NCBI GenBank assembly: GCA_963663275.1
Contig: OY760183.1
Span: forward strand, 480,001 to 544,000
DNA: 64,000 bases
Direction: 5' to 3'
Source: Chloroflexota bacterium
Lineage (GTDB): Bacteria; Chloroflexota; UBA11872; VXOZ01
Part shown: piece by piece, positions 1 through 64,000 of the stretch
Numbering within the stretch: position 1 is the first letter of the stretch
How the letters are laid out: the number at the start of each line of letters is the position of its first letter
The notes under the pieces: model-generated
What the model was told of the DNA's origin: nothing
Seen by the model: the letters and a program-made list of their open reading frames with translations, nothing else
Databases searched by the model: none
Position numbers and translations under genes: made by a program

Positions 1-154
1 CCACCCAAATAAGGCCTTGGGTGTGTGTTTGCATAGCCTTCGATGTGTATTGAAGGATGTTCTTGAACCCACAAGAGCCGTTCGTAGTGAACCCGTCTGT
101 CCTCAGCATGTCTGTTCTGAGGATGTCGAAGGATCTAAGGAAAACTCCCCGCCT

Positions 155-2113
155 CTATTCCGGCTCTCTGCCAGGAAACTGCCCGGGGCCTTGAAAGCCG
201 GGTCTCCCTCTGCCGCCCGGTCTGCGGCCGCGGCCAAACGGCGGCATGGGCGGGCCGCCGTCGGGGCCGGCATCGGAGGCTTCACCGGCGGCTACTGCTT
301 CCGGCTCGGTGCGGAACTGGATGCTGTGCAGTTTGGCGTACAGGCCGCCTTTTGCCAGCAGTTCCTCGTGGGTGCCGGACTCCACCGCCCGGCCCTCGTC
401 CAGCACCAGGATGCGGTCGGCGGCGCGCACCGTGGAGAGCCGGTGGGCGATGACGAAACTCGTGCGGCCCTGGCGCAGCGTGTTGAGCGCGGCCTGGATC
501 AGCTCTTCCGACTGCGAATCCAGCGAGGACGTGGCCTCATCCAGGATGATGATGCGCGGGTTCTTCAGGAAGACGCGGGCAATGGCCACGCGCTGCTTCT
601 CGCCGCCGGAGAGCCGGAAGCCGCGCTCGCCCACCACCGTCTCATACTTTTCCGGCAGGCCCTCGATGAATTCGTGGATCTGCGCCGCTTTCGCCGCCTC
701 AATCACATCTTCTTCAGTCGCTTCCGGATTCGCGTAGAGCAGATTCTCCCTTAGCGACGTGTGGAACAGGAACGGCTCCTGGGTCACCACGCCCACGTGC
801 CGCATCAGCGAGAGGTATTGCAGGTCGCGCAGGTCATAGTCGTCCAAGCGCACCTGGCCGTTCACCGGATCGTAGAGGCGTGGAATGAGGTACGTCAGCG
901 TCGTCTTGCCCGCGCCGCTGGGTCCCACCAGGGCGATCATCTCGCCCGGCTCCGCCGTAAACGAAATGCCCGCCAGCGCCCACGCCGCCTCGTCGTTGTA
1001 GCGGAACCACACGTCCTCGAAGGACACTCGGCCCTGCACCGTGGTAACTTCCCGCGCGTCCGGCGTATCGAAGATCTCCGGCTCCATGTCCAGGTAGCCG
1101 AAGATGCGGTCGAACAACGCCATGGCGCCCTGCACGTCCACGTAGACGTTCGCCAGTTGGGACGACGGGCCGTAGAGGTTCCGCAGAAAGGCGACGAAGG
1201 CGACGATGGTGCCCAGGGTCAAATCCCCTTGCATCACCTGGCGGCCGCCAAACCAATAGATGGCCGCCGGCCCGATGGAGGCGAACAGCCCCAGGAACAT
1301 GAAGAACCAGCGGCCCACCATGGCCTGCTTGATGTTCAGGCGCAGCAATTCCCGTCCGATGCCGCGAAAGCGCGAGTCCGCCCGCTGCTCGCCGGAAAAG
1401 GTGCGCATCAGCAGGTAGCCGCTGATGTTCATCATCTCGTGCAGGAAGGCGCTGAGGTCGGCCTGCTTCTCCTGCGTCTCCCGCGAGACCTGCCGCCGGT
1501 AGCGCCCCACCCGGCGCGTCGGCAGCACGAACGCCGGTGTGACGATGAGCGCAATCAGCGCCAATTGCCAGTTCATGACGAAGAGCACGATAATCGTGCC
1601 CACTACGGTAAAGACGTTCGTGATGATCGAGATGATGGTGCCGGCGATGACGCTCTGCACGCCGGCGACGTCGTTGTTGATGCGCGAGATGATCTCGCCG
1701 CTGCGGGTCTTGGTGAAGAAGCGCAAGGACATGCGCTGCATGTGCCGGAAAAGCTGCTTGCGCAGGTCGTAGACGATGCGCTGGCCAACCAGGGCGTTCA
1801 GATAGCTCTGCAGCACGCTGATCAGGCCGCCAAGGAACGGTAGCGCCACCATGCCGATGACCAACAGGTTGAGCAGGCCGAAGTCTTTAGCGGGTAAGGC
1901 GGTGTCGATGACGCTGCGTATCAGCAGCGGCGGGATCAACCCCAGCCCGGTGACGGCCAGCACACAGATGAGAATGACGATTTCGTGCGGCCAATACGGC
2001 ACGAGATAGCCGAAGACGCGGCGCGCGCCGGCCGCCGTCAACTCCACCTTGGGCTGGTCTTCGTCTGACCGATACGGGCGGTTCATTTGCCACCCGCCGC
2101 CGCCGAACATCAT
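155..2113 (-). CDS. ABC transporter, fused TMD + ATP-binding (MsbA/MdlB-like exporter)
   Basis: Multi-TM N-terminus, Walker A GPSGAGKT, signature LSGGEKQR, Walker B IIILDEATS, IAHRLST. Confidence 0.95.
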   Translation of the reverse strand: MMFGGGGWQMNRPYRSDEDQPKVELTAAGARRVFGYLVPYWPHEIVILICVLAVTGLGLIPPLLIRSVIDTALPAKDFGLLNLLVIGMVALPFLGGLISVLQSYLNALVGQRIVYDLRKQLFRHMQRMSLRFFTKTRSGEIISRINNDVAGVQSVIAGTIISIITNVFTVVGTIIVLFVMNWQLALIALIVTPAFVLPTRRVGRYRRQVSRETQEKQADLSAFLHEMMNISGYLLMRTFSGEQRADSRFRGIGRELLRLNIKQAMVGRWFFMFLGLFASIGPAAIYWFGGRQVMQGDLTLGTIVAFVAFLRNLYGPSSQLANVYVDVQGAMALFDRIFGYLDMEPEIFDTPDAREVTTVQGRVSFEDVWFRYNDEAAWALAGISFTAEPGEMIALVGPSGAGKTTLTYLIPRLYDPVNGQVRLDDYDLRDLQYLSLMRHVGVVTQEPFLFHTSLRENLLYANPEATEEDVIEAAKAAQIHEFIEGLPEKYETVVGERGFRLSGGEKQRVAIARVFLKNPRIIILDEATSSLDSQSEELIQAALNTLRQGRTSFVIAHRLSTVRAADRILVLDEGRAVESGTHEELLAKGGLYAKLHSIQFRTEPEAVAAGEASDAGPDGGPPMPPFGRGRRPGGRGRPGFQGPGQFPGREPE

Positions 2114-2129
2114 ACGCGCCGCTCCCTAT

Positions 2130-2217
2130 CTCTTGTCCCTTAGTGTGCCTGCTCTTGCCCCTTGCTGTGCCTGCTCTTGTCCCTTAGTGTGCCTGCTCTT
2201 GTCCCTTGCTGTGCCTG
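2130..2217. repeat. 22-bp tandem repeat x4 just upstream of the ABC transporter start
   Basis: CTCTTG[T/C]CCCTT[AG/GC]TGTGCCTG four times. Confidence 0.9.
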
Positions 2218-2235
2218 AACGGAGTGTCCTAAAGT

Positions 2236-2415
2236 CCCGCGCGGGTTCCCATCCCCGGTTGCGCAGGTTCCAATCTCCCGGTAACGCAGGCTCCTACCCC
2301 CGGTTGCGCGGGTTCCCTATCCCCGGTTGCGCAGGTTCCATTTCCGCGGCAGCGCGGATTGCATTCCCCGGTAGCGCAGGTTCCTACCTCCGGTAGCGCA
2401 GGTTTTTAACCTGCG
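2236..2415. repeat. Degenerate tandem array of half-REP units ending in a full GTAG REP
   Basis: Repeated CCCCGGT[T/A]GCGC[A/G]GGTTCC, ending in GTAGCGCAGGTTTTTAACCTGCG. Confidence 0.75.
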
Positions 2416-2534
2416 TCTCTTCCGCATGGCGTCCCACCGCCGGGCCAGCACAACGCCCGCAACCCTTCTCTATCCATATTAACCATTACGTGAATGTTGC
2501 ACAATGCCGCCAAATGACGCTGCGCGCACCGTTA

Positions 2535-2835
2535 GAGAACTTTGCGTAACTCCGTCATTCCGGTGAAAGCCGGAACCCAGGGCGCTTTTCCCAATCAAAA
2601 GTAGCCTAAACTCAAGCCTTTTCACCCCCATCCCAGCCTTCCCCCTCAATGGGCTGACAAGGGTATGTAAGTGTCATTCCGAGCGCAGCGAGGAATCTAG
2701 AATTGCTGGAATTGCGGCTCCCCGCTCTAGATTCCTCACTCCGCTGCGCTCCGTTCGGAATGACACGTGAAGTCGATTATAGAGTACACACCCCAGTCAG
2801 CCCCTCAATGGGGAAGGAATTATGCAAAGGTATAC
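2535..2835. mobile_element. MITE type A with nested MITE type B (2651-2803)
   Basis: Ends GAGAACTTTGCGTAAC...TTATGCAAAGGT; inner GGGCTGAC...GTCAGCCC flanked by a CTCAAT duplication. Confidence 0.75.
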
Positions 2836-2838
2836 GTT

Positions 2839-2983
2839 GGAGATTTCCCCCTGCGCGCCGTTGGGAGATTTCACCATGCGCAACCTTGGGAGATTTCACC
2901 ATGCGCACCGTTGGGGGAAATTCCCATGCGCACCGTTGGGAATTTCCCATGCGCGCCGTTGGGTACTTTCCTCCTGCGCGCCG
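2839..2983. repeat. ~24-25-bp degenerate tandem repeat x6
   Basis: GATTTCACCATGCGCACCGTTGGG-like units. Confidence 0.8.
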
Positions 2984-3112
2984 CCACGCCGCTAGCGCGC
3001 GTGGATCACGCCGTTCGTGCTGAGCTTGTCGAAGCATGAACGGCATAATCGCACCGCGCGGGAACCGGCCCTCACGTCTATCGTCTCGTCAGGCAATCGT
3101 ACAAAAGGCAAA

Positions 3113-3142
3113 ACACGCCCCGGCATTACAACCGGGGCGTGT
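3113..3142 (-). terminator. Rho-independent terminator after the cysS operon
   Basis: 11-bp stem ACACGCCCCGG/CCGGGGCGTGT followed by a T-rich run on the minus strand. Confidence 0.75.
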
Positions 3143-3240
3143 CTCTTACTCTTGACTATTCCTAGCGGACTCCTACCGGACTTCCACACCCAACCGTCAG
3201 CACTGCGCAACTCCTTCCGTGCCTTCTCGCGTCGTTGCCG

Positions 3241-4656
3241 TTACGCCTTGCGCCGCCAGACCGTGCCGCCGGGGGAATCCTCCAGCGTGATGCCCAACGC
3301 CGCCAGTTCGTCCCGCACCTTGTCCGCCAGCGCAAACTGCTTCTCCTTGCGCAGGTCGGCGCGCAGTTCCACCAGCAGGTCGATGAACCCGGCGGCGTCG
3401 CCGTCGCCGGCTGCCATCTCCGCCTCCAGCATCTCTTGCAGGTCGACGCCCAGCACGTCGGCCAGGTTCACCAGCGTCTCCTGGGCGGCTTGCAGGGTCT
3501 CCGGCTGCGCGGCCGGGCCCAGGCGGTTGATCTCGCGCACCAGTTCGTAGAGGCGGCCCAGCGCGCCGGCCGCGTTGAAATCGCTATTCATTGCGTCGAA
3601 GAAGCCGGTTCTCGCCTGCGCCGTAGCCTGGGCAAGCGCAGTGTCCGTGCCGCCGTCGCCGCCGGACTCCACGCGCAGCGCGCCGGTCAGCCGCGCCATG
3701 CCCGCCCGGGCCTGTTCCAGGCTCTCCGGCGTATACGTCAGCGGCGAGCGGTAGTGCACCGAGAGCAGGTAGAGCCGCAGCACCGGCCCGCTGTACTCTT
3801 CCAGGATGTCCTCGATCGTGATGAAGTTCCCAAGTGAATGCGCCATCTTCTGGCCGTTGATGGTCAGCAAACCGGTGTGCAGCCAGTACTTTGTGAACGG
3901 GCGTTTCTCCGTAAAGGCCTCGCTCTGCGCGATCTCGTTCTCGTGATGGGGAAAGATCAGGTCCGCGCCGCCGCCGTGGATGTCGATCTGCGCACCCAGG
4001 GTGGCGTATATCATCGTGCTGCACTCGATGTGCCAGCCGGGACGCCCCTGGCCCCAGGGGCTTTGCCACCAGGGTTCGCCCGGTTTTGCCGGTTTCCACA
4101 GGGCAAAATCGCGCGGGTCGCGCTTGCCCGGCTCGTCGTCAACCCGACCGGAGGCCCCCGCTTGGATGCCGCTCTCCTCGGTGCGTGTGGAGAGCGCGCC
4201 GTACGGAGCGAAACCCGGCACCGAGAAGTAGACCGCCTCCTCGGCCACGTAGGCTGCCCCCTTCTCGACCAACCCCTCGATCATCGTGATGATCTGCGGC
4301 AGGGTCTCGGTCACCTTGGGGAACTCGTGGGCGCGCAGGACGTTCAGGTTGCCCATCACCGCGTCGTAGGCGTCGGTGTACACCCGCGCCACTTCATCCG
4401 GCGTCACGCCCTCGCGCTCAGCCGCCTCGATGATCTTATCGTCCACGTCGGTGATGTTCTGCACGTGCTCGACTTCGTAGCCCTGGTACGCCAGGTAGCG
4501 CCGGATCATATCCATGGCGACGAAGAGGCGGGCGTGACCGATATGCGGTTCGCGCTTGGGCGTCATGCCGCAGACGTACATCTTGACCTGCTTGCCGTCC
4601 AGGGGCGCGAACGGCTCTCTTTGGCCGCCGAGGGTATTGGAAATACTAAGCGTCAC
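3241..4656 (-). CDS. cysS: Cysteine--tRNA ligase
   Basis: [35 protein letters not shown] (KMSKS-like); GTG start after GGAG. Confidence 0.97.
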
Positions 4657-5335
4657 GGCAGCGCTCCAACGTCTCCTCGCGCTCCGCCGGCGCGTCGTTT
4701 TCTTCATAGCACGCCAGCCGCGCCTCAAGGTCGGCAACACGTTTCTGCAGGGCGTAGAGCGCCTCCGCCATCGGGTCGGGCTGCACCACCCGCGCGCTCT
4801 CGCCGGTGTGCGGGTCGCGCATCGCCACCACGTGGCCCGGCACGCCCACCACCGTGGCGTGGGGGGGCACGTCGTTCAAGACCACCGCGCCCGCGCCGAT
4901 CACGCACTCTTCACCAATCGTCACCGGCCCCAGGACTTTCGCGCCCGCGCCCACGACGACATTGTCGCCCACGGTGGGATGGCGCTTGCCGGTGTGCAGC
5001 GTCTGCGCGCCCAAGGTCACGCCTTGGTAGAGCGTCACGTTCCGGCCCACTTGCGCGGTCTCGCCAATCACCACGCCCATGCCGTGGTCGATGAAGAGCC
5101 CCGGACCCAGTTGCGCGCCGGGATGAATCTCGATGCCCGTCAGGAAGCGGGCGACGTGGGAGAGAAAGCGCGGCAAGACCGGAATGCCCGCCTGCCAGAG
5201 CGCGTGCGTCAGCCGATAGAACCAGATCGCGTGCACGCCCGGGTAGGCCAATACGATTTCGATTACGTTGCGGGCGGCAGGATCGCGCTCCAGGGCTGCC
5301 TCGATGTCCTGCCGCAGCATGGGGACTATGCTCAT
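4646..5335 (-). CDS. cysE: Serine O-acetyltransferase
   Basis: [33 protein letters not shown], hexapeptide repeats. Confidence 0.96.
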
Positions 5336-5440
5336 ACGTTGTTTTCCTCGTTTCAACACTGCGTTTGCGGCGCGGCGCGCCGCCGTCGTCACCGGCGCGC
5401 GGCCGGACGGCGTGTGCCGGCGCGCGCTCGCCAAACGCCC

Positions 5441-6031
5441 CTAGCGGGGCGAGATACACGCGCAGTCTTGCAACGAGGGATCATGCGCCAGCAGGGCCAC
5501 GGCGTGCGCGGCGATGCCCCGGCCGGCGCCGATTGCGTCCAAACCTTCGGTCGTGGTGGCTTTTATGCCTACGTTCACCGTCTCTACCCCCAGCTTCCGA
5601 GCGATGGCGGCTTGCATCTCCGGTATGAAGCCCGCCAGCCTGGGCGCTTGCGCCAAGATTGTACTATCTACGTTCACTATGCGCCACTGCCTTTCAGCCA
5701 GTAGCCTAAGCGCATCGCCTAACAATTGCAAGCTATCCGCGCCCGCGTACCGCGGATCGTCGGCGGGAAACTGGCGGCCGACGTCGGGCAGCGCCGCCGC
5801 GCCGAGCAGCGCGTCGATGATGGCATGAACCAACACGTCCGCGTCGGAGTGGCCGGCAAGACCCCGTTCATAGGGCACGCGCACGCCGCCAATCACGAGG
5901 GGACGGCCGGGGACGAGCCGGTGGACGTCGTAGCCGATGCCGATGCGCAACGCGGGGAGCGCGGGCGCTTGCGCCGCCGTCTCGCTTTCACCCTGAGCGG
6001 CAGGCGATGTGTCCGCCGGCGCTGCCTCCAT
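5441..6031 (-). CDS. ispF: 2-C-methyl-D-erythritol 2,4-cyclodiphosphate synthase
   Basis: RIGIGYDVH, GHSDADVLVHAIIDALLGA, KATTTEGL. Confidence 0.96.
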   Translation of the reverse strand: MEAAPADTSPAAQGESETAAQAPALPALRIGIGYDVHRLVPGRPLVIGGVRVPYERGLAGHSDADVLVHAIIDALLGAAALPDVGRQFPADDPRYAGADSLQLLGDALRLLAERQWRIVNVDSTILAQAPRLAGFIPEMQAAIARKLGVETVNVGIKATTTEGLDAIGAGRGIAAHAVALLAHDPSLQDCACISPR

Positions 6032-6736
6032 TTAAGCGTCTCCATCGCTCCGCTGCGCCCGCCATTGGGCGAACGCCAGGTCCGTTGGCGTGGTAATTTT
6101 CATGTTACCATAGTCCCCCGCGAAGACATGGACGGACGCGCCGGCGGCCTCCACCACCGCCGCGTCGTCGGTAAAAGCCGCCATGTTCGGCCCGTGTGCG
6201 GCGTACGCGCGCTCCAGCAAGGCGCGGGCAAAGACCTGCGGCGTCTGCACGGCCCGCAGGCTGTCGCGCGGCAGCGTCTCCAGGGCGCGCTCGTTTCCGT
6301 CAACGCGCTTGATGGTATCGGCGCAGGCAATGCCGGGAACCGCCGCGCCGTGGCGCCGCGCCGCCGCCAGCCCGCGCGCGATGAGTTCCGGCGTGACGAA
6401 CGGGCGCGCCGCGTCGTGCACGGCCACGTAGGCCGCCGGCGTCCCTTGCAGCGCCCGCAGGCCGTTGGCTGCCGAATCGCCCCGGCTGGCGCCGCCCGGG
6501 CACACGGCGCGCACCTTGCGCCAACGGCGCTCTTGTGCCAGTTCCCGGCAGTAGGCGACGCGCTCCGGGGCCGCCACGAGCACGATTGCGCCGACCGCCG
6601 CTGCCGCCTCGAAAGCCTCCACGGTCGCGGCAATCACGGGACGTCCGCCCAGCGGCGCGTAGAGTTTGTCGCGCCCGCTCATACGGCGGCTGCGTCCGCC
6701 GCCGACAATAATCGCCGCCAGCGCGCTATCCGTCAC
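6032..6736 (-). CDS. ispD: 2-C-methyl-D-erythritol 4-phosphate cytidylyltransferase
   Basis: GGGRSRRM..DK, VHDAARP, VQTPQ, TDDA, KITTPTDL; GTG start after GGAGG. Confidence 0.95.
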   Translation of the reverse strand: MTDSALAAIIVGGGRSRRMSGRDKLYAPLGGRPVIAATVEAFEAAAAVGAIVLVAAPERVAYCRELAQERRWRKVRAVCPGGASRGDSAANGLRALQGTPAAYVAVHDAARPFVTPELIARGLAAARRHGAAVPGIACADTIKRVDGNERALETLPRDSLRAVQTPQVFARALLERAYAAHGPNMAAFTDDAAVVEAAGASVHVFAGDYGNMKITTPTDLAFAQWRAQRSDGDA

Positions 6737-7130
6737 GAGCGCGCACCTCCTCCGGAGCGCACACGCAGCCAAGGCCGTAATGGCGTTTTGCGAACCGCTC
6801 CGTCGTATGTGAAAGCGATGAGTAATTCGTTTGGATCACCCATACTTGGATAACCCACATTTGGATAGCCCGCACTCGTCCACCAGTCGCAATCGTTCAT
6901 GTCATTCCGAGCGCAGCGAGGAATCTAGAATTCCCGCTCCACGTAGCCCCATTAGCTCAGCAACGTAGATTCCTCACTGCGCTGCGCTCCGTTCGGAATG
7001 ACATACGTGTTGGCTGTTCGCGGCGCTGGGCGCCCTTGCTCTGCGTGCGCAATCCGTCGGCCATTCATCGGACGCCTATGGAAATCTTCGCGTAACCTCG
7101 CTGAGAGGCAAGCAGTCCCCTCTCCCCGGG

Positions 7131-7270
7131 GAGACCTTTGCATAACCCCTTCCCCATCGAGGGGGAAGGTTGGGATGGGGGTGAAAAAGCTTGACTTCAT
7201 GCAAGCTTTAGTTGTAAAAGCGCTCTGGATTCCGGTTTTCACCGGAATGACGGAGTTATGCAAGGGTCTC
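7131..7270. mobile_element. MITE type A (140 bp)
   Basis: TIR GAGACCTTTGCATAAC...GTTATGCAAGGGTCTC; CCGGG duplicated on both sides. Confidence 0.85.
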
Positions 7271-7544
7271 CCGGGGGAGAGGGTTAGGGTGAGGGGGAAT
7301 TGACCGAAAACTCGCACTCCAGTCTTGCGAAATAGGGCAGAACCGACGAAAATCTCCCTCACCCCGGCCCTCTCCCCAGCAGGGAGAGGGAGTTCTTTTC
7401 GCCTACCGCCCCGGACTTGCAGAGTACTCCTATGGAGACCTTTGCATAACCCCTTCCCCATTGAGGGGGAAGGCTGGGATGGGGGTGACGTAAAATGCCA
7501 ACACTGCCTCGTCTATTGTCCCATCGCGCCTCTCGCGCGACTCG

Positions 7545-9002
7545 TCATTGCGGCGCAACCGCTTTTTCAGCGCCTTGCCCAGCGCCTTCATGGGCCGTAT
7601 CGCCCGCCTCTTTGCGGCCTGCGCGCGGCGCCGTGCCCAACGCCAAGCGGATCGCCTGCCGCACACTCTCGGCGCGGATGAACTCAGGCCGCGCGCCGCC
7701 AAGCGCGCCCAGTTTGCTCGCGCGCGGCAGGAGCACCCGGTTATAGCCGCGCCGCGCCGCCTCCTGCGCGCGCTCTTCCAGCTTGAAGACGCTGCGCAGT
7801 TCACCGGCCAGGCCCACCTCGCCGATCGAGACCATATCCCCCGGCAGCGCCACGTCCGCCGCGCTGGAGGCGATCGCCAGGCAGATCGCCAGATCCACCG
7901 CCGGTTCGTCCAGTTCCAGACCGCCGACCACGTTCACGTAGACGTCCTGGTCGGCCAGGCGCAGGCCCGCGCGCTTGGTGAGCACCGCGATCAGCATGTG
8001 CAGGCGGCTCTGATCGCAGCCGTTCGCCATGCGCCGGGGCACCGCCAGCGGGCTGTACGTCACCAGCGCCTGCACCTCCACCAGCAGCGGCCGCGACCCC
8101 TCCAGCGGCACGGCAACGGCGGAGCCCGGATTCGGCTCCCGCTCCGCCAGGAAGGCCGCCGACGGGTTGGGCACTTCCACCATCCCCCGCTCCTGCATGG
8201 CGAAGATGCCCACTTCGTTCGTAGACCCAAAGCGGTTCTTGGTGGCCTTGAGGATGCGGCAGTTGTGGTGCTGGTCGCCGGCCAGGGCGAGCACCGTATC
8301 CACCATGTGTTCCAGCGTCTTCGGACCGGCCACGGAGCCTTCCTTGGTCACGTGGCCCACCAGGAAGAGCGTGACGCCGGTCTGCTTGGCCAGCGCCACC
8401 AACTGGGAAGCGCACTCCCGCACCTGGCCGATGCTGCCCGGCACGCCGCTCAACTCCGCGCTCGCCAGGGTCTGAATCGAATCGATGATGACCAGCCCGG
8501 GGCGCACCTGCCCGATGGCGTCCAGGATGTCCTCCAGGCCGATCTCGGCCAGCACGTAGAGTTCCTGGGGATCGAGGCCCAGCCGCGAGGCGCGCAGGCG
8601 AATCTGCGCCGCGCTCTCCTCACCGGATACGTAGAGCACCGGCCGCTCGGCGTCGGCCAAGCCGATGGCGAACTGGAGCAGCAGCGTGGACTTGCCAATG
8701 CCCGGATCGCCGGAGAGGAGCACCGCGCTGCCCGGCACCAGGCCGCCGCCCAGCACCCGGTGGAGTTCGCCGATGGACACCGGAATGCGGATCAGGTCGG
8801 TTGGGGCTATGTCCTGGAGTTTCCGCGCGCGCGGCGCGGCGGCGGACGCACGCGCGCCGGCGCCCCGTCCGCGCGGCGGCGCCTCCCGCTGCACGCTCTC
8901 CACCAGGCTGTTCCAGCTTTGGCAGGCCGGACACTGCCCGGCCCACTTAGGGGATTCGTGGCCGCACTGTTCGCAGACGAAGACGCTCTTGGCCTTGCTC
9001 AC
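7545..9002 (-). CDS. radA: DNA repair protein RadA/Sms
   Basis: C4 zinc finger, GDPGIGKST, KNRFG motif, Lon-like C-terminal domain. Confidence 0.97.
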   Translation of the reverse strand: MSKAKSVFVCEQCGHESPKWAGQCPACQSWNSLVESVQREAPPRGRGAGARASAAAPRARKLQDIAPTDLIRIPVSIGELHRVLGGGLVPGSAVLLSGDPGIGKSTLLLQFAIGLADAERPVLYVSGEESAAQIRLRASRLGLDPQELYVLAEIGLEDILDAIGQVRPGLVIIDSIQTLASAELSGVPGSIGQVRECASQLVALAKQTGVTLFLVGHVTKEGSVAGPKTLEHMVDTVLALAGDQHHNCRILKATKNRFGSTNEVGIFAMQERGMVEVPNPSAAFLAEREPNPGSAVAVPLEGSRPLLVEVQALVTYSPLAVPRRMANGCDQSRLHMLIAVLTKRAGLRLADQDVYVNVVGGLELDEPAVDLAICLAIASSAADVALPGDMVSIGEVGLAGELRSVFKLEERAQEAARRGYNRVLLPRASKLGALGGARPEFIRAESVRQAIRLALGTAPRAGRKEAGDTAHEGAGQGAEKAVAPQ

Positions 9003-9318
9003 GCCGCTTCCATTCTCCCGCCGCTGCGCGCTTGCCCTGGACGATGCGCGCCGGGTGAGGCCGCACGCCACACGTGTATTGTAGCGCATGAGCCACCCAG
9101 GGCAGGCGGCGCGGATTCTGCGATTGGACAGGAGCGCATCCGCGCTCCCCGTTCCCCAGTCCTTCCCTGCGCTTTTCGCGGGAAACGCGCGCCGTTAACC
9201 TTGACAGTGCGGCAGGCGCGATTCTATCATCGGATACAGGCTAATCCACTCTTAACTTCCCCTCCCACACCTGCCCTAACCGTGTCGAAGAATTCGACGC
9301 CACGCAAGGACGGCTACC

Positions 9319-10206
9319 ATGGCACAGGTCGCACAAGTTGAGGAACAGGCAACCGCCCCGGAACTCTCGTTCGACCAGCACGAGGACCAGCAGTACAACG
9401 AGCAACTCTATCGCTACGACAACTGCGCCGCCGGCATCGCCAGCATCGACGACTTCACCGAGGAGCACGTCGCGTTCTACCGCGAGACCGGCTATCTCGT
9501 CATCCAGCAGGTGTTTACGCCCGCGGAAGTGGAAGACGCGCTGGCGGGTTTCGTCGATCTGGTGACCGGCGCGTATCCCGACTTTCGCGGCGTGCAGTTC
9601 GAGAACGCCTCCAAGACCTACGTGCGCACCTTATCGCCCGAGCGGCAACTGGATTGCGTGCGCAAGTTGCAGCGGTTCGTGGAATGGGAACCGCGCCTGA
9701 TGGCCATGTCCCAGCACCCCAACCTGCAACGCGTGGTGCGCCGGCTGCTGGACGCCGAACCGGAACTGTTCGCGGACCAAGCCCTGAGCAAACCGCCCGG
9801 CATCGGACGCGAAAAGCCATGGCACCAAGACCACGCTTTCTTCAACCTACCCATGGGCACACCCATCGTGGGCACGTGGACCGCGCTGGACGCCGCCACG
9901 CTGGAAAACGGCTGCATGCACGTGAAACCGGGCACCCACAAAGAGGGGGCGGTGGTGCACTTCCGGCGGCGCGACTGGCAGATCTGCGACGACCACCTTG
10001 ACCTCAATCGCGACGTGGCGGCGCCGCTGTCGCCGGGCGGCGTGCTCTTCTTCGACGGCTTGATGCACCACGGCACACCGGCTAACCGCAGCCAAAGCCG
10101 GCGGCGGGCGCTCCAGTTCCACTTCATTCCGGCGGGCACCCCCCACACGGAACAGGAAGAACGTATGGCGGTGTTCGGCAGCGAGGGCAAAGACGTCGAT
10201 TGCTAA
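9319..10206 (+). CDS. Phytanoyl-CoA dioxygenase family Fe(II)/2OG oxygenase
   Basis: WHQD, WTALD.AT.ENGC, H.T..N.S...RR. Confidence 0.9.
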   Translation: MAQVAQVEEQATAPELSFDQHEDQQYNEQLYRYDNCAAGIASIDDFTEEHVAFYRETGYLVIQQVFTPAEVEDALAGFVDLVTGAYPDFRGVQFENASKTYVRTLSPERQLDCVRKLQRFVEWEPRLMAMSQHPNLQRVVRRLLDAEPELFADQALSKPPGIGREKPWHQDHAFFNLPMGTPIVGTWTALDAATLENGCMHVKPGTHKEGAVVHFRRRDWQICDDHLDLNRDVAAPLSPGGVLFFDGLMHHGTPANRSQSRRRALQFHFIPAGTPHTEQEERMAVFGSEGKDVDC

Positions 10207-10272
10207 GCCCGCAGCCTGAACGAAATCTCCTTAGACAGATTCTTGGCCGGGCACTCGTTCCCTCTCCCTTGA

Positions 10273-10588
10273 GAGACCTTTGCGCAACTCCGTCATGCCG
10301 GCGCAAGCCCGCCCCCGTGCGGGGGCGCAGAATCCAGACCGCATTTACAACTATAGAGAGCGTGATGTCAGGCATTTGCACCCCCATCCCAACCTTCCCC
10401 CTCGATGGGCTGACAGGGGTAGGCACGTGTCATTCCGAGCGGAGCGAGGAATCTAGAACCGACGTTTTTGCAGCGAAAGCCTTAGATTCCTCTCTCCGCT
10501 GCGCTCCGTTCGGAATGACACGTGAAGTCGGACATAGAATACATGCCTCTGTCAGCCCTCGATGGGGAAGGGGTTATGCAAAGCTCTC
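10273..10588. mobile_element. MITE type A with nested MITE type B (10407-10558)
   Basis: Outer TIRs with CTTGA duplication; inner GGGCTGAC...GTCAGCCC with TCGAT duplication. Confidence 0.85.
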
Positions 10589-10920
10589 CTTGAGGAGAAG
10601 GCCGGATAGAGCTACATCCTGCCCCGTTTACCTTACGCACTTCCTGGCGCAACCAACCCAGGCATCCGCAAAATCCCCCTGGGCAGAGAGCCGGGGTGAG
10701 GGGAAATCCGGCAGACCGCAGATAGCAAGCCTACGACGACGCGCAGGTTACAAACCTACTCTACCGGGGACACGCAGGTTACAAACCTGCGCTACCAGGG
10801 AACCGCAGACAACCTATGAGACCCCCTCTCCTGGGGGAGAGGGCCGGGGTGAGGGGAAATCCGGCAAACCAAACCAACCATGACCGGAGAACCATGCAAA
10901 CGCTACTTGACCGGAGACCG

Positions 10921-13527
10921 ATGCGCACGCTAATCGAAAACACCCGAACGTACGCCGCCTACGCCGCGGCCTTCATTCTCCTGGCGATCGTGTACGCCGT
11001 CAGTTTCGACGCCTTTGCCACGCTCGGCCAGGCCGCCTACGCCCTCGGCCACATTGTGGCGGCAGCCGCCGCGCTGGCAGCCGGCGGCGCGGCGTTGCGG
11101 CGCTTCCACGTGGCGCGGCGCGACTCCTTCCTGCTGCTCAGCGCCGGCCTGTGGGTAGCCGCCGCGCTGCATCTCGGCCACTTCGCGGCCACAGCCGGCC
11201 TCTTCGGCCCTGCCGGCTCCGCCGGCTCGCCGCTCGCGCTCGCCGCCGTGCAGCGGGGGGCGCTCCTGCCCACGCTCTTCTTCAGTCTCTTCCTGGGCTT
11301 GAGTCTGCTGGCCGGCAGGCAGAACCGCCCGTCCGCCGCGCAGCCGGCGGGCGTCTTCATGGCCGCCGGCACGCTTGCCTTCATCGCAACCGCCGCCGCA
11401 CTGGTCCTGCCCGTGCCGCCGCCGGACGGCGTGGCGTGGCTTCTGGGCCAGCCGGTCCCGCCGCTATTCGCCCAACCGGAACTCCTTTTGGCGGCCGCGC
11501 TCACAGTGGGCGGCATCATCGGCCTGCTGCGCGGCGGCAAATGGCGCGTGGAACCCATGGCCCGCTGGTCGCTGCTGGCGCTCATCGTCACGCTCGCCGC
11601 GCTGGCGCGCTTGCCGCTGCTTGCCGTCTGGCCGTCCGAGGCGCTGCTGCTGCTCGCGCAGGGCCTCATCGCGGCCAGCTACGGCTGCGTGATCGTTGGA
11701 GTCATCGCCAGCGTCATCACACACGCCGCCGGGCGCGCAACCGCAGCCGCCCCGGTGGCTGAAACAACCCGGCCGGCCCCGGCCGCCGCTCCCACAGAGA
11801 GCGCCCCGGCGGAGCGTCCCGCTCCCGCGCCGGTGGCCGCGCCGCTGGACCACCTCCAGGCCAGCCATCGCGCGCTGCGCAACGCCACCGACGGCTTGCT
11901 GCTGGGCGTGCGCGGCGACGGCACGCTGACCGATTGGAAGCCCGCCGCCGACTTTGGCCCCACGGCCATGCCCAGCGACCTGTTGGGCAAGAATCTCAGC
12001 GCCGCGCTGCCCGCCGATCAAGCCGAAGCAATCCTGGCGGCCGTCGGGCGCGTCCTGCTCGCGGGCAAGACCGAACGCCTGCAATACGCCTCCGCCGACG
12101 GCAGCGTGGCGCTGGGCGTCTCCATCACCGCCCACTCTGACGACGAGGCGCTGTGCGTCATTCACGACCGGACCGCCCAGGCGCGCGCGCTCCAGGAGTT
12201 GGATGCGCAGCGCCGCGCGGTGGAATCCCTGCGGCGGGTGATGGGAGATTGGCTCATCCGGCTGACGCGCGCCGGCACGATCCAAGACCTCCAACCGCCG
12301 GCCGCCCTGGAAAGCGCCATGTACGCCGACATGTTCGCCGGCAAGCGCCTGCAAGACCTCTTCCAGGGCGATGACGTGACCCCGCTGCTCGACGCGGCGG
12401 CAACCGCCCTGGATAGCGGCGCCGTACAGGAACTCGCATTCACGCGCCAGAGCGGCCAATCGTTGGCGGCGCGCGTCGCTCCCTGCGGCGAGGACACGGC
12501 GCTCTGCCTGCTGCGCGACGTTACGGCACTCGAGGAGATTACGGCGGAACTCCAGGAGAGCGAGGAGACGAACCAGGAACTGCGCGGGCGCCTGGAGCGG
12601 CTGACTGCCGAGCAAGCGACCACGCTCGAGGCCGCCGAGTTGTCGGCGCGCGCGCTGTGGACGCTCCTGCCCGATCTGGTGCTGCGCCTGCGCGCCGACG
12701 GCACGATACTGGAATGCAAACCCGCCGAGAGCTTTGGGCCGTCCGACGCACAGAGCATCCTAAACACCGCCATTGCGGATGTCTTGCCGGCCGACCTGGC
12801 GGCGCAGATCATGGCCGCGATCGAGCGCGCGCGGCACGACGGGCAACCGCAGCGGTTCACGTGCCAGCCGGTGGACGGCCAGGCGCTGGCGGGCGGCGTC
12901 GCCGCGCTGGCGGCGGACCAGTTCCTGTGCGTGGTGCGCGACCTGACCCAGCAGAAGCAGATGGAGACGGCCCTGGCCCAGCAGGCCGCGGTGCTGGCGC
13001 GGGAGATGCAGGCCAAGCTGGAGGCGGAGCACGTGCGCTCCCTGCGGGCGGAAAACGACGCGCTGCGCACACGCCTGCTGGACGTGGCGCGCGTTGCGCT
13101 GGAAAGCGGCCCCGACGCCGCGCCCACAGCCGACGGCGCGCCCGCGGACCCGACCGAGGCTACACCGGCGCAATCCGAAGCCGCGCCAAGCCCCCAGGCG
13201 GCTCCTCCCCCACCGCAAACCGAGCACGCGCCGCCGACACCGTCCGAGCCGCCCTTGCCGCCGGCCGCCGTCATGCCGAAGAATGCCGCCGCCGCGCCGG
13301 ACGCCGCGCCCGCACCCGCCGCGCTGGGAAACGGGGAACCTGCTCAGCCAGTCCCGGCGACCGGCAAGGACGGCGCTACGCCGCACAGAGCCGAAGAGAC
13401 GGCGCCCCGGGCCGCCACCAGCGTGGCCGCGCCGCGCGAAACGCCGCCGCACACGACGGCAAACGGACAGCATGAGCACGCCCCATCCACCAATGGCGAA
13501 CGGGCCGCGAAGGTTCGCCCCGACTAG
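10921..13527 (+). CDS. Membrane sensor-like protein: multi-TM (MASE-like) domain, three PAS-like repeats, coiled coils, Pro/Ala-rich tail
   Basis: Hydrophobic N-terminal ~270 aa; repeated D.ll.l..dGTI.d.kP...lgk.l.d.lP units; start may be 10894. Confidence 0.65.
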   Translation: MRTLIENTRTYAAYAAAFILLAIVYAVSFDAFATLGQAAYALGHIVAAAAALAAGGAALRRFHVARRDSFLLLSAGLWVAAALHLGHFAATAGLFGPAGSAGSPLALAAVQRGALLPTLFFSLFLGLSLLAGRQNRPSAAQPAGVFMAAGTLAFIATAAALVLPVPPPDGVAWLLGQPVPPLFAQPELLLAAALTVGGIIGLLRGGKWRVEPMARWSLLALIVTLAALARLPLLAVWPSEALLLLAQGLIAASYGCVIVGVIASVITHAAGRATAAAPVAETTRPAPAAAPTESAPAERPAPAPVAAPLDHLQASHRALRNATDGLLLGVRGDGTLTDWKPAADFGPTAMPSDLLGKNLSAALPADQAEAILAAVGRVLLAGKTERLQYASADGSVALGVSITAHSDDEALCVIHDRTAQARALQELDAQRRAVESLRRVMGDWLIRLTRAGTIQDLQPPAALESAMYADMFAGKRLQDLFQGDDVTPLLDAAATALDSGAVQELAFTRQSGQSLAARVAPCGEDTALCLLRDVTALEEITAELQESEETNQELRGRLERLTAEQATTLEAAELSARALWTLLPDLVLRLRADGTILECKPAESFGPSDAQSILNTAIADVLPADLAAQIMAAIERARHDGQPQRFTCQPVDGQALAGGVAALAADQFLCVVRDLTQQKQMETALAQQAAVLAREMQAKLEAEHVRSLRAENDALRTRLLDVARVALESGPDAAPTADGAPADPTEATPAQSEAAPSPQAAPPPPQTEHAPPTPSEPPLPPAAVMPKNAAAAPDAAPAPAALGNGEPAQPVPATGKDGATPHRAEETAPRAATSVAAPRETPPHTTANGQHEHAPSTNGERAAKVRPD

Positions 13528-13636
13528 CGCCCCACCGCTCTTGACGTGAGGGCGCTACGTCAGTGCACAATAGATTCGAGCAAGTACCACGTAGCGTAAG
13601 TGAGACGACCAGGATCCATCAGGAGGAGCGACGATC

Positions 13637-14581
13637 ATGCAACTGGCACTGCATTCGGTCAGCTATGCGGGCGTGTGGCCGGGACAAGAGCGGCTGGCGC
13701 TGGAGGAGTTCATTCCCCGCGCCGCGGCGCTTGGTTTCACCGGCGTGATGCTGGTCGCCAAGCGGCCCCATCTTTCCCTGCTGGACTATCCGGCGCACCA
13801 ACCGGAGAAGAGAGAGGCCCTGCGCGCGCTGCTGGCGGAACATGGCCTGAGCGTGCATTCGCTGGCCGGCTACAACGACTTTACCGTAGGCCCGGAGCGC
13901 CCCGACGTGCCGTTTTGGGAACACCAGATCGTCTATCTTGCCGAACTGGCGGCCCTGGCGCGAGACCTGGATTGTCCCGCCATTCGCGTCTTCACCGGCT
14001 ACGAGCGGCACGGCCTTTCCTACGACGCGGGTTGGACCAGCGTGGTCACCGGACTGCGCGAGGCGGCGCGGCTGGCGGCCGACTTCGGCGTGACCCTCAC
14101 GGTGCAGAACCATCACGACTTCGCCGTGGACTACGAGAGCATGTACCAACTGCTCGCCGAGGTGGACCACCCCAACTGCCAGGCGGCCTTCGACGCCTGG
14201 TCGCCCGCCGTGCAGGGCTTGCATGGTGAAGAACTGGCGGCCGCCGTGCGCCGCATGGCGCCCTTCATGGCCTACACCACGGTGGCCGACTACGTGGCCC
14301 TGCCCCGCTACCGCTACGAACCGGCGCTGGTGAACTACGTGGCCGAACCGGCGCGCATGTTGGCGGTGCCCATGGGCGAAGGCCTCATCGACTACGATAC
14401 CTTCTTCGAGACCCTCATCGAGACGGGCTACACCGGCACGGTGGCCTACGAAATGTGCTCCTCCCTGCGCGGCGGCGGCGGCCTGGACAACCTGGATACG
14501 TGCGCCCGGCAGTTCCAGGACTACATGGCGCCGTACGTAGAGCGGGCGCGCGCCGCTACCGGCGCGGCGGTAGCGGGTTAG
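13637..14581 (+). CDS. Sugar phosphate isomerase/epimerase (xylose isomerase-like TIM barrel)
   Basis: IRVFTG, QNHHD, PMGEGLIDY, GYTG.VAYE; RBS AGGAGG. Confidence 0.85.
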   Translation: MQLALHSVSYAGVWPGQERLALEEFIPRAAALGFTGVMLVAKRPHLSLLDYPAHQPEKREALRALLAEHGLSVHSLAGYNDFTVGPERPDVPFWEHQIVYLAELAALARDLDCPAIRVFTGYERHGLSYDAGWTSVVTGLREAARLAADFGVTLTVQNHHDFAVDYESMYQLLAEVDHPNCQAAFDAWSPAVQGLHGEELAAAVRRMAPFMAYTTVADYVALPRYRYEPALVNYVAEPARMLAVPMGEGLIDYDTFFETLIETGYTGTVAYEMCSSLRGGGGLDNLDTCARQFQDYMAPYVERARAATGAAVAG

Positions 14582-14589
14582 GCGCTGGC

Positions 14590-15351
14590 TTGTCACGTCC
14601 CTTTGCCGGCAAGACCGCTCTGGTTACCGGCGGAGCCTCGGGCATCGGCCGCGCCGCGGCCCTCGCTTTCGCGCGCGGCGGGGCGAGCGTGGTCGTCGCC
14701 GACGTGGATGAAGCGGGCGGCGAGGAAACCGCGCGCCTCATCGCAAATCTCGACGAGCGCGCCGCTTTCATAAAGACCGACGTGCGCGTTGCCGCCGACG
14801 TCGCAACGATGGTGGCGGTTGCCGTGAGCGCCTTTGGTCGTCTGGACGTCGCCTTGAACAACGCCGGCGTGCTCGGCAGCGGCGCGGCCATGATCGACTT
14901 CACGGAAGACGACTGGGACGACGTGATGGGCGTCAACCTCAAGGGCGTCTGGCTCTGCATGAAGCACGAAATACCGGCCATGCTGCAAACCGGCGGCGGC
15001 GCGATCGTCAACACGTCCTCGGTGGCGGGACTGGTCGGCAGCCAGCACAGCCCGGCCTACGCCGCCAGCAAGCACGGCGTGGTGGGCCTGACCAAGACGG
15101 CGGCGCTCCAGTACGCGCCCCACAACGTCCGCGTCAACTGCGTCTGCCCGGCCGCGGTCTACAGCCCCATGCTGGAAACCCTGGCGACGCGCAACCCCCA
15201 GGTGGGCGAACGGCTCCTGGCCTCCCAACCAAACGGCCGTTTCGCCAGCCCGGAGGAAGTGGCGGAGGTGGTGGTGTGGCTCTGCTCCGACGCCGCCTCG
15301 TTCGTCACCGGCACCGCCCTGCCCGTGGACGGCGGCTATACGGCGCAATAG
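14590..15351 (+). CDS. SDR family oxidoreductase
   Basis: TGGASGIG, NNAG, YAASK, VDGG; TTG start inferred. Confidence 0.93.
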   Translation: MSRPFAGKTALVTGGASGIGRAAALAFARGGASVVVADVDEAGGEETARLIANLDERAAFIKTDVRVAADVATMVAVAVSAFGRLDVALNNAGVLGSGAAMIDFTEDDWDDVMGVNLKGVWLCMKHEIPAMLQTGGGAIVNTSSVAGLVGSQHSPAYAASKHGVVGLTKTAALQYAPHNVRVNCVCPAAVYSPMLETLATRNPQVGERLLASQPNGRFASPEEVAEVVVWLCSDAASFVTGTALPVDGGYTAQ

Positions 15352-15360
15352 ACAATCCTA

Positions 15361-15955
15361 TCTCCGGTAGCGCAGGTTCGCACGGAACGTGCGCATAACC
15401 TGCGTCTTCCGTAGGGTCATTCCATTCCGCTCTCATTTCCCTTGTTCCGGCGGGGGACAAGCCCCCGCGCTACTTTGACGCAACAGCATTGGGCACAAGC
15501 CCCGATGACGTCGCATTAACTTCTGACTTAGGCAACCATGGCAAATCCGCGCTGCTAATGCGCTTGACCTCTCGTCACACGGTGTAGGGGCACGACATGT
15601 CGTGCCCCTACACCGTGTGACGAGCCGTTTAGAGGCTCATACTCGCGACTATCCACTTCAATGCGACAGCATTGGCGCTTGTCCCCCGCTTCCCGGCCTA
15701 CCTACCGTAGCGCGGGGGCTTGTCCCCAATGCTGTCGCATTAAACACAATGAGAGTGAAAACAACGCTCGTTTCTCCGGTAGCGCAGGTTTGTAACCTGC
15801 GTCTTCCGTAGGGTCAATCCATTTCGTTAGCATTTCTCTTATTCCGGCGGGGGACAAGCCCCCGCGCTACGTTAATGCGACAGTATTGGGGCTTGTCCCC
15901 CGCCTCCCGGCCTACCTACCGTAGCGCGGGGACTTGCCCCCCGCTTCCCGGCGCA
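15361..15955. repeat. BIME-like mosaic of several GTAG-type REP palindromes with an internal duplication
   Basis: GTAGCGCAGG..CCTGCG, GTAGCGCGGGGGCTTGTCCCC, GTAGGGGCACGACATGTCGTGCCCCTAC (15584-15611); 15361-15490 resembles 15773-15890. Confidence 0.8.
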
Positions 15956-15999
15956 ATGCCACACCACCATCGCGGACCCGCTATTTTACCGCCCCGGCC

Positions 16000-17427
16000 C
16001 TAATCCGAATGCCAGAGATTACCCCTAAACGGCGGAAACAGCGCGGCCAGCAGGGCTTGGGCCGTGGGCGTGGCCGTGCAATCGGGATGGCTCTCCACTA
16101 GCTGCGCGTACGTCCGGCGGCCGCCGAGCAATTGCAGGAACGTCAGATCGGCAAAGCTCGCGTCGCCGGACTCGTCAACCTTCAAGTCAACCGGGCGTAT
16201 CTCCCCAATGCGCCCCTGCTCGAAGTCGATGCGCAGGCCGCCGCGAAAGAAATTCAACGTGAGCGCGCCCGTGTAACCCTCCGCCGCCGTGCCGAGCAGG
16301 TTCTTCTCCAATGCCGGGCGCACGCGGCGCAGGAACGCGGCCAGGTCCGGCACGCGCAGATACCAGGCGTAGCCCGACTGCGACCGCGCCGCCGTGCTTG
16401 GCAACCCCGCGTACACGGGGTTCTCGCGTCCCAGCATGAAGTTGATCACGCCCGTCTTGCCCTCCTGGGGGCCGTCCGTAGTGCGGAGCGACTCCACGTA
16501 TCCAAACAGGCCGGACAAGAGTTCCGGCATGACGTTCAAGGGGCTCACGCCGGGAGCGAGCGCGCACTGGGTCACCACTAACAGCCACGGCTCCGCGGGC
16601 GCGACATCGCGGAGTTGGTGGTGCAGGATGAAGCCAACCGCACGCTCCTCCGCGTCCTCGATGATGAGCCAGTAGTCGCACACCGCGCTATCGGACGCGC
16701 GTCCCGTGAACTCCCACCGCCAGTGCGCGTCGGAACGGACGACGCTGTACGGCTGCCGTTTGGCGGCGTGGTCGTAGACGGAGCGCACGAAGGCGTGGTC
16801 GGCGTCGGCAAGCGGCCTGACGCGATACCGCGGCGCGGTCTCTGCCTTTGGCGGCGACACGCGCACCGTGCGGCCGTGGTAGAGATCGAGGGCGTATTCG
16901 TAGCCGAACTGCCGGTAGTACCACGGGATGCCGGTGATCGACTGCATCAGTTCGCCTTTGCTGGCGCTCAGCGCGTGGATCGCGTCCATTTGCGCGCGCA
17001 CCAAGCCGCGCCGCCGGTAGTCCGGGTCCGTGCCCACGTGCTCGACGCGCCCGCAGCCGAACGTGACGCCGCCGTACGACCAGGTCTGCGGGATCAGGCA
17101 GAGCGACGAGACGATCTTGCCCGTGCGCGTGTCTTCCACCAGCGTGAAGTCGCTTGCGCGCGTCGTCGGGTGCCGGCCCGACATCAGTTCACGCGCCCAA
17201 ACCGCATTGCCGTTGGCGGACGCGCCATATTCGCGCATGCGCTCGTTGAAGTCGGCCCAGGCGTCGAAGTCCTCCGGCACGGCAAAGCGCAAGCGCACGT
17301 TGCCGCCCAGGTCCAGGGGCGTATCGGGCAACGGCGGCGTTGTTTGAAATATCACGGGCAAGAATACCTCGCTGGCTGCCTGAAACGTTCGCGCCAATCG
17401 TACCACCGGCGCGGAGCAGCGCGCCAC
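16000..17427 (-). CDS. GNAT family N-acetyltransferase (Eis-like length); start uncertain
   Basis: VGTDPDYRRRGL acetyl-CoA motif, YYRQFGYE, SCP2-like C-terminus. Confidence 0.85.
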   Translation of the reverse strand: MARCSAPVVRLARTFQAASEVFLPVIFQTTPPLPDTPLDLGGNVRLRFAVPEDFDAWADFNERMREYGASANGNAVWARELMSGRHPTTRASDFTLVEDTRTGKIVSSLCLIPQTWSYGGVTFGCGRVEHVGTDPDYRRRGLVRAQMDAIHALSASKGELMQSITGIPWYYRQFGYEYALDLYHGRTVRVSPPKAETAPRYRVRPLADADHAFVRSVYDHAAKRQPYSVVRSDAHWRWEFTGRASDSAVCDYWLIIEDAEERAVGFILHHQLRDVAPAEPWLLVVTQCALAPGVSPLNVMPELLSGLFGYVESLRTTDGPQEGKTGVINFMLGRENPVYAGLPSTAARSQSGYAWYLRVPDLAAFLRRVRPALEKNLLGTAAEGYTGALTLNFFRGGLRIDFEQGRIGEIRPVDLKVDESGDASFADLTFLQLLGGRRTYAQLVESHPDCTATPTAQALLAALFPPFRGNLWHSD

Positions 17428-18126
17428 GCCGGGACGATTTAGGCCGCCCTGCCAACGGGGCGGCCTTCGTCGTTTGCGCTCCCCCGCGTCGCCGCTTCAT
17501 GCCTTGACACCTTCCCTTATCACTACCTATGGCTTCTTTGCGCATCTCATTGTTTTTGATGACGTACATATATGCTGTAACTGTCGGGCTATAGGGCAAC
17601 TATAGGTACGCTGCCGGGACGCTTGCCGCCCCCAGCGCGCCTTGGCGTCTAGCGCCCGGTTTGCACCGGGTGCGCGGTTTCGCACCAGACCCGCGGTTCG
17701 AGTCTCCCCCGCCCCGCCGCCGCAGGCCCGCACAAGGATCTCAATCACCCTGGATTCCCTACTGGGCCGCGCACCTTGAACCCATGTCATTCCGAACGCA
17801 GCGCAGCGGAGTGAGGAATCCAGGATTTCCCGCGCTCTAGATTCCTCGCTCCGCTCGGAATGACACACACTGTCAGCGCCCTCTCGCAGAACCGGCATCC
17901 GTCAACGAAATACTCAACACGTGCAGAATCCGCCAGCGAATGCCCTGACGCTTACAGGAATCACAGGCCGAAAGGCCCGACCGTTTGCGGATTCCAGGGC
18001 GGCGTGCTACGTTCTGAACAGAATCGCGGAAAGAATCTTCACGTGGGACAGCCGGCCGCGCGGGTGCGTCGTGGCGCTTCATCCACGCAAGCGCCCGTTG
18101 GCGGCCTTAAGGAGCGAATGCAGCGA

Positions 18127-19872
18127 ATGGCAGACTTTACCACACGCCCCGTCATCATGGGCACGCACGGCGTCGTCACCACGGGGCATTACCTGGCAAC
18201 CGAAATCGGCATGCGCGTGTTGAACGCCGGCGGCAACGCCATCGACGCCGGCGTGGCCGCGGGCTTTGCCCTCAACCTGCTCAAGCCCCACGCCAACGGC
18301 ATCGGCGGCGAGAGTCCCATCCTCATTCACCGCGCCGCCGCCGACGGGCCGCAGCCGGTTGCCGTCAACGGCCAGGGCAGCGCGCCCCAGCGGGCGACCA
18401 TCGAGTGGTTTCGCGCCCAGAACATCGACCTCATCCCCGGCGACGGCTTTCTGCCCGCCACCGTGCCGGGCGCGTTCGGCGCGTGGGTCACCTCGCTACT
18501 GCGGTTTGGCCGGTTGAGCCTGGCGGAAACGCTGGGGCCGGTGGTGGACTTGGCCCGCGACGGCTTTCCCATGTACCCGGAATTGCAGCGCGCGCTGCAA
18601 AACCACGGCGAGAAATTTCGTACGCGGTGGCCGACATCGGCAGAGGCGTTCCTGGACAATGGCGCCGCGCCGCCGGTCGGCGCCATCTGGCGGCAGCCCG
18701 ATTGGGCGCGCACCTTCCAGAAAGCCATCGACGCCGAACAGCGGGAACTACACCGGGGCCGTGAAGCCGCCCTGCGCGCCGCCCTCGACTACTTCTATCG
18801 CGGTGAGGTGGCGCAGAAAGCCGCGGCGTTCGTGTCCAACACGGAAGTCTTGGACGCCAACGGCCAGACCCACCGCGGCCTGCTGGCGGCGGAGGACTTT
18901 GCCGCCTTTCGCACCAAAGTCGAGCCTCCGGCCACCGTCAACTATCGCGGCCTGGACGTCTACAAGTGCGGTCCCTGGTGCCAAGGGCCGGTCTTCCTGC
19001 AGCAACTCACGCTGCTGGAACAATTCGACCTGGCCGCCATGGGACACAACACGCCGGATTACGTCCATACCGTGGTGGAGGCGGCCAAACTCGCCTTTGC
19101 CGACCGCGAGACCTACTACGGCGATCCGGCGTTCACCCACGTGCCCCTGGAGCGGCTGCTGGACAAGGCATACGCCGTGGAACGCGGCGCGCTCATCGAC
19201 CCGGCGGCGGCTTCCGCCGACTTGCGGCCCGGCGGCGTGCCGCCGACCACGCTGGAAAGACAAGCGGGCGATCCGGCGTTCTACGCTTTCGACACGACCC
19301 ACCTGGACGTTATCGACGCGGAAGGCAACATGTTCTCCGCCACGCCCAGCGGCGGCTGGATGATGTCCTCGCCGGTGGTGGAAGGGCTGGGCTTCCCCTT
19401 AGGCACCCGCGGCCAGATGTTCTCCCTGGACCCGGATCACCCCAACGCCCTCATGCCCGGCAAGCGGCCGCGCGCGACGCTGACCCCATCGCTGGTGATG
19501 AAAGACGGCAGGCCCCACATGGTCTTCGGCACGCCCGGCGGCGACATGCAGGACCAGTGGACGCTGCAATTCTTCCTGAACGTGGTGGACTTTGGCATGG
19601 ACTTGCAGGAGGCGATCGACGCGCCGACATTCCATACGATGCACTTCCCCAGTTCGTTCTACCCGCGCGCGGCCTATCCGAAACGGGTGGTGGTGGAAGG
19701 CCGGATTGCCGCGGAGACGCGCGCGGCGCTGGAATCCAGAGGCCATGAAATCATCGTCGGTGGAGATTGGGCGCACGGCCAGGTGACCGGCGTGCGCTTC
19801 GATCCCGATTCCGGCCTGATCGAAGGCGCGGCGTCGCCCAGGACAATGGCGCCCTACGCCATGGGCCGTTAG
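18127..19872 (+). CDS. ggt: Gamma-glutamyltransferase family protein
   Basis: GGNAIDA, KLAFADR, DTTH (Thr nucleophile), PGKRP..TL.P, GTPGGD.Q. Confidence 0.93.
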   Translation: MADFTTRPVIMGTHGVVTTGHYLATEIGMRVLNAGGNAIDAGVAAGFALNLLKPHANGIGGESPILIHRAAADGPQPVAVNGQGSAPQRATIEWFRAQNIDLIPGDGFLPATVPGAFGAWVTSLLRFGRLSLAETLGPVVDLARDGFPMYPELQRALQNHGEKFRTRWPTSAEAFLDNGAAPPVGAIWRQPDWARTFQKAIDAEQRELHRGREAALRAALDYFYRGEVAQKAAAFVSNTEVLDANGQTHRGLLAAEDFAAFRTKVEPPATVNYRGLDVYKCGPWCQGPVFLQQLTLLEQFDLAAMGHNTPDYVHTVVEAAKLAFADRETYYGDPAFTHVPLERLLDKAYAVERGALIDPAAASADLRPGGVPPTTLERQAGDPAFYAFDTTHLDVIDAEGNMFSATPSGGWMMSSPVVEGLGFPLGTRGQMFSLDPDHPNALMPGKRPRATLTPSLVMKDGRPHMVFGTPGGDMQDQWTLQFFLNVVDFGMDLQEAIDAPTFHTMHFPSSFYPRAAYPKRVVVEGRIAAETRAALESRGHEIIVGGDWAHGQVTGVRFDPDSGLIEGAASPRTMAPYAMGR

Positions 19873-19963
19873 CATCTGTCCCCTCTCCCGCTGGGAGAGG
19901 GTTAGGGTGAGGGTAAGAGATTTCATTGCCTGCACGTGGCGCTTGCAGCACAAGGAGGTTTTC

Positions 19964-21001
19964 GTGACGCCCAACTGGCCCGATTCTTTTCCCGACGCGG
20001 CGCTGGTTCCCCGTTTGCAGCAGTTGGTCTGGGGCAAGGCGACCACGCAGTGCCTCTTCGTCGCCGCCAAGCTGGGCATCGCCGATTTGCTTGCCGACGG
20101 CCCGCGCACCGTAGACGCGCTGGCGGCTGAGACCCAGACCAACGCCGAGGCGCTCTACCGCATCCTGCGCCTGCTGGCCAGTCTCGACGTATTCGTAGAA
20201 CGCGAACCCCGGCAGTTCGCGCTCACCCCCATGGCGGAGTTGCTCCAGGCGGACGCGCCCTGCTCCTTCCGCGACTACGCGATCGTGCACGGCAGCGAGT
20301 GGTACAACCGCGCTTGGGCGCATCTGCTCTACAGCGTCGAGACGAACCAACCGGCCTTCGACCACGCCTGCGGGCAGTCGCTCTTCGCTTTCATGGAAGA
20401 GCACCCGGCGGCGGCCACCGAATTCAACAACTCGATGACCGCGCTCTCCCGCTTCGAGGCCGCCGGCGTCTGCGCGGCCTACGACTTCACCGGCTGCGAG
20501 ACTGTGGTTGACGTAGGCGGCGGCCACGGCCGCCTGCTGGCCGCCATCCTTGACGCCTATCCCGCAATGCGCGGCATCCTCTTCGATCAACCGGCGGTGG
20601 TGGCGGCCGCCGGGCCGGAACTCGCCTCCTCGGACGTGGGCGCGCGCTGCCAGGTGGTTGGCGGCGACTTCTTTGCCGGCGTGCCCCCGGGCGGCGACCG
20701 CTACCTGCTCAAGCACATCATCCACGACTGGAACGATGAAAAGTCTGTGGCGATCTTGCGCAATTGCCGCCAGGCGATGAACCCGGACGGCAAGGTGCTG
20801 GTGGTGGAAGGCGTGATGCCCCCCGGCAACGCGCCCTCCAATAGCAAGCTGTGGGACGTGGTGATGCTGGCGCTGACCGACGGCGGACGCGAGCGCACGG
20901 CAGAGGAATACGCGGAACTCTTCGGCAAGGCGGGCCTGTCCCTGAGCCGGGTCGTGCCCACGAACGCCGTGGTGAGCATCGTGGAAGCAACGGCGGTCTA
21001 G
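19964..21001 (+). CDS. O-methyltransferase (dimerisation + SAM domain)
   Basis: VDVGGGHG, GDFF, LKHIIHDW, GGRERT; GTG start after AAGGAGG. Confidence 0.92.
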   Translation: MTPNWPDSFPDAALVPRLQQLVWGKATTQCLFVAAKLGIADLLADGPRTVDALAAETQTNAEALYRILRLLASLDVFVEREPRQFALTPMAELLQADAPCSFRDYAIVHGSEWYNRAWAHLLYSVETNQPAFDHACGQSLFAFMEEHPAAATEFNNSMTALSRFEAAGVCAAYDFTGCETVVDVGGGHGRLLAAILDAYPAMRGILFDQPAVVAAAGPELASSDVGARCQVVGGDFFAGVPPGGDRYLLKHIIHDWNDEKSVAILRNCRQAMNPDGKVLVVEGVMPPGNAPSNSKLWDVVMLALTDGGRERTAEEYAELFGKAGLSLSRVVPTNAVVSIVEATAV

Positions 21002-21431
21002 CGGTGTAGCGGATTTGCCTCGAAAGACTTCCCCTCACCCTAACCCTCTCCCCCAGGAGAGGGAACCGGAACCGCCCCCACACCACCGTAGCGCGGGGGC
21101 TTGTCCCCCGCCTCTTCGTTCCAAGGCGCGGGCACGCTTGGGTTGCCAGGCGCGCCATCTCAGGCGAAACGCTGTGCCCCGCACAGGGGCGTTTCCACAA
21201 TTGCGGGCCGCCTGCGCGCTTCACGTTTGTCGCGCTGCCAGTCAATTGATATGATGCGGTACAGGAAATTGGCACAGAAGGGGAAGGAGGCAAAGCGGCG
21301 CTCGCACTTTATTCGATAGATGTCCTGCCGGAACGGCGCGCGGCGCGCCGGCGCGCACAGTCGCGCGGCCCGACTGCGGGCGTCCGGCGGGAGTGATGCG
21401 TAGAGTGGTTCGTTCATAGAGGAGGGTAACG

Positions 21432-22838
21432 ATGACTCGTATACATGACCTAGGCGTGACCCGCCGGCGGTTGCTGGGCAGCGCCGGCGCAATTGGCGGA
21501 GCGGGACTGCTGGCCGCGTGCGGACAGGTAGCCGCGCCGGTTGCCGAAGAAGAAGCGCCGGCCGCGGAGGAGAAGAAAGCCGAAGCCGAAGCGCCCCAGG
21601 TGGAGACCGTGCAGGTTGACTTCTGGTCGCTCAACGGCTTCTGGGCGTCGTTCACCGAGGGCGTTGGCCTGGAACTCCGCGACGAGTTCAACGCGATGCA
21701 GGACGCCATCCACATCAACACCATGCCCACGCCGTGGTCCGAAACCTTTGAGAAACTGCCCGCTGCGGTGGCGGCCGATGCCGCGCCCGACATGTCGTTC
21801 GCCCCGCGCTTCACCATCAAGACCCTTGCCCACGGCGGCCTGGCCTCCGAGATGACCGACATGGTCAAAGCCTCCGCCACCATCGATACCGGCGACATGT
21901 GGGAAGAGATCTTGAACGACGCCGTGTGGCAGGGACGCCAGTTCGGGATGCCCTTTACCCCCGACGCCCGCACGCTCTTCATCGGCCACGAAAACATGAT
22001 CGAGGCCGGCCTGGACCCGGAGAGCCCGCCGGCCACGTGGGACGACCTCTACTCCGCCATCGGCAGGATGGTGAAGAAAGACGGCGCGAAGATTTCCCAG
22101 CTTGGCTACGTGCCGCACTGGGGCCCGGGCAGCATCTTCGCGTGTTGGATGGTCGCGGTCTGGCAGTTGGGCGGCGCCATTATCAGCGCGGACGACAGCA
22201 CCTCCACCCTCGACAACGAGACCACGGTGCGCGCGTTCGAGCACATGCTGCGCATCTACGACTTGCAGGACGGCTACCTGGCGGCGGACGAGTTCCGGGG
22301 CGATACCGACCCGCGCATCGTCTTCACCGACCGGGGCGCCAGCATGATCTACACCATCTACGACACGCCGCACCAGCCCAACTACAAGGCCGGCTTCGAC
22401 AAACTCGACTACAGCGCCGCCGCGCTGCCCCTGCCGCCGGACGGCAACACCGTGACGTACAGCGGCTGCGGCGACAACATCATCCCCAACGGCTCCAGGA
22501 ATCCGGAGCAGGCCTTCACCTTCATCGAGTGGCTCTTCGAGGCGCCGCAGGACCTCCGCCACGCGCTGGGCAAGAGCCGCCTGCCCATGCGCAAGTCCGT
22601 CGCCAACAGCGAGGACTTCATCCAGGGCGATCCGCTGCGCAGAGAGGCCGTGGACTCGATGGCCGTCGCCGGCTTCGTGGTCGGCGCGCCGGGCGGCATC
22701 GGCCTGATCGGCATCCACCTGAATATGGCGCAGACCATCTTCAAGAAGGAAAAGACCATCCAGGAGGCCCTGAAAGAGGGCGACCAACTGGCGCAGGAAG
22801 TCCTGGACGAAGCGTTGGCGAACTCCGTGCTGGAGTAA
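21432..22838 (+). CDS. Extracellular solute-binding protein, family 1 (Tat lipoprotein)
   Basis: TRRRLL twin-arginine signal, LAAC lipobox, AGLDPESPPATWDD. Confidence 0.88.
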   Translation: MTRIHDLGVTRRRLLGSAGAIGGAGLLAACGQVAAPVAEEEAPAAEEKKAEAEAPQVETVQVDFWSLNGFWASFTEGVGLELRDEFNAMQDAIHINTMPTPWSETFEKLPAAVAADAAPDMSFAPRFTIKTLAHGGLASEMTDMVKASATIDTGDMWEEILNDAVWQGRQFGMPFTPDARTLFIGHENMIEAGLDPESPPATWDDLYSAIGRMVKKDGAKISQLGYVPHWGPGSIFACWMVAVWQLGGAIISADDSTSTLDNETTVRAFEHMLRIYDLQDGYLAADEFRGDTDPRIVFTDRGASMIYTIYDTPHQPNYKAGFDKLDYSAAALPLPPDGNTVTYSGCGDNIIPNGSRNPEQAFTFIEWLFEAPQDLRHALGKSRLPMRKSVANSEDFIQGDPLRREAVDSMAVAGFVVGAPGGIGLIGIHLNMAQTIFKKEKTIQEALKEGDQLAQEVLDEALANSVLE

Positions 22839-22899
22839 GCGCCGCGTTCACGACACCGGCCGCATAGGCTCATGCCAACGCACAGGCCTATGCCAATAG

Positions 22900-22939
22900 G
22901 AAGCCGCCTCTTGCGCGCGTGCGCGCAAGAGGCGGCTTC
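22900..22939. terminator. Long hairpin, probable terminator
   Basis: GAAGCCGCCTCTTGCGCGC-GT-GCGCGCAAGAGGCGGCTTC. Confidence 0.7.
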
Positions 22940-23025
22940 TCACAATACCCGCACACATTGCGTTCGGGTTTTCGCTTGCGTATCATCGTGCAAGACGTGT
23001 GGAAAGTAACGGAGGAGGCAATCCG

Positions 23026-24063
23026 GTGAGAATACTGGTCTCAGGCGCGTCGGGGCGCGTGGGCACGAACTTGACCAAGGCGCTGCTGGCGCGGGGGCAT
23101 CAGGTGCGCGGGATGGTATTCCCCGGCGACCCGAAAGCGGATAAACTCGCCGCCTTCGACATAGAGATTGCCAACGTTGGCCTGGATGACACCGCGGGCA
23201 TCGCCCAGGCGGCGGCGGGCTTGGACGCCGTGGTGCATACCGCGTGTGTCATGTCCCGGCCGCCCACCATGGATAAGTTCACCTACTACGACGTCAATAC
23301 CACCGGCACCATGCGCCTGCTGCAAGCGGTGGCTGAGCAGGGCGACCGGCTGCACCGCTTCGTGCACATCAGCAGCGACACCGTCTACCCCATGCCCTCG
23401 CTGCTCTACGCGCCGGCGGACGAGCAACACCCGCGCCTGCCGGTCAAAGAATACGGCATGATCAAGGTGCTGAACGAGGAGATGGTCGAGCACTACCGGC
23501 GCGAGTACGGGCTGAAAACGACGATTATTCGTCCCGGCGCGATCCTGGCGGGCGAAGAGATCTTCAACGGCTGGACGGCGGGCATTGCCGCAAGCCAGTA
23601 CCGTGAAGCAAGCTGGGCGCAGCGCGGCCCGCTGTGGCATCCCGAGATGGCGGAGAACGTCGCCAAGCTGAACGAGGCGGTGAAGCAACGCGCGGACGAC
23701 CCCGGCAAACTGCTGGTCAACTACCACGACCGCGACGGCAATCCCTGGCTCTGGCAGCGCACCGACGCCCGCGACGTGGTGCACGGCATTATCCAGGCGC
23801 TGGACGAGGACGGCGCGATTGGCGAAACCCTGAACATGCACGGCCCGTACGCGATACCGTTCAGCGAGGCTACGCCGGTGCTGAGCGACCTGCTGGGCCT
23901 GCCGGTGCTGGACTGGGAAGCGCCGGCCTGCTGGCAGTACTGGGTGGATAACAGCGCCGCCAAGTCGCGCGTAAACTACGCGCCCCAACACGACTTCCAC
24001 CGCATGATTGCCGACGCGGTGGCGCTGCGCGAGGGCAGGGAGACGACGGTCATACCGGCATGA
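23026..24063 (+). CDS. NAD-dependent epimerase/dehydratase family protein
   Basis: ILVSGASGRVG, HISSD.VY, YGMIK. Confidence 0.88.
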   Translation: MRILVSGASGRVGTNLTKALLARGHQVRGMVFPGDPKADKLAAFDIEIANVGLDDTAGIAQAAAGLDAVVHTACVMSRPPTMDKFTYYDVNTTGTMRLLQAVAEQGDRLHRFVHISSDTVYPMPSLLYAPADEQHPRLPVKEYGMIKVLNEEMVEHYRREYGLKTTIIRPGAILAGEEIFNGWTAGIAASQYREASWAQRGPLWHPEMAENVAKLNEAVKQRADDPGKLLVNYHDRDGNPWLWQRTDARDVVHGIIQALDEDGAIGETLNMHGPYAIPFSEATPVLSDLLGLPVLDWEAPACWQYWVDNSAAKSRVNYAPQHDFHRMIADAVALREGRETTVIPA

Positions 24064-24266
24064 GCGGTGGCCGTTCTTGTTCGGCGGCATCCGGCAATGG
24101 CTGGGGCCACCAGTAGTCTATTGCTTCAAGAGCCGTAGCGCGGAGGCTTTTCCCCAACAGTCTCACACTAACGTAGCGCGGGGGCTTGTCCACCGCCTCT
24201 TGGCAACAAGCGCAAAAACCGCTTGGCGCAAGGCGCGAAGCACGTCGTTAGCGGAAAGAACAGCGG

Positions 24267-25760
24267 ATGAAAATCCTCTACATCGACATCGATTCCCTGC
24301 GCCGGGACCACCTGGGCTGTTACGGCTACGCGCGTCCCACCACGCCGCATCTCGACCGCCTGGCGCGGGAAGGCGCGCGCTTCACCAACATGTACGCCGC
24401 CGATACGCCCTGCGTGCCGGCGCGCGCCAGCATCTTCACCGGCCGCTGGGGCATCAAGACCGGCCTGCTCACCCACGGCGAGCGAGCGCAGTCGATTGGC
24501 GACTTTGGCCGTCCCGACGGGGAACTGGACACCAAGCCCTGGGAACGCGACCCCCGCTACACCGGGCCAACCTATCCGCCGTTTGGCAGCCGCGTGCCGC
24601 AGGTGCAGGAGTTTCTCGCGGTTCAACTCGCCGGCAGCGGCTTTCAAACCGCCGCGGTCTCTACCTTTGGCGACCAGGCGTCCTGGTTTCGCCTGGGGTG
24701 GAATGCGTACTACCGTCCCCAGTGGCACTTGGGGCACAGCAACGTGGAGGCGCCTGAGATCACCGCCAGCGCGCTCGCCTGGCTGCAAGACCACGCGCGG
24801 GACGATTTCTTCCTCTACGTCCACTACTGGGACCCGCACCAGTCGTACACGGCGCCGCAGGCGTACGTGGACACAATGCTGGGATACCCGCCGCCCGATT
24901 GGCCGAGCGACGAACGCATCAAGGAAGACGCGGAACGCTACGGGCACATACCGAACTCCGCCGGTTCGCACCGCATCTGGGGCAAGGAAGAATTCGACTA
25001 CTGGCTGGCGATGTACGACGCCGAAATCGCCTACTGCGACGAGTACGTGGGGCGGCTGCTGGATGCTCTGGAACAAGCGGGCGTGCTGGACGATACCCTG
25101 GTCATTGCCGCCACCGACCACGGCGAGAACCAGGGCGAGCACAGCGTCTACGGCGATCACTGGGGCGTCTACGAGACCGACGCCCACATCTGGATGCTGG
25201 CGCGCTGGCCGGCCGGCGGCATTGCGCCGGGCACGGTGGTGGACGCGGCCGGTTATACCCTGGACCTCGGCCCCACGCTCTGCCAGGCGGCGGGTCTGGA
25301 ACCGCCCGCGCGCTGGCAGGGCCGCTCCCTGCTGGGGATGCTGCGCGGCGAACCGGAACCGCAACCCCGGCGCGACTACGTCTATCTGGAGCACGGCCTC
25401 TGGTCGGCGCAACGCGCCATCCGCACCATCGGCGCGCCGGACGGCCGCGACTGGAAGCTGATCAAAAGCTACCACGGCGGCCTCATGAACTGGCCGCTGA
25501 CCCAACTCTTCGACCTGGCCAACGACCCTCGTGAAGAGTGCAACGTGGTTGAAGATCAGGCCGAAATCGCGCGAGACCTGGAATACCGCCTCTGGCAGTG
25601 GGAAGAACAGCAACTCCAGGGCTGGCCGGACCCGCTGAAGAAGGTCGCCCAGGAAGGCCCGCAAACCGTGCTGAGCGCCCTGGAAAACATGCGGCACGGC
25701 CCCTTCGAGTGGCCGGATCCCGAAGGCCACGTGGTGCCGGCGGCGCGTCTACGCAGGTAA
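24267..25760 (+). CDS. Sulfatase (Cys-type, formylglycine-dependent)
   Basis: DIDSLR.DH, CVPAR (CxPxR), DPH, TDHGE. Confidence 0.92.
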   Translation: MKILYIDIDSLRRDHLGCYGYARPTTPHLDRLAREGARFTNMYAADTPCVPARASIFTGRWGIKTGLLTHGERAQSIGDFGRPDGELDTKPWERDPRYTGPTYPPFGSRVPQVQEFLAVQLAGSGFQTAAVSTFGDQASWFRLGWNAYYRPQWHLGHSNVEAPEITASALAWLQDHARDDFFLYVHYWDPHQSYTAPQAYVDTMLGYPPPDWPSDERIKEDAERYGHIPNSAGSHRIWGKEEFDYWLAMYDAEIAYCDEYVGRLLDALEQAGVLDDTLVIAATDHGENQGEHSVYGDHWGVYETDAHIWMLARWPAGGIAPGTVVDAAGYTLDLGPTLCQAAGLEPPARWQGRSLLGMLRGEPEPQPRRDYVYLEHGLWSAQRAIRTIGAPDGRDWKLIKSYHGGLMNWPLTQLFDLANDPREECNVVEDQAEIARDLEYRLWQWEEQQLQGWPDPLKKVAQEGPQTVLSALENMRHGPFEWPDPEGHVVPAARLRR

Positions 25761-25781
25761 CACGGGCAAGGCGCGGGCCTT

Positions 25782-26006
25782 TCACGCGAACTCGTACACC
25801 GGCGCGCTACTCGCCGGTTGGCGCTCTTCTTCAAGCAGCGCTTCGATTTTGCGTACCGTGTCCGGGTGCAGCAGCGTGTCGCCGCATACGTCGCAAACGT
25901 CGGCCGGCACGCGGTCGATGACAACCACCTGTCCCGCGCGCCGCGCGGTATGCACAATGCGTCTCGCCTCGTATGCCCCAGGACAGCCCTGAACGGTGCA
26001 GTTCAT
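25782..26006 (-). CDS. YgiT/MqsA-type zinc-finger protein (antitoxin-like)
   Basis: MNC.VQGC...VIDRVPADVCDVCGD; overlaps the upstream remnant via ATGA. Confidence 0.85.
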   Translation of the reverse strand: MNCTVQGCPGAYEARRIVHTARRAGQVVVIDRVPADVCDVCGDTLLHPDTVRKIEALLEEERQPASSAPVYEFA

Positions 26007-26110
26007 TTCGCCTGTTTCCTTTGCAATGGAGTAATCCACTTGGGCAACGTGGGTTCATAGACGGCATTGAAAACCTCACCGCCATTCTGAAGCGGACACA
26101 ACGCAAGACC
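26003..26110 (-). pseudogene. Remnant of a DUF4258-like toxin 3' end
   Basis: Frame reads ...NAVYEPTLPKWITPLQRKQAK-stop; no room for the N-terminus. Confidence 0.55.
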
Positions 26111-26127
26111 CCGGCCTGTTTCTAACT

Positions 26128-28083
26128 TTATCGCCCTGCGCCCGGTTGCCATTGTCCGAGATTCATCACGTGCCGTATCGCGCCCGGTGCGCCGAGGCGG
26201 TTGTAGAGATCCTCCGTCCAGCCGAACGTGCCGGGGCGCGGGCCGAAGAAGACCAGTTCCGTGGGCCAGAGCAGACCGGCGGCCTGGGGCAGATCGGCGT
26301 GCTGCAGCGCAAAGAGGATTTCACTGGCGACGCCGCTGCCGTCCGGACTGGAAGGCGCGCTAAGGGATTCCGGCAGATCGCTGAGAATGAGCGCCTGCAA
26401 TCCGCCGTGGAGCAGCGCCGCGTAGAGCGCCACCACCGCCATTTGGCCGCGTCCCGCCAGGGCAATCCGCGCGCCGTCCACGCCGGGCAGGTGCGGCATG
26501 GCTTCCAGGGCGCGCAGCGTGTCGTAGACCTGCATGGACGCGATGGTGCGGCCGGTGAGCATGGCGGCGCGGCGCACGTGCCAATCGAGTTCCGTGCCCC
26601 AGGCCGTATCGCCCGTGCCGCGCGGCTCCGCCACCACCCGCGCCCAGGAACTATTCAGGCCGTGCAGCCGTTCTTCCGCGGCTTTGCGTCGCTCATGGGG
26701 CGAACGCAGCGCGAGCACGGCCGGCGCGTCGGCGTCGGATTCCGGCAGCGTCCACGCGCCGTGCAGCCGCCAGCCGGACTCCGAGGTAAACGCGAACCTG
26801 CCGCCGGCCACCGCGTCGCCGCGTCCGATTTCGTACTCGACTTCCGCGTCCAGCGCGCACGGTTCGCTGGGGAAATGGCGGAAAGAGGTCTCTCTCAGAC
26901 CGGCCAGCGCCTGCTCGCGCGCGCTTGCCAACTCGTCCGGCGTGCCAATGTGGGGTAGCCCAGGAAGGGTAAAAAAGTCTTCCTGGATGGTCGAGACGCG
27001 CTCAGCGGGCGGAACGCCGTTGCCGTAGACGCGCAGGGTAGCCGCGTCCTCTTGTACTTCAGGCCGGTCGTCGATGTCGCCCGCATCCTCCGGTGAAACC
27101 TCGCGTTGCTCCAGGTGGCGCAGGAACCAAGAGAAAATGCCCCGGCGCGAATTGGCGTGATACGAGTGTCCGCCGGGCGTCTCGATCAAGCGCACGTTCT
27201 CGCCCGCGCCCAGATGGTCGTAGATCTTCTTCGTGCCCGCAAAGGCCTCGCGAATAGCCTTGATGTGAAAGATGCCGTCCCGGTTGGCCGAGCCAATGAG
27301 CATGGGCCGCGGCGCGATCAGCCGCGCCACGTCCGCCAGTTCCCAGCCGTAGGCGTTCACGAAGAACATGCAGTCGCAGTGGCCGTCCACCGTGCGCTCG
27401 CAGACGTGGGAGGCGAACGTGGCCGTGCCGCAGACCGGCGCCACCACCTTCACGCGCTCGTCCGCGGCGGCCACCCACCAACTCACCGCGCCGCCGCCGG
27501 AGATGCCGGTCACGCCAAGCCGTTCGGCGTCAACTTCCGGCAGCCCCGCCAGCAGGTCGAGACCGCGCACGCCGTTCCAGAGTTCCACACCGGCGGGCGT
27601 GTAGCCCTGGCTGTACCAGTTGAACCAGCCGCGATGGAACGTGCCGTGGTGGTGGCCCTCGATCTCGCCAAGCTGGATGGTCTCCACCAGCAGACAGGCC
27701 ATGCCGAGTTGGGCGAACTTGCGCGGGTGCGCTTGGTAGTGCTCCTTTTGCTTCTGCGCGTGTCCGCAGACGTAGAGCACGCCGGGCACAGGCCCGTCAA
27801 CGTCCGTGGGCAGGTAGAGATTGCCGGTGACGTAGAGGCCGGGCAGGGCCTCATAGTGCAGATTCTGGATGCGGTAGCCGTCGCGCGCGGTCTCTTTGGT
27901 GATGCGCACGTTCAGCGGCGGACGCGCCGTAAGCGCCATGTGGCTGGTGACGCCCATCATGGCATAGTACTGCGCCAGCCACTGTTCCCTTGCCTCCGAC
28001 CAGCCGGCGGGGGCCGGCAAGGACTGCAACGATTCGTCATGCATGCGCCGGGCCTCTGCGCATAAGTAGGTACGGATGTCCAC
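26128..28083 (-). CDS. Acetylxylan esterase-like alpha/beta hydrolase (two hydrolase domains)
   Basis: GISGGG nucleophile elbow, VCGH, GHCDC, second degenerate domain. Confidence 0.8.
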   Translation of the reverse strand: MDIRTYLCAEARRMHDESLQSLPAPAGWSEAREQWLAQYYAMMGVTSHMALTARPPLNVRITKETARDGYRIQNLHYEALPGLYVTGNLYLPTDVDGPVPGVLYVCGHAQKQKEHYQAHPRKFAQLGMACLLVETIQLGEIEGHHHGTFHRGWFNWYSQGYTPAGVELWNGVRGLDLLAGLPEVDAERLGVTGISGGGAVSWWVAAADERVKVVAPVCGTATFASHVCERTVDGHCDCMFFVNAYGWELADVARLIAPRPMLIGSANRDGIFHIKAIREAFAGTKKIYDHLGAGENVRLIETPGGHSYHANSRRGIFSWFLRHLEQREVSPEDAGDIDDRPEVQEDAATLRVYGNGVPPAERVSTIQEDFFTLPGLPHIGTPDELASAREQALAGLRETSFRHFPSEPCALDAEVEYEIGRGDAVAGGRFAFTSESGWRLHGAWTLPESDADAPAVLALRSPHERRKAAEERLHGLNSSWARVVAEPRGTGDTAWGTELDWHVRRAAMLTGRTIASMQVYDTLRALEAMPHLPGVDGARIALAGRGQMAVVALYAALLHGGLQALILSDLPESLSAPSSPDGSGVASEILFALQHADLPQAAGLLWPTELVFFGPRPGTFGWTEDLYNRLGAPGAIRHVMNLGQWQPGAGR

Positions 28084-28215
28084 GGTTCGGCCTTTCGTTG
28101 AATGGGCGTTGACACAATTGCGGGTCGGCAGTTCACACCCACGTTACCAAGCGCGGAATTGTAAAGCAACGACCGGCTCGATTCTTTCCGCTTCCTCCAC
28201 TCCCTCTCCCTGGAG

Positions 28216-28355
28216 GAGACCTTTGCATAACTCTGTCATTCCGGCGAAAGCCGGAATCCAGACCGCATTTACAACTAAAAATAGCTTGTTTTCAATCCTT
28301 TGCACCCCCATCCCAACCTTCCCCCTCAATGGGGAAGGGGTTATGCAAAGGTCTC
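28216..28355. mobile_element. MITE type A (140 bp)
   Basis: GAGACCTTTGCATAAC...GTTATGCAAAGGTCTC with CTGGAG duplication. Confidence 0.88.
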
Positions 28356-28480
28356 CTGGAGGGAGAGGGCCGGGGTGAGGGGGATTCCGCGCCGGTTCAT
28401 CTCTATTCCGTAAGACTTGGGCACGACTCGCCGCAGAATCTCCCCCTCACCCTAACCCTCTCCCCCAGGAGAGGGAACAA

Positions 28481-28718
28481 GAGCCGCTCTCTCCACTCCC
28501 TCTCCCTGGAAACTGTGGCAACAAGCCGCTCTTTCCGCTCCCTCTCCCTGCGGGCTGTGGCAACGAGCCGCTCTTTCCACTCCCTCTCCCTGCGGGCTGT
28601 GACCACGAGCCGCTCTTTCCACTCCCTCTCCCTGCGGGCTGTGACCACGAGCCGCTCTTTCCGCTCCCTCTCCCTGCGGGCTGTGGCAACGAGCCGCTCT
28701 TTCCACTCCCTCTCCCTG
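28481..28718. repeat. 42-bp tandem repeat, ~5.7 copies
   Basis: GAGCCGCTCTTTCC[A/G]CTCCCTCTCCCTGCGGGCTGTG..AC. Confidence 0.92.
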
Positions 28719-29485
28719 GAGGCAGAGGGCCGGGGTGAGGGGGTATCCGCGCCGGTTTGGCCCAATTTCAGGTGAGGCACAAGGCCCAATGCCGTCGCCT
28801 TAGAACCTGTTTACTATCTGCTTATGAGGGAGTTAGCAAAGCCGATAAAGACCGTTCGTGCTGAGCCTGTCGAAGCATGAACGGCTATATGCAACCTTGC
28901 GGTGTTTCCGTTCACCCTTCGACGCGGCTCAGGGCGAACGTTCCTCGTGCAGACAGAAAGATCGTAAACAGGCTCTTAACGTAGCGCGGGGGCTTGTCCC
29001 CCGCCGGAGCACGCGGAGCCGCCGCCAAGCCGGCATCACGGGGCGCGACTTCAGGGCTTTCGCTGTCAGAAGCAGGTACGCAATGGAATTGACCCTGTAG
29101 CAGGACAGGGAACCCGCATAGCGAAAAGGGCGCGGCACGTGCTAGAACCGCGCGCATTGCCCGGCGCCGGTGAGGCACGAGGCCTCACCCTACAGCAGGA
29201 GGAGGAACCCCGATTCAGAGTAGGCGCAGCACGCGGCAGCGGCGTATGGCGTATGCATCGCCCGGCCCCGGTGAGGCACAAGGCCTCACCCTACGGCAGA
29301 ACCAATAGGGATATGCAAGTGTCATTCCGAACGCAGAGAGGAATCTAGAGTGGCTGATTTTGCAGGGTCGTGCTCCAGATTCCTCTCTCCGCTGCGCTCC
29401 GTTCGGAATGACTCGCTAAGCCGACTATAGATTGCATACCCCTATTAGCTGCATCAGAGAGGCAAGCCCCACGTCGGAGAAAGCA

Positions 29486-30319
29486 TTACCGAGAAGAAGG
29501 CGTGTCTTTGGGAGTGTAGAGTTCCGGCCGGCGGTCGTCCAGGTAGGTGGCGATGGAGCGCCATTGCGCCCAATCGGGGTGGTCGAGTTCCAGCGGCGCT
29601 ATCGCCACGCCTTCGCCCTCGTCGATCTTGGCCAGGTAGCCGCCGGAGGGGGCGGCGATGCAGGAGTGACCCAGGCTCCGCCAGCCCTCTTCCACGCCCA
29701 CCCGGTCCGCCATCGCCACGTGCACGGTGTTTTCCAGAGCGCGCGTGGCCACCAGGCCGCTCACAACCGTACCGCTCCAGCCCAGGCCGCGCTGCCAATC
29801 GTTGGTGATCCAGTCGGTGCTGTTCAGGATGACCTGCGTGCCTTCCAGGACGAGGCGGCGGATGTATTCGGGAAAAATGAGGTCGTAGCAGATCGTCAGC
29901 GCCACGCGGGTACCGGCAACGTCGAACAGGGCCGGTTCGGTTCCGGGAGTAAACGCCTCACGCTCCGCCGAAAAGAGGTGAATCTTGCGGTACGCCCCGC
30001 GCAGGCTGCCGTCGGGGGCCAGCAGCGCGGCGCTATTGTAGTAGCAATCGCGCCCGCGCTCGATCATGCCGGCCACCACGTAGCAGCCGTGGCGGCTCGC
30101 GATCTTGCCCAGTTCATCGGTGGTCGGGCCGGGGATGGACTCCGCCAGGGCGCCCAGGCGATCGCCCACGAAGTAGCCGGTGGTAGCCAGTTCCGGCAGC
30201 ACGCACACGGTCGCGCCCTGGGCCGCGGCGGCGGCAACGAGACTATCGGCGCGCTCCAGATTGGCGGCTACGTCGCCCAGCACGCAATCCATCTGCACAA
30301 CGGCAAGTTTGAAATACAT
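29486..30319 (-). CDS. Carbon-nitrogen hydrolase (nitrilase/amidase) family
   Basis: Glu-Lys-Cys triad: PELATTGY, YRKIHLF, ICYD. Confidence 0.92.
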   Translation of the reverse strand: MYFKLAVVQMDCVLGDVAANLERADSLVAAAAAQGATVCVLPELATTGYFVGDRLGALAESIPGPTTDELGKIASRHGCYVVAGMIERGRDCYYNSAALLAPDGSLRGAYRKIHLFSAEREAFTPGTEPALFDVAGTRVALTICYDLIFPEYIRRLVLEGTQVILNSTDWITNDWQRGLGWSGTVVSGLVATRALENTVHVAMADRVGVEEGWRSLGHSCIAAPSGGYLAKIDEGEGVAIAPLELDHPDWAQWRSIATYLDDRRPELYTPKDTPSSR

Positions 30320-30591
30320 CTTCCACCCGCCTCCCGCATCCGGCATGTGCGTATCCCCTCCAAAACGTACCACACTTCAGGACATGCCCTTCGACAGGCT
30401 CAGAGCCTGTCCCGCACCCGCTACGGGGGCGAACGGAGCAGCGCATTTATGCGTAAGTCTATCCCGCCGGTCAAAAGGACCGGAGAGACGGCGCTTCTCC
30501 CGTCTAAGACAGGATCGCCGCCTCTCCGGTCTCGACCGGCCTATCCGCCGAAAGTGGCATTCCCGCTTGCGCGGGAATCCATCTTCTCCGC

Positions 30592-32001
30592 TTAGGACTC
30601 AAGCTCCTGCGTGATGAGCTTGGCGGCTTCGGCCAGCGCGCCCTTGAGGTCCAGTTCGCTCTCTCCCGCGATGGCGTCGGAGACCAGCTTATAGTGCGGC
30701 GCCGCTGCCGAGTAGCGGCGGTAGAAGGGATAGGTCTTGCCCCGGGCGCCCACTTCAGGCGTAACGGCGATGACGGGGAAGTCCTCCACCGCGCTGGCCC
30801 ACTCCGCCGAGTTGTAGAAATCGAGCCGCGGCGAAACCTGGTTTACCATGAGCAGTTTTTGCACCTGCGCCTCCAGGCCGCAGATGAAGCGGCTCATCTC
30901 GAACGCCATGTCCGGCTGCGCCGTGCCGTCCGGCACCACCATCATGTTGATCCAACTGGTGCCGCTGGCTTCGCCCTGGCTGCTGGGCCCTTGCGGCGGC
31001 GGCGCGAACCAGAAGTTGAAGTTTTCCTCAAATTCGTCGCGGATGTAGTACGCCGCCCAGGAACCCCACGGGATGGCGGAGCCGCGACCTTCGCGCAGCG
31101 CGTCCCGGCCGGAGGGGTAGTCGTCGCCCCGGTCGCGGTACCGTATGTGCTGCTTCTGGCGGTGGTCCGCCAACTCCAGCGCCTTGGCGGAATCGAAGAC
31201 CGCTTCCGTCAGCTCGGTATTGTGCATGTCGCCGCCGTTGGCGTAGAGCCAGGAGGCGAACGCCTCGAACCCCGGCACGTTATACGGGAACCCCAGCCGC
31301 GTATAGATGCCGGAGGAGTCCTTCTTGGATAGCTTCTCCGTGGCTTCCGCCAGCCCGTCCCACGTGCCGATGTCAGCGCCCTGGGGATCCAGACCGGCCT
31401 CGATGAAGTGATCCTGGTTGATCACCAGCATGTGGGAGTCCGGCCCCCAGAAGGAGATGCCGAAGATCTTGCCTTGCGCTATCCGGTAGGGGTTGGCGCT
31501 GGGCATGAACTGGTCTTCACCCACGTCCGGCGCCATGGCGAGATGGGAGGTCAAGTCCGACAGCAGGCCGTTGTCCCAGAGGTCGCGCGCCCAGATGATC
31601 GAGCTGTGCATGACGTCGGGCACCACGCGGGCCGCGGCTTCCGTGGTGAGTTTGGCGACGTTTTCACCAAACGGCACGCGGGTGTATTCGATGTTCTCCA
31701 CCTGCGGGTTCATCTCGCGGAAAGTATCGCTGGCCCAGATGAACCACTGGTCCCAGGTGGTCGGCGTCTGGCCCACTGAGCGCCAGTCGCGGAAGACCAG
31801 CGTGATCTTCTCCGCCTCGGGCTGCTTGGCTTCCTCTTTCGGCGCTTCAGCCTCTTTCACTTCCTCTTGCGCCGCTTCCGTACCGGTCCCCGCCTGGCCG
31901 CAGGCCGCCAGCAACGCGAATCCACCGGCAGCCGCGCCGCCGGCCAGAAAACGCCGGCGCGAAAACGCATGACTCGTGCGCTTGCTTTCCATAGCTGTCA
32001 C
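30592..32001 (-). CDS. Extracellular solute-binding protein, family 1 (Tat lipoprotein)
   Basis: SRRRFL signal, LAAC lipobox, AGLDP....TWD. Confidence 0.88.
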   Translation of the reverse strand: MTAMESKRTSHAFSRRRFLAGGAAAGGFALLAACGQAGTGTEAAQEEVKEAEAPKEEAKQPEAEKITLVFRDWRSVGQTPTTWDQWFIWASDTFREMNPQVENIEYTRVPFGENVAKLTTEAAARVVPDVMHSSIIWARDLWDNGLLSDLTSHLAMAPDVGEDQFMPSANPYRIAQGKIFGISFWGPDSHMLVINQDHFIEAGLDPQGADIGTWDGLAEATEKLSKKDSSGIYTRLGFPYNVPGFEAFASWLYANGGDMHNTELTEAVFDSAKALELADHRQKQHIRYRDRGDDYPSGRDALREGRGSAIPWGSWAAYYIRDEFEENFNFWFAPPPQGPSSQGEASGTSWINMMVVPDGTAQPDMAFEMSRFICGLEAQVQKLLMVNQVSPRLDFYNSAEWASAVEDFPVIAVTPEVGARGKTYPFYRRYSAAAPHYKLVSDAIAGESELDLKGALAEAAKLITQELES

Positions 32002-32219
32002 CACTCCTTTACCTACTATGGAGCTTGAAAAACCTGGAAAAAGTATAGATTAGCGGCTGTATACTGTCAAAGATTTGGCGCGCCTCCGAAAGGCAGCAAT
32101 TAGGCGGCGGGACGCCTGCGAAACGACGGCACTGCACTCCCCCTCCCCGGTAGCGTAGGTTTGCAACCTGCGCACGCCTGCGGAGCGTATTCACCAAGCC
32201 CCGCGCGCATAGCGCGGCG

Positions 32220-32684
32220 CTAGGCCGTGGGATGCGGCGCGCGTCCGCGGGAGGCGCACCACTCCTCATACGACGGCACGTCCTCACCGACGACGTAGAG
32301 AAAGTAGTACGCGCCGGTATCGCCCAGAAAGCCAAAGCGCTTGCACAGGTCCTTGACCGCGGCCTCGAAGCCGCCGTGGGAACGCAGGTAGCCCTTAAAG
32401 CTCCCGTGCTCTTCCTCCAGAGCGCGCATCGCCTGGGCATTCTTGACGATGGCGGCCAGCTTGCGCCGGTTGCGGATCACGCGCTTGTCCTGCGCCAGTT
32501 CGTCCAGGTCTCTCTCGCTCAGGAACGCCAGCGCGACCGGATCGAAATCGCGCATGGCCTCCTTGAGGCCGGGCCACTTGGCTTCCACCACCCGCCACGA
32601 CATGCCGCTCTGAAAGATCGCCTTGCACATTACTTCCAGATAATCGGCCAGACTCTGCGGCGAGATCTTCTGCGGCGCTTCCAT
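32220..32684 (-). CDS. DNA-3-methyladenine glycosylase I family (short form)
   Basis: FQSGMSW.VV..K, IRNRRK..AIV.NA, L.KRF.F.G. Confidence 0.85.
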   Translation of the reverse strand: MEAPQKISPQSLADYLEVMCKAIFQSGMSWRVVEAKWPGLKEAMRDFDPVALAFLSERDLDELAQDKRVIRNRRKLAAIVKNAQAMRALEEEHGSFKGYLRSHGGFEAAVKDLCKRFGFLGDTGAYYFLYVVGEDVPSYEEWCASRGRAPHPTA

Positions 32685-32895
32685 AGTGGACTCTCCTGAT
32701 AGGCGGGCAATGCAAAGACAGGTACGCGGTACCACGGGGGAACAAACGAGCGGCCCATCCAGTATGGCAGAATCGGCGGTTTTGGGCAAAACGGCAAAGA
32801 AGCGGCGGGCGCTGCCCGCGGCCGCGCCCCGCGCTTGTGGACAAGCCCGCGAAAGCGGTATAATCGGGCGAAAGCCAACGAAAGGCAACGAACCT

Positions 32896-33207
32896 GTGAA
32901 AGACCCAGAGCCTACCGCCGCCATTACCCGCGCCGACGTGCGGCACGTGGCAGACCTGGCGCGGCTGGCGCTTTCGGATGAAGAGGAAGCGCGTTTCCAG
33001 CATCAGCTCAGCGGCGTCTTCGCCCACTTCCAGCAACTCAGCGCGTTGGACACCGACCGCATACCTCCAACGGCGCAGGTCATCCCGCTTGAGAACGTCA
33101 TGCGGCCGGACGCGGTCGCGCCCTCGCTGCCCGCGCCGGACGTGCTCGCCAACGCGCCGGAGCGCGAAGGCGATCAGTTCCGCGTGCGCGCCATCTTGGA
33201 TTTCTAG
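32896..33207 (+). CDS. gatC: Asp/Glu-tRNA amidotransferase subunit C
   Basis: ITRADVRHVADLARL, NVMRPD, NAP; upstream of gatA. Confidence 0.93.
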   Translation: MKDPEPTAAITRADVRHVADLARLALSDEEEARFQHQLSGVFAHFQQLSALDTDRIPPTAQVIPLENVMRPDAVAPSLPAPDVLANAPEREGDQFRVRAILDF

Positions 33208-33254
33208 TGCCGCGTCACCTTGATTTGAGCAATAGCCAACCCCTGAGCATGCCC

Positions 33255-33385
33255 TCTCTCTCGAGGAAGAGGACTCCGCGCTCATCCCCTCTCCGGAGGA
33301 AGAGGGCCCCGCGCTTATCCCCTCTCCGGAGGAAGAAAGCTCCGCTCTTATCCCCTCTCCCTGGGGAGAGGGTTAGGGTGAGGGG
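33255..33385. repeat. 33-bp degenerate tandem repeat ending in a CCCTCTCC..GGGAGAGGG REP
   Basis: ..GCTTATCCCCTCTCCGGAGGAAGA.. x3. Confidence 0.7.
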
Positions 33386-33424
33386 AACCATTGGGACAAA
33401 ACCAGATTGGCCAGGCACTAATCC

Positions 33425-34899
33425 GTGAACCTCAGCGCACTCACCGTCCACGAAGCCCAAGACCGGCTGCGCGGCGGTGAAATCACGTCTATCGAACTCA
33501 CCGAGGCCGTCCTGGCGCGGATCGAGGCCGTCGACCGGACCATACGCGCCTACGTCACCGTGACTCCGGACCAGGCGCGGGAGCAGGCGCAAGCGGCCGA
33601 CGCGCGGTTCGCCCGGGAAGGCGCTTCCGCGCCGCCGTTGCTGGGCATCCCCGCCGCCATCAAAGACGTGGTCAGCACCAAGGGCGTCCGCACCACCTGC
33701 TCCTCCCGCATGTTGCGGAACTACGTGCCGCCCTACGACGCCACCGTCATGGAGAAGTTGAACGCGCAGGGCAGCGTGCTGGCGGGCAAGACCAACATGG
33801 ACGAATTTGCCATGGGTTCCAGCACCGAGCACTCGGCGTTCTTCCCCACCCGCAACCCGTGGGATACGGAACGGGTGCCGGGCGGCTCCAGCGGCGGCTC
33901 GGCGGCGGCGGTGGCGGCCGATGAAGCGATCTTTGCGCTGGGCTCCGATACCGGCGGCTCCATTCGCCAGCCGGCCGCCCTCTGCGGCGTGGTGGGCATG
34001 AAGCCGACCTACGGCCGCGTCTCGCGCTACGGCTTGGTCGCCTTCGCCTCGTCGCTGGACCAGATCGGCCCGCTCACCAAGGACGTCAGCGATTGCGCGA
34101 TTGTGCTGGAGGCGATCTGCGGCCATGACCCCCGCGACGCCACCTCCGCGCCGCGGCCCGTGCCCAACTGGCCGGAGGAGATGAAGCAGGACGTGCGCGG
34201 CCTGCGGGTGGGCGTGCCGCGCGAGTACTTTGGCAACGGCGCCGATCCGGCGGTGGAACAAGCGGTGCGCGACGCCATCGACCAGGTGGCGGCCCTGGGC
34301 GTGGAAGTGGAGGACGTTTCGCTGCCGCACACCGACCACGCGCTGGCCACCTACTACATCATCGCCCCCGCCGAGGCCAGCGCCAACCTGGCGCGCTACG
34401 ACGGCATCAAGTACGGCTACGCCGCGCAAGACGCCGAGACCATGTGGGAGGCCTACAGCCGCACCCGGGGCGAGGGTTTCGGTTCCGAGGTGAAGCGGCG
34501 CATTCTCATCGGCGCCCACGCGCTCTCCAGCGGCTACTACGACGCCTACTACCTGAAAGCCCAGAAAGTGCGAACGCTGATCGCGGAAGACTTCCGGCAG
34601 GCGTTCGCAAGCGTGGACGCGCTGGTCTGCCCCACCTCCGCCACCACGGCCTTCAAGCTGGGCGAACGCATGGACGATCCGCTGAGCATGTATCTCTCCG
34701 ACCTGTACACGCTGCCCGGCAACGTGGCGGGCCTGCCCGGCATTTCGCTGCCGTGCGGCCTCGCCGGCGGGCTGCCGGTCGGGTTGCAATTTCTAGGCCG
34801 GCCGTTTGACGAATCTACCCTCTTGCGGCTGGCGTACGCCTACGAACAAGCGAGCGGCGCCCGTTACAAACCGGCCCTCTCCCAAGGAGCAACGCACGC

Positions 34900-34903
<4 letters not shown>
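33425..34903 (+). CDS. gatA: Asp/Glu-tRNA amidotransferase subunit A
   Basis: GKTNMDEFAMGSS, PGGSSGGS, GSDTGGSIRQPA. Confidence 0.97.
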
Positions 34904-36120
<1,217 letters not shown>

Positions 36121-36355
36121 AATTCAGAGCACTAGTTAGCATTCAGTCCACATGATTGTCTTTAGATGATTCACCCTCACCCTAACCCTCTCCCTGAGGG
36201 AGAGGGGACAAGAGTCAGCCGGGCAAGGCTCTAGTTAGCCTCCACCGCTCCCTCTCCCTGAGGGAGAGGGGACAAGAGTGGCTCCCTCCGCTCCCTCTCC
36301 CTGAGGGAGAGGGCCGGGGTGAGGGGGGAATCTGCGCCACCACGGGAGACGCGCC

Positions 36356-36483
36356 CATCCGGTAGCGTAGGTTTCCAACCTGCGCACATAGCGGAACTCG
36401 CGCACATCCGGTAGCGCAGGTTTCCAACCTGCGCCATCGCGGAACTCGCACACATCCGGTAGCGTAGGTTTCCAACCTGCGCA
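36356..36483. repeat. Three tandem GTAG REP units (48-49-bp period)
   Basis: CATCCGGTAGCG[C/T]AGGTTTCCAACCTGCGC x3. Confidence 0.88.
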
Positions 36484-36501
36484 CTTCGGCAAGGAGAGGC
36501 T

Positions 36502-37968
36502 ATGGAAACAACCGTAGCGGAGAAATACCGCACCGTCATCGGCCTGGAGTTCCACGTCCAGCTTTTGACGGAGAGCAAGATGTTCTGCGCGTGCAGCGCG
36601 CAGTACGCCGCCAACCCGCCGAACACCGTCGTCTGTCCGGTCTGCCTCGGCTTGCCGGGCGCGTTGCCGGTCATCAACGAGAAGGTCATCGAGTGCATCG
36701 TCATGACGGGCATGGCGCTGAACTGCACGATCCCCGAATTCGCCAAGTTCGACCGCAAGAACTATCCCTATCCCGACCTGCCCAAGGGCTACCAGATCTC
36801 CCAGTACGACCTGCCCTTCTGCATCGAAGGCAGCCTGCAACTGGACGAGGAAGACGGCGGGCGCACCATTGGCATCACGCGCGTCCATCAGGAAGAAGAC
36901 ACGGCCAAGTCCACCCACGTCACGGCGGCCAGCGGCGAACGCTATTCGCTGGTGGACTTCAACCGTTCAGGCGTGCCCCTGATGGAAGTGGTCACCGAGC
37001 CGGACATCGCCTCGCCCCAGGAGGCGGCGGCCTTTGGGCGCAAGTTGCGCCAGATCGTGCGCTATCTCGGCATCTCCACCGGCAACATGGAAGACGGCGC
37101 CATGCGCTGCGACGCCAATATCTCCATCTGGCCGGCGGAAGCGCCGCTGGGAGACATCAAAGTCGAAGTGAAGAACATGAACTCCTTCCGTGCCGTGGAG
37201 CGGGCGCTGCTCTACGAACAGGAGCGCCAGACCCGCATTCTGGAGAGCGGCAATGACACCCGCGTCACCGAGACCCGCGGCTGGGTGGAAACCACCGGCG
37301 AGACCGTATCGCAGCGCACGAAAGAGGAAGCCCACGACTACCGCTACTTTCCCGAGCCGGACCTGCCGCCTCTGAACCTCTCCCGGGACTGGGTGGACGC
37401 GGTCAGGCAGGAACTGCCGGAGTTGCCCGCCGCCAAGAAACAGCGTTTCATGGCGGAGCACGGCCTCTCGGCCTACGACGCGGCCTTGCTCACGCAATCG
37501 CGCGACCTGGCGGACTATTTCGAGGCGGCGTCCGCGCGCGCCAGGAACGCGAAGGCCGCGGCGAACTGGATGTCGCGCAATTTGCTGCAACGCCTGAACG
37601 AATCCGATACCGACATCACCGCCTGCAAGATCGCGCCGGAGGCTCTGGGCGAGATGATCCTGCTCATAGAATCGGGCGAAATCAGCAACCGCACCGCGCA
37701 GGAAGTCTTCGACAAGATGTTCGACACCGGCAAGAGCGCCCAGGCGATCGTGCAAGAACAAGGCCTGGCGCAAATCAGCGACGAGGACGCGCTGGAGGAA
37801 ATTGCCGCCCAGGTGATTGCGGAAAACCCCGCCGCTGTGCAAGACTTTAAACAGGGGAAGAAGCGCGCCGTCGGCTTCTTGGTCGGCCAGGTGATGAAAG
37901 CCACCCGCGGCAAGGCGAACCCCGGCATCGTCAATCAGAAACTGCAAGCGATGCTGCGCCGCGTTTGA
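36502..37968 (+). CDS. gatB: Asp/Glu-tRNA amidotransferase subunit B
   Basis: IGLEFHVQL, FDRKNY.YPD, HDYRYFPEPDL, GQVMKAT.GKANP. Confidence 0.97.
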   Translation: METTVAEKYRTVIGLEFHVQLLTESKMFCACSAQYAANPPNTVVCPVCLGLPGALPVINEKVIECIVMTGMALNCTIPEFAKFDRKNYPYPDLPKGYQISQYDLPFCIEGSLQLDEEDGGRTIGITRVHQEEDTAKSTHVTAASGERYSLVDFNRSGVPLMEVVTEPDIASPQEAAAFGRKLRQIVRYLGISTGNMEDGAMRCDANISIWPAEAPLGDIKVEVKNMNSFRAVERALLYEQERQTRILESGNDTRVTETRGWVETTGETVSQRTKEEAHDYRYFPEPDLPPLNLSRDWVDAVRQELPELPAAKKQRFMAEHGLSAYDAALLTQSRDLADYFEAASARARNAKAAANWMSRNLLQRLNESDTDITACKIAPEALGEMILLIESGEISNRTAQEVFDKMFDTGKSAQAIVQEQGLAQISDEDALEEIAAQVIAENPAAVQDFKQGKKRAVGFLVGQVMKATRGKANPGIVNQKLQAMLRRV

Positions 37969-38090
37969 ACCCCTCGCGGCCCGCGCGCGAGAAGCCGCCC
38001 CCACGCGATAGTCCGCCCGGCTCGACGCAGAGCCGGGGCTACGCGCCGTACCCCGGCAGAGACGCCGGTGACTCAGGAGGCAGGAGTAGC

Positions 38091-39359
38091 ATGGCAGAGC
38101 TTATCGAACAACAACCCCGCGTCAATCCGCTCACCATCGCCCTGGAACAGTTCGACCGCGCGGCGGATACCTTGCACCTGGACGACGACATGCGCAAGGT
38201 GCTGCGCGTTCCCAAGCGCGAACTGACGGTGAACTTCCCGGTGCGCATGGACGACGGCCGGCTGGAGATGTTCTCCGGCTACCGGGTGCAACACAACGTG
38301 AATCGCGGCCCGGCCAAAGGCGGCATTCGCTTCGCCCCGGACGTGGACATCGAGGAAGTGCGCGCCCTGGCCATGTGGATGACGTGGAAGTGCGCCCTGG
38401 TGGGCATTCCCTACGGCGGCGCGAAAGGCGGCGTGGCCTGCAACCCCAAGCAACTCTCCCGCACCGAACTGGAAGGCCTGACCCGGCGCTTTACCACCGA
38501 AATCTACACGCTCATCGGACCGGAGGCCGACATACCCGCGCCCGACATGAATACGGATTCCCAGATCATGGCGTGGATCATGGATACCTACAGCATGCAG
38601 CGGGGCTATTCCGTGCCCGCGGTCGTGACCGGCAAACCCCTGGAAATCGGCGGCTCCGCCGGCAGAACGGAAGCCACCGGCCGCGGCGTGACCTACGTGC
38701 TGGAAGAGGTGCTGGGCCACTACGGCGAGCGGCTGGAAGGCAAGACCATCGCCATTCAGGGCTTCGGCAACGTGGGGGCGCACGCCGCCGAGTTGCTCGC
38801 CGCCCAGGGCGCGCGGGTGGTGGCCATCTCGGACATCAGCGGCGCGGTCTACAACGCCCGGGGACTGGACGTCAACGCGGCGCTGCAAATCAAGAACGAG
38901 GGCGTACTGGTGAGCGACCTGCCCGGCGGCGAACGCATCAGCAACGACGAACTGCTGGAACTGCCGGTGGATATTCTGGTGCCGGCCGCCGTCCACGGCC
39001 AGCTTACGGCGGAGAACGCGGACCACATCCGCGCCCGCTTCATCGCCGAAGCCGCCAACGGCCCCACCACGCCCGAGGCGGACGAAATCCTGCGCGAGCG
39101 GGGCATCACGGTCATCCCGGACGTGCTCTGCAACGCCGGCGGCGTGACCGTCTCCTACTTCGAGTGGGTGCAGGGCCTCCAGTCGTTCTTCTGGGAGATC
39201 GAACAAATCCGGCGGCGGCTCAAGAGCATCCTCAGCCGCGCGACGCGCGAGACCATCGCCACCGCGGAGAAGTACGACGTAGACCTGCGCATGGGCGCGT
39301 CCGCGCTCGGCGTAAGCCGCGTGGCCGAAGCGACGATGTCTCGCGGCATCTACCCCTGA
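38091..39359 (+). CDS. gdhA: Glu/Leu/Phe/Val dehydrogenase (glutamate dehydrogenase)
   Basis: GPAKGGIRF, GGAKGG, DIPAPD, QGFGNVG, NAGGVTVSYFEW. Confidence 0.93.
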   Translation: MAELIEQQPRVNPLTIALEQFDRAADTLHLDDDMRKVLRVPKRELTVNFPVRMDDGRLEMFSGYRVQHNVNRGPAKGGIRFAPDVDIEEVRALAMWMTWKCALVGIPYGGAKGGVACNPKQLSRTELEGLTRRFTTEIYTLIGPEADIPAPDMNTDSQIMAWIMDTYSMQRGYSVPAVVTGKPLEIGGSAGRTEATGRGVTYVLEEVLGHYGERLEGKTIAIQGFGNVGAHAAELLAAQGARVVAISDISGAVYNARGLDVNAALQIKNEGVLVSDLPGGERISNDELLELPVDILVPAAVHGQLTAENADHIRARFIAEAANGPTTPEADEILRERGITVIPDVLCNAGGVTVSYFEWVQGLQSFFWEIEQIRRRLKSILSRATRETIATAEKYDVDLRMGASALGVSRVAEATMSRGIYP

Positions 39360-39370
39360 GCAAGCCAAAG

Positions 39371-39563
39371 GAGACCTTGCATCACCCCTTCCCCATCGAG
39401 GGCTGACAGGGGTATGTATTCTATAATCGACTTCACGTGTCATTCCGAACGGAGCGCAGCGGAGAGAGGAATCTAAGGCGCTGCATTGCAATATCATCTC
39501 TTCTAGATTCCGCGAACCCTGTTCGACGCTCCGCTCGGAATGACGGAGTTACGCAAAGGTTTC
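39371..39563. mobile_element. Chimeric MITE A/B copy
   Basis: GAGACCTTGC... directly followed by a GGGCTGACAGGGGTA end; closes with GTTACGCAAAGGTTTC. Confidence 0.7.
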
Positions 39564-39646
39564 CAATAGAGAGAGGGCGGGTCGTCTGGCGACCCGCCCT
39601 CTCTTCGATTTCACGGCTAGTCCGCCCGTTCGGCGGGCATTGCGCC

Positions 39647-40444
39647 TTACTCGATGGCAAACGTCACGCGCACGTGCGCGGTCACGCCGACCGTGCCGCC
39701 CTGCACCGGCGGGGCGTAGCCGCCGCCGTCGAAGGCCGCTTCCGCTCTGGCCGCGAACGCCCGCGCCTGCGGCCGCTCGATGTACTCCTCATTCACCATC
39801 AGGGCGTCGCCCAGCGTGACGCCCAGCGTATCGGCGATGGTCTGGGCTTTCGCCTGGGCGTCCAGCACGGCGGCGATGAGCGCGTCGGTTACGATCGCCT
39901 CCGTGTCGCTAAGGCCGAACTGGATGCCGCTCACCGTGTTCGCGCCGGCCGACACCGCCGCGTCCAGCACCTCTCCCGCCATTTCGATTTCGTGCACGGT
40001 AACGGAAACCGTGTTCTGCGCCCGGTAGCCGATGACTTCCCGCGGCCCCTCGGCAAACCGGTCCTGGTCGTCATAGACGGGATAGAGGTTGATGCCGGCA
40101 GTCTGAATGTCCTCATCTTCGATGCCGAGGTGCTGCAGTTCGTGGATGACCTCGGCCATCTGCTCGCTGTTCAGCGACAGAGCCTCCATCGCGGTATCGC
40201 CCGTGGCTTGCACCCCCAGCGAGAGGATGACCAGGTCGGGCTTGGCGCTCGCCGTGCCCTGTCCCGAAACGCTAATGCTGCGCTCGCTCGCCTCCCCATG
40301 GCCTTCGTCGACCACGGCCGCGGCCGGCGCCTCCGCTTCCGCCGCGCTGGACGCGGCCTGCACCGCCGCGGCCCCGCACGCCGGCAAGAGCAGCACGCTC
40401 GCTATAATTGCCAGCAATCCGATGAACTTCCTGGTGATACCCAC
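39647..40444 (-). CDS. SIMPL (DUF541) domain lipoprotein
   Basis: ISVSGQG...KPD...LGV, IQT..INLYPVY, A.AKA..IA..LG. Confidence 0.9.
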   Translation of the reverse strand: MGITRKFIGLLAIIASVLLLPACGAAAVQAASSAAEAEAPAAAVVDEGHGEASERSISVSGQGTASAKPDLVILSLGVQATGDTAMEALSLNSEQMAEVIHELQHLGIEDEDIQTAGINLYPVYDDQDRFAEGPREVIGYRAQNTVSVTVHEIEMAGEVLDAAVSAGANTVSGIQFGLSDTEAIVTDALIAAVLDAQAKAQTIADTLGVTLGDALMVNEEYIERPQARAFAARAEAAFDGGGYAPPVQGGTVGVTAHVRVTFAIE

Positions 40445-40615
40445 GACGGCCCTCCTTTTGAAAAACGATGCTTCACTACAGTGAATGGTACTCAGTTGCG
40501 GCGTAGAACGACCTTGCTACGGCTCTTACGTGAGGGCGAAGAAGCACTCTATGCCTATGCTACCATACGAAGTTGTAGGGTTGCTGATGCGAACGTCTAC
40601 CTTGGGAGAATCCCC

Positions 40616-42502
40616 GTGTCGATTCCGGTGGAAGCCGCCCGCGAGCGCATGTCCGGCGTCCCCTTGCTGCCCGGGTGCTACCTCTTTCGCGATCGCAAGG
40701 GCGCGGTGCTCTACGTGGGCAAAGCCAAGCTGCTGCGCAATCGCGTGCGGTCGTACTTCGGCCGCCAGGACCGCATGCCCTGGAAGACCCGCAGCATGGT
40801 GGAAAACGCCGCCACGCTGGAGTACATCATCACCGACACGGAGATCGAGGCGCTGGTGCTGGAGAGCAATCTCATCAAGCACCACCGCCCGCGCTACAAC
40901 GTCGTCTTGCGCGACGACAAGTCGTTTCTCTACCTCAAAGTCACCCTGAACGAACGCTACCCCCGCGTGTTGACAACCCGCCGCATCCTGGACGACGGCG
41001 CGCAATACTATGGTCCCTACACCAGCGCCTACAGCCTGCGCGACACCCTGAACCTGCTCAACCGGCTCTTTCCCTACCGGTCGTGCGCCTTGGACATGGA
41101 GAAGGAGTACGAACGCCCCTGCTTGGACTACCACATCAACCGCTGCGCCGGACCGTGCGTCGGCGCGGTGACCCAGGAGGGCTACGGCGGCATCATCGAG
41201 CAGGTCACGCGCTTCTTGGAGGGCCGGCCGGGCGACGTAATCCAGAATCTCCGCGCCGACATGCGGGAAGCGTCGGACGCGCTGGAGTTCGAACGCGCGG
41301 CGGCAATGCGCGACCGCATCCGGGCGGTTGAGCGCGTCCTGGAACGCCAAAAAATCACAAACATTAGGCAAGGGGACATCGACGTCATCGGCTTCGCCCG
41401 CGAGCACGACGAGGCCTGCGTGCAGGTCTTCAGCATTCGCGGCGGCCACCTGCTGGGACGCGAAAACTTCATCCTGGAGCACGTGTCCGACGAGGAAGAC
41501 CGGGACGTGATCCGGGACTTCCTGCAGCAGTTCTATGGCCGCAGCATGCAGATTCCCCAGGCGCTCTTCCTGCCGGTAGGCATTCGCGGCGCGGAGTTGC
41601 TGCGCGCGTGGCTGCGGGAGCGGCGCGGCGGCAGCGTGACGCTGAGTGTGCCCAAGATCGGCGAGAAGCGCCGGCTGGTGGAGTTGGCGGGAAACAACGC
41701 CCGCCAGGGCCTGCAGGACCACCGCCTGCGGCACCTGGACAGCCAGCAGCGGGCGCAGGTGGCGCTGACCGAACTGGCCGACACGCTGGATCTGGACGCG
41801 CCGCCGGTGCGCATCGAGTGCTACGACATTTCGAACATACAAGGCGCGTACACGGTGGGCGCGATGGCGGTGTTCGTTGCCGGTCTGCCGAGCACCGGCG
41901 ACTACCGCCGCTTCCGCATCAACTCCGTAGACGGCCCCAACGACTACGCCAGCTTGCAGGAGATGCTGACCCGGCGGCTGAAACGCCTCAGCGAGCAGCG
42001 CGCGGAGGAGGAGACGGGAAAAGAAGAGAAGGCTGCGGACGGGCAGGTGGATGCGGACGCCCTGGACTCATGGGGCATGAAGCCCGATTTGCTCGTGATC
42101 GACGGCGGCAAGGGGCAACTCAACGCGGTGCTGGAGGTGCTGGCGAACCTGGCCCTGCACGATATTCCGGCTCTGGGTCTGGCCAAGCAGCGCGAGGAGA
42201 TTTTTCTCCCCGGCGCGCCCCGGCCGATTACCCTGGAGGAACGGTCCGAGGCGCGCAAACTGCTGCAACGCATCCGCGACGAGGCCCACCGCTTCGCGAT
42301 TACCTACCACCGCACGGTGCGCACCAAGCACACCCTCGGTTCCCTGCTCGATAAAGTGCCCGGCATTGGCGTCAAGCGGAAAGTGGCGCTGCTGCAGCAC
42401 TTTGGCAGCGTGGACGCGATCCGGGAGGCGTCGGTCGAGGTCCTGGCCGGCGCGCCCAAGATGAACCGCTCCGTGGCGGAGAAGGTGAAGGAACACCTGT
42501 AA
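40616..42502 (+). CDS. uvrC: Excinuclease ABC subunit C
   Basis: YVGKAK.LRNRV.SY (GIY-YIG), ECYDISN, IDGGKGQL, RDEAHRFA, HhH. Confidence 0.97.
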   Translation: MSIPVEAARERMSGVPLLPGCYLFRDRKGAVLYVGKAKLLRNRVRSYFGRQDRMPWKTRSMVENAATLEYIITDTEIEALVLESNLIKHHRPRYNVVLRDDKSFLYLKVTLNERYPRVLTTRRILDDGAQYYGPYTSAYSLRDTLNLLNRLFPYRSCALDMEKEYERPCLDYHINRCAGPCVGAVTQEGYGGIIEQVTRFLEGRPGDVIQNLRADMREASDALEFERAAAMRDRIRAVERVLERQKITNIRQGDIDVIGFAREHDEACVQVFSIRGGHLLGRENFILEHVSDEEDRDVIRDFLQQFYGRSMQIPQALFLPVGIRGAELLRAWLRERRGGSVTLSVPKIGEKRRLVELAGNNARQGLQDHRLRHLDSQQRAQVALTELADTLDLDAPPVRIECYDISNIQGAYTVGAMAVFVAGLPSTGDYRRFRINSVDGPNDYASLQEMLTRRLKRLSEQRAEEETGKEEKAADGQVDADALDSWGMKPDLLVIDGGKGQLNAVLEVLANLALHDIPALGLAKQREEIFLPGAPRPITLEERSEARKLLQRIRDEAHRFAITYHRTVRTKHTLGSLLDKVPGIGVKRKVALLQHFGSVDAIREASVEVLAGAPKMNRSVAEKVKEHL

Positions 42503-42532
42503 TTGCCCCCTCACCCTAACCCTCTCCCCCAG

Positions 42533-42672
42533 GAGACCTTTGCAAAGCTCCGTCATTCCGGCGAAAGCCGGAATCCAGAGGGCTTTTGCAACGAAACATA
42601 GCATGATGTCAAGCCATTTCACCCCCATCCCAACCTTCCCCCTCGATGGGGAAGGGGTTATGCAAATGGCTC
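42533..42672. mobile_element. MITE type A (140 bp)
   Basis: TIRs with CCCAG duplication, inserted in a CCCTCTCC..GGAGAGGG hairpin. Confidence 0.85.
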
Positions 42673-42881
42673 CCCAGGGAGAGGGAATCGGAGCAGCGCC
42701 GGATTGGCGCGACCATCCGTTTGTGTGTGGTCGACCTGTTCGTGCGTGGCCGACCTGTCTGTGCGTGGCCGTCCGTTCGTGGTGAGCCTGTCGAACCATG
42801 AACGGACGGTGGCGCGGACGGAAACCAACCGCTCTGCGCACAGGTTACCTTCAGGCGGTAGGGGCACGACATGTCGTGCCC

Positions 42882-43694
42882 CTACCGGCGGAGGCGCGCC
42901 TGGTTGATTTCCGCGTGGAGGGCGGCGGCCGCCCGCGCCGCTGCCTCGGCAAAGTCACGCCCATTGCCGGCGTAGAGGATGCTGCGCGAGGCGTTGATGA
43001 GCATAGGCGCGGAAGCGCCAGCAGCCCGCACCGACGCTTGCAGGTCGCCGCCCTGCGCGCCGATGCCCGGGATCAGCAGCGGCAGTTCCGGCGCGGCCTG
43101 GCGTACCCGCGCCAACTCGTCAGGGTACGTCGCGCCCGCAACCAAGCCGCAATTCTCGTTCTCGTTCCACGACTGCACTGCTGCGGCCACTGTGAGATAG
43201 AGGGGGTCTCCCGTTTGGCTGCGCACGTCCTGGAACTCCGGCGCGCCTGGATTGGACGTGCGGCAGAGCACAAAGACGCCATTCTCCGCACGATTGAGGA
43301 AGGGCGCCAGCGCCTCGGCGCCAAGATAGGGGTGCACGGTGGTGGCGTCAAAACCCAGCACGTCGAATATGGCTCTGGCGTAGTGGACGTTCGTGGAGTC
43401 CATATCGCCGCGCTTGGCATCGTCAATTGTGATCACGTCAGGTGGAATGTGCTGCCGAACCGCTTGCAGCGCGTCCAGGCCCCACGCGCCCATACTCTCG
43501 AAAAAAGCGGAATTGGGCTTGTAGGCGGCGGCGTATTGGTGGGTGGCCGCGATGATTTCGCGGCAAAAGATAATTACGCCTTCTTTGTTCGGCGGTACTC
43601 CTGTCGGCATGCGCGACACGTCCACGTCAAGGCCGATGCAGAGCGCGCTATTCTTGTCGGCGCATACTTGGCTCAGGCGGTCATTGAAATTCAT
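42882..43694 (-). CDS. pyrF: Orotidine-5'-phosphate decarboxylase (type 2)
   Basis: LCIGLD, YKPNSAFFE, DAKRGD, LIPGIGAQGG, NASRSI. Confidence 0.95.
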   Translation of the reverse strand: MNFNDRLSQVCADKNSALCIGLDVDVSRMPTGVPPNKEGVIIFCREIIAATHQYAAAYKPNSAFFESMGAWGLDALQAVRQHIPPDVITIDDAKRGDMDSTNVHYARAIFDVLGFDATTVHPYLGAEALAPFLNRAENGVFVLCRTSNPGAPEFQDVRSQTGDPLYLTVAAAVQSWNENENCGLVAGATYPDELARVRQAAPELPLLIPGIGAQGGDLQASVRAAGASAPMLINASRSILYAGNGRDFAEAAARAAAALHAEINQARLRR

Positions 43695-43715
43695 GAAGTT
43701 GCGCTTCTCCTCGCG

Positions 43716-44600
43716 CTAGCGCAAATTGAGCATCCGGTAGCCCGCGGCTTCGAAGTGGCGCTGTCCCCACTGGCTGATGAGATATTTCGAAAACTGCGAG
43801 AGCGTGACCGGATACCTGGTTACCCGCGCCGTGCCGGCGTAGTAGATGATCGGACGGTGCGCCTGCTCCGGCACGGGAGCCTGAATGCGGATGCTGCTTT
43901 CAGCCTCGCCGCTGTCGTCTTCAGCGCCGCCGCTGCCGTCCTCAGCCTCGCCGCTGCTATCCACAGGCTCGCTGCCCGATGACGAATAGAGAAAGGCCGC
44001 GTCCACCTTGCCGTCAATCAGCCGCTCCCTCAGTTCGCGCTCGTCTTTGCTCTTTGACCGTTTCGACGCCAAGGCTTCCCACAGTTCCAGGCTTTCCAGG
44101 GCCTGCCGCGAGTACGCGCCCAGCGACGACTGCTCCCAATCGGCAATGCCCACGCGCCGCACGTCGTCGCGCAGGAGGTCTCGCGCGGTGTGCAGTTCCA
44201 GCGGGCTGTCGCCGGCGGTGGCAATCACCAGCCAGTTGGACGCAATGGGGCGCATGCTGCCAATCTGGATGTGCCCGGCTTCCACCAGCGGCACGGCAAA
44301 GGTGTCACCCGCCAGCAAGACGGCGTCGAAGCGCTTGCCCCGCAAGACCGACTTCATGATAGCGCCGGAGGAGAGCAGCGAGACCGAGAGCAGCACGTGG
44401 GGATTGGCCTTCTCGAAATCGGCCTTCAGCGCGGGCGTTGCGGGCGCCAGGCTGGCGTCGGCCAGCGCGGTAATGCGCTCGCGGTCGTCCGGACGCAGCA
44501 GCGTCCGCGCGCCTTCCAGCGGGCCGCACGCGGCGGCGGCCAGGCCGAGCGGGGCCGCGGCTTTCCAGGCGGTCCTCAACACTGTACGCCGGTCGCTCAT
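43716..44600 (-). CDS. modA: Molybdate ABC transporter substrate-binding protein-like (Tat lipoprotein)
   Basis: DASL, SSG, N.LVI, G.Y..QALE.L.LW, DAAFLYSS, H.PI.Y; acidic 7-aa x3 insertion. Confidence 0.75.
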   Translation of the reverse strand: MSDRRTVLRTAWKAAAPLGLAAAACGPLEGARTLLRPDDRERITALADASLAPATPALKADFEKANPHVLLSVSLLSSGAIMKSVLRGKRFDAVLLAGDTFAVPLVEAGHIQIGSMRPIASNWLVIATAGDSPLELHTARDLLRDDVRRVGIADWEQSSLGAYSRQALESLELWEALASKRSKSKDERELRERLIDGKVDAAFLYSSSGSEPVDSSGEAEDGSGGAEDDSGEAESSIRIQAPVPEQAHRPIIYYAGTARVTRYPVTLSQFSKYLISQWGQRHFEAAGYRMLNLR

Positions 44601-44677
44601 CGCGGATTCACCGTCCCTTGCCTTGCGCGCGCCGCCCGCGCAACGCGCCGCAATCCGGCCGCGCCGCCAAAGTCGCG

Positions 44678-46177
44678 TCACTCCGCCGCGAAGTCGCGCC
44701 GGACGCGCTCCCCAAAGTCGTGCGCTTCCTCAGTGTACGTGGCGAAAGGATCCGGCATCTCCAGCACCCGGCCGCGCGCGGCGATCGCCTTCCAATCCAG
44801 CACGTAGGGAATCACGTCCCAGCTATCGTTGGCGGCCACGTCCTGCCAATCGTCCACGTAGTCGTAGGCCAGGAAGAAGTAGCGGCGGTCCCACATCAGG
44901 TTTTCCAGGTTCGTGCGCAGGTCCTGCCAGGGGATGGCCGTATCCACGCCGGCCGCGGCCAGGGCCCTTAGCGCCGCGCCGCGGCCGTGGGCGCGGGTAT
45001 CGGCAGGCGGGCGGGTTTCCGCCGCGTAGACGGCCTCATCCTCCGCCCAGTAGAGGTTGCGCTGCCGCTTTGCCAGCACGTCGAAGAGGCTGATCGACGG
45101 GTCGATCTGGTGATAGGAGAGATCCAGCTTAATCAGGTCCGGGTCGGTCCAGGCCGTGCCGGCGCCGGCAAAGCGCTTGAGTTGCTCGTGCTTGGTCACC
45201 CAATCCAGGTAGCCGTCCAGCCGCGCCGGATCGCGCTCCAGTTCGTCCAACACCCAGGCCCAGTTCTCCAGCGTCCACACCGTATCCGCGTCGCGCCCGC
45301 CAAAGCGGCGTTCGGCTTCGCGCAGGTAGCGGCGCTGCACCTCGGTGGCGGGTATGTATTCGTCCGTTTCCGTGCCCACGGTCCACTTGCCGCCGGTGGT
45401 GCCGGCAATGCGGCGCAAGTCGCGCACCGGATCGGCCAGCGCGAGTTGGGGGCTCCAGCCTTGCTCCAGCAGTTGGGCGGCCAGCGCGGTGGCGCCGATC
45501 TTCAACGCGGTGGTGAACTCGGAACGATTCACGTCGCCCACGATCACGTGCAGGCGCCGGTACTCCCGTCCCGCCAGCGGCTCGTCGCGCAGATTGATGA
45601 TCGGCCGGCCGCCAAACCGCACCCGGTGGCTCACGTCCAGCGTGACGAACTGCGCCCGCTGCGAGAGCGCGAACGCGGCCGGCGTGTCCTTGCCGCGCGG
45701 CAACAGGCAGCCGGCCCCGGCGTAGATCTGGCGGGTGACGAGAAACGGCAACATGCCGTCCACCAGTTCGCGGTCGTACGGGCTCTGGCGGATGCAGTAG
45801 TTCTCGTGGTAGCCGAACGTATGGCCGAAGTAGTCGGTGTTGTTCTTGACGAAGAAGGCCTGGGACTCAAGCTCGGCGGCGCGCACGGCCTCGTTGATGA
45901 TGTGCTCGCCGGCGCGTTCGTGGGCCACCACGTCGGTCAGGGTGCGGCACTCGGCGGTGGCGTGCTCCAGGTGGCCGAGGTCGAGATACATGCGCCCGCC
46001 GTTGAAGAGAAAGCCGCCGTTCCCCGGCGCTTCCCCCCATTCCCGGGGCGGCGGGTCGATCAGGCCGTGGCGGCACCCGCGAAAGATGGCGTCCTTGACC
46101 AATACCGCCGCCCGCACGGGCTGCACGCTGCCCACGCAGCCATACTCGATCTCTGTGCCGAACAGTGCGTCATCCAT
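44678..46177 (-). CDS. pafA: Pup/UBact--protein ligase (PafA family)
   Basis: GTEIEYG, GNGGFLFNGGRMYLD.GHLE, KNNTD..GYHENY, RDEP, RRLHVIVGD, DLSYH, TRA, DW; no Dop loop. Confidence 0.9.
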   Translation of the reverse strand: MDDALFGTEIEYGCVGSVQPVRAAVLVKDAIFRGCRHGLIDPPPREWGEAPGNGGFLFNGGRMYLDLGHLEHATAECRTLTDVVAHERAGEHIINEAVRAAELESQAFFVKNNTDYFGHTFGYHENYCIRQSPYDRELVDGMLPFLVTRQIYAGAGCLLPRGKDTPAAFALSQRAQFVTLDVSHRVRFGGRPIINLRDEPLAGREYRRLHVIVGDVNRSEFTTALKIGATALAAQLLEQGWSPQLALADPVRDLRRIAGTTGGKWTVGTETDEYIPATEVQRRYLREAERRFGGRDADTVWTLENWAWVLDELERDPARLDGYLDWVTKHEQLKRFAGAGTAWTDPDLIKLDLSYHQIDPSISLFDVLAKRQRNLYWAEDEAVYAAETRPPADTRAHGRGAALRALAAAGVDTAIPWQDLRTNLENLMWDRRYFFLAYDYVDDWQDVAANDSWDVIPYVLDWKAIAARGRVLEMPDPFATYTEEAHDFGERVRRDFAAE

Positions 46178-46204
46178 GCCTGCTCTACCCAAAGAAGCGC
46201 GCGG

Positions 46205-46441
46205 CTACTCGCCGCCGGGCTGCGGCGTGGGATCGGGCACTTCCCGAATGATGCGCCGGATTTCCTCGTCCAGATCGTCGGTTTCGGTCTTTTCCGGCGC
46301 TTCCGTAGGCGATTTCGTCGGCGTTTCCGTCGGCGCTTCGGTGCCCGCCCGCGCCGGACGGAACCCGCGTTCCGCCGCGGCCTCACGCGCCGCGCCGGCA
46401 GCGAATCCTCGCCACGGTCCGTTTTCAGCATACCACGTCAC
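46205..46441 (-). CDS. pup: Pup-like ubiquitin-analogue modifier, 78 aa, C-terminal GGE
   Basis: GTG start overlapping the dop stop (GTGA) after AAGGAGG; EKTETDDLDEEI core resembles Pup; ends QPGGE; lies between dop and pafA. Confidence 0.82.
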   Translation of the reverse strand: MTWYAENGPWRGFAAGAAREAAAERGFRPARAGTEAPTETPTKSPTEAPEKTETDDLDEEIRRIIREVPDPTPQPGGE

Positions 46442-48051
46442 GTGCCGCCTCCTTGTTGTATTGCGTGGTGGAGTTCCTCGATAGTCTGGCACGCATCCAC
46501 CAACGCTTGTTGTCGAGCCACCGTCTCGCCCCAGAGTTCGGGCAGGGCCAGGGTGAAGGGCGTGCCGTTGTGTTGAAACGTGATCGAGCCCCACTCCATG
46601 GCGCTGACGTGGGGCGCGAATTTGGCCAGGCAGGCCGCCCGGACGCCGGCGCGGGTGCCCGCGGGCGCGGCGGTTTCCGCGTGCGCGATGTCCGCGTCGC
46701 TCACGATGCGCCGCATCCGGCCGGCGCGAACGAGCATGTGGTAGAGGCTCACCGCCGGATCAACCAGGTGGTAGGCCAGATCGAGCCGCAGCGCCGTCGG
46801 GTCTTCCCAATCGACGCGCGCGCCGCCGCCTTCGTCGGAGACGCCGCCTTCGTCGGAGACGCCGCCTTCGTCGGAGACGCCCATCTGGGCGAAGAGCGCC
46901 AGTTTGGCCGCCCAGTCCGCGCGGTCGCGCAGGCGCGCCGGGTTCGAGTCCAGCAGGTCGAGAACCGCGCCCCACTCGTCCAGCACCCAATCGGTTTCGG
47001 CGTCGCGGCCCCGGAAGCGCAGCACCGCCTCCCAATAGCGGCGCTGCACGTCCACCGCGCGGATGGTCGTGCCGTCGTCCAGCGCCAGCGGCCGCTTGAA
47101 CTCCAGATCGCGTGAGACTGTTTGCAGCGCCTGCACCGGGCGCCGCAGCCGCAGTCGCGGCGCCGCGCCTTGCTCTACCAGGTCGAGCATCAGGGCCGTG
47201 GCCCCCACGCGCAGGGCCGTGGCGAACTCGCTGCAATTGGCGTCGCCGATGATCACGTGCAGGCGGCGGTATTTCTCCGCGTTGGCGTGGGGCTCGTCGC
47301 GGGTATTGAATATGGGGCGCTGGGTGGTGGTATTAATGCCCACCTCGGTCTCGAAGAAGTCCGCCCGTTGGCTGAGCTGGAAACCGCCGCTGCGCCCGCC
47401 TGCCGAATCGCGCGTCTCGTACGAACGTGGCCGTTCGTGCGAACCCGGCGCTTCGTGCGCCGCCTTGCCCGCTCCCGCGTAGATCTGGCGGGTAACGAAG
47501 AAGGGAATGCACGCGCCGATCAGGTCGTGCAGCGGCACGGCGCGGCTCACCAGGTAGTTCTCGTGGCAGCCGTAACTGCGCCCGTGGTAGTCGGTGTTGT
47601 TCTTGACCAGGCGCACCCGGTCCGCTTGGCCGCCGGCGGCGTTGCGCGCCTGCTGCGCCCGCCAGGCCACGCGCTCGCCGGCCTTGTCCTGGGCAACCAG
47701 GTCGTGCAGGGAGAGACAGGCGTCCGTGCAGTATTCCGGGTGATTGTGATCATTGTAGAAGCGCGCGCCGTTGGGCAGCACGGTGTCGGCCAGGAGTTCC
47801 TGCCGGCTGAGCCGCTTGCTCTTGGCATTGTTGCCGCGCAGGTCGTGAGGATCGTGGTCCAGGCGCGCGACCCGCGTGCCGCGCAGGTCTACCCGCGGAT
47901 CCTCGGCGGTGTAGTCCCAGCCGCGAAAGACCGCGCCCGCCAGCGGCGCGCCGCGCACGAGCATGGCGGCCTCGTAGGCAAAGTCCACCGCCTGCGCGCC
48001 ATTAGCGCATATCATGCCGTACTCGGTTTCGATCCCCACGGGTCGATTCAT
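46438..48051 (-). CDS. dop: Depupylase/deamidase (Dop family)
   Basis: GIETEYG, Dop-loop WDYTAEDP..DLRG, NGARFYNDHNHPEY, SYGCHENY, RDEPHA, RRLHVIIGDAN. Confidence 0.9.
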   Translation of the reverse strand: MNRPVGIETEYGMICANGAQAVDFAYEAAMLVRGAPLAGAVFRGWDYTAEDPRVDLRGTRVARLDHDPHDLRGNNAKSKRLSRQELLADTVLPNGARFYNDHNHPEYCTDACLSLHDLVAQDKAGERVAWRAQQARNAAGGQADRVRLVKNNTDYHGRSYGCHENYLVSRAVPLHDLIGACIPFFVTRQIYAGAGKAAHEAPGSHERPRSYETRDSAGGRSGGFQLSQRADFFETEVGINTTTQRPIFNTRDEPHANAEKYRRLHVIIGDANCSEFATALRVGATALMLDLVEQGAAPRLRLRRPVQALQTVSRDLEFKRPLALDDGTTIRAVDVQRRYWEAVLRFRGRDAETDWVLDEWGAVLDLLDSNPARLRDRADWAAKLALFAQMGVSDEGGVSDEGGVSDEGGGARVDWEDPTALRLDLAYHLVDPAVSLYHMLVRAGRMRRIVSDADIAHAETAAPAGTRAGVRAACLAKFAPHVSAMEWGSITFQHNGTPFTLALPELWGETVARQQALVDACQTIEELHHAIQQGGGT

Positions 48052-48136
48052 CGTTACCCTTCGGTACCGCGTTACCCTTCGGTACCGTGCTGCCTCTCGG
48101 TACCGTGCTGCCTCTCGGTACCGTGCTGCCTCTCGG
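48052..48136. repeat. 18-bp tandem repeat x~5 abutting the dop start
   Basis: CGTTACCCTTCGGTACCG x2, then TGCTGCCTCTCGGTACCG x~3. Confidence 0.88.
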
Positions 48137-48389
48137 CTTCACGTTGCCTGCGGTGTCGCGCTACTTGCGGTATGGTGTTGCCCTGCCCTGCCGCGTCACC
48201 TGCGACAACGCGCTGCCTTACGGCGCTGTGTTACGTTGCGGCGCCGCTGTCGTTTCCGCCTCCGCCATTCCATTTCCTAGTATAGCAAGCCGCGAAACGT
48301 GTAACCCATCAGCCCGAACACGTGCATCGATTTCCCAGCCATGTAGAATAGAAGCAGCAAGAAACGCTCCATGCAGCCAGGAGCCACCG

Positions 48390-48505
48390 CCAAGCGCCCA
48401 AATAGGGGAGGCCAGCACCCAAAGAGGATAGGCAAGCGCCCCAAGAGGACAGGCAAGCGCCCCAAGAAGGCAGGCAAGCGCCCAAAGTTCGGGACAAGCG
48501 CCCAG
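48390..48505. repeat. ~21-bp degenerate tandem repeat x~6 in the divergent intergenic region
   Basis: CAAGCGCCC[C/A]AAG..G..AGG units. Confidence 0.8.
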
Positions 48506-48624
48506 CGTGGAGGACACCCTTGGTTCCCTCTATCTGGGTGGGCCGCTTGCACATCCAGTCCCCTCTCCCCGAGGGAGAGGGTTAGGGTGAGGGTGAATCC
48601 GGGCAGCACAGAAAGCTCAACCAC

Positions 48625-49596
48625 ATGACCCTGCGAGAACTCTACGACACCGCCATCGAAATCGGCCGCGAGGTCGACCCGCGCGGGCGCGAGGCGCTGG
48701 ACCGCCAGCTTGAGGAGCGGCGGCAAGAGTACGCCGCGCTGCCGGAATGGCGCAAACCCTACTACGACCGGGAGCGGTTCAACAATCCCTACGGCGACGT
48801 GCGCATCGTCAACGGTCCCGAGGACACCGAACTCGATACGATTTTGTTAGGCATCAACATCTGGACGCAGGAACTGCTGCTGGCCGACCACCTGCGCAGC
48901 GGCGGCGCGCGGGTGGACGCGGTGATTTCCCACCACACCAACAGCATCGGCGTGCCGGCGGACACCCTGATCTATGACTCCGTGCCGTATCTGGTAGACC
49001 TGCTGGCAAGCGCCGGGGTGGCCCGCGCGGACGCCAAGCCGCACGTCGAGGCCATGATGAACGAGCGTTGGCTCGCCGCCGAAGACTTCAACCGCATCGG
49101 CAGGGACACGGCGGAGTTGCTCGGTTTTCCGTTGGCCTGCATCCATACCCCGGCGGACTTTCACCACGGCATCGGCGTGCGCGGCGCGATCGAGGCCGCG
49201 CGGGCCGCAACGGTAGGCGACGTGGTGGAGGCGCTGCTGGCCCTGCCGGAGTTCCAGGGCGCGGCCCGCATCGGGGCCATTCCGCGCATCCTGGCCGGCG
49301 ACGCCGCGCAACCCGCGGGCCGCATCTTCCACCAGGACGGCGGCGGCTGGCTCTTTCCGGCGGACGTGATTCCCCTGCTCAAGGAGGCCGGCGTCGGCAC
49401 GTTCGTCACCATCGGCTGTTCGCCCGCCCACCAGCGGCAAGCCCGGGAACTCGGCATGAACTGGGTGCGCATGCCCCACGGCGCGTGCGACAACGTGGGC
49501 CTCAACCTCCTGCTCGACAAAGTGGAGCAACGCCTCGGCCCGCTGAACGTGATACCGTGCAACTACTTCGAACGGATCAAGCGCAACGGCAACTAA
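48625..49596 (+). CDS. NIF3 (NGG1p-interacting factor 3)-like protein, copy 1
   Basis: DPRG, FNNPYGD.RI, SHH, CIHTPAD, H...DN.GLNLLLD. Confidence 0.75.
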   Translation: MTLRELYDTAIEIGREVDPRGREALDRQLEERRQEYAALPEWRKPYYDRERFNNPYGDVRIVNGPEDTELDTILLGINIWTQELLLADHLRSGGARVDAVISHHTNSIGVPADTLIYDSVPYLVDLLASAGVARADAKPHVEAMMNERWLAAEDFNRIGRDTAELLGFPLACIHTPADFHHGIGVRGAIEAARAATVGDVVEALLALPEFQGAARIGAIPRILAGDAAQPAGRIFHQDGGGWLFPADVIPLLKEAGVGTFVTIGCSPAHQRQARELGMNWVRMPHGACDNVGLNLLLDKVEQRLGPLNVIPCNYFERIKRNGN

Positions 49597-49847
49597 TTCC
49601 AACCTGGCGCGGGGGCTTGTATCTGACGTTGCCCCATTGGGGCCTGCCCCCGACGTTGCCGCATCACCGTAGCGCGGGGGCTCGTCCCCCGCACATGGAT
49701 ATACTCGACGCCACGTAGCGCGGGGGCTTGTCCCCCGCTCTTCGTAAGAGCAAACTTCCGTCTCCGTTGGCGGACGAACCAAACCGGGTTTGCCCTCGCC
49801 CCGGCCCTCACCCGGGCGGGCAACAGGGGCAGATCGGAAAGCGTGAC

Positions 49848-50867
49848 ATGGCAACCTTACGCGCTCTCTATGACACCTCCATCGCGATCGGCCGAGAGCT
49901 TGACCCCAGAGGCCAGGCGGCCATCCAGCGCCAGTTGCGGCAGCGCCGCGACGAGTACGCCGCGCTGCCCGCCTGGCAGCAGGCGTTCTACGACCGGGAG
50001 CGCTTTCGCAATCCCTATGGCGACGTGCGCATCGTCCACGGCCCGGACGACACGCCCATTCACACCGCGTTGGTGGGCATCAACCTGCACGTGCCGGAGA
50101 TGCTGCTGGGGGAGGCGCTTGCGTCCAGAGGCGTCAAAATCGACGCTTTCCTGTCCCACCATACGAACAGCGTCGGCATTTCCGCCTCGCTGGTGGCCGA
50201 CTTCATGGAGATCAACGCCGACTACCTCATCTGGGAAGGCGTGCCGCCGGACGCGGCGCGGGCGTGCATCGCCGGCTACATGGCGGAACGCCTGCAAGCG
50301 CACGAAGACGTGCACCGCATCGGACCCGACACGGCCGCGCTGCTGGGCTATCCGCTCGCCTGCATCCACACGCCGGTCGACCTGGCGCACCGCCAGTACA
50401 TCAACGCGCTCTTTGCGCGGGAGAAGCCGCCGACCGTCGGCGCAATCGTCGAACTCATGCTGACGCTGCCGGAGATGCAAGAAGCCGCGCACATCGGCGC
50501 CATGCCCCGCATCATGGTTGGCGAGCCGGCGCAGCCCGCCGGACGCATCCACGCCAAGTTCGCCGGCGGCTACGCCTATCCGCCCGGCGCTTTTCCGCTG
50601 CTGGCGCGGGCCGGCGTGAACACCGTGGTGCAGGTTTCGGCGCAAGCGGCCACCGTTGACGCCTGCCGCGCGCACGGCATCGCCCTGGTGCGCCTGCCCC
50701 ACTACGCCACGGACAACATCGGCCAGAACCTGCTGCTGGACGAACTCATGCGCCGCCTGGAGCCGTTCGACGTGATTCCCTGCAACTACTTTGGCCGGGT
50801 AGACCGCGCGGGAGACCTGGCGGCGTTGCTGGCTGCGGGCCCTATCATCAGAACCCTGGGGGGCTGA
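49848..50867 (+). CDS. NIF3-like protein, copy 2
   Basis: Same motifs as copy 1 (DPRG, NPYGD, SHH, CIHTP.D, H..DN.G.NLLLD). Confidence 0.75.
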   Translation: MATLRALYDTSIAIGRELDPRGQAAIQRQLRQRRDEYAALPAWQQAFYDRERFRNPYGDVRIVHGPDDTPIHTALVGINLHVPEMLLGEALASRGVKIDAFLSHHTNSVGISASLVADFMEINADYLIWEGVPPDAARACIAGYMAERLQAHEDVHRIGPDTAALLGYPLACIHTPVDLAHRQYINALFAREKPPTVGAIVELMLTLPEMQEAAHIGAMPRIMVGEPAQPAGRIHAKFAGGYAYPPGAFPLLARAGVNTVVQVSAQAATVDACRAHGIALVRLPHYATDNIGQNLLLDELMRRLEPFDVIPCNYFGRVDRAGDLAALLAAGPIIRTLGG

Positions 50868-50906
50868 GCGGCTGAGACTGGTGACAGTCCGCAGCCACAC
50901 CCCGAG

Positions 50907-51392
50907 GAGACCTTTGCGTAACCTTGGGCAGCGCTCCTTCTGCTCCCTCTCCCTGGGCTGACAGGGGTAGGCACGTGTCATTCCGAGCGGAGCGAGGAAT
51001 CTAGAAGAGAAATTCTTGCAGGGAAAGCCTTAGATTCCTCTCTCCGCTGCGCTCCGCTCGGAATGACACGTGAAGTCGGATGTAGAATGCCTACCCCTGT
51101 CAGTTCTCCCTGGGAGACCTTGCATAACTCTGTCATTCCGGTGAAAACCGGAATCCAGAGCGCTTTTACAAAAAAAGCGCATGGTTTCAAGCCATTTCAC
51201 CCCCCATCCCAACCTTCCCCCCAATGGGGAAGGGGTTACGCAAAGGTCTCCCTGGGGTGAGGGGAATCCTCGTCGGTTCCGCCTCATTTTGCAAGGCTTG
51301 GGTATGAGCCGCCGCATAATCTCCCCTCACCCTAAACCTCTCCCCGGTGAGAGGGAACTTTTCGCCTCTCAGCGAGGTTACGCAAAGGTCTT
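50907..51392. mobile_element. Composite MITE containing a type B (50955-51106) and a type A (51114-51250) element
   Basis: Outer GAGACCTTTGCGTAACC...GGTTACGCAAAGGTCTT; inner duplications TCCCT and CCTGG. Confidence 0.8.
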
Positions 51393-51458
51393 CTGAGGAG
51401 GGATTCTACGGCCGTGCTGATTGAGCCAATCAACCGGCGCTCTTGGTTCTATATCGCG

Positions 51459-52988
51459 CTAAACCTGCTTTGCGCCGGCCCAGCCGGTAACGACGTCATC
51501 GAAGACTTCCGTAATCTCTTCAGAAGGTCTGGCGGTAAGCAGCGTGACGGCCACGGCAATGGGAATGGTGAGGAAGAAGCCCGGCGTGGCCGGTTGGATG
51601 TCCATCACGCCGCCGGGGCCGCCGGAGAAGTAGCCCCAGATGGAGGCGATGACCGTGCCGGCAACCATCGAGGCCAGCGCGCCCCAGAAGTTGAAGCGCC
51701 GCCAGTAGAGCGCCAGCAGAATGAGCGGGCCGAAGGCCGAGCCCATGCCGCCCCAGGCATAGGAAACCAGGTTGTACACCGAATCGGGATTGAAGATGGA
51801 CAAGAGCGCCGCGATGAGGCCCACCACCACCAGCAGGAAGCGGCCCAACCAGACGCGGGCGAACGCGCCGAGCAGGAAGACGTAGCGTTTGGAATAAGCG
51901 TAGCGCCGGATGAGCGGCAGGTCGTCGGTAGCCATGGCCGAGGCCAGGAGCAGTTGCGAGTCCGCCGTGCTCATCACGGCGGCAATCACCGCCGACAGCA
52001 GCACGCCCGCTATGACCGGCGTGAAGAAGACGGTGGCGGCCACAAGATAGAGGCGCTCCGCGTCCGCCGTCACCTCTTCCATCCGGCCTACCTCGGCCAG
52101 GGCCGGCAAAGCCACCAGCCCCAGCAGCAGGCCGAACAAGAAGATCAGCAGCGTCCACAGCGTGCTGATGTCGCGGCTGGGCCCAATGGCCTCTTCGCTC
52201 GCCACCGCCATGAAGCGCTGCAAAATGCGCAGCGAGCCAAAGCCGCCCAGGCCCCAACCGGCCGCGGAGAGCAGGAACGTGACCGTGACACCGTCGCCGT
52301 TGATGTCGGTGAACGGATTCCAGAAGCCGGGGGCCACGTCCTCGAATCCCTGGAACGGCTCCGCGGTGATGAAGAGCAGCGTGACCGGCAAGATGATGAA
52401 GCCGGCCAGCATGATGAGCGCCTGGAAGACGTCGGTGCGGGAGACCGCCAGGAAACCGCCAATGAAGGTGTAGGAAGCGACGGCGACCAACGTCACCAGA
52501 ATGCCCACGATGCCGTCCAGGCCGAAAACCGTTTCCAGCAACTTGGAGCCGGCAATCAAACCGGAACTGATGTAGAAGATGATGAAGAACAGGGCAAGCA
52601 CGGCGGAAAGCGTGCGCAGCACGCCCCACTTGTCCCCAAAGCGCTTTGCGAAGAACTCCGGAAAAGTGAGCGAGTTCTCCGTGGCGATGGTGTAGCGGCG
52701 CAGCCGCTTCGCAAAAATTAACCAACTCAACCAGATGCCGAGCACAATGCCCAACACCGTCCAAAGCTCCACGGCCCCGTTCGTGAACGCCAAGGCCGGA
52801 AAGACGAGCATCGTCCACCCGCTGGTGACCGACGAACCGGAACTCAACGCCGAGGTAAGACTGCCCACCCGCCGGCCGGCCAGCACGTAGTCCGACATCT
52901 CCTTCATCTGGCGGCTGCGAAAGACGGCAATGCCAATCAGCGCCGCGAAATACGCCAGGAAGACGATGAGCACCCACGTGGTCAACAT
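51459..52988 (-). CDS. putP: Sodium/proline symporter (SSS family)
   Basis: DYVLAGR, ALS.G.S..SGW, GGFLAVSRTD.FQ, AAVMSTADSQLL, AWGG.GSAFGP. Confidence 0.9.
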   Translation of the reverse strand: MLTTWVLIVFLAYFAALIGIAVFRSRQMKEMSDYVLAGRRVGSLTSALSSGSSVTSGWTMLVFPALAFTNGAVELWTVLGIVLGIWLSWLIFAKRLRRYTIATENSLTFPEFFAKRFGDKWGVLRTLSAVLALFFIIFYISSGLIAGSKLLETVFGLDGIVGILVTLVAVASYTFIGGFLAVSRTDVFQALIMLAGFIILPVTLLFITAEPFQGFEDVAPGFWNPFTDINGDGVTVTFLLSAAGWGLGGFGSLRILQRFMAVASEEAIGPSRDISTLWTLLIFLFGLLLGLVALPALAEVGRMEEVTADAERLYLVAATVFFTPVIAGVLLSAVIAAVMSTADSQLLLASAMATDDLPLIRRYAYSKRYVFLLGAFARVWLGRFLLVVVGLIAALLSIFNPDSVYNLVSYAWGGMGSAFGPLILLALYWRRFNFWGALASMVAGTVIASIWGYFSGGPGGVMDIQPATPGFFLTIPIAVAVTLLTARPSEEITEVFDDVVTGWAGAKQV

Positions 52989-53337
52989 GCGACGTACACC
53001 CCTCTTTCGGGCGGTTCGCGAAGCCGCCCCTACATCAGGCGGTTCGTGAAGCCGCCCCTACATCAACGTAATCCGTAAATCCGTAGTGTACAGATTACTC
53101 GCTGCGGCGGGTTGTGTCTACCCTCTGAACGACCGCGCTCAAGGGCGCGGCGCCGGAAACGGACCGCGCGGCCCGCCGCGCCCGCGCCGTAACCCTCGTC
53201 TCCACCTCACGCCGGGCGGCAAGCGCGGTACGTACGCGCAAAGGCGCCGCGCCCGCGGCAATTGGGAAGAACACAACCCCTTGGCGCGCGTAGCAGGCCC
53301 CAACGATGCGCCCGGGCGCGCGTTATGAGAAAAGCAA

Positions 53338-53360
53338 ACACCCGCCCAAGCGGCGGGTGT
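53338..53360. terminator. Hairpin downstream of the protease/small-ORF pair
   Basis: ACACCCGC-CCAAGCG-GCGGGTGT with a T-rich tail on the minus strand. Confidence 0.55.
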
Positions 53361-53421
53361 CTCTCTTCGGCAAGCCCCACGGCATCCGCCGGGGCAGATA
53401 CCGCATAAACAGAGGCACGGG

Positions 53422-53610
53422 TCACTGCATACGCACGGGCTTGATCTTGCCCTCTACCTGTACAAGCCGCACTCTCACCTTCTCTTTAGCCACCGCCTTT
53501 TCCGGCTTTACAGTGTCACTGGAACTGCCACTGCGCCATCCATCACGGGGCAGCCGTTCCCTGTCCTTGACTTGTCTTTCTACGCCATTTCGGTCGCTGT
53601 CATACATCAT
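53422..53610 (-). CDS. Small basic hypothetical protein (62 aa) overlapping the protease stop
   Basis: ATG overlaps the 3' end of the upstream gene; same lower-GC segment. Confidence 0.45.
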   Translation of the reverse strand: MMYDSDRNGVERQVKDRERLPRDGWRSGSSSDTVKPEKAVAKEKVRVRLVQVEGKIKPVRMQ

Positions 53611-54622
53611 CGCCAAATCCTGTGTGCCGATGCTGCAACTGCGGCTCATTCAGAACGTCGAAGCCTCCTCCTTTCGTCACTATAGCAACGTGAGTCCGTC
53701 CACCAACTGTTGCCACTCCGGGCGCAAACCTTGACTTGCCGGATTGAAGATTCACCAAGAACGCAACAAAGTCTATCGCACTCTGCAACGGCAAGTTCCC
53801 ATAGGAAAACTCAACCTTCATGTCGTCCCATGGAGGACTCACCTCCAGTTTCAATGGTAACACAGTATCAACACCAGAAGGCAACGTGGCGCCAAGTTGA
53901 GCAAGCACGTCGTCGAGAATCTTCGCCATTGCGCCTGTCATCTGCTGATAGTGCTCGTCAATCATCTGCTCGAGATAACGCTCAATCGCCATTCTCAAAG
54001 TGCTGTCATAGCCTCGTATCAACCGCTCAATGCCATCTGCCTGACCATCCCATGCAATACCGAAACTACCTTTGGTCAATTGCTCGTAAACCTTGTTGGC
54101 GCGAACGTCCACACGAAATACTGACGGCAGTTCGTCCATAGCGCCATAGCCCCCAATGAGAAAGTGCGGACCGTCCCAGTATTCTTCTGGAAGCGATGAG
54201 TCCTTGTAGTGTTCCGTGAATTGCTTCCTCATGAACCGTAAGAATTCGTTGGAGATAGTCTGGACATTGACTAAGGGCTTTTGTTTCTGCTTTTGCTGGC
54301 CAAGAAACTCCTCACTGTAGCTCTTCATCGTCCTATTGTTGAGTCGTGCGACGCCCGCTGTTACCGCAGCCACAGAGGCGCTCCCCTCGTAGAGTTGGAA
54401 CAGCTTTGTAACTCCCGCCCATGCATTAGTGACCACCGGCCGAATTCTAGACGGGTCAAGTGCAACGAGCTTGTGACCATCGCTGCTCTGTAGGGGGTTA
54501 CCTTCTTCGTCCTCGACACCGTCCAACTCGAAAGGATCGATTACATATTCAACACTGCTGGCAATGCTATCACAGCCAAGTACCAGGCCTTCGCTGGTAG
54601 CGAGCGCGATGTTTATAGTCAT
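53600..54622 (-). CDS. Proteasome-beta-like Ntn-hydrolase (Thr protease fold)
   Basis: M-T1-INIALATSEGLVLGC-D17-S, TKLF, FLIGGY, TVGG..HVAIVT; RBS GGAG. Confidence 0.75.
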   Translation of the reverse strand: MTINIALATSEGLVLGCDSIASSVEYVIDPFELDGVEDEEGNPLQSSDGHKLVALDPSRIRPVVTNAWAGVTKLFQLYEGSASVAAVTAGVARLNNRTMKSYSEEFLGQQKQKQKPLVNVQTISNEFLRFMRKQFTEHYKDSSLPEEYWDGPHFLIGGYGAMDELPSVFRVDVRANKVYEQLTKGSFGIAWDGQADGIERLIRGYDSTLRMAIERYLEQMIDEHYQQMTGAMAKILDDVLAQLGATLPSGVDTVLPLKLEVSPPWDDMKVEFSYGNLPLQSAIDFVAFLVNLQSGKSRFAPGVATVGGRTHVAIVTKGGGFDVLNEPQLQHRHTGFGDDV

Positions 54623-54889
54623 GCGTTGCTCCGATACAGTCCGAATCAGCCCAATGAAGCAAGTATACAACTACGCTAGCTGAAAATGAACGCATCACCC
54701 TAGGTCAGCGTTCTTGACCCCTCTAAAGGTTTACAACGCACAAACGGGAAAAGGCTCACACCTATGCGAACTCACAGAGCAGCGACATGTGTCAAGTCTA
54801 GTATCCCAAGACCATAGGCACGAAACTGGTATACTCCTCTCATGAACTTGGACAGTCGCTCTTTCCGTCACCCAGGAGGTTAGTCCACC

Positions 54890-56635
54890 GTGGGCATGCT
54901 CGTTCTCACCCAGCCGGGTAACCGCGCGAACACCTATGGGCCGTACACGGCCGCCGTGTTGAAAGCGGAGGGTTTCGCGGACTTCAACACGCGGCCCATC
55001 GGACAAGAGGCGTTGGCGGGGCTGGAATCCTACGACGCGGTGATTCTCACGCCCAGCCTGCCGCGCCGCGCCGACATCCAGCGCATCGTCAGCTACGTCA
55101 AGACCGGCGGCCGCCTCATCGCGCTGCGCCCCTCGCGGTTGTTGGCGCTGGAACTGGGCCTCGCGCCCACGGACACCGTGGCCTATCCGGCCTACGCGCG
55201 GCCGCTGCCGGGCAATCCCATCAGCAACGGCGTGCCGCATGAGTCGATCCAGACCCACGTGCCCGCCGACAACTACGAGCCGTTGCAACTCCCTGAAAGC
55301 GCGCGCGAGATCGCCAGGATCTACGTCGACGCCGACGTTGAAACCTCCTATGCCGCCGTTCTCCACTTCCCCTTGGGCCGGGGGCAGGTAGTGGCGTTCG
55401 GCTACGACCTGCCGCAGGCCGTGGCGCTCATTCGCCAGGGCAATCCCATCCATTTCGGCTCGCGCACCCTGGGGTTTGGCGGGCCGTACCGTCCCAACGA
55501 GTTCTTCAGCAGCCACCTGGATCCGCGCCGGATGCATCTGCCGCAGGCCGACGTGCACGCCATGCTGCTCGGCAACGCGATCAACACCATTGCCAAGAAC
55601 CCGCAGCCCCGCCTCTGGTACTACGATTCTCCCGAAACCAAGAGCATGGTGGTCCTGGATTCCGACGACGACTACTCGCCGCTGGAAGCGTTCGAGGCGC
55701 TCATGAACGCGGCGGAAGCCCACAACGGCCACGTCACCATCTACCTCATGCTCGGCCCTTCCAAGTACACCATCGCCACGCCGGAGCGGGTGGAAGGCTG
55801 GCGCGCCCGGGGCCACTCCTTCGGCATCCACCACAACGCCTTCGATCCCCAGTACGTCAACGAAGAGCAGGACGCCGTGATGGAAGAGATCGTGCGGCGC
55901 GACACCGACTACTTCCGGGAGCACTACGGCGGCGAAACCGTCATCGCCAACCGCAATCACTGCCTGGGCTGGAAAGGCTACGTGGACTTGCCCCGCATCT
56001 ACGCGGACGTGGGCGTGGTGCTGGATACCAACGTGCTCAGCATTCACGACCAGTGGCTCCAGTACACCACCGGCTCCGGGCATCCCGGCAAGTTCGTGGA
56101 TACCGACGGCGAGATCATCGAGGTGTTCGGGCAACTCACCCAGGCCTACGACGACGCCTCGGTGAAGGCCAAGCTCTCGTCGGACCCGGTGGGCGAGGCC
56201 AAGCGCACGCGCCAGGTGATGGTGGATAAGAAGGAGCGCTACTTCAGTCCGCTCACCATGCTTTCGCATCCGGTTTCGTTCTATACCTACAGCGGCGCGT
56301 ACATGAACCAGTGCTGGGACAACGCCAACGAACTCGGCCTGCCGATCTGGAGCGCGTTCGAGTGGGCGGCGTTCGTGCGCGCCCGCGACCGGGCGCAGGT
56401 TTCGCAGAGCGCCTGGGAAGACAGCGGTTTCTCCTGCACGGTCTCCGGCAGTTCGCCCAGCGGCAGCTTTACGCTGATGGTGCCGCTGCAAAACGGCGAG
56501 ACGCCCCGCGCCACCGTGGACGGCGAACCGGTGGACGTGACGCTGCAAGAGGCCTACGGCTGGACCTATGCCCTGGCCCCGGTGCCCATCAGCAACAACG
56601 GCGCCGAAACGCGGCACGTAGCCCTGCAAACGTGA
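54890..56635 (+). CDS. Hypothetical protein: GATase-like N-domain plus polysaccharide-deacetylase-like barrel
   Basis: YVKTGG.LI, DSDDD, G.HH, RNHCLGW, LDTN; RBS GGAGG. Confidence 0.6.
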   Translation: MGMLVLTQPGNRANTYGPYTAAVLKAEGFADFNTRPIGQEALAGLESYDAVILTPSLPRRADIQRIVSYVKTGGRLIALRPSRLLALELGLAPTDTVAYPAYARPLPGNPISNGVPHESIQTHVPADNYEPLQLPESAREIARIYVDADVETSYAAVLHFPLGRGQVVAFGYDLPQAVALIRQGNPIHFGSRTLGFGGPYRPNEFFSSHLDPRRMHLPQADVHAMLLGNAINTIAKNPQPRLWYYDSPETKSMVVLDSDDDYSPLEAFEALMNAAEAHNGHVTIYLMLGPSKYTIATPERVEGWRARGHSFGIHHNAFDPQYVNEEQDAVMEEIVRRDTDYFREHYGGETVIANRNHCLGWKGYVDLPRIYADVGVVLDTNVLSIHDQWLQYTTGSGHPGKFVDTDGEIIEVFGQLTQAYDDASVKAKLSSDPVGEAKRTRQVMVDKKERYFSPLTMLSHPVSFYTYSGAYMNQCWDNANELGLPIWSAFEWAAFVRARDRAQVSQSAWEDSGFSCTVSGSSPSGSFTLMVPLQNGETPRATVDGEPVDVTLQEAYGWTYALAPVPISNNGAETRHVALQT

Positions 56636-56712
56636 TAGACTTTGCAATGCAAGCCGCGCCGACAGTGCACGTATGTTTGCCGAACTGAACGGAGTAGTGA
56701 GGAGATTTCCCA

Positions 56713-57930
56713 ATGGAATTGACCGGAGAAGAACGAGACCTGCTGCAGAACGCCAAACGCCAGTTTCCGTTTCCCATCCTGGGCGGCTGGTACACGGAAG
56801 CCGAAGTAGACGCCATCAACGCCAGCCTGCGCGAGAGCATGGACTGGACAATCGGCTTTCACGGCCCGGAGATTACGCAGTTCGAGCAAGCGTTCGCCGA
56901 GTACTGCGACGTGAAGCACGCGCTGGCGGTGAATTCCTGCGGCACCGGCCTGGACGCGGCCATTCACGCCCTGCAACTCGGCCCGGAAGACGAGGTAATC
57001 GTGCCGGGCATCACGTTCAAGGCCACGTCGCTCTGCGTGCTCGGCGTGGGCGCCAAGGTGGTGCTGGCGGAGATCGATCCGGCCACGTTCAACATCGACC
57101 CCAACGACGTGGAACGCCGCATGACGCCCAATACCCGCGCAATCCTGGCCGTGCACAACAATGGCCTCTCCGCCGACGTGGACGCGCTGGAAGACATCGC
57201 CCAGCGGCATCCGCATCCCGTCCACGGCCCGCCGCCGGTGCTCTGCGACGCGGCCCGCGCCGTCGGCGCGGGCTACAAGGGCACCAAGGTCGGCAAGAAA
57301 GGCGCCATGAACATCTTCAGCTTCCAGACCAGCAAGAACATGACGACGCTGGGCGAGGGCGGCATGGTCACCACGGACGATGACGACTACGCCAATTTCG
57401 TGAACAGCATGCGCTCGTTTGGCAGCGCGCTGGACGGCTGGGGCACCAACTTCCGCATGACCAAACTGCAAGCGGTGGCCGGTTCCATTCAGGTCACGCG
57501 CCTGGACGAGATGAACGACGCCCGCCGCCAGCGCGTGGCCGATTTCGTCGAACTGATCGAGGACATCCCCGGCCTCATCCTGCCCATCGAACCGGAGGGC
57601 TACCACCACGTGTGGTACGGCTATACGCTTATGCTCGACGAGGAATGGGCCGGCGATCCGCGCGACAAGATGGCCGACCGCCTCATCGGCGAGCACGGCG
57701 TCGGCACCTGGATCATGAACGCCTCCTTGCCGGACTACGTCGGCTACATGGTGCGGCTGGGCCACAGTCCGGAAGACGTGCCGGTCTCCACCGACGCCGG
57801 CCGCCGCCTCTTCTGCCCGGCGATCCATCCGCTGATGACCGACGAAGACCTGCGCTACGTGGCCGCGGCCATCAAGGAGAGCATGAACACCGTGGCGGCG
57901 GACATGCGCCTGCCGGTGGCGGTGGGATAG
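56713..57930 (+). CDS. DegT/DnrJ/EryC1/StrS family PLP aminotransferase
   Basis: FEQAFA, NSCGTGL, DAARAVG, SFQTSKNMTT.GEGG, NFRMT. Confidence 0.92.
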   Translation: MELTGEERDLLQNAKRQFPFPILGGWYTEAEVDAINASLRESMDWTIGFHGPEITQFEQAFAEYCDVKHALAVNSCGTGLDAAIHALQLGPEDEVIVPGITFKATSLCVLGVGAKVVLAEIDPATFNIDPNDVERRMTPNTRAILAVHNNGLSADVDALEDIAQRHPHPVHGPPPVLCDAARAVGAGYKGTKVGKKGAMNIFSFQTSKNMTTLGEGGMVTTDDDDYANFVNSMRSFGSALDGWGTNFRMTKLQAVAGSIQVTRLDEMNDARRQRVADFVELIEDIPGLILPIEPEGYHHVWYGYTLMLDEEWAGDPRDKMADRLIGEHGVGTWIMNASLPDYVGYMVRLGHSPEDVPVSTDAGRRLFCPAIHPLMTDEDLRYVAAAIKESMNTVAADMRLPVAVG

Positions 57931-58143
57931 GACTGGCAGCATCCGACTTGCGACGAATTGCGGGCAGCCTGTGGTAGGAGACTTGCAAGCGACGCCAGCC
58001 TCAGAGCGCCGGGCGTGCCCGGTGGCGCGGAACGACTGCGCGTGTGTTGCGGTGTAGACGCCGTGGGCATTGAAACATGCGGTTGAGCGGCCGGTTGGAT
58101 TGGCATCGCCGCGCGTTGGCGCGGCCTGCGTGGAGTCAGGCGG

Positions 58144-58569
58144 ATGCTCCTCAGATTTCTCAATCGGCTCTTCTCTTCGTCCAACGACAGTGTCGATTTG
58201 CGGCAGTCACAGGCGCGTCCGCGGGACGGCCAAGTCCTTGACGACAGTGCTTGGCCTGGCGAGCAGGATGATCTTGAGGGCTTATGGAACGACGAGGAGG
58301 AAGATGACGCCGGCGAAAACGTGCTTGGATTCGGAGAAGAGAGTGATTGGGACGAGTATGGAGACGAGATTGCAAGCGCAGCGGCGTTTGCATCCTGGCA
58401 AGAAGAGCCTGGAAATAGCCGGGATTGGGATGAGGATGAAGCGGACTTGGCGGCAGAGGTAGAAGAGCCTCACCTGTACGCTGATCGCTGGGAAGACTGG
58501 GCGGCAGTGGATGAAGTAGAGGACGATGCGTCCTATCAGTGGAGTGAGGATGAAGAGGAAGAGTATTGA
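58144..58569 (+). CDS. Highly acidic low-complexity hypothetical protein
   Basis: Dominated by D/E with spaced Trp; GGAG upstream. Confidence 0.55.
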   Translation: MLLRFLNRLFSSSNDSVDLRQSQARPRDGQVLDDSAWPGEQDDLEGLWNDEEEDDAGENVLGFGEESDWDEYGDEIASAAAFASWQEEPGNSRDWDEDEADLAAEVEEPHLYADRWEDWAAVDEVEDDASYQWSEDEEEEY

Positions 58570-58699
58570 GGTGTCTACTTCCAAGATAGGGGCTTAGCGC
58601 GGTTTCGCTCCTGCTAATCCGCTCCTAGTGAGCGCGAGCAAGCGCGATGCTTGACCTGAAATTTGGTTGTGTCGTAGTCGCATAAGGATGTGAGCCGGT

Positions 58700-59812
58700 A
58701 TGAAGAAAGCAATCGTTCACCCGCTGCGGTTCGTGGTCGGGCCGGGAGTGGTTAGCGACGTGGGCGCTCATGCCGCGGCGCTGGGCAGCAAGGCGCTCAT
58801 CGTCGGCGGCGGCCGGGCCGTTGCCGCCATACAGGATACCGTCACCGGCGCGCTCGACCAGCACGGCATCCCGTACCACGTCGAGCACGGCAAGCACGTC
58901 GATAAGAACCGGCCGGCCGTGGACGCGCTGGTGGCCAAGGGCAAAGAGCTTGGCGCCGACGTGGTCATCGGCGCGGGCGGCGGGCGCGTGGTAGACGCGG
59001 CCAAGGCCATCGCCCACGAGATGGGCGCGTGGCTCATCAGCCTGCCCACCGTTGCTTCCACCAACGCCACCGCCACCTTCAGCGCCAGCATCGAAGGCGA
59101 CGCCGACCGCAACGTCTGGTACGTCGGCCCCCATACCGTCATCGCCGACACCCGCGTCATCGCCCAGGGCGGCGGCCGCTGGCTGGCGGCCGGCATGGCC
59201 GACGCCCTGCCCACCTGGACCGGCGGCCGCATCGCCCGCGAACTGCGCCAGCGCAGCGGCACCGAGCGCATGCTCGGCTTCGACAACGTCTTTCCCACCG
59301 GCGCGGCCATCGCCATCGCGGAGTGGACCTACGATACGATTCTCGGTTACGGCGAATCGGCCTACCACGCCTGCGAGCGCGGCGTGGCCACGGAAGCGGT
59401 GGACAAGGTGGTGGAAGCGATCGTCTACGGCGGCGGCGTGGCCGGCCCGGCCTGCGGCGTGGTGGGCGGCGAGCACGGGCTGCACCCCGGCAACTCCAAG
59501 CACGCCAGCATCGAGGGCGTGCACGGCGAGCAGGTGGCGTTCGGCATTCTCATTTCGGTCGCGCTCATGCAGCAAGGGGAAGCCGAGGTGCGCAAGCTGA
59601 TCCGCTTCAACCAGTCGGTCAACCTGCCTTCCACGTTCGCCGACTTCGGCGTGCAGAACGCCAACCGCGGCCTGGTGCGCGAGATTGCCGAGGAAATCCT
59701 GGGCCCGGGCGGCAAAAGCACCTTCGGCCTCTGGTACGAGGTGGACGTGGACCTGCTCACCGACGTAATGGTGGACGTAGACCGCATGGCGCAGGAGGAA
59801 CAAGGCCGGTAG
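58700..59812 (+). CDS. Glycerol dehydrogenase-like metal-dependent alcohol dehydrogenase
   Basis: GAGGGRVVDAAK, PTVAST, GMADAL, EHGLH, HGEQVAFG. Confidence 0.85.
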   Translation: MKKAIVHPLRFVVGPGVVSDVGAHAAALGSKALIVGGGRAVAAIQDTVTGALDQHGIPYHVEHGKHVDKNRPAVDALVAKGKELGADVVIGAGGGRVVDAAKAIAHEMGAWLISLPTVASTNATATFSASIEGDADRNVWYVGPHTVIADTRVIAQGGGRWLAAGMADALPTWTGGRIARELRQRSGTERMLGFDNVFPTGAAIAIAEWTYDTILGYGESAYHACERGVATEAVDKVVEAIVYGGGVAGPACGVVGGEHGLHPGNSKHASIEGVHGEQVAFGILISVALMQQGEAEVRKLIRFNQSVNLPSTFADFGVQNANRGLVREIAEEILGPGGKSTFGLWYEVDVDLLTDVMVDVDRMAQEEQGR

Positions 59813-60073
59813 CGTTTGTTCCCGACTATAGAGACTTGGCGGCAGATCGGAAAACACGCGCGCCGGTTCGGTCCCTGTAGCGCGGGGTCTTGTGCCCCGC
59901 TACCATTGGAGACGTAGCGCGGGGGCTTGCCCCTCGCCGCTGTCGGGGACGTAGCGCGGGGGCTTGTCCCCCGCCGGAGCAGGAAAGCAGGAGCGAGGAC
60001 TGCATCCAGTGCGATGCGCCCGCTGGCATCTGAATGATTGACGATCGCAGAAGTACGCAAAGGATCGAGACCA

Positions 60074-60958
60074 ATGGCCGCTAAACCGCTCTACGTCATC
60101 TTCACGCAGGACTGCGAACAGCTCATGGACGATTCGCTGCACGGCGGGCCGGAGGTCTGGAGCATCAGCGAGCGGTCGGTCACGGGCTTTGCCGACACGT
60201 TGGAGGGGTACGGCCTGAGCGCCACGTTCTTCATCGTGGCTCAGACCGCGGCGGCGCAACCCGCGCTCTACCACGACCTGGAAGAACGCGGCTTCGAGAT
60301 CGGCCTGCACATCCATCCGCAGGACACCGGGCTTGGCTACACCGACTATCTCGGCGGGCATACGTTCGAAGAACAGGTGCAGATGTTCGACACGGTAGCC
60401 GACCAGTGGGCCGACGCCATCGGCAAGCGCCCGACCACCTTCCGGGGCGGCAATTTCTCCGCCAACGACCAGACCTATCCCGCGCTCGTCGCCACCGGCT
60501 TTACCCACGGCAGCGTCTCCTCGCCGGGCCGCCAGTACGACATGGCCAAGGCCATCTGGCAATGCGCCGTGCCCTACGCCCATTACGCCCACAAGGCCAA
60601 CCGCCTCTTTCCCGGCGACCTGGACTTCTACGAAATCCCGCTCACGTGCGACCAGGTGCGGCGGCGCGCCCCGCATCTGCCCATGGAACTGCGCATCGAG
60701 GGCGGCGACGGCGAGACCCACCGGCAGACCATCCGCCAGGCCTGGGCGGACATGGCGGATTACCCCGACGACGCTCCCAGGATCATCATGCCGTTCACCC
60801 ACAACACGCACTTCTACGATGACACTAACGGCGAGAAACGGCAGGCGCTCGACGCGATCGTGGATGAAATCAACAGCATTGCCGGCGAAGAGGGCTACAC
60901 AGTCGTCGGCGGCACCATCGGCAGCGTCTACGCGGCGGTAGAAGGGGTCCGCAATTAA
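60074..60958 (+). CDS. Polysaccharide deacetylase family protein
   Basis: FTQDCE, ATFF, EIGLHIHP, FRGG. Confidence 0.8.
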   Translation: MAAKPLYVIFTQDCEQLMDDSLHGGPEVWSISERSVTGFADTLEGYGLSATFFIVAQTAAAQPALYHDLEERGFEIGLHIHPQDTGLGYTDYLGGHTFEEQVQMFDTVADQWADAIGKRPTTFRGGNFSANDQTYPALVATGFTHGSVSSPGRQYDMAKAIWQCAVPYAHYAHKANRLFPGDLDFYEIPLTCDQVRRRAPHLPMELRIEGGDGETHRQTIRQAWADMADYPDDAPRIIMPFTHNTHFYDDTNGEKRQALDAIVDEINSIAGEEGYTVVGGTIGSVYAAVEGVRN

Positions 60959-60994
60959 GCGGCATCAGTCTGTAGCACACAGGAGGAATCTCCC

Positions 60995-62032
60995 ATGCGG
61001 CAGGTAGTTCAATCAGGCACGCCCCACGAGATGGGTCTCCAGCACGGCGCCGCGTTCGCGGACATCATCCCGGTGGCCGTAAAGCGCTTTGCGCTCGATC
61101 GCGGCTGGAATACGGCGCACGGGAGGCGCGTGCTGCGGCAGGTGGAACGCAATCTGGAGCGCGTCTTCCCGGAATCGCTGGAAGAACTCCACGCCATCGC
61201 CGCCGCCGCCAACGTGAATTTCGACGACCTCTTTGCCTACAACGCCTGCCAGGAAATCAGTCGCTCCCGCGTGGAGTGCACCAACGTGGCGCTGGCGGAA
61301 ACCTCACACGGCACGATCCACTTCAAGTCCAACGACGTGGACGCCGACATGAAGCAGTTCCACGTCCTGCAAGAGACGCATCCCGACAAGGGCCACTCTT
61401 TCATCGGCGTGAGTTACGCCGGTACTACTTGGCTGAACGCGGGCGTGAACGAGGCGGGCCTCACCTACGGCGGCAGCAGCATTCCCAACAACGACAGCGA
61501 TTGGGAGGGGATTCCGTCGAATACCCTCTTGCGCTACCTGCTGCAATTCGCCGACAGCGTAGACGCGGTGGCCGACCTGGTGGCGCGCACGCCCATCATG
61601 AACCACGGCCTGAACCTGATGTTCACCGATCCGTCCGGCGCGGCCATCGTGGTGGAACGCTCCCCCACGCGCATGGCGGTGCGACGCATGGAGAGCCACA
61701 CCATCTGGAATACGAACCACTTCCTGACCGCTGAGATGCAGCCGGTGTTGAAAGACGACGGCGGCGCGGCCGCGCAGAACAGCCGCGACCGCTTCACCGT
61801 GCTCGAGCGCCTGACCGCCAAGCAGCCCCACTCGCTGGAGCAACTGAAGCAAATCGCCCGCACCCACACGGAACCCGCCGACATCTGCCGCCACGGCCCG
61901 CTGGCCCACAGCATCATGGGCTACATCATGATCGCGCGGGAACGCAGCCTGCTCGTAAGCGCCGGCTACCCCTGCGAGAACGAGTTCGAGGCGTTTACGT
62001 TCACGCGCACACCGGCGGCAATAACGACCTGA
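60995..62032 (+). CDS. Peptidase C45 / acyl-CoA:6-APA acyltransferase family (Cys Ntn-hydrolase)
   Basis: GTPHEMG.QHG, E-C-T autoprocessing site, GVNEAGL, TNHF, NS.DR. Confidence 0.85.
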   Translation: MRQVVQSGTPHEMGLQHGAAFADIIPVAVKRFALDRGWNTAHGRRVLRQVERNLERVFPESLEELHAIAAAANVNFDDLFAYNACQEISRSRVECTNVALAETSHGTIHFKSNDVDADMKQFHVLQETHPDKGHSFIGVSYAGTTWLNAGVNEAGLTYGGSSIPNNDSDWEGIPSNTLLRYLLQFADSVDAVADLVARTPIMNHGLNLMFTDPSGAAIVVERSPTRMAVRRMESHTIWNTNHFLTAEMQPVLKDDGGAAAQNSRDRFTVLERLTAKQPHSLEQLKQIARTHTEPADICRHGPLAHSIMGYIMIARERSLLVSAGYPCENEFEAFTFTRTPAAITT

Positions 62033-62172
62033 GAAGCTGAATAGGCAACGAGCCACCGGCGCAAGCGCCCTGCGGCGGCCGTTGCCGTTACGACGGGAAT
62101 TGTAGGCATCGACTGCGCTGAGGCACCGGAAAGTATCGGAGCCGGTGGTGTCAACGTGCCGCCGGCTCGCGC

Positions 62173-62373
62173 TTATTGACCAATTGGCAATAGCTGCAAC
62201 AAGACTTGCAGGATGCTCGTGATGGCAATCACCGCAAAGAGACCGATGCTTATCGTCCACTTCAGGGTGCTAAGTTCACCCCGCAGTTCAGCGATGTCCG
62301 CTTTCGTGGCGAAGCTCTCGAGCCGTTCCTCGATGTGAGCCAGCCGCTCTTCTACTGAAGACGTAGCTACCAT
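62173..62373 (-). CDS. Small coiled-coil membrane-anchored protein (DUF1640/CCDC90-like)
   Basis: FATKADIAELRGEL...LKW followed by a C-terminal TM helix. Confidence 0.7.
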   Translation of the reverse strand: MVATSSVEERLAHIEERLESFATKADIAELRGELSTLKWTISIGLFAVIAITSILQVLLQLLPIGQ

Positions 62374-62553
62374 GGCGCACCTTCTTTACTGCTGCCTATC
62401 GTACCATGTCAAGTAGGAGAAGTGTTATACTGCTCCCACTTATTGCAGCGACACACCGAAGACGTGTTGACAGTCGGGGAGTATTGCATGATTTCCCCAT
62501 TGCTTGGATTGCGGCAACCATCGCAATGACCCTTCCGATATGATAGTCACACT

Positions 62554-63756
62554 ATGACAATCACACTCGACGACTACCGCTACATCGGCGCGGAACTCGG
62601 CCGCTACATCGCGGCGCGCGTGCCCGGCCTCGACGCGGCGGTCTATTGCAAGCACCACCTGGGCACGCTCACGCCCGGCTTCAGCGATCACGACCTCCGT
62701 ACCGTGGCGGACGCCCCCGACGCCGAAACCTGGCTGGCGTTGAGCCGGGCCGGCGGTGAATCGTACGTGGAACTGCTGGAACAGGCTCCCCACTACGCCC
62801 GCATTCTGGAGCACCCGCCGGGCTTCATCTGCTCGCCGGACGAGGCGCAACAACTCTTGCCGCTCATGGGCGAGGTGCGCGATTGGCAGCGTATCGGCGG
62901 CGCGGCGAATGCGCTGGACGACGTGCTGGCAAATCAGCCGCCGCAGCTTACGCCGGCGCAGCAACATGAAGCCTGCGGCAAGTTCTCGATATATCTGAAG
63001 CCGCGTGGGGAGCAGTTCGACCCGCCCATCAACCTGCTGCCGGAGTATCTGCCGTATTACCCCGTCTACGGCGCGCTCTCCCACTGGTTCCTGCCGGCGG
63101 CCAAGCTGGCCTGCGGCCTGCTGCGCGACGCCTGGGTGCCCACCAAACCGGGGGCGCTGCCGTTCCTGCCGGCAGTGCTTGGTTCCCGGCCGTTGTTCGA
63201 CCGCCTGCACGCCATCGTGGACGCGGAATACCGCGTGCGCATGACCGACGCCGCGTGCGCCGCCCTGGCCGACGAACTGTTGGCGGTGGTCTACGAACTG
63301 CGCGACAAGGTGTCGGCGTATTGCGCACAACTTCCCCAGCCAACGCCCGCAACGGCGGCCCGCCAGCAGCGGCTGCGCTACGCGCTCCAGGCGCTGGCCG
63401 GCATTCGCGGACGTTTCGGCATTGCGGTCTTCTTCCGCCACGCTCGGCCCGACCTCTTCGACGGCGAATGGCTGCGCATGCACCTGGGCGAGGAAATCGA
63501 AGCCCTGAGCACCCAGTTCTTCCAGGCGCTTAGCGACGATGCGAGCGCCGGTGAGGGCACGGTCGCGCACCGGCTTGGCGGCGTTCTTGATCCTTCTGCC
63601 GCGCGCATCGTGGAAAACCTCTACGCCGCGATCACGCCCCACGACGACATGAACGACGCCCGGCTCGACGCGCTGATGGCCGTCTGGCCCGAGTACGCCG
63701 CGCTGGTGGAAGAGGAATACCGCGCCAAGATTGCCCCGCTGTGGGATGAAGATTGA
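62554..63756 (+). CDS. Hypothetical protein, possible Pol-beta-type nucleotidyltransferase fold
   Basis: LGTLTPGFSDHDLR resembles the PG.SDxD metal-binding motif. Confidence 0.5.
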   Translation: MTITLDDYRYIGAELGRYIAARVPGLDAAVYCKHHLGTLTPGFSDHDLRTVADAPDAETWLALSRAGGESYVELLEQAPHYARILEHPPGFICSPDEAQQLLPLMGEVRDWQRIGGAANALDDVLANQPPQLTPAQQHEACGKFSIYLKPRGEQFDPPINLLPEYLPYYPVYGALSHWFLPAAKLACGLLRDAWVPTKPGALPFLPAVLGSRPLFDRLHAIVDAEYRVRMTDAACAALADELLAVVYELRDKVSAYCAQLPQPTPATAARQQRLRYALQALAGIRGRFGIAVFFRHARPDLFDGEWLRMHLGEEIEALSTQFFQALSDDASAGEGTVAHRLGGVLDPSAARIVENLYAAITPHDDMNDARLDALMAVWPEYAALVEEEYRAKIAPLWDED

Positions 63757-64000
63757 ACCTCAACGGCGCCGCCTCCCGCGCAACGGATTCTTAGTCACTG
63801 GCGTGTGGGGTCTTCGGCTTTCGCTCCGTGCCGTTCACCCTTCGACGCTGCTCAGGGCGAACGGCGCGTAGTAGGTTTTTGCGCGCCCATGCTCACGCGC
63901 CCATGCCCTCGTGCCCATCCTCACGCGCCTCTTATCCGGTAGCGCAGGTTTGTAACCTGCGCGGCGCGCAAGCGCACGTGGTTTTCCTGCCAAGAAGCGA

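Follow-up and report, generated by a model that had tools for sequence, protein, structure and literature searches.

A three-gene cassette on the minus strand of an uncultured Chloroflexota bacterium (positions 44678-48051 of the window, the 64,000-nucleotide stretch of DNA analysed) probably constitutes a working, self-contained Pup-type tagging module, in which a PafA-like protein would act as the writer, a Dop-like protein as the eraser and a small protein encoded between them as the tag. In the bacterial class of the host, six family-level groups retain all three components but lack the ATPase and the proteasome, and because the cassette is retained in this form the class offers a ready-made system for studying Pup-type tagging by itself. 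Nearly all work on pupylation has treated it as a path to the proteasome, and proteasome-independent roles are debated; to our knowledge actinobacteria always keep the ATPase, which makes such roles hard to separate there. The genes and their main features are:

44678-46192, minus strand: pafA-like gene for a putative tag ligase, 504 aa from TTG
about 45980-45982, minus strand: catalytic Asp in MYLDLGH, within the pafA-like gene
46205-46441, minus strand: small tag gene, 78 aa, between the dop-like and pafA-like genes
46448-46454, minus strand: Shine-Dalgarno sequence AAGGAGG, inside the dop 3′ end and 6 nt before the tag GTG
46438-48051, minus strand: dop-like gene for a putative depupylase/deamidase, 537 aa, assigned by PF03136 and full-length alignment with Dop structures
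about 47746-47751, minus strand: catalytic Asp101-His102 (YNDHNHPEY), within the dop-like gene
about 47878-47919, minus strand: Dop-loop motif W45-G58, within the dop-like gene
48055-48136, no strand assigned: 18-nt unit repeated in tandem (4.6 copies), immediately before the dop start

The first-pass annotation of this DNA had described three minus-strand ORFs: a Dop homologue carrying a Dop loop, a 78-aa ORF ending in GGE that overlaps the dop stop codon behind a strong ribosome-binding site, and a PafA homologue with GxExE, a catalytic Asp (YLD), HENY and RRLH. All three ORFs were found where it had placed them, and each of the motifs and signals could be read in the sequence.

The GTG start of the tag gene (46441) overlaps the dop TGA as GTGA, and together with the AAGGAGG inside the dop 3′ end this arrangement indicates that the tag is translationally coupled to dop. 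Of 25 related loci that could be parsed, 22 show an (A/G)TGA overlap with GGAGG at the same place; a further locus, L046, was misparsed. Comparison of the last 26 codons of 26 tag sequences revealed 87 distinct codons versus 44 amino-acid states; the tag C-terminus is under strong purifying selection, and variation in the tail is almost entirely synonymous. Because of the recurrent overlap and GGAGG, and of this excess of codons over amino-acid states, the small ORF is more than a chance reading frame.

The tag comprises a variable N-terminal part, a Pro/Thr/Glu-rich repeat of the APTETPT type, an acidic helix (DDLDEEIRRIIRE) and a C-terminal tail (VPDPTPQPGGE, the protein ending in PDPTPQPGGE); its predicted tryptic remnant is the 12-residue EVPDPTPQPGGE. 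A second conserved motif, APxKPxExPT, precedes the part predicted to bind the ligase; its P41, P45 and T46 are invariant and its P49 nearly so. The family comprises 157 clusters; among the best 120 homologues, 92 end in GGE and 28 in GGQ, and tag lengths are 44-95 aa. The functional core is short, in some relatives no more than about 40 residues, and the decapeptide tail is almost invariant. In size, in its GG[E/Q] end and in its position beside Dop or PafA the tag corresponds to our working definition of Pup, which has likewise been described with both GGE and GGQ endings (PMC3511204).

Sequence models nevertheless place the tag outside the known families. The Pup model PF05639 matched nothing encoded by the genome at E ≤ 10 and none of 13 cassette tags at E ≤ 1, and the UBact model NF033388 likewise matched none of these 13 tags at E ≤ 1; as a positive control, the tag of another member of the class (G017) scored 77.2 bits with the UBact model and has the C-terminus RSGE. 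UBact is reportedly recognized by a C-terminal R-[T/S]-G-[E/Q]. No match was obtained for the tag in any Pfam or NCBIfam family, and alignment of the tag profile using hhalign returned a probability of 2% against the Pup of our actinobacterial reference locus (Nonomuraea gerenzanensis, NZ_LT559118.1) and 0.3% against the G017 UBact, neither being significant. Profile comparison thus gives homology with Pup or UBact no significant support, and by these searches the tag defines an unannotated family outside the curated ones, labelled ‘hypothetical’ in databases.

The predicted engagement of the tag by the PafA-like protein was explored by modelling the complex. The two proteins gave an ipSAE of 0.74 (individual runs 0.74, 0.78 and 0.74) versus 0.01 for the best of three controls, a level that, in calibration, 58 of 80 solved complexes attained but only 2 of 110 mismatched pairs; contact agreement between runs was at least 91%, with a partner pLDDT of at least 64. 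The model brings tag residues 67-78 into contact with residues 11, 13-17, 66-69 and 115-122 of the ligase (ATG numbering), corresponding to the GxExE and catalytic-Asp regions, and the C-terminal tail is predicted to sit in the ligase active site. Contacts with an expected error under 8 Å involve tag residues 53-78 only, residues outside this segment being uncertain rather than necessarily free. Part of the score may stem from PafA-Pup and Dop-Pup structures (4bjr, 7oxy) on which the model could draw.

According to the proposed mechanism, a groove in the PafA-like enzyme would bind the short helix of the tag, as expected from homology with PafA and Dop, and the PDPTPQPGGE tail would be drawn into the carboxylate-amine-ligase active site. 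Here the enzyme would use ATP to activate the carboxylate on the side chain of the final Glu and link it to the side chains of lysines in target proteins, from which the Dop-like enzyme would take the tag off again. For tags ending in GGQ (roughly one quarter of the relatives), Dop would first deamidate the Gln to Glu. Catalysis, conjugation and the fate of tagged proteins are inferred. The intact enzyme families and motifs speak for a potentially active module; against it, neither enzyme reaches the cut-off of its NCBIfam equivalog model.

The host genome is a single contig of 3.53 Mb that is 99.57% complete. The first-pass annotation had reported no ATPase or proteasome gene in 64 kb, and this absence extends to the entire contig. 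The best match to the Mpa/ARC model TIGR03689 was an FtsH with 147.5 bits, confined to the AAA module (cut-off 504.75); nothing below E = 0.08 was obtained with the Mpa OB-domain model PF16450; and no prcA or prcB was found with PF00227, whose sole match is an atypical 265-aa protein encoded elsewhere in the genome. The combination that defines a whole Pup-proteasome system, Mpa/ARC with a coiled-coil/OB N-terminus plus PrcA/PrcB, was therefore not found in the host, and Mpa/ARC and the 20S proteins are also absent from 39 of 40 sampled relatives. The gene context had further been judged not to be actinobacterial. Indeed, the host belongs to the Chloroflexota, and the nearest loci, with PafA-like proteins 85-91% identical, all carry Chloroflexota titles.

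Within the class the cassette is the rule: it is present in 39 of 41 sampled genomes, spanning six family-level groups, with all three ORFs intact and a single tag per genome that always lies between the two enzyme genes. Among the 401 genomes sampled across the phylum, none from the other classes contains it. G017 is the only class member with a full Mpa-Dop-UBact-PrcB-PrcA-PafA locus (L056), which it carries instead of the cassette. Since nearly all of the class lacks the canonical reader and protease, the tag is read as a reversible mark that would not lead to proteasomal degradation. It could serve as a regulatory or remodelling signal, or it could direct proteins to a different protease, for example ClpXP or FtsH, as a degron.

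The last of these roles, taken as a full alternative, is the strongest rival to a non-degradative mark, although we consider it rather unlikely. Here the chemistry would be the same, but the tag would feed an unlinked unfoldase-protease other than Mpa (ClpX with ClpP, FtsH or Lon), perhaps through an adaptor that recognizes either the helix or the APxKPxExPT motif. Genes for ClpX and for two FtsH-type proteins are present in the genome, and the second tag motif is conserved upstream of the part predicted to bind the ligase, where the complex model leaves it off the enzyme within the limits on residues before position 53 given above. On the other hand, no adaptor or reader gene is linked to the cassette, whose flanks are not conserved between families, and the known Pup-binding coiled-coil/OB module was not found in the genome.

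The eraser is the more readily classified of the two enzymes. The Dop-like protein matches the Pup_ligase family PF03136 with 484.7 bits (cut-off 25) and aligns end to end with the Acidothermus Dop structures 5lrt/4b0r at about 325 bits; the alignment covers the Dop-loop motif GWDYTAEDPRVDLRG. It falls below the cut-off of the Dop equivalog model TIGR03688 (413.5 versus 492.3 bits), as does the Dop of the G017 locus (481 bits), while Nonomuraea Dop lies above it (786 bits). In the segment FFETEVGINTTTQ, four of nine Dop alpha-loop positions are identical, one is conservative and none is of the PafA type, using the discriminating positions listed in Table 1 of PMC7947786. In the phylogenetic tree the protein lies within the Dop clade (SH-aLRT 99) as sister to UBact-type Dops, including that of G017. 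The Dop loop, the Asp-His pair, the Dop-type alpha-loop residues and the tree position, which are the features used to assign this functional type, are all present, and judged by them the enzyme is a true member of the Dop clade.

The PafA-like protein is more divergent. Its relatives align from residue 6, and the ATG at 46177, giving 499 aa, is the likelier start. It shows one continuous Pup_ligase match to PF03136 (361.2 bits, cut-off 25) and scores 288.5 bits with the PafA equivalog model TIGR03686, under the cut-off of 551.3; for comparison, Nonomuraea PafA scores 760.6 bits and G017 PafA 321 bits. The superfamily motifs are readily seen as GxExE (FGTEIEYG), MYLDLGH, HENY (YHENY) and RRLH (YRRLHV), and residues E9, E11, D66, H124, E125, Y127, R208 and H210 show no or almost no variation in an alignment of 74 relatives. 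An AlphaFold2 model was obtained with a pLDDT of 92.4, for which a fold search returned Dop and PafA structures in a tie (TM 0.78-0.79) that does not discriminate between them. Comparison with the sequences of solved structures likewise gave similar scores, 216.7 bits for PafA and 205.6 bits for Dop.

This near-equidistance, in both sequence and fold, would suit a protein that does not conjugate the tag to proteins but serves as another hydrolase, as a regulator or as a pseudo-enzyme, as would the retention of only one of the nine PafA-specific residues of the alpha-loop/alpha-helix region (list of Hecht et al.); Ser50/Ser51 and Ser67 also lack equivalents. We regard this reading as improbable. 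The protein has no Dop loop and carries Leu-Asp-x-Gly-His where Dop has Asp-His, and it keeps F61, L70 and the Ala-Thr-Ala that follows the Asp (A78-T79-A80), all of the PafA type. The constancy of its nucleotide-binding and catalytic motifs argues in the same direction, and a Dop and a tag without a ligase would leave Dop with nothing to remove. In the tree the PafA-like protein forms its own deep clade with eight unnamed representatives, beside the UBact-type PafAs and apart from actinobacterial PafA. An AU test did not reject a tree joining this clade to the Dop clade (p 0.387), so that a position next to Dop is compatible with the data, but an origin as a recent copy of the local Dop was rejected (lnL difference 92.5, p-AU 0.0096; this grouping was specified once the tree had been inspected). 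The PafA-like clade thus appears to be a lineage of its own, with a deeper placement that would accommodate a junction with Dop.

If the PafA-like protein is a ligase, its acceptor might still differ from a protein lysine. Other members of the superfamily (glutamine synthetase, gamma-glutamylcysteine ligase and YbdK) join carboxylates to small amines, and these provide the next fold matches after Dop and PafA; in addition, the tag lies outside all known tag families. The enzymes could accordingly attach the C-terminal Glu of the tag to a small-molecule amine and build a peptide-scaffold natural product or a cofactor. This seems very unlikely: tailoring, export and biosynthetic genes are not linked to the cassette and its flanks vary, protein pupylation shows exactly this pairing of Dop with PafA and these GGE/GGQ endings, and retention throughout the class resembles that of a housekeeping trait. 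Least probable by far is that the cassette is a decaying, functionless leftover of a UBact- or Pup-proteasome locus from which the ATPase and proteasome genes have disappeared, for although G017 still has such a complete locus, the enzymes of that genome branch outside the cassette clades, and the intact ORFs, near-invariant catalytic residues, synonymous tail variation and conserved coupling signals all contradict decay.

Returning to the tagging module, its components can be compared with those of known systems. With the actinobacterial Pup-proteasome (Mpa/ARC, Dop, Pup, PrcB, PrcA and PafA; e.g. Mycobacterium) it shares a Dop and a PafA-type enzyme flanking a small disordered GG[E/Q] tag, the order dop then tag, the occurrence of E and Q endings within the family and the superfamily motifs. 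It differs in lacking Mpa/ARC and the 20S anywhere in the genome, in equivalog scores (413 and 288 bits, below the cut-offs passed by the Nonomuraea enzymes with 786 and 761 bits) and in a tag that the Pup model does not match and that has a single helix before a short Pro-rich tail. Corynebacterium and similar actinobacteria also have pupylation genes but no 20S genes, and there pup directly precedes pafA (PMC3511204); in the present case the host, like 39 of the 40 relatives sampled, lacks the ATPase as well.

The UBact systems of non-actinobacterial phyla are represented within this class by L056. The cassette Dop is sister to UBact-type Dops, the PafA-like clade adjoins UBact-type PafAs, and the VSHRVRF segment of the PafA-like protein resembles VSPRVRF in G017 PafA. 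The tags differ, as described above for NF033388, and the cassette has neither ATPase nor proteasome. Pup ligases unlinked to proteasome genes were noted before in Plesiocystis and Rhodopirellula, together with Pup (Iyer, Burroughs and Aravind 2008; PMC2588565), so that the absence of a proteasome is not in itself unprecedented. These ligases are described in the same article as containing an insertion of four transmembrane segments and being linked to a membrane-protein gene, whereas each cassette enzyme is one continuous Pup_ligase match with no inserted domain detected. For Planctomycetes a single homologue is reported (PMC7947786); the cassette encodes two such proteins, of which one is clearly a Dop, and its tag differs.

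The first-pass annotation had proposed a distinct lineage of Pup-type tagging, to be checked by a PafA/Dop phylogeny. The proposal stands, because Mpa/ARC and prcA/prcB are lacking, both enzymes lie outside the actinobacterial clades and the tag is unmatched by the Pup and UBact models. The cassette would thus be a variant of Pup-type tagging without a recognized reader, in which conjugation is predicted. More tentatively, it may represent a third bacterial family of glutamate-linked tags beside Pup and UBact, having its own ligase lineage and being class-wide, reversible and independent of a proteasome or Mpa. Such a family would act either as a pure signalling or remodelling mark or as a degron with a new reader engaging the conserved Pro/Thr-rich motif. 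The ligase lineage is unstudied and could supply a distinct ligase-tag pair for the proximity-tagging tools built on PafA and Pup. Among the titles and abstracts listed by the literature searches, none concerned a Chloroflexota Dop/PafA system, and the supplements of PMC7947786 and PMC2588565 might include Chloroflexota sequences. The loci extend the range of Dop/PafA pairs to the Chloroflexota, a phylum absent from the lists in those sections of the pupylation papers that were consulted.

Beyond the three genes, comparison of nine loci found no flanking ORF matching the window except in the closest, L042; ORF pruning in this comparison was crude, and antisense ORFs displaced some true genes. 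None of the three cassette proteins matched a PADLOC defence model, and a promoter scan found no promoter-like site. Terminator-like sites numbered six, versus 3.7 expected from shuffles. The 18-nt repeat upstream of dop may be regulatory or merely repeat-prone DNA.

The cassette comprises three genes, all co-directional on the minus strand of the window:

46438-48051, minus strand: Dop-like gene, 537 aa (Pfam Pup_ligase match, 484.7 bits)
GTG start at 46441, minus strand: tag gene, 78 aa, C-terminus PDPTPQPGGE (direct sequence reading)
44678-46192, minus strand, with the ATG at 46177 as the likelier start: PafA-like gene (Pfam Pup_ligase match, 361.2 bits)

The GTG start of the tag gene and the TGA of dop have two bases in common and AAGGAGG lies 6 nt upstream of that GTG, which bears out the tight coupling of three minus-strand genes described in the first-pass annotation. 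The overlapping tag start and its GGAGG were conserved in 22 of 25 parsed loci. At the tag stop codon itself there is a short GC hairpin (5 bp) with a T-rich run behind it (46201-46215, minus strand). It could reduce read-through into the ligase gene and hence favour an excess of tag, although the signal is weak (6 terminator-like sites of this hairpin and T-run kind in the region versus 3.7 expected). The ~570-nt gap upstream of dop holds two tandem arrays, one of 18 nt × 4.6 (48055-48136) whose end is only a few bases from the dop start codon and one of 21 nt × 4.6 (48391-48487); these could be operator-like sites or repeat-prone DNA.

Dop and PafA from the canonical locus of Nonomuraea gerenzanensis, used as reference, exceed their NCBIfam equivalog cut-offs (786 and 761 bits), whereas the cassette enzymes fall short. 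The Dop-like protein scores higher against the Dop model (413.5 bits) than against the PafA model (328.9 bits), both under the cut-offs. Its residues 1 to ~533 align with the solved Acidothermus Dop (5lrt/4b0r, ~325 bits), and the aligned region includes the Dop-specific loop (GWDYTAEDPRVDLRG against RWDFEEENPLRDARG) as well as the catalytic Asp-His, HENY and RRLH. At the positions that discriminate Dop from PafA (Hecht et al, Table 1; PMC7947786), it is of Dop type in the loop, in the His after Asp and at 4 (+1 conservative) of 9 alpha-loop positions. Within dop, at 46824-46881, a perfect 18-nt tandem repeat (3.2 copies) keeps the reading frame and encodes GVSDEG three times; it falls in a gap of the Acidothermus alignment, and because Dops of the same genus are mostly shorter (504 aa versus 537 aa), it looks like a recent strain-specific expansion. 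The PafA-like protein carries FGTEIEYG, MYLDLGH, YHENY and YRRLHV, has no Dop loop, and shows the PafA-type Phe, Leu and Ala-Thr-Ala around Asp. Only one of the nine PafA alpha-helix residues is present, and the helix segment VSHRVRF is similar to VSPRVRF in the PafA of G017, a genome of the same class that encodes a full Mpa-Dop-UBact-PrcBA-PafA locus instead of the cassette. An AlphaFold2 model of the PafA-like protein was confident (pLDDT 92.4), and in fold comparison Dop and PafA structures tied (TM 0.78-0.79).

In a set of 150 representatives gathered at 50% identity, the window's own cluster scored 592 bits and the next match fell to 340 bits. The PafA/Dop phylogeny proposed in the first-pass annotation, run in IQ-TREE (LG+C20 PMSF, short search, 81 rows) and in agreement with a FastTree of 186 rows, places the cassette enzymes outside the actinobacterial groups. 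The Dop clade (SH-aLRT 99) has an actinobacterial part that includes Nonomuraea and a second part (99) formed by the Chloroflexota cassette Dops (100) and the UBact-type Dops, including that of G017. The cassette PafA-like proteins (96) group with eight unnamed representatives (99), one of them labelled as a Chloroflexi MAG; this group adjoins the UBact-type PafA group, and a branch with support of 99 separates it from Dop and actinobacterial PafA. Deeper in the tree the backbone is weak. In AU tests, whose two groups were both picked with the tree already in view, a tree constrained to unite the PafA-like clade and its sister with Dop was not rejected (lnL difference 7.6, p 0.387), and a single clade of cassette PafA-like and cassette Dop proteins, as a recent local duplication would give, was rejected (lnL difference 92.5, p 0.0096). 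G017 has three further PafA-like paralogues elsewhere in its genome (L057, L058, L059), which cluster in the tree with its own locus-encoded PafA.

In an alignment of 13 relatives, the N-terminal part of the tag is variable, both in length and in sequence, and two elements are conserved: a Pro/Thr/Glu-rich motif (APTETPT / APVKPVETPT) and (D/E)LDE(E/Q)(I/V)(K/R)RI(I/V)RE(V/I)PDPTPQPGG(E/Q). In the window the Pro/Thr/Glu-rich part is a 12-nt imperfect tandem repeat (3.8 copies, 46295-46339) giving xPTE-type tetrapeptides, kept in relatives as APxKPxExPT. Across 26 sequences, the last 26 codons show 87 distinct codons versus 44 residue states, and nearly all variation in the final ten is synonymous. 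Searching 5.8 billion proteins with the tag profile returned 157 clusters at E ≤ 0.01; among the matches listed, all named clusters were 'hypothetical protein', and the sole one with a Pfam domain was P0365, an ORF called at 146 aa so that it includes the end of dop as well. The best 120 of the 157 clusters end in GGE (92) or GGQ (28). The Pup model found no match at E ≤ 10 in the whole window genome, and the 13 tags found none at E ≤ 1 among Pfam and NCBIfam tag families. The hhalign probability was 2% against actinobacterial Pup (from Nonomuraea) and 0.3% against the UBact of G017. The tag is Pup-like by working definition and belongs to neither the Pup nor the UBact family; in sequences this short and biased, a real common origin with known tags could escape detection.

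A complex was predicted from the PafA-like protein (74-row alignment) and tag residues 36-78 (13 rows). The tag-ligase runs gave ipSAE values of 0.74, 0.78 and 0.74 (best of three controls, 0.01), with at least 91% of contacts in agreement and partner pLDDT of at least 64. In calibration, 58 of 80 solved complexes and 2 of 110 mismatched pairs passed the mark; these counts apply only approximately here, own alignments having been the input. In the model the tag helix (residues 53-65) lies against ligase residues 332-371, and tag residues 67-78 reach ligase residues 11, 13-17, 66-69 and 115-122 (counted from the ATG), near the GxExE and catalytic-Asp regions. Because PafA-Pup and Dop-Pup complexes have already been solved, passing the mark may partly reflect the model's memory of them; the predicted complex shows a likeness of binding mode, as distinct from binding.

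The window's genome is a single contig of 3,531,182 bases (99.57% complete). The nearest public loci encode PafA-like proteins 85-91% identical, and 26 of the 27 loci found are titled Chloroflexota or Chloroflexi, the other being a partial Poribacteria contig. Across the whole genome, the Mpa/ARC model matched only AAA modules, those of an FtsH (147.5 bits, covering positions 175-391 of the 512 in the model), of an FtsH-like protein and of ClpX, and the Mpa OB-domain model gave no match below E 0.08. The proteasome model gave one match, a 265-aa protein outside the window (C1:901263-901739, locus L003; PF00227, 48 bits) with the N-terminus MILVTLIVG. Its start lies within the last part of an ORF of 144 aa, with no alpha/beta subunit pair there. 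By its nearest loci the host is not an actinobacterium, in line with the first-pass impression of the gene context, and the lack of an Mpa/ARC ATPase and an alpha/beta proteasome pair, reported for the window, extends to whole-genome model searches. The 144-aa ORF scores against PDC-M19A, a candidate-defence model of PADLOC, and less strongly against DarG; the two genes may together make up a toxin-antitoxin or defence pair based on a protease of proteasome-like type. PF00227 matches occur in 3 of 17 genomes of the genus, of which that of G005 alone resembles the window genome's.

In a comparison set of the window genome and 40 relatives, Pup_ligase genes were present in 40 of 41 genomes and formed a pair 0.4-2 kb apart in 39; each of these 39 has exactly one copy of the tag, between the enzyme pair. 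The two genomes without the cassette are G031 (92% complete), which has no Pup_ligase, and G017, whose locus reads Mpa-Dop-small ORF-PrcB-PrcA-PafA with a genuine UBact as the small ORF (77.2 bits against NF033388; C-terminus RYRQRSGE). By eye, a further G017 pair (L060) resembles HslV-HslU. The Mpa cut-off was reached in none of the 41 genomes; a near-full-length match was found in G017 only (453 bits, positions 24-509), all others scoring at most 159 bits, and any PF00227 match was limited to five. Of 401 evenly sampled Chloroflexota genomes, 44 had a Pup_ligase match above the cut-off, and all 44 belong to the window's class, from which 47 members were sampled (families f1, f2, f4 and f6). 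The other 354 had none, apart from one sub-threshold match of 17.5 bits. The cassette is therefore a class-wide trait restricted to this class.

The proposed mechanism would begin with the ligase using ATP to activate the side chain of the tag's terminal Glu and then moving the tag onto protein lysines; the Dop-like enzyme would undo tagging and deamidate GGQ tags where present. The mix of GGE and GGQ ends among the tags is difficult to account for in the absence of a Dop-type deamidase, as is a Dop in the absence of a ligase. The main alternative for the fate of tagged proteins is their delivery to ClpXP or FtsH via a putative adaptor. Loss of the ATPase across nearly the whole class argues for a proteasome-independent role, and we lean towards the tag being a reversible regulatory mark.

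Dop/PafA have been reported in Actinobacteria, Nitrospirae, NC10, Armatimonadetes, Verrucomicrobia, Nitrospinae, Firmicutes, Proteobacteria and Planctomycetes (PMC7947786), and Pup in nitrospirae, deltaproteobacteria, planctomycetes and verrucomicrobia (PMC2588565). Chloroflexota is absent from these two taxon lists, and, by title and abstract, the papers found on pupylation with Chloroflexi or Chloroflexota describe no such system. Proteasome-less actinobacteria still retain the ATPase (PMC3511204). Pup ligases unlinked to proteasome genes are known from Plesiocystis and Rhodopirellula, distinguished by a membrane-spanning insertion and linkage to a membrane-protein gene (PMC2588565). Given these earlier ligases, the cassette is best seen as a further variant of Pup-type tagging: a Dop/PafA-type pair with its own tag family, without ATPase or proteasome, fixed in one Chloroflexota class.

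Genes flanking the cassette vary from locus to locus, and those in the window have unremarkable housekeeping roles: they encode a ModA-like binding protein, PyrF, UvrC and an SSF transporter. Two neighbouring paralogous ORFs (48625-49596 and 49728-50867, plus strand; 323 and 379 aa) both begin ...L(Y)DT.I.IGRE.DPRG...; neither has a Pfam match, nor did the 323-aa ORF, the one scanned, match NCBIfam. The closest locus, L042, has a copy with 50% identity near its cassette. The UvrC ORF (39437-42502, plus strand) is listed as 1021 aa and its GIY-YIG domain begins only at residue 413, so either its start was called too early or it carries an N-terminal extension of ~400 aa.

Follow-up and report, generated by a model that had tools for sequence, protein, structure and literature searches.

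Between two genes of the Pup_ligase family, in a 64,000-nucleotide stretch of a Chloroflexota genome (here called the window), lies a short open reading frame (ORF) on the same strand as both. Its position raises the question of whether this lineage encodes a protein tag of the Pup or UBact kind and, if so, what such a tag could be used for; we call it the tag for its predicted role. Pupylation has been regarded as an actinobacterial (Pup) or Gram-negative and candidate-phylum (UBact) route to the proteasome. PafA activates the side chain of the terminal Glu with ATP and joins it to lysine, and Dop reverses this step. A full-text literature search found no paper describing pupylation in Chloroflexi or Chloroflexota. 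The holders of Dop and PafA named in Hecht et al. 2020 (PMC7947786) are Actinobacteria, Nitrospirae, NC10, Armatimonadetes, Verrucomicrobia, Nitrospinae, Firmicutes, Proteobacteria, and Planctomycetes; the string "Chloroflex" has 0 occurrences in the main text of that paper, the supplementary alignments of which may contain further taxa.

A small conserved gene between two Pup_ligase genes

A first-pass annotation, made from the sequence alone, had recognized a small modifier-like ORF with a Dop-like gene on one side and a PafA-like gene on the other, and this was confirmed, as both flanking products match the Pfam family Pup_ligase (PF03136) above its gathering cut-off of 25 (Table 1). The 78-residue peptide is encoded by minus-strand positions 46208 to 46441 and is followed by a TAG stop at 46205 to 46207; the plus strand at the same coordinates encodes an unrelated peptide. 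Residue 1 is Met solely as the initiator, codon 1 being GTG, and this start codon and the TGA stop of the 537-aa gene upstream share a 4-nt overlap (GTGA), of the kind typical for translationally coupled genes. Translation of the minus-strand ORF confirmed the proposed GGE terminus, and Tandem Repeats Finder recovered the proposed TxxP repeats, of which the window tag has one copy more than its genus relatives (78 aa versus 74 aa). The conserved C-terminal module begins with an amphipathic stretch of acidic and basic residues, continues as a Pro-rich tail, and ends in Gly-Gly-Glu. An AlphaFold2 (AF2) monomer model of the tag had a mean pLDDT of 57.7 and a pTM of 0.11, with a stable fold absent from the prediction, which is consistent with a tag that is intrinsically disordered when free.

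Table 1. Features of the locus, in coordinates of the window
Feature	Position	Strand	Details
Dop-like depupylase/deamidase gene (predicted), 537 aa	46438..48051	minus	Pfam Pup_ligase PF03136, 484.7 bits
Tag gene	46205..46441	minus	78 codons plus TAG stop; start GTG
TxxP repeat linker of the tag	46295..46339	minus	Tandem Repeats Finder: period 12 nt, 3.8 copies
Conserved C-terminal module of the tag, residues 54-78, TDDLDEEIRRIIREVPDPTPQPGGE	46208..46282	minus	Invariant columns in class-wide alignments; synonymous-codon variation
PafA-like ligase gene (predicted)	44678..46192	minus	Pfam Pup_ligase PF03136, 361.2 bits
Neighbours rejected as system parts: solute-binding protein, OMP decarboxylase, two NIF3-like ORFs, 356-aa ORF, symporter			

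Relatives of the tag were numerous and nameless. A word-indexed search of 5.8 billion proteins returned 26 candidates, 23 of which were homologues (69 to 74 aa, all unnamed), and no source checked, the homologues from the protein searches included, supplied a name for the tag; a search of a protein language-model atlas gave no usable match. In an alignment of the close homologues the C-terminal ~35 residues were nearly invariant, with GGQ in place of GGE in 2 of 24 sequences. An exhaustive search of 1.84 billion representative proteins with the tag profile (E<=0.001) found 24 proteins of 55 to 100 aa, all of the tag family, and 22 of these end in QPGG[E/Q], the other two appearing truncated or frameshifted. 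The tag gene is therefore real, strongly conserved, and left blank by genome annotation, since current models do not name its sequence family.

Related loci were collected with the peptide pattern RIIRE[IV]P[DG]P, using one genome per species, and 70 of 89 pattern matches were confirmed as loci, with titles that all name Chloroflexota, Chloroflexi, or the Chloroflexota genus Thermoflexus. Every one of the 70 retains, at the position of the tag, an ORF ending in PTPQPGG[E/Q]-stop (42 E and 28 Q), so that with the window tag included GG[E/Q]-stop occurs in 71/71 sequences (43 E and 28 Q). Tag length ranges from 43 to 78 aa across the class, and conservation is confined to the last ~25 residues, for which the family consensus is [D/E]L.E..[R/K]RIIRE[I/V]P.PTPQPGG[E/Q]. 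The N-terminal half is not conserved in the class; the aromatic/basic N-terminal extension described in the first-pass annotation thus holds for the window's genus, to which its "MTWYA" is restricted, and does not extend across the class. The last 20 codons exist in 68 distinct DNA versions among the 71 sequences, and the TPQPGG segment, which lies outside the scan pattern, is unchanged in 71/71 despite the use of 2 to 4 synonymous codons per residue. By this sequence comparison, strong purifying selection is acting on the tag protein and not on the DNA.

The locus is equally constant in its organization. The order dop-tag-pafA on one strand was observed in 70/70 related loci, with the Dop-like gene cut by a contig end in two of them and, where a spacer precedes pafA, with 245 to 670 bp in between, while the other window neighbours listed in Table 1 were rejected as parts of the system, being conserved in the closest relative (L038) alone (1/70 loci). 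When 401 genomes sampled from the phylum were searched with the tag profile, 45 gave a match, which in 42 was strong and fell within three families of the window's class; the remaining 3 matches, with E above 7e-4 and outside those families, are regarded as noise. Pup_ligase genes occurred in 44 of the same 401 genomes, namely, the 42 tag genomes, the genome G374, and a sub-threshold case (G220, 17.5 bits). Within the window's class the tag was present in 89/98 genomes, one copy in each (by family, 16/16, 16/19, 34/38, 9/9, and 13/14, plus the window's own genome). The sixth family of the class, represented by G374 alone, lacks the tag and carries a UBact cluster instead. Among the sequencing runs listed as containing the window's locus there was no RNA run; some of the DNA runs bear a sponge-metagenome label, which is not taken as evidence of habitat.

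These patterns bear on the simplest deflationary explanation, according to which the tag ORF is either a chance ORF or a remnant in decay, and functionless today. High-GC DNA yields many spurious ORFs, and the partner machinery expected of such a system (Mpa and the 20S proteasome) is missing; set against this, the tag has been kept in 89/98 class genomes, both enzymes are intact beside it in 70/70 loci, and its conserved residues are invariant across the 68 DNA versions, so that we consider this explanation highly improbable.

Divergent Dop-like and PafA-like enzymes

The two flanking enzymes resemble Dop and PafA, respectively, at a distance, and Chloroflexi enzymes of this kind are named "proteasome accessory factor PafA2 family protein" at NCBI. 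Among NCBIfam models, the Dop-like protein scored higher with Dop (TIGR03688, 413.5 bits) than with PafA (328.9 bits), below the Dop equivalog cut-off of 492.3. It aligned over its full length with the solved Dop structure 5lrt (325.9 bits), with the Dop-loop region covered, compared with 208.6 bits for PafA 4b0t. Like Dop, it lacks an insertion at the catalytic-site strand, where it reads N-D-H. Table 1 of Hecht et al. 2020 (PMC7947786) gives Leu, an inserted residue, Gly, and Ala-Thr-Ala as specific to PafA, and Val/His/Ala and Ser/Thr/Pro as specific to Dop. At the positions of that table the Dop-like protein keeps His (11) and Thr (14) and differs at 9, 12, 13, and 15.

The PafA-like ORF spans 504 aa from a TTG at 46192. 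Its likely start is the ATG at 46177, which would give a product of 499 aa, because at least 90% of 22 homologues have an aligned Met at this position. The protein scored 288.5 bits with the NCBIfam PafA model (TIGR03686) and 260 bits with Dop, below the PafA equivalog cut-off of 551.3, and in comparisons with solved structures it scored 216.7 bits with PafA 4b0t and 205.6 bits with Dop; the Dop loop is absent. Around the catalytic Asp, which is D66 of the 499-aa product, it reads L-D-L-G...A-T-A, matching the PafA-specific positions with only the Ser at position 12 missing. Across 22 PafA-like sequences, neither this Asp nor the GxExE motif varies. When the protein was modelled with AF2 (pLDDT 70.7, pTM 0.79), its top structural match was the PafA-Pup complex 4bjr (E 8.8e-29, TM 0.75). 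Since the scores of both enzymes fall under the NCBIfam equivalog cut-offs, we consider both divergent and infer their exact Dop and PafA activities from sequence.

The C-terminal segment of the PafA-like protein is rich in aromatic residues, with 11 Trp/Tyr/Phe positions conserved in 19 to 22 of 22 sequences, and part of this segment has no counterpart in the PafA of G374 (a 44-residue gap in the pairwise alignment). We speculate that the segment might hold the Pro tail of the tag.

The paired enzymes also inform a different reading of the small protein, namely, that it is never conjugated to proteins and serves instead as a dedicated substrate, precursor, or regulator of both carboxylate-amine-ligase-type enzymes, for example as a peptide with its C-terminal Glu coupled to a small amine, or as an inhibitor or chaperone of the enzymes. 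The superfamily does include small-molecule ligases, and YbdK, gamma-glutamylcysteine ligases, and glutamine synthetases appear further down the list of fold matches of the PafA-like model; the confinement of conservation to the enzyme-binding end of the tag and the absence of a reader (Mpa) and a proteasome likewise speak for this reading. Those lower-ranked ligases, however, match at E values of 1e-7 or worse, compared with 1e-26 to 1e-29 for PafA and Dop structures, and the two enzymes bear the signatures of protein pupylation, one of the Dop type and the other of the PafA type. The alternation of GGE with GGQ and the predicted disorder of the tag are, in addition, hallmarks of Pup-type tags. 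We therefore regard a role without protein conjugation as unlikely.

Relation of the tag to Pup and UBact

In keeping with the suggestion that the tag may be missed by existing profiles, no Pup or UBact model recognized it. The window tag gave no match to the Pup profile (PF05639/TIGR03687) in Pfam or NCBIfam at E<=1, nor to UBact NF033388 or any other NCBIfam model, and 0/22 tag family members matched Pup PF05639 or UBact PF20513 at E<=10. The whole window genome likewise had no match to the Pup profile at E<=10, while the control, Corynebacterium glutamicum, matched over the cut-off. The reverse comparison of the tag family profile with PDB chains (E<=10) gave 0 matches, though the library includes the PafA-Pup fusion entry 4bjr. 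A positive control for UBact is available within the class: G374 encodes, on one strand, an Mpa-like ATPase (TIGR03689, 453 bits), Dop (481 bits), UBact, PrcB, PrcA, and PafA, and has two lone PafA-like paralogues as well. Its UBact, of 73 aa and ending in RYRQRSGE, scored 79.2 bits with PF20513 and 77.2 bits with NF033388, so both Pfam and NCBIfam contain working UBact models that still missed the tag of the window.

The "Pup-like core" of the first-pass annotation, in turn, found no statistical support, and the only weak collinear similarity of the tag is to UBact. With a custom UBact HMM and the HMMER filters off, tags scored at most 5.8 bits in a collinear alignment that runs through the Pro-rich part into the helix ("tkeLLrrMRRV" on "eeDLgekvRRI") and ends at RRV/RRI. 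Comparison of the tag family with UBact by hhalign selected 11 columns (TDDLDEEIRRI on TKELLRRMRRV) at a probability of 0.5% and an E value of 0.11, which is not significant, and hhalign with the C-terminal tag alignment returned nothing. The last 10 to 14 residues of tag and UBact differ outright: RYRQR is invariant before the terminal G[E/Q] in an alignment of 36 UBact sequences, and the tag family ends in TPQPGG[E/Q], as the first-pass annotation had anticipated in setting the terminus of the tag apart from the R[S/T]G[E/Q] of UBact. We take the weak collinearity as a hint, and not a demonstration, of common ancestry.

This hint invites an explanation by descent, which concerns origin and classification and is compatible with a tagging mechanism. 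An ancestor with an Mpa-Dop-UBact-PrcB-PrcA-PafA cluster would have lost Mpa and the proteasome, and the last ~12 residues of its UBact would have been remodelled from ...DPDQARRYRQR[S/T]G[E/Q] to ...P.PTPQPGG[E/Q]. In favor of such an ancestry, G374 has a full UBact cluster and stands for the one family, among 6 in the class, from which the new tag is missing, a pattern which suggests that the tag trio and the UBact system replace each other; the filters-off alignment is collinear, and hhalign selects the same 11 columns. The Dop-like enzyme also scores higher with a Dop from Chthoniobacterales (441 bits) and a PafA2-family protein from Nitrospira (430 bits) than with the solved actinobacterial Dop. 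The similarity between tag and UBact is, however, not significant, the defining R[S/T]G[E/Q] end is absent from the tag, and the enzyme trees do not place the Dop of G374 nearest to the trio.

These trees were built from 53 sequences with FastTree and with the fast mode of IQ-TREE (SH-aLRT support) and were rooted on the PafA-like clade; because actinobacterial sequences were left out, they decide for neither a Pup-type nor a UBact-type origin. The Dop-like proteins of the trios form one clade (support 1.0; SH-aLRT 100), as do their PafA-like proteins (support 1.0; SH-aLRT 100). The Dop-like clade joins the Chthoniobacterales/Nitrospira set first (FastTree 0.968; SH-aLRT 100), with the Dop of G374, which shares 44% identity with the Dop-like enzyme of the window, outside this grouping, a placement that lends no support to direct descent within the class. 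Altogether, we view derivation from UBact as a serious possibility with somewhat less than an even chance of being correct.

Comparison with both known tags clarifies what the new family shares with them. With Pup it has in common its small size, the GG[E/Q] end, a gene directly after dop, a PafA-type ligase, and an acidic stretch before the end, and the AF2 model predicts that it is disordered too; it differs in the missing profile match, the Pro-rich last 10 residues (P.PTPQPGG[E/Q]), the unconserved N-terminal half, and a genomic setting in which neither the window genome nor its tag-bearing relatives have Mpa or 20S matches. With UBact it shares the place after dop, a similar length, a Pro-rich N-terminal part, the G[E/Q] end, and a basic-hydrophobic stretch (RRMRRV in UBact, RRIIRE in the tag). 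It departs from UBact in ending in PQPGG[E/Q] rather than R-Q-R-[S/T]-G-[E/Q] and in being negative with UBact models and hhalign, and its locus is without the mpa, prcB, and prcA of the mpa-dop-UBact-prcB-prcA-pafA arrangement. The tag thus falls outside the Pup and UBact sequence families yet shares their working logic, and it most likely represents an uncatalogued third kind, as judged by these sequence criteria.

A candidate tagging cycle with no proteasome partner

The enzymes that would normally receive a Pup-type tag were sought in the window genome, a single contig of 3.53 Mb that is rated 99.57% complete. The best score for the pup_AAA model was 147.5 bits against a cut-off of 504.75, and the Proteasome family was represented by one lone 265-aa ORF (L003, 45.9 bits), which was rejected as a conserved partner protease, being present in 4/98 class genomes. 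Across the class, matches to the bacterial 20S beta model were confined to G374 (1/98 genomes), and those to pup_AAA at E<=1e-60 to G374 (453 bits) and G441 (221 bits), absences for which incomplete genomes limit proof, although many of the class genomes are single-contig assemblies rated 94 to 99% complete. By these searches, the tag-bearing genomes are without matches to the 20S proteasome and to the Mpa/ARC ATPase.

We consider it likely that the small gene encodes a disordered Pup/UBact-type protein tag with a sequence family of its own, which would form a three-gene tagging cassette with the enzymes on either side. By analogy with the known systems, we infer its conjugation, the chemistry of that conjugation, and its purpose, taking as a model for ligation and removal the PafA/Dop chemistry named in Hecht et al. 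2020 (PMC7947786). In the proposed cycle, the PafA-like ligase would bind the conserved module [D/E]L.E..[R/K]RIIRE[I/V]P.PTPQPGG[E/Q], use ATP to phosphorylate the terminal Glu on its side-chain carboxylate, and attach that residue to a lysine in a target protein. Hydrolysis of the bond between tag and lysine would fall to the Dop-like enzyme. Tags that end in Gln (28/71 family members end in GGQ) would beforehand be deamidated to Glu by the Dop-like enzyme, and the alternation at GG[E/Q] is the pattern expected of a tag served by a deamidase. The tag of the window ends in GGE and would be ligation-ready, with its Dop-like enzyme needed for removal only. The earlier proposal that Dop acts here only as an eraser may accordingly be retained for the window genome and does not carry over to the family as a whole, in which deamidation would belong to the repertoire.

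Corynebacteria offer a precedent for such an arrangement, in that they too possess tagging enzymes and a tag without a 20S proteasome. Their proteasome-less pupylation retains an ARC/Mpa ATPase and canonical Pup, whereas the tag-bearing Chloroflexota are without the ATPase too and have a tag of another sequence family. The occurrence of a tagging set without 20S in both groups suggests a role that is non-degradative or proteasome independent. Given the lack of a 20S proteasome and of Mpa/ARC, and with conservation of the tag confined to its enzyme-binding end, a role as a signal for proteasomal degradation is improbable; a reversible regulatory mark, or a handle by which another machine takes hold, is the likelier function.

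A bolder version of this model holds that the tag is a third, independent family of Pup-type tags, with a tagging cycle that runs without a proteasome or an Mpa-type unfoldase and a ligase that reads one short amphipathic helix together with a polyproline-like tail (P.PTPQPGG). We advance this version tentatively and regard it as rather doubtful in its entirety. Pup has two ligase-binding helices. The tag would provide a second, very different solution to the problem of how a ligase grips its tag, as predicted from its sequence.

In sum, a whole class of Chloroflexota keeps a predicted writer, a predicted eraser, and a predicted tag but neither a proteasome nor Mpa, and the trio therefore presents a natural case in which to study the role of Pup-type tagging where proteasomal degradation is not an option. 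The motif RIIRE[I/V]P.PTPQPGG[E/Q]-stop provides a basis for building a family model. If the bolder version of the model holds, the class, including its sponge-associated lineages, would possess in its pupylation-like tagging a purely regulatory form of ubiquitin-like signalling.

Repeats and spacing around the Dop-like, tag and PafA-like genes

The Dop-like protein is 537 aa long in the window versus 504 aa in most relatives from the genus, and much of this difference is due to a threefold GVSDEG repeat, the product of a perfect tandem repeat within the gene (see table). Short 18-nt tandem repeats (2-2.6 copies; Tandem Repeats Finder) were also observed at 48052-48100, immediately upstream of the start of the Dop-like gene.

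The gap between the tag and the PafA-like gene is only 12-27 nt in the window (46193-46204); the genus's other species have a spacer of 245-670 bp here, with a lower GC content. For at least three of these relatives (L039, L045, and L049), a palindromic repeat (GATGGATTCCCGC...GCGGGAATGACGG) recurs within the spacer. In the window, a similar translated repeat sequence, IPAFAGMT, is seen around 42068-42841.

The PafA-like protein has an aromatic-rich C-terminal segment; across 22 homologues, 11 of its Trp, Tyr, or Phe positions are each conserved in 19-22 sequences. Compared with the PafA of G374, a genome of the same class with a UBact cluster (Mpa-Dop-UBact-PrcB-PrcA-PafA), some of this segment is inserted sequence.

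Features of the window and of related loci, with coordinates
Feature	Position	Strand	Remarks
Aromatic-rich C-terminal segment	44681-44975		PafA-like protein; ~95 residues
Perfect 18-nt tandem repeat	46824-46881		Inside Dop-like gene; 3.2 copies (Tandem Repeats Finder)
323-aa ORF	48625-49596	+	Divergent, upstream of Dop-like gene
379-aa ORF	49728-50867	+	Divergent, upstream of Dop-like gene
356-aa ORF	53600-54670	-	N-terminus TINIALATSEGLVLGCDS
Tag-PafA-like spacer, genus relatives	L039:10223-10854; L045:10223-10768; L049:10223-10892		Others too
Lone PafA-like paralogue	L121:5075-6550	-	G374; PF03136, 398.6 bits
Lone PafA-like paralogue	L122:5048-6628	+	G374; PF03136, 393.4 bits
Proteasome-family ORF, 265 aa	L003:1198-1995 (C1:900963-901757)		Own genome; PF00227, 45.9 bits

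Further ORFs of the window

The 323-aa and 379-aa ORFs appear to be paralogues of each other. Neither matched a significant Pfam family, the best hit being DUF34/NIF3 for one ORF (E 0.11), and among related loci the two are kept only in L038, the window's closest relative. Judged by eye, the N-terminus of the 356-aa ORF looks like an Ntn-hydrolase or proteasome-type start; this ORF is without a Pfam or NCBIfam match and, among related loci, is likewise retained in L038 only.

PafA-like paralogues and a lone Proteasome-family ORF

Two further PafA-like paralogues of G374 are located away from its UBact cluster, and no convincing small tag ORF was seen beside either.

The window's own genome encodes a lone Proteasome-family ORF, adjoined by a 144-aa ORF of unknown function. 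Found in just 4 of the 98 genomes of the class, the Proteasome-family ORF is therefore an accessory gene and not a 20S subunit pair.
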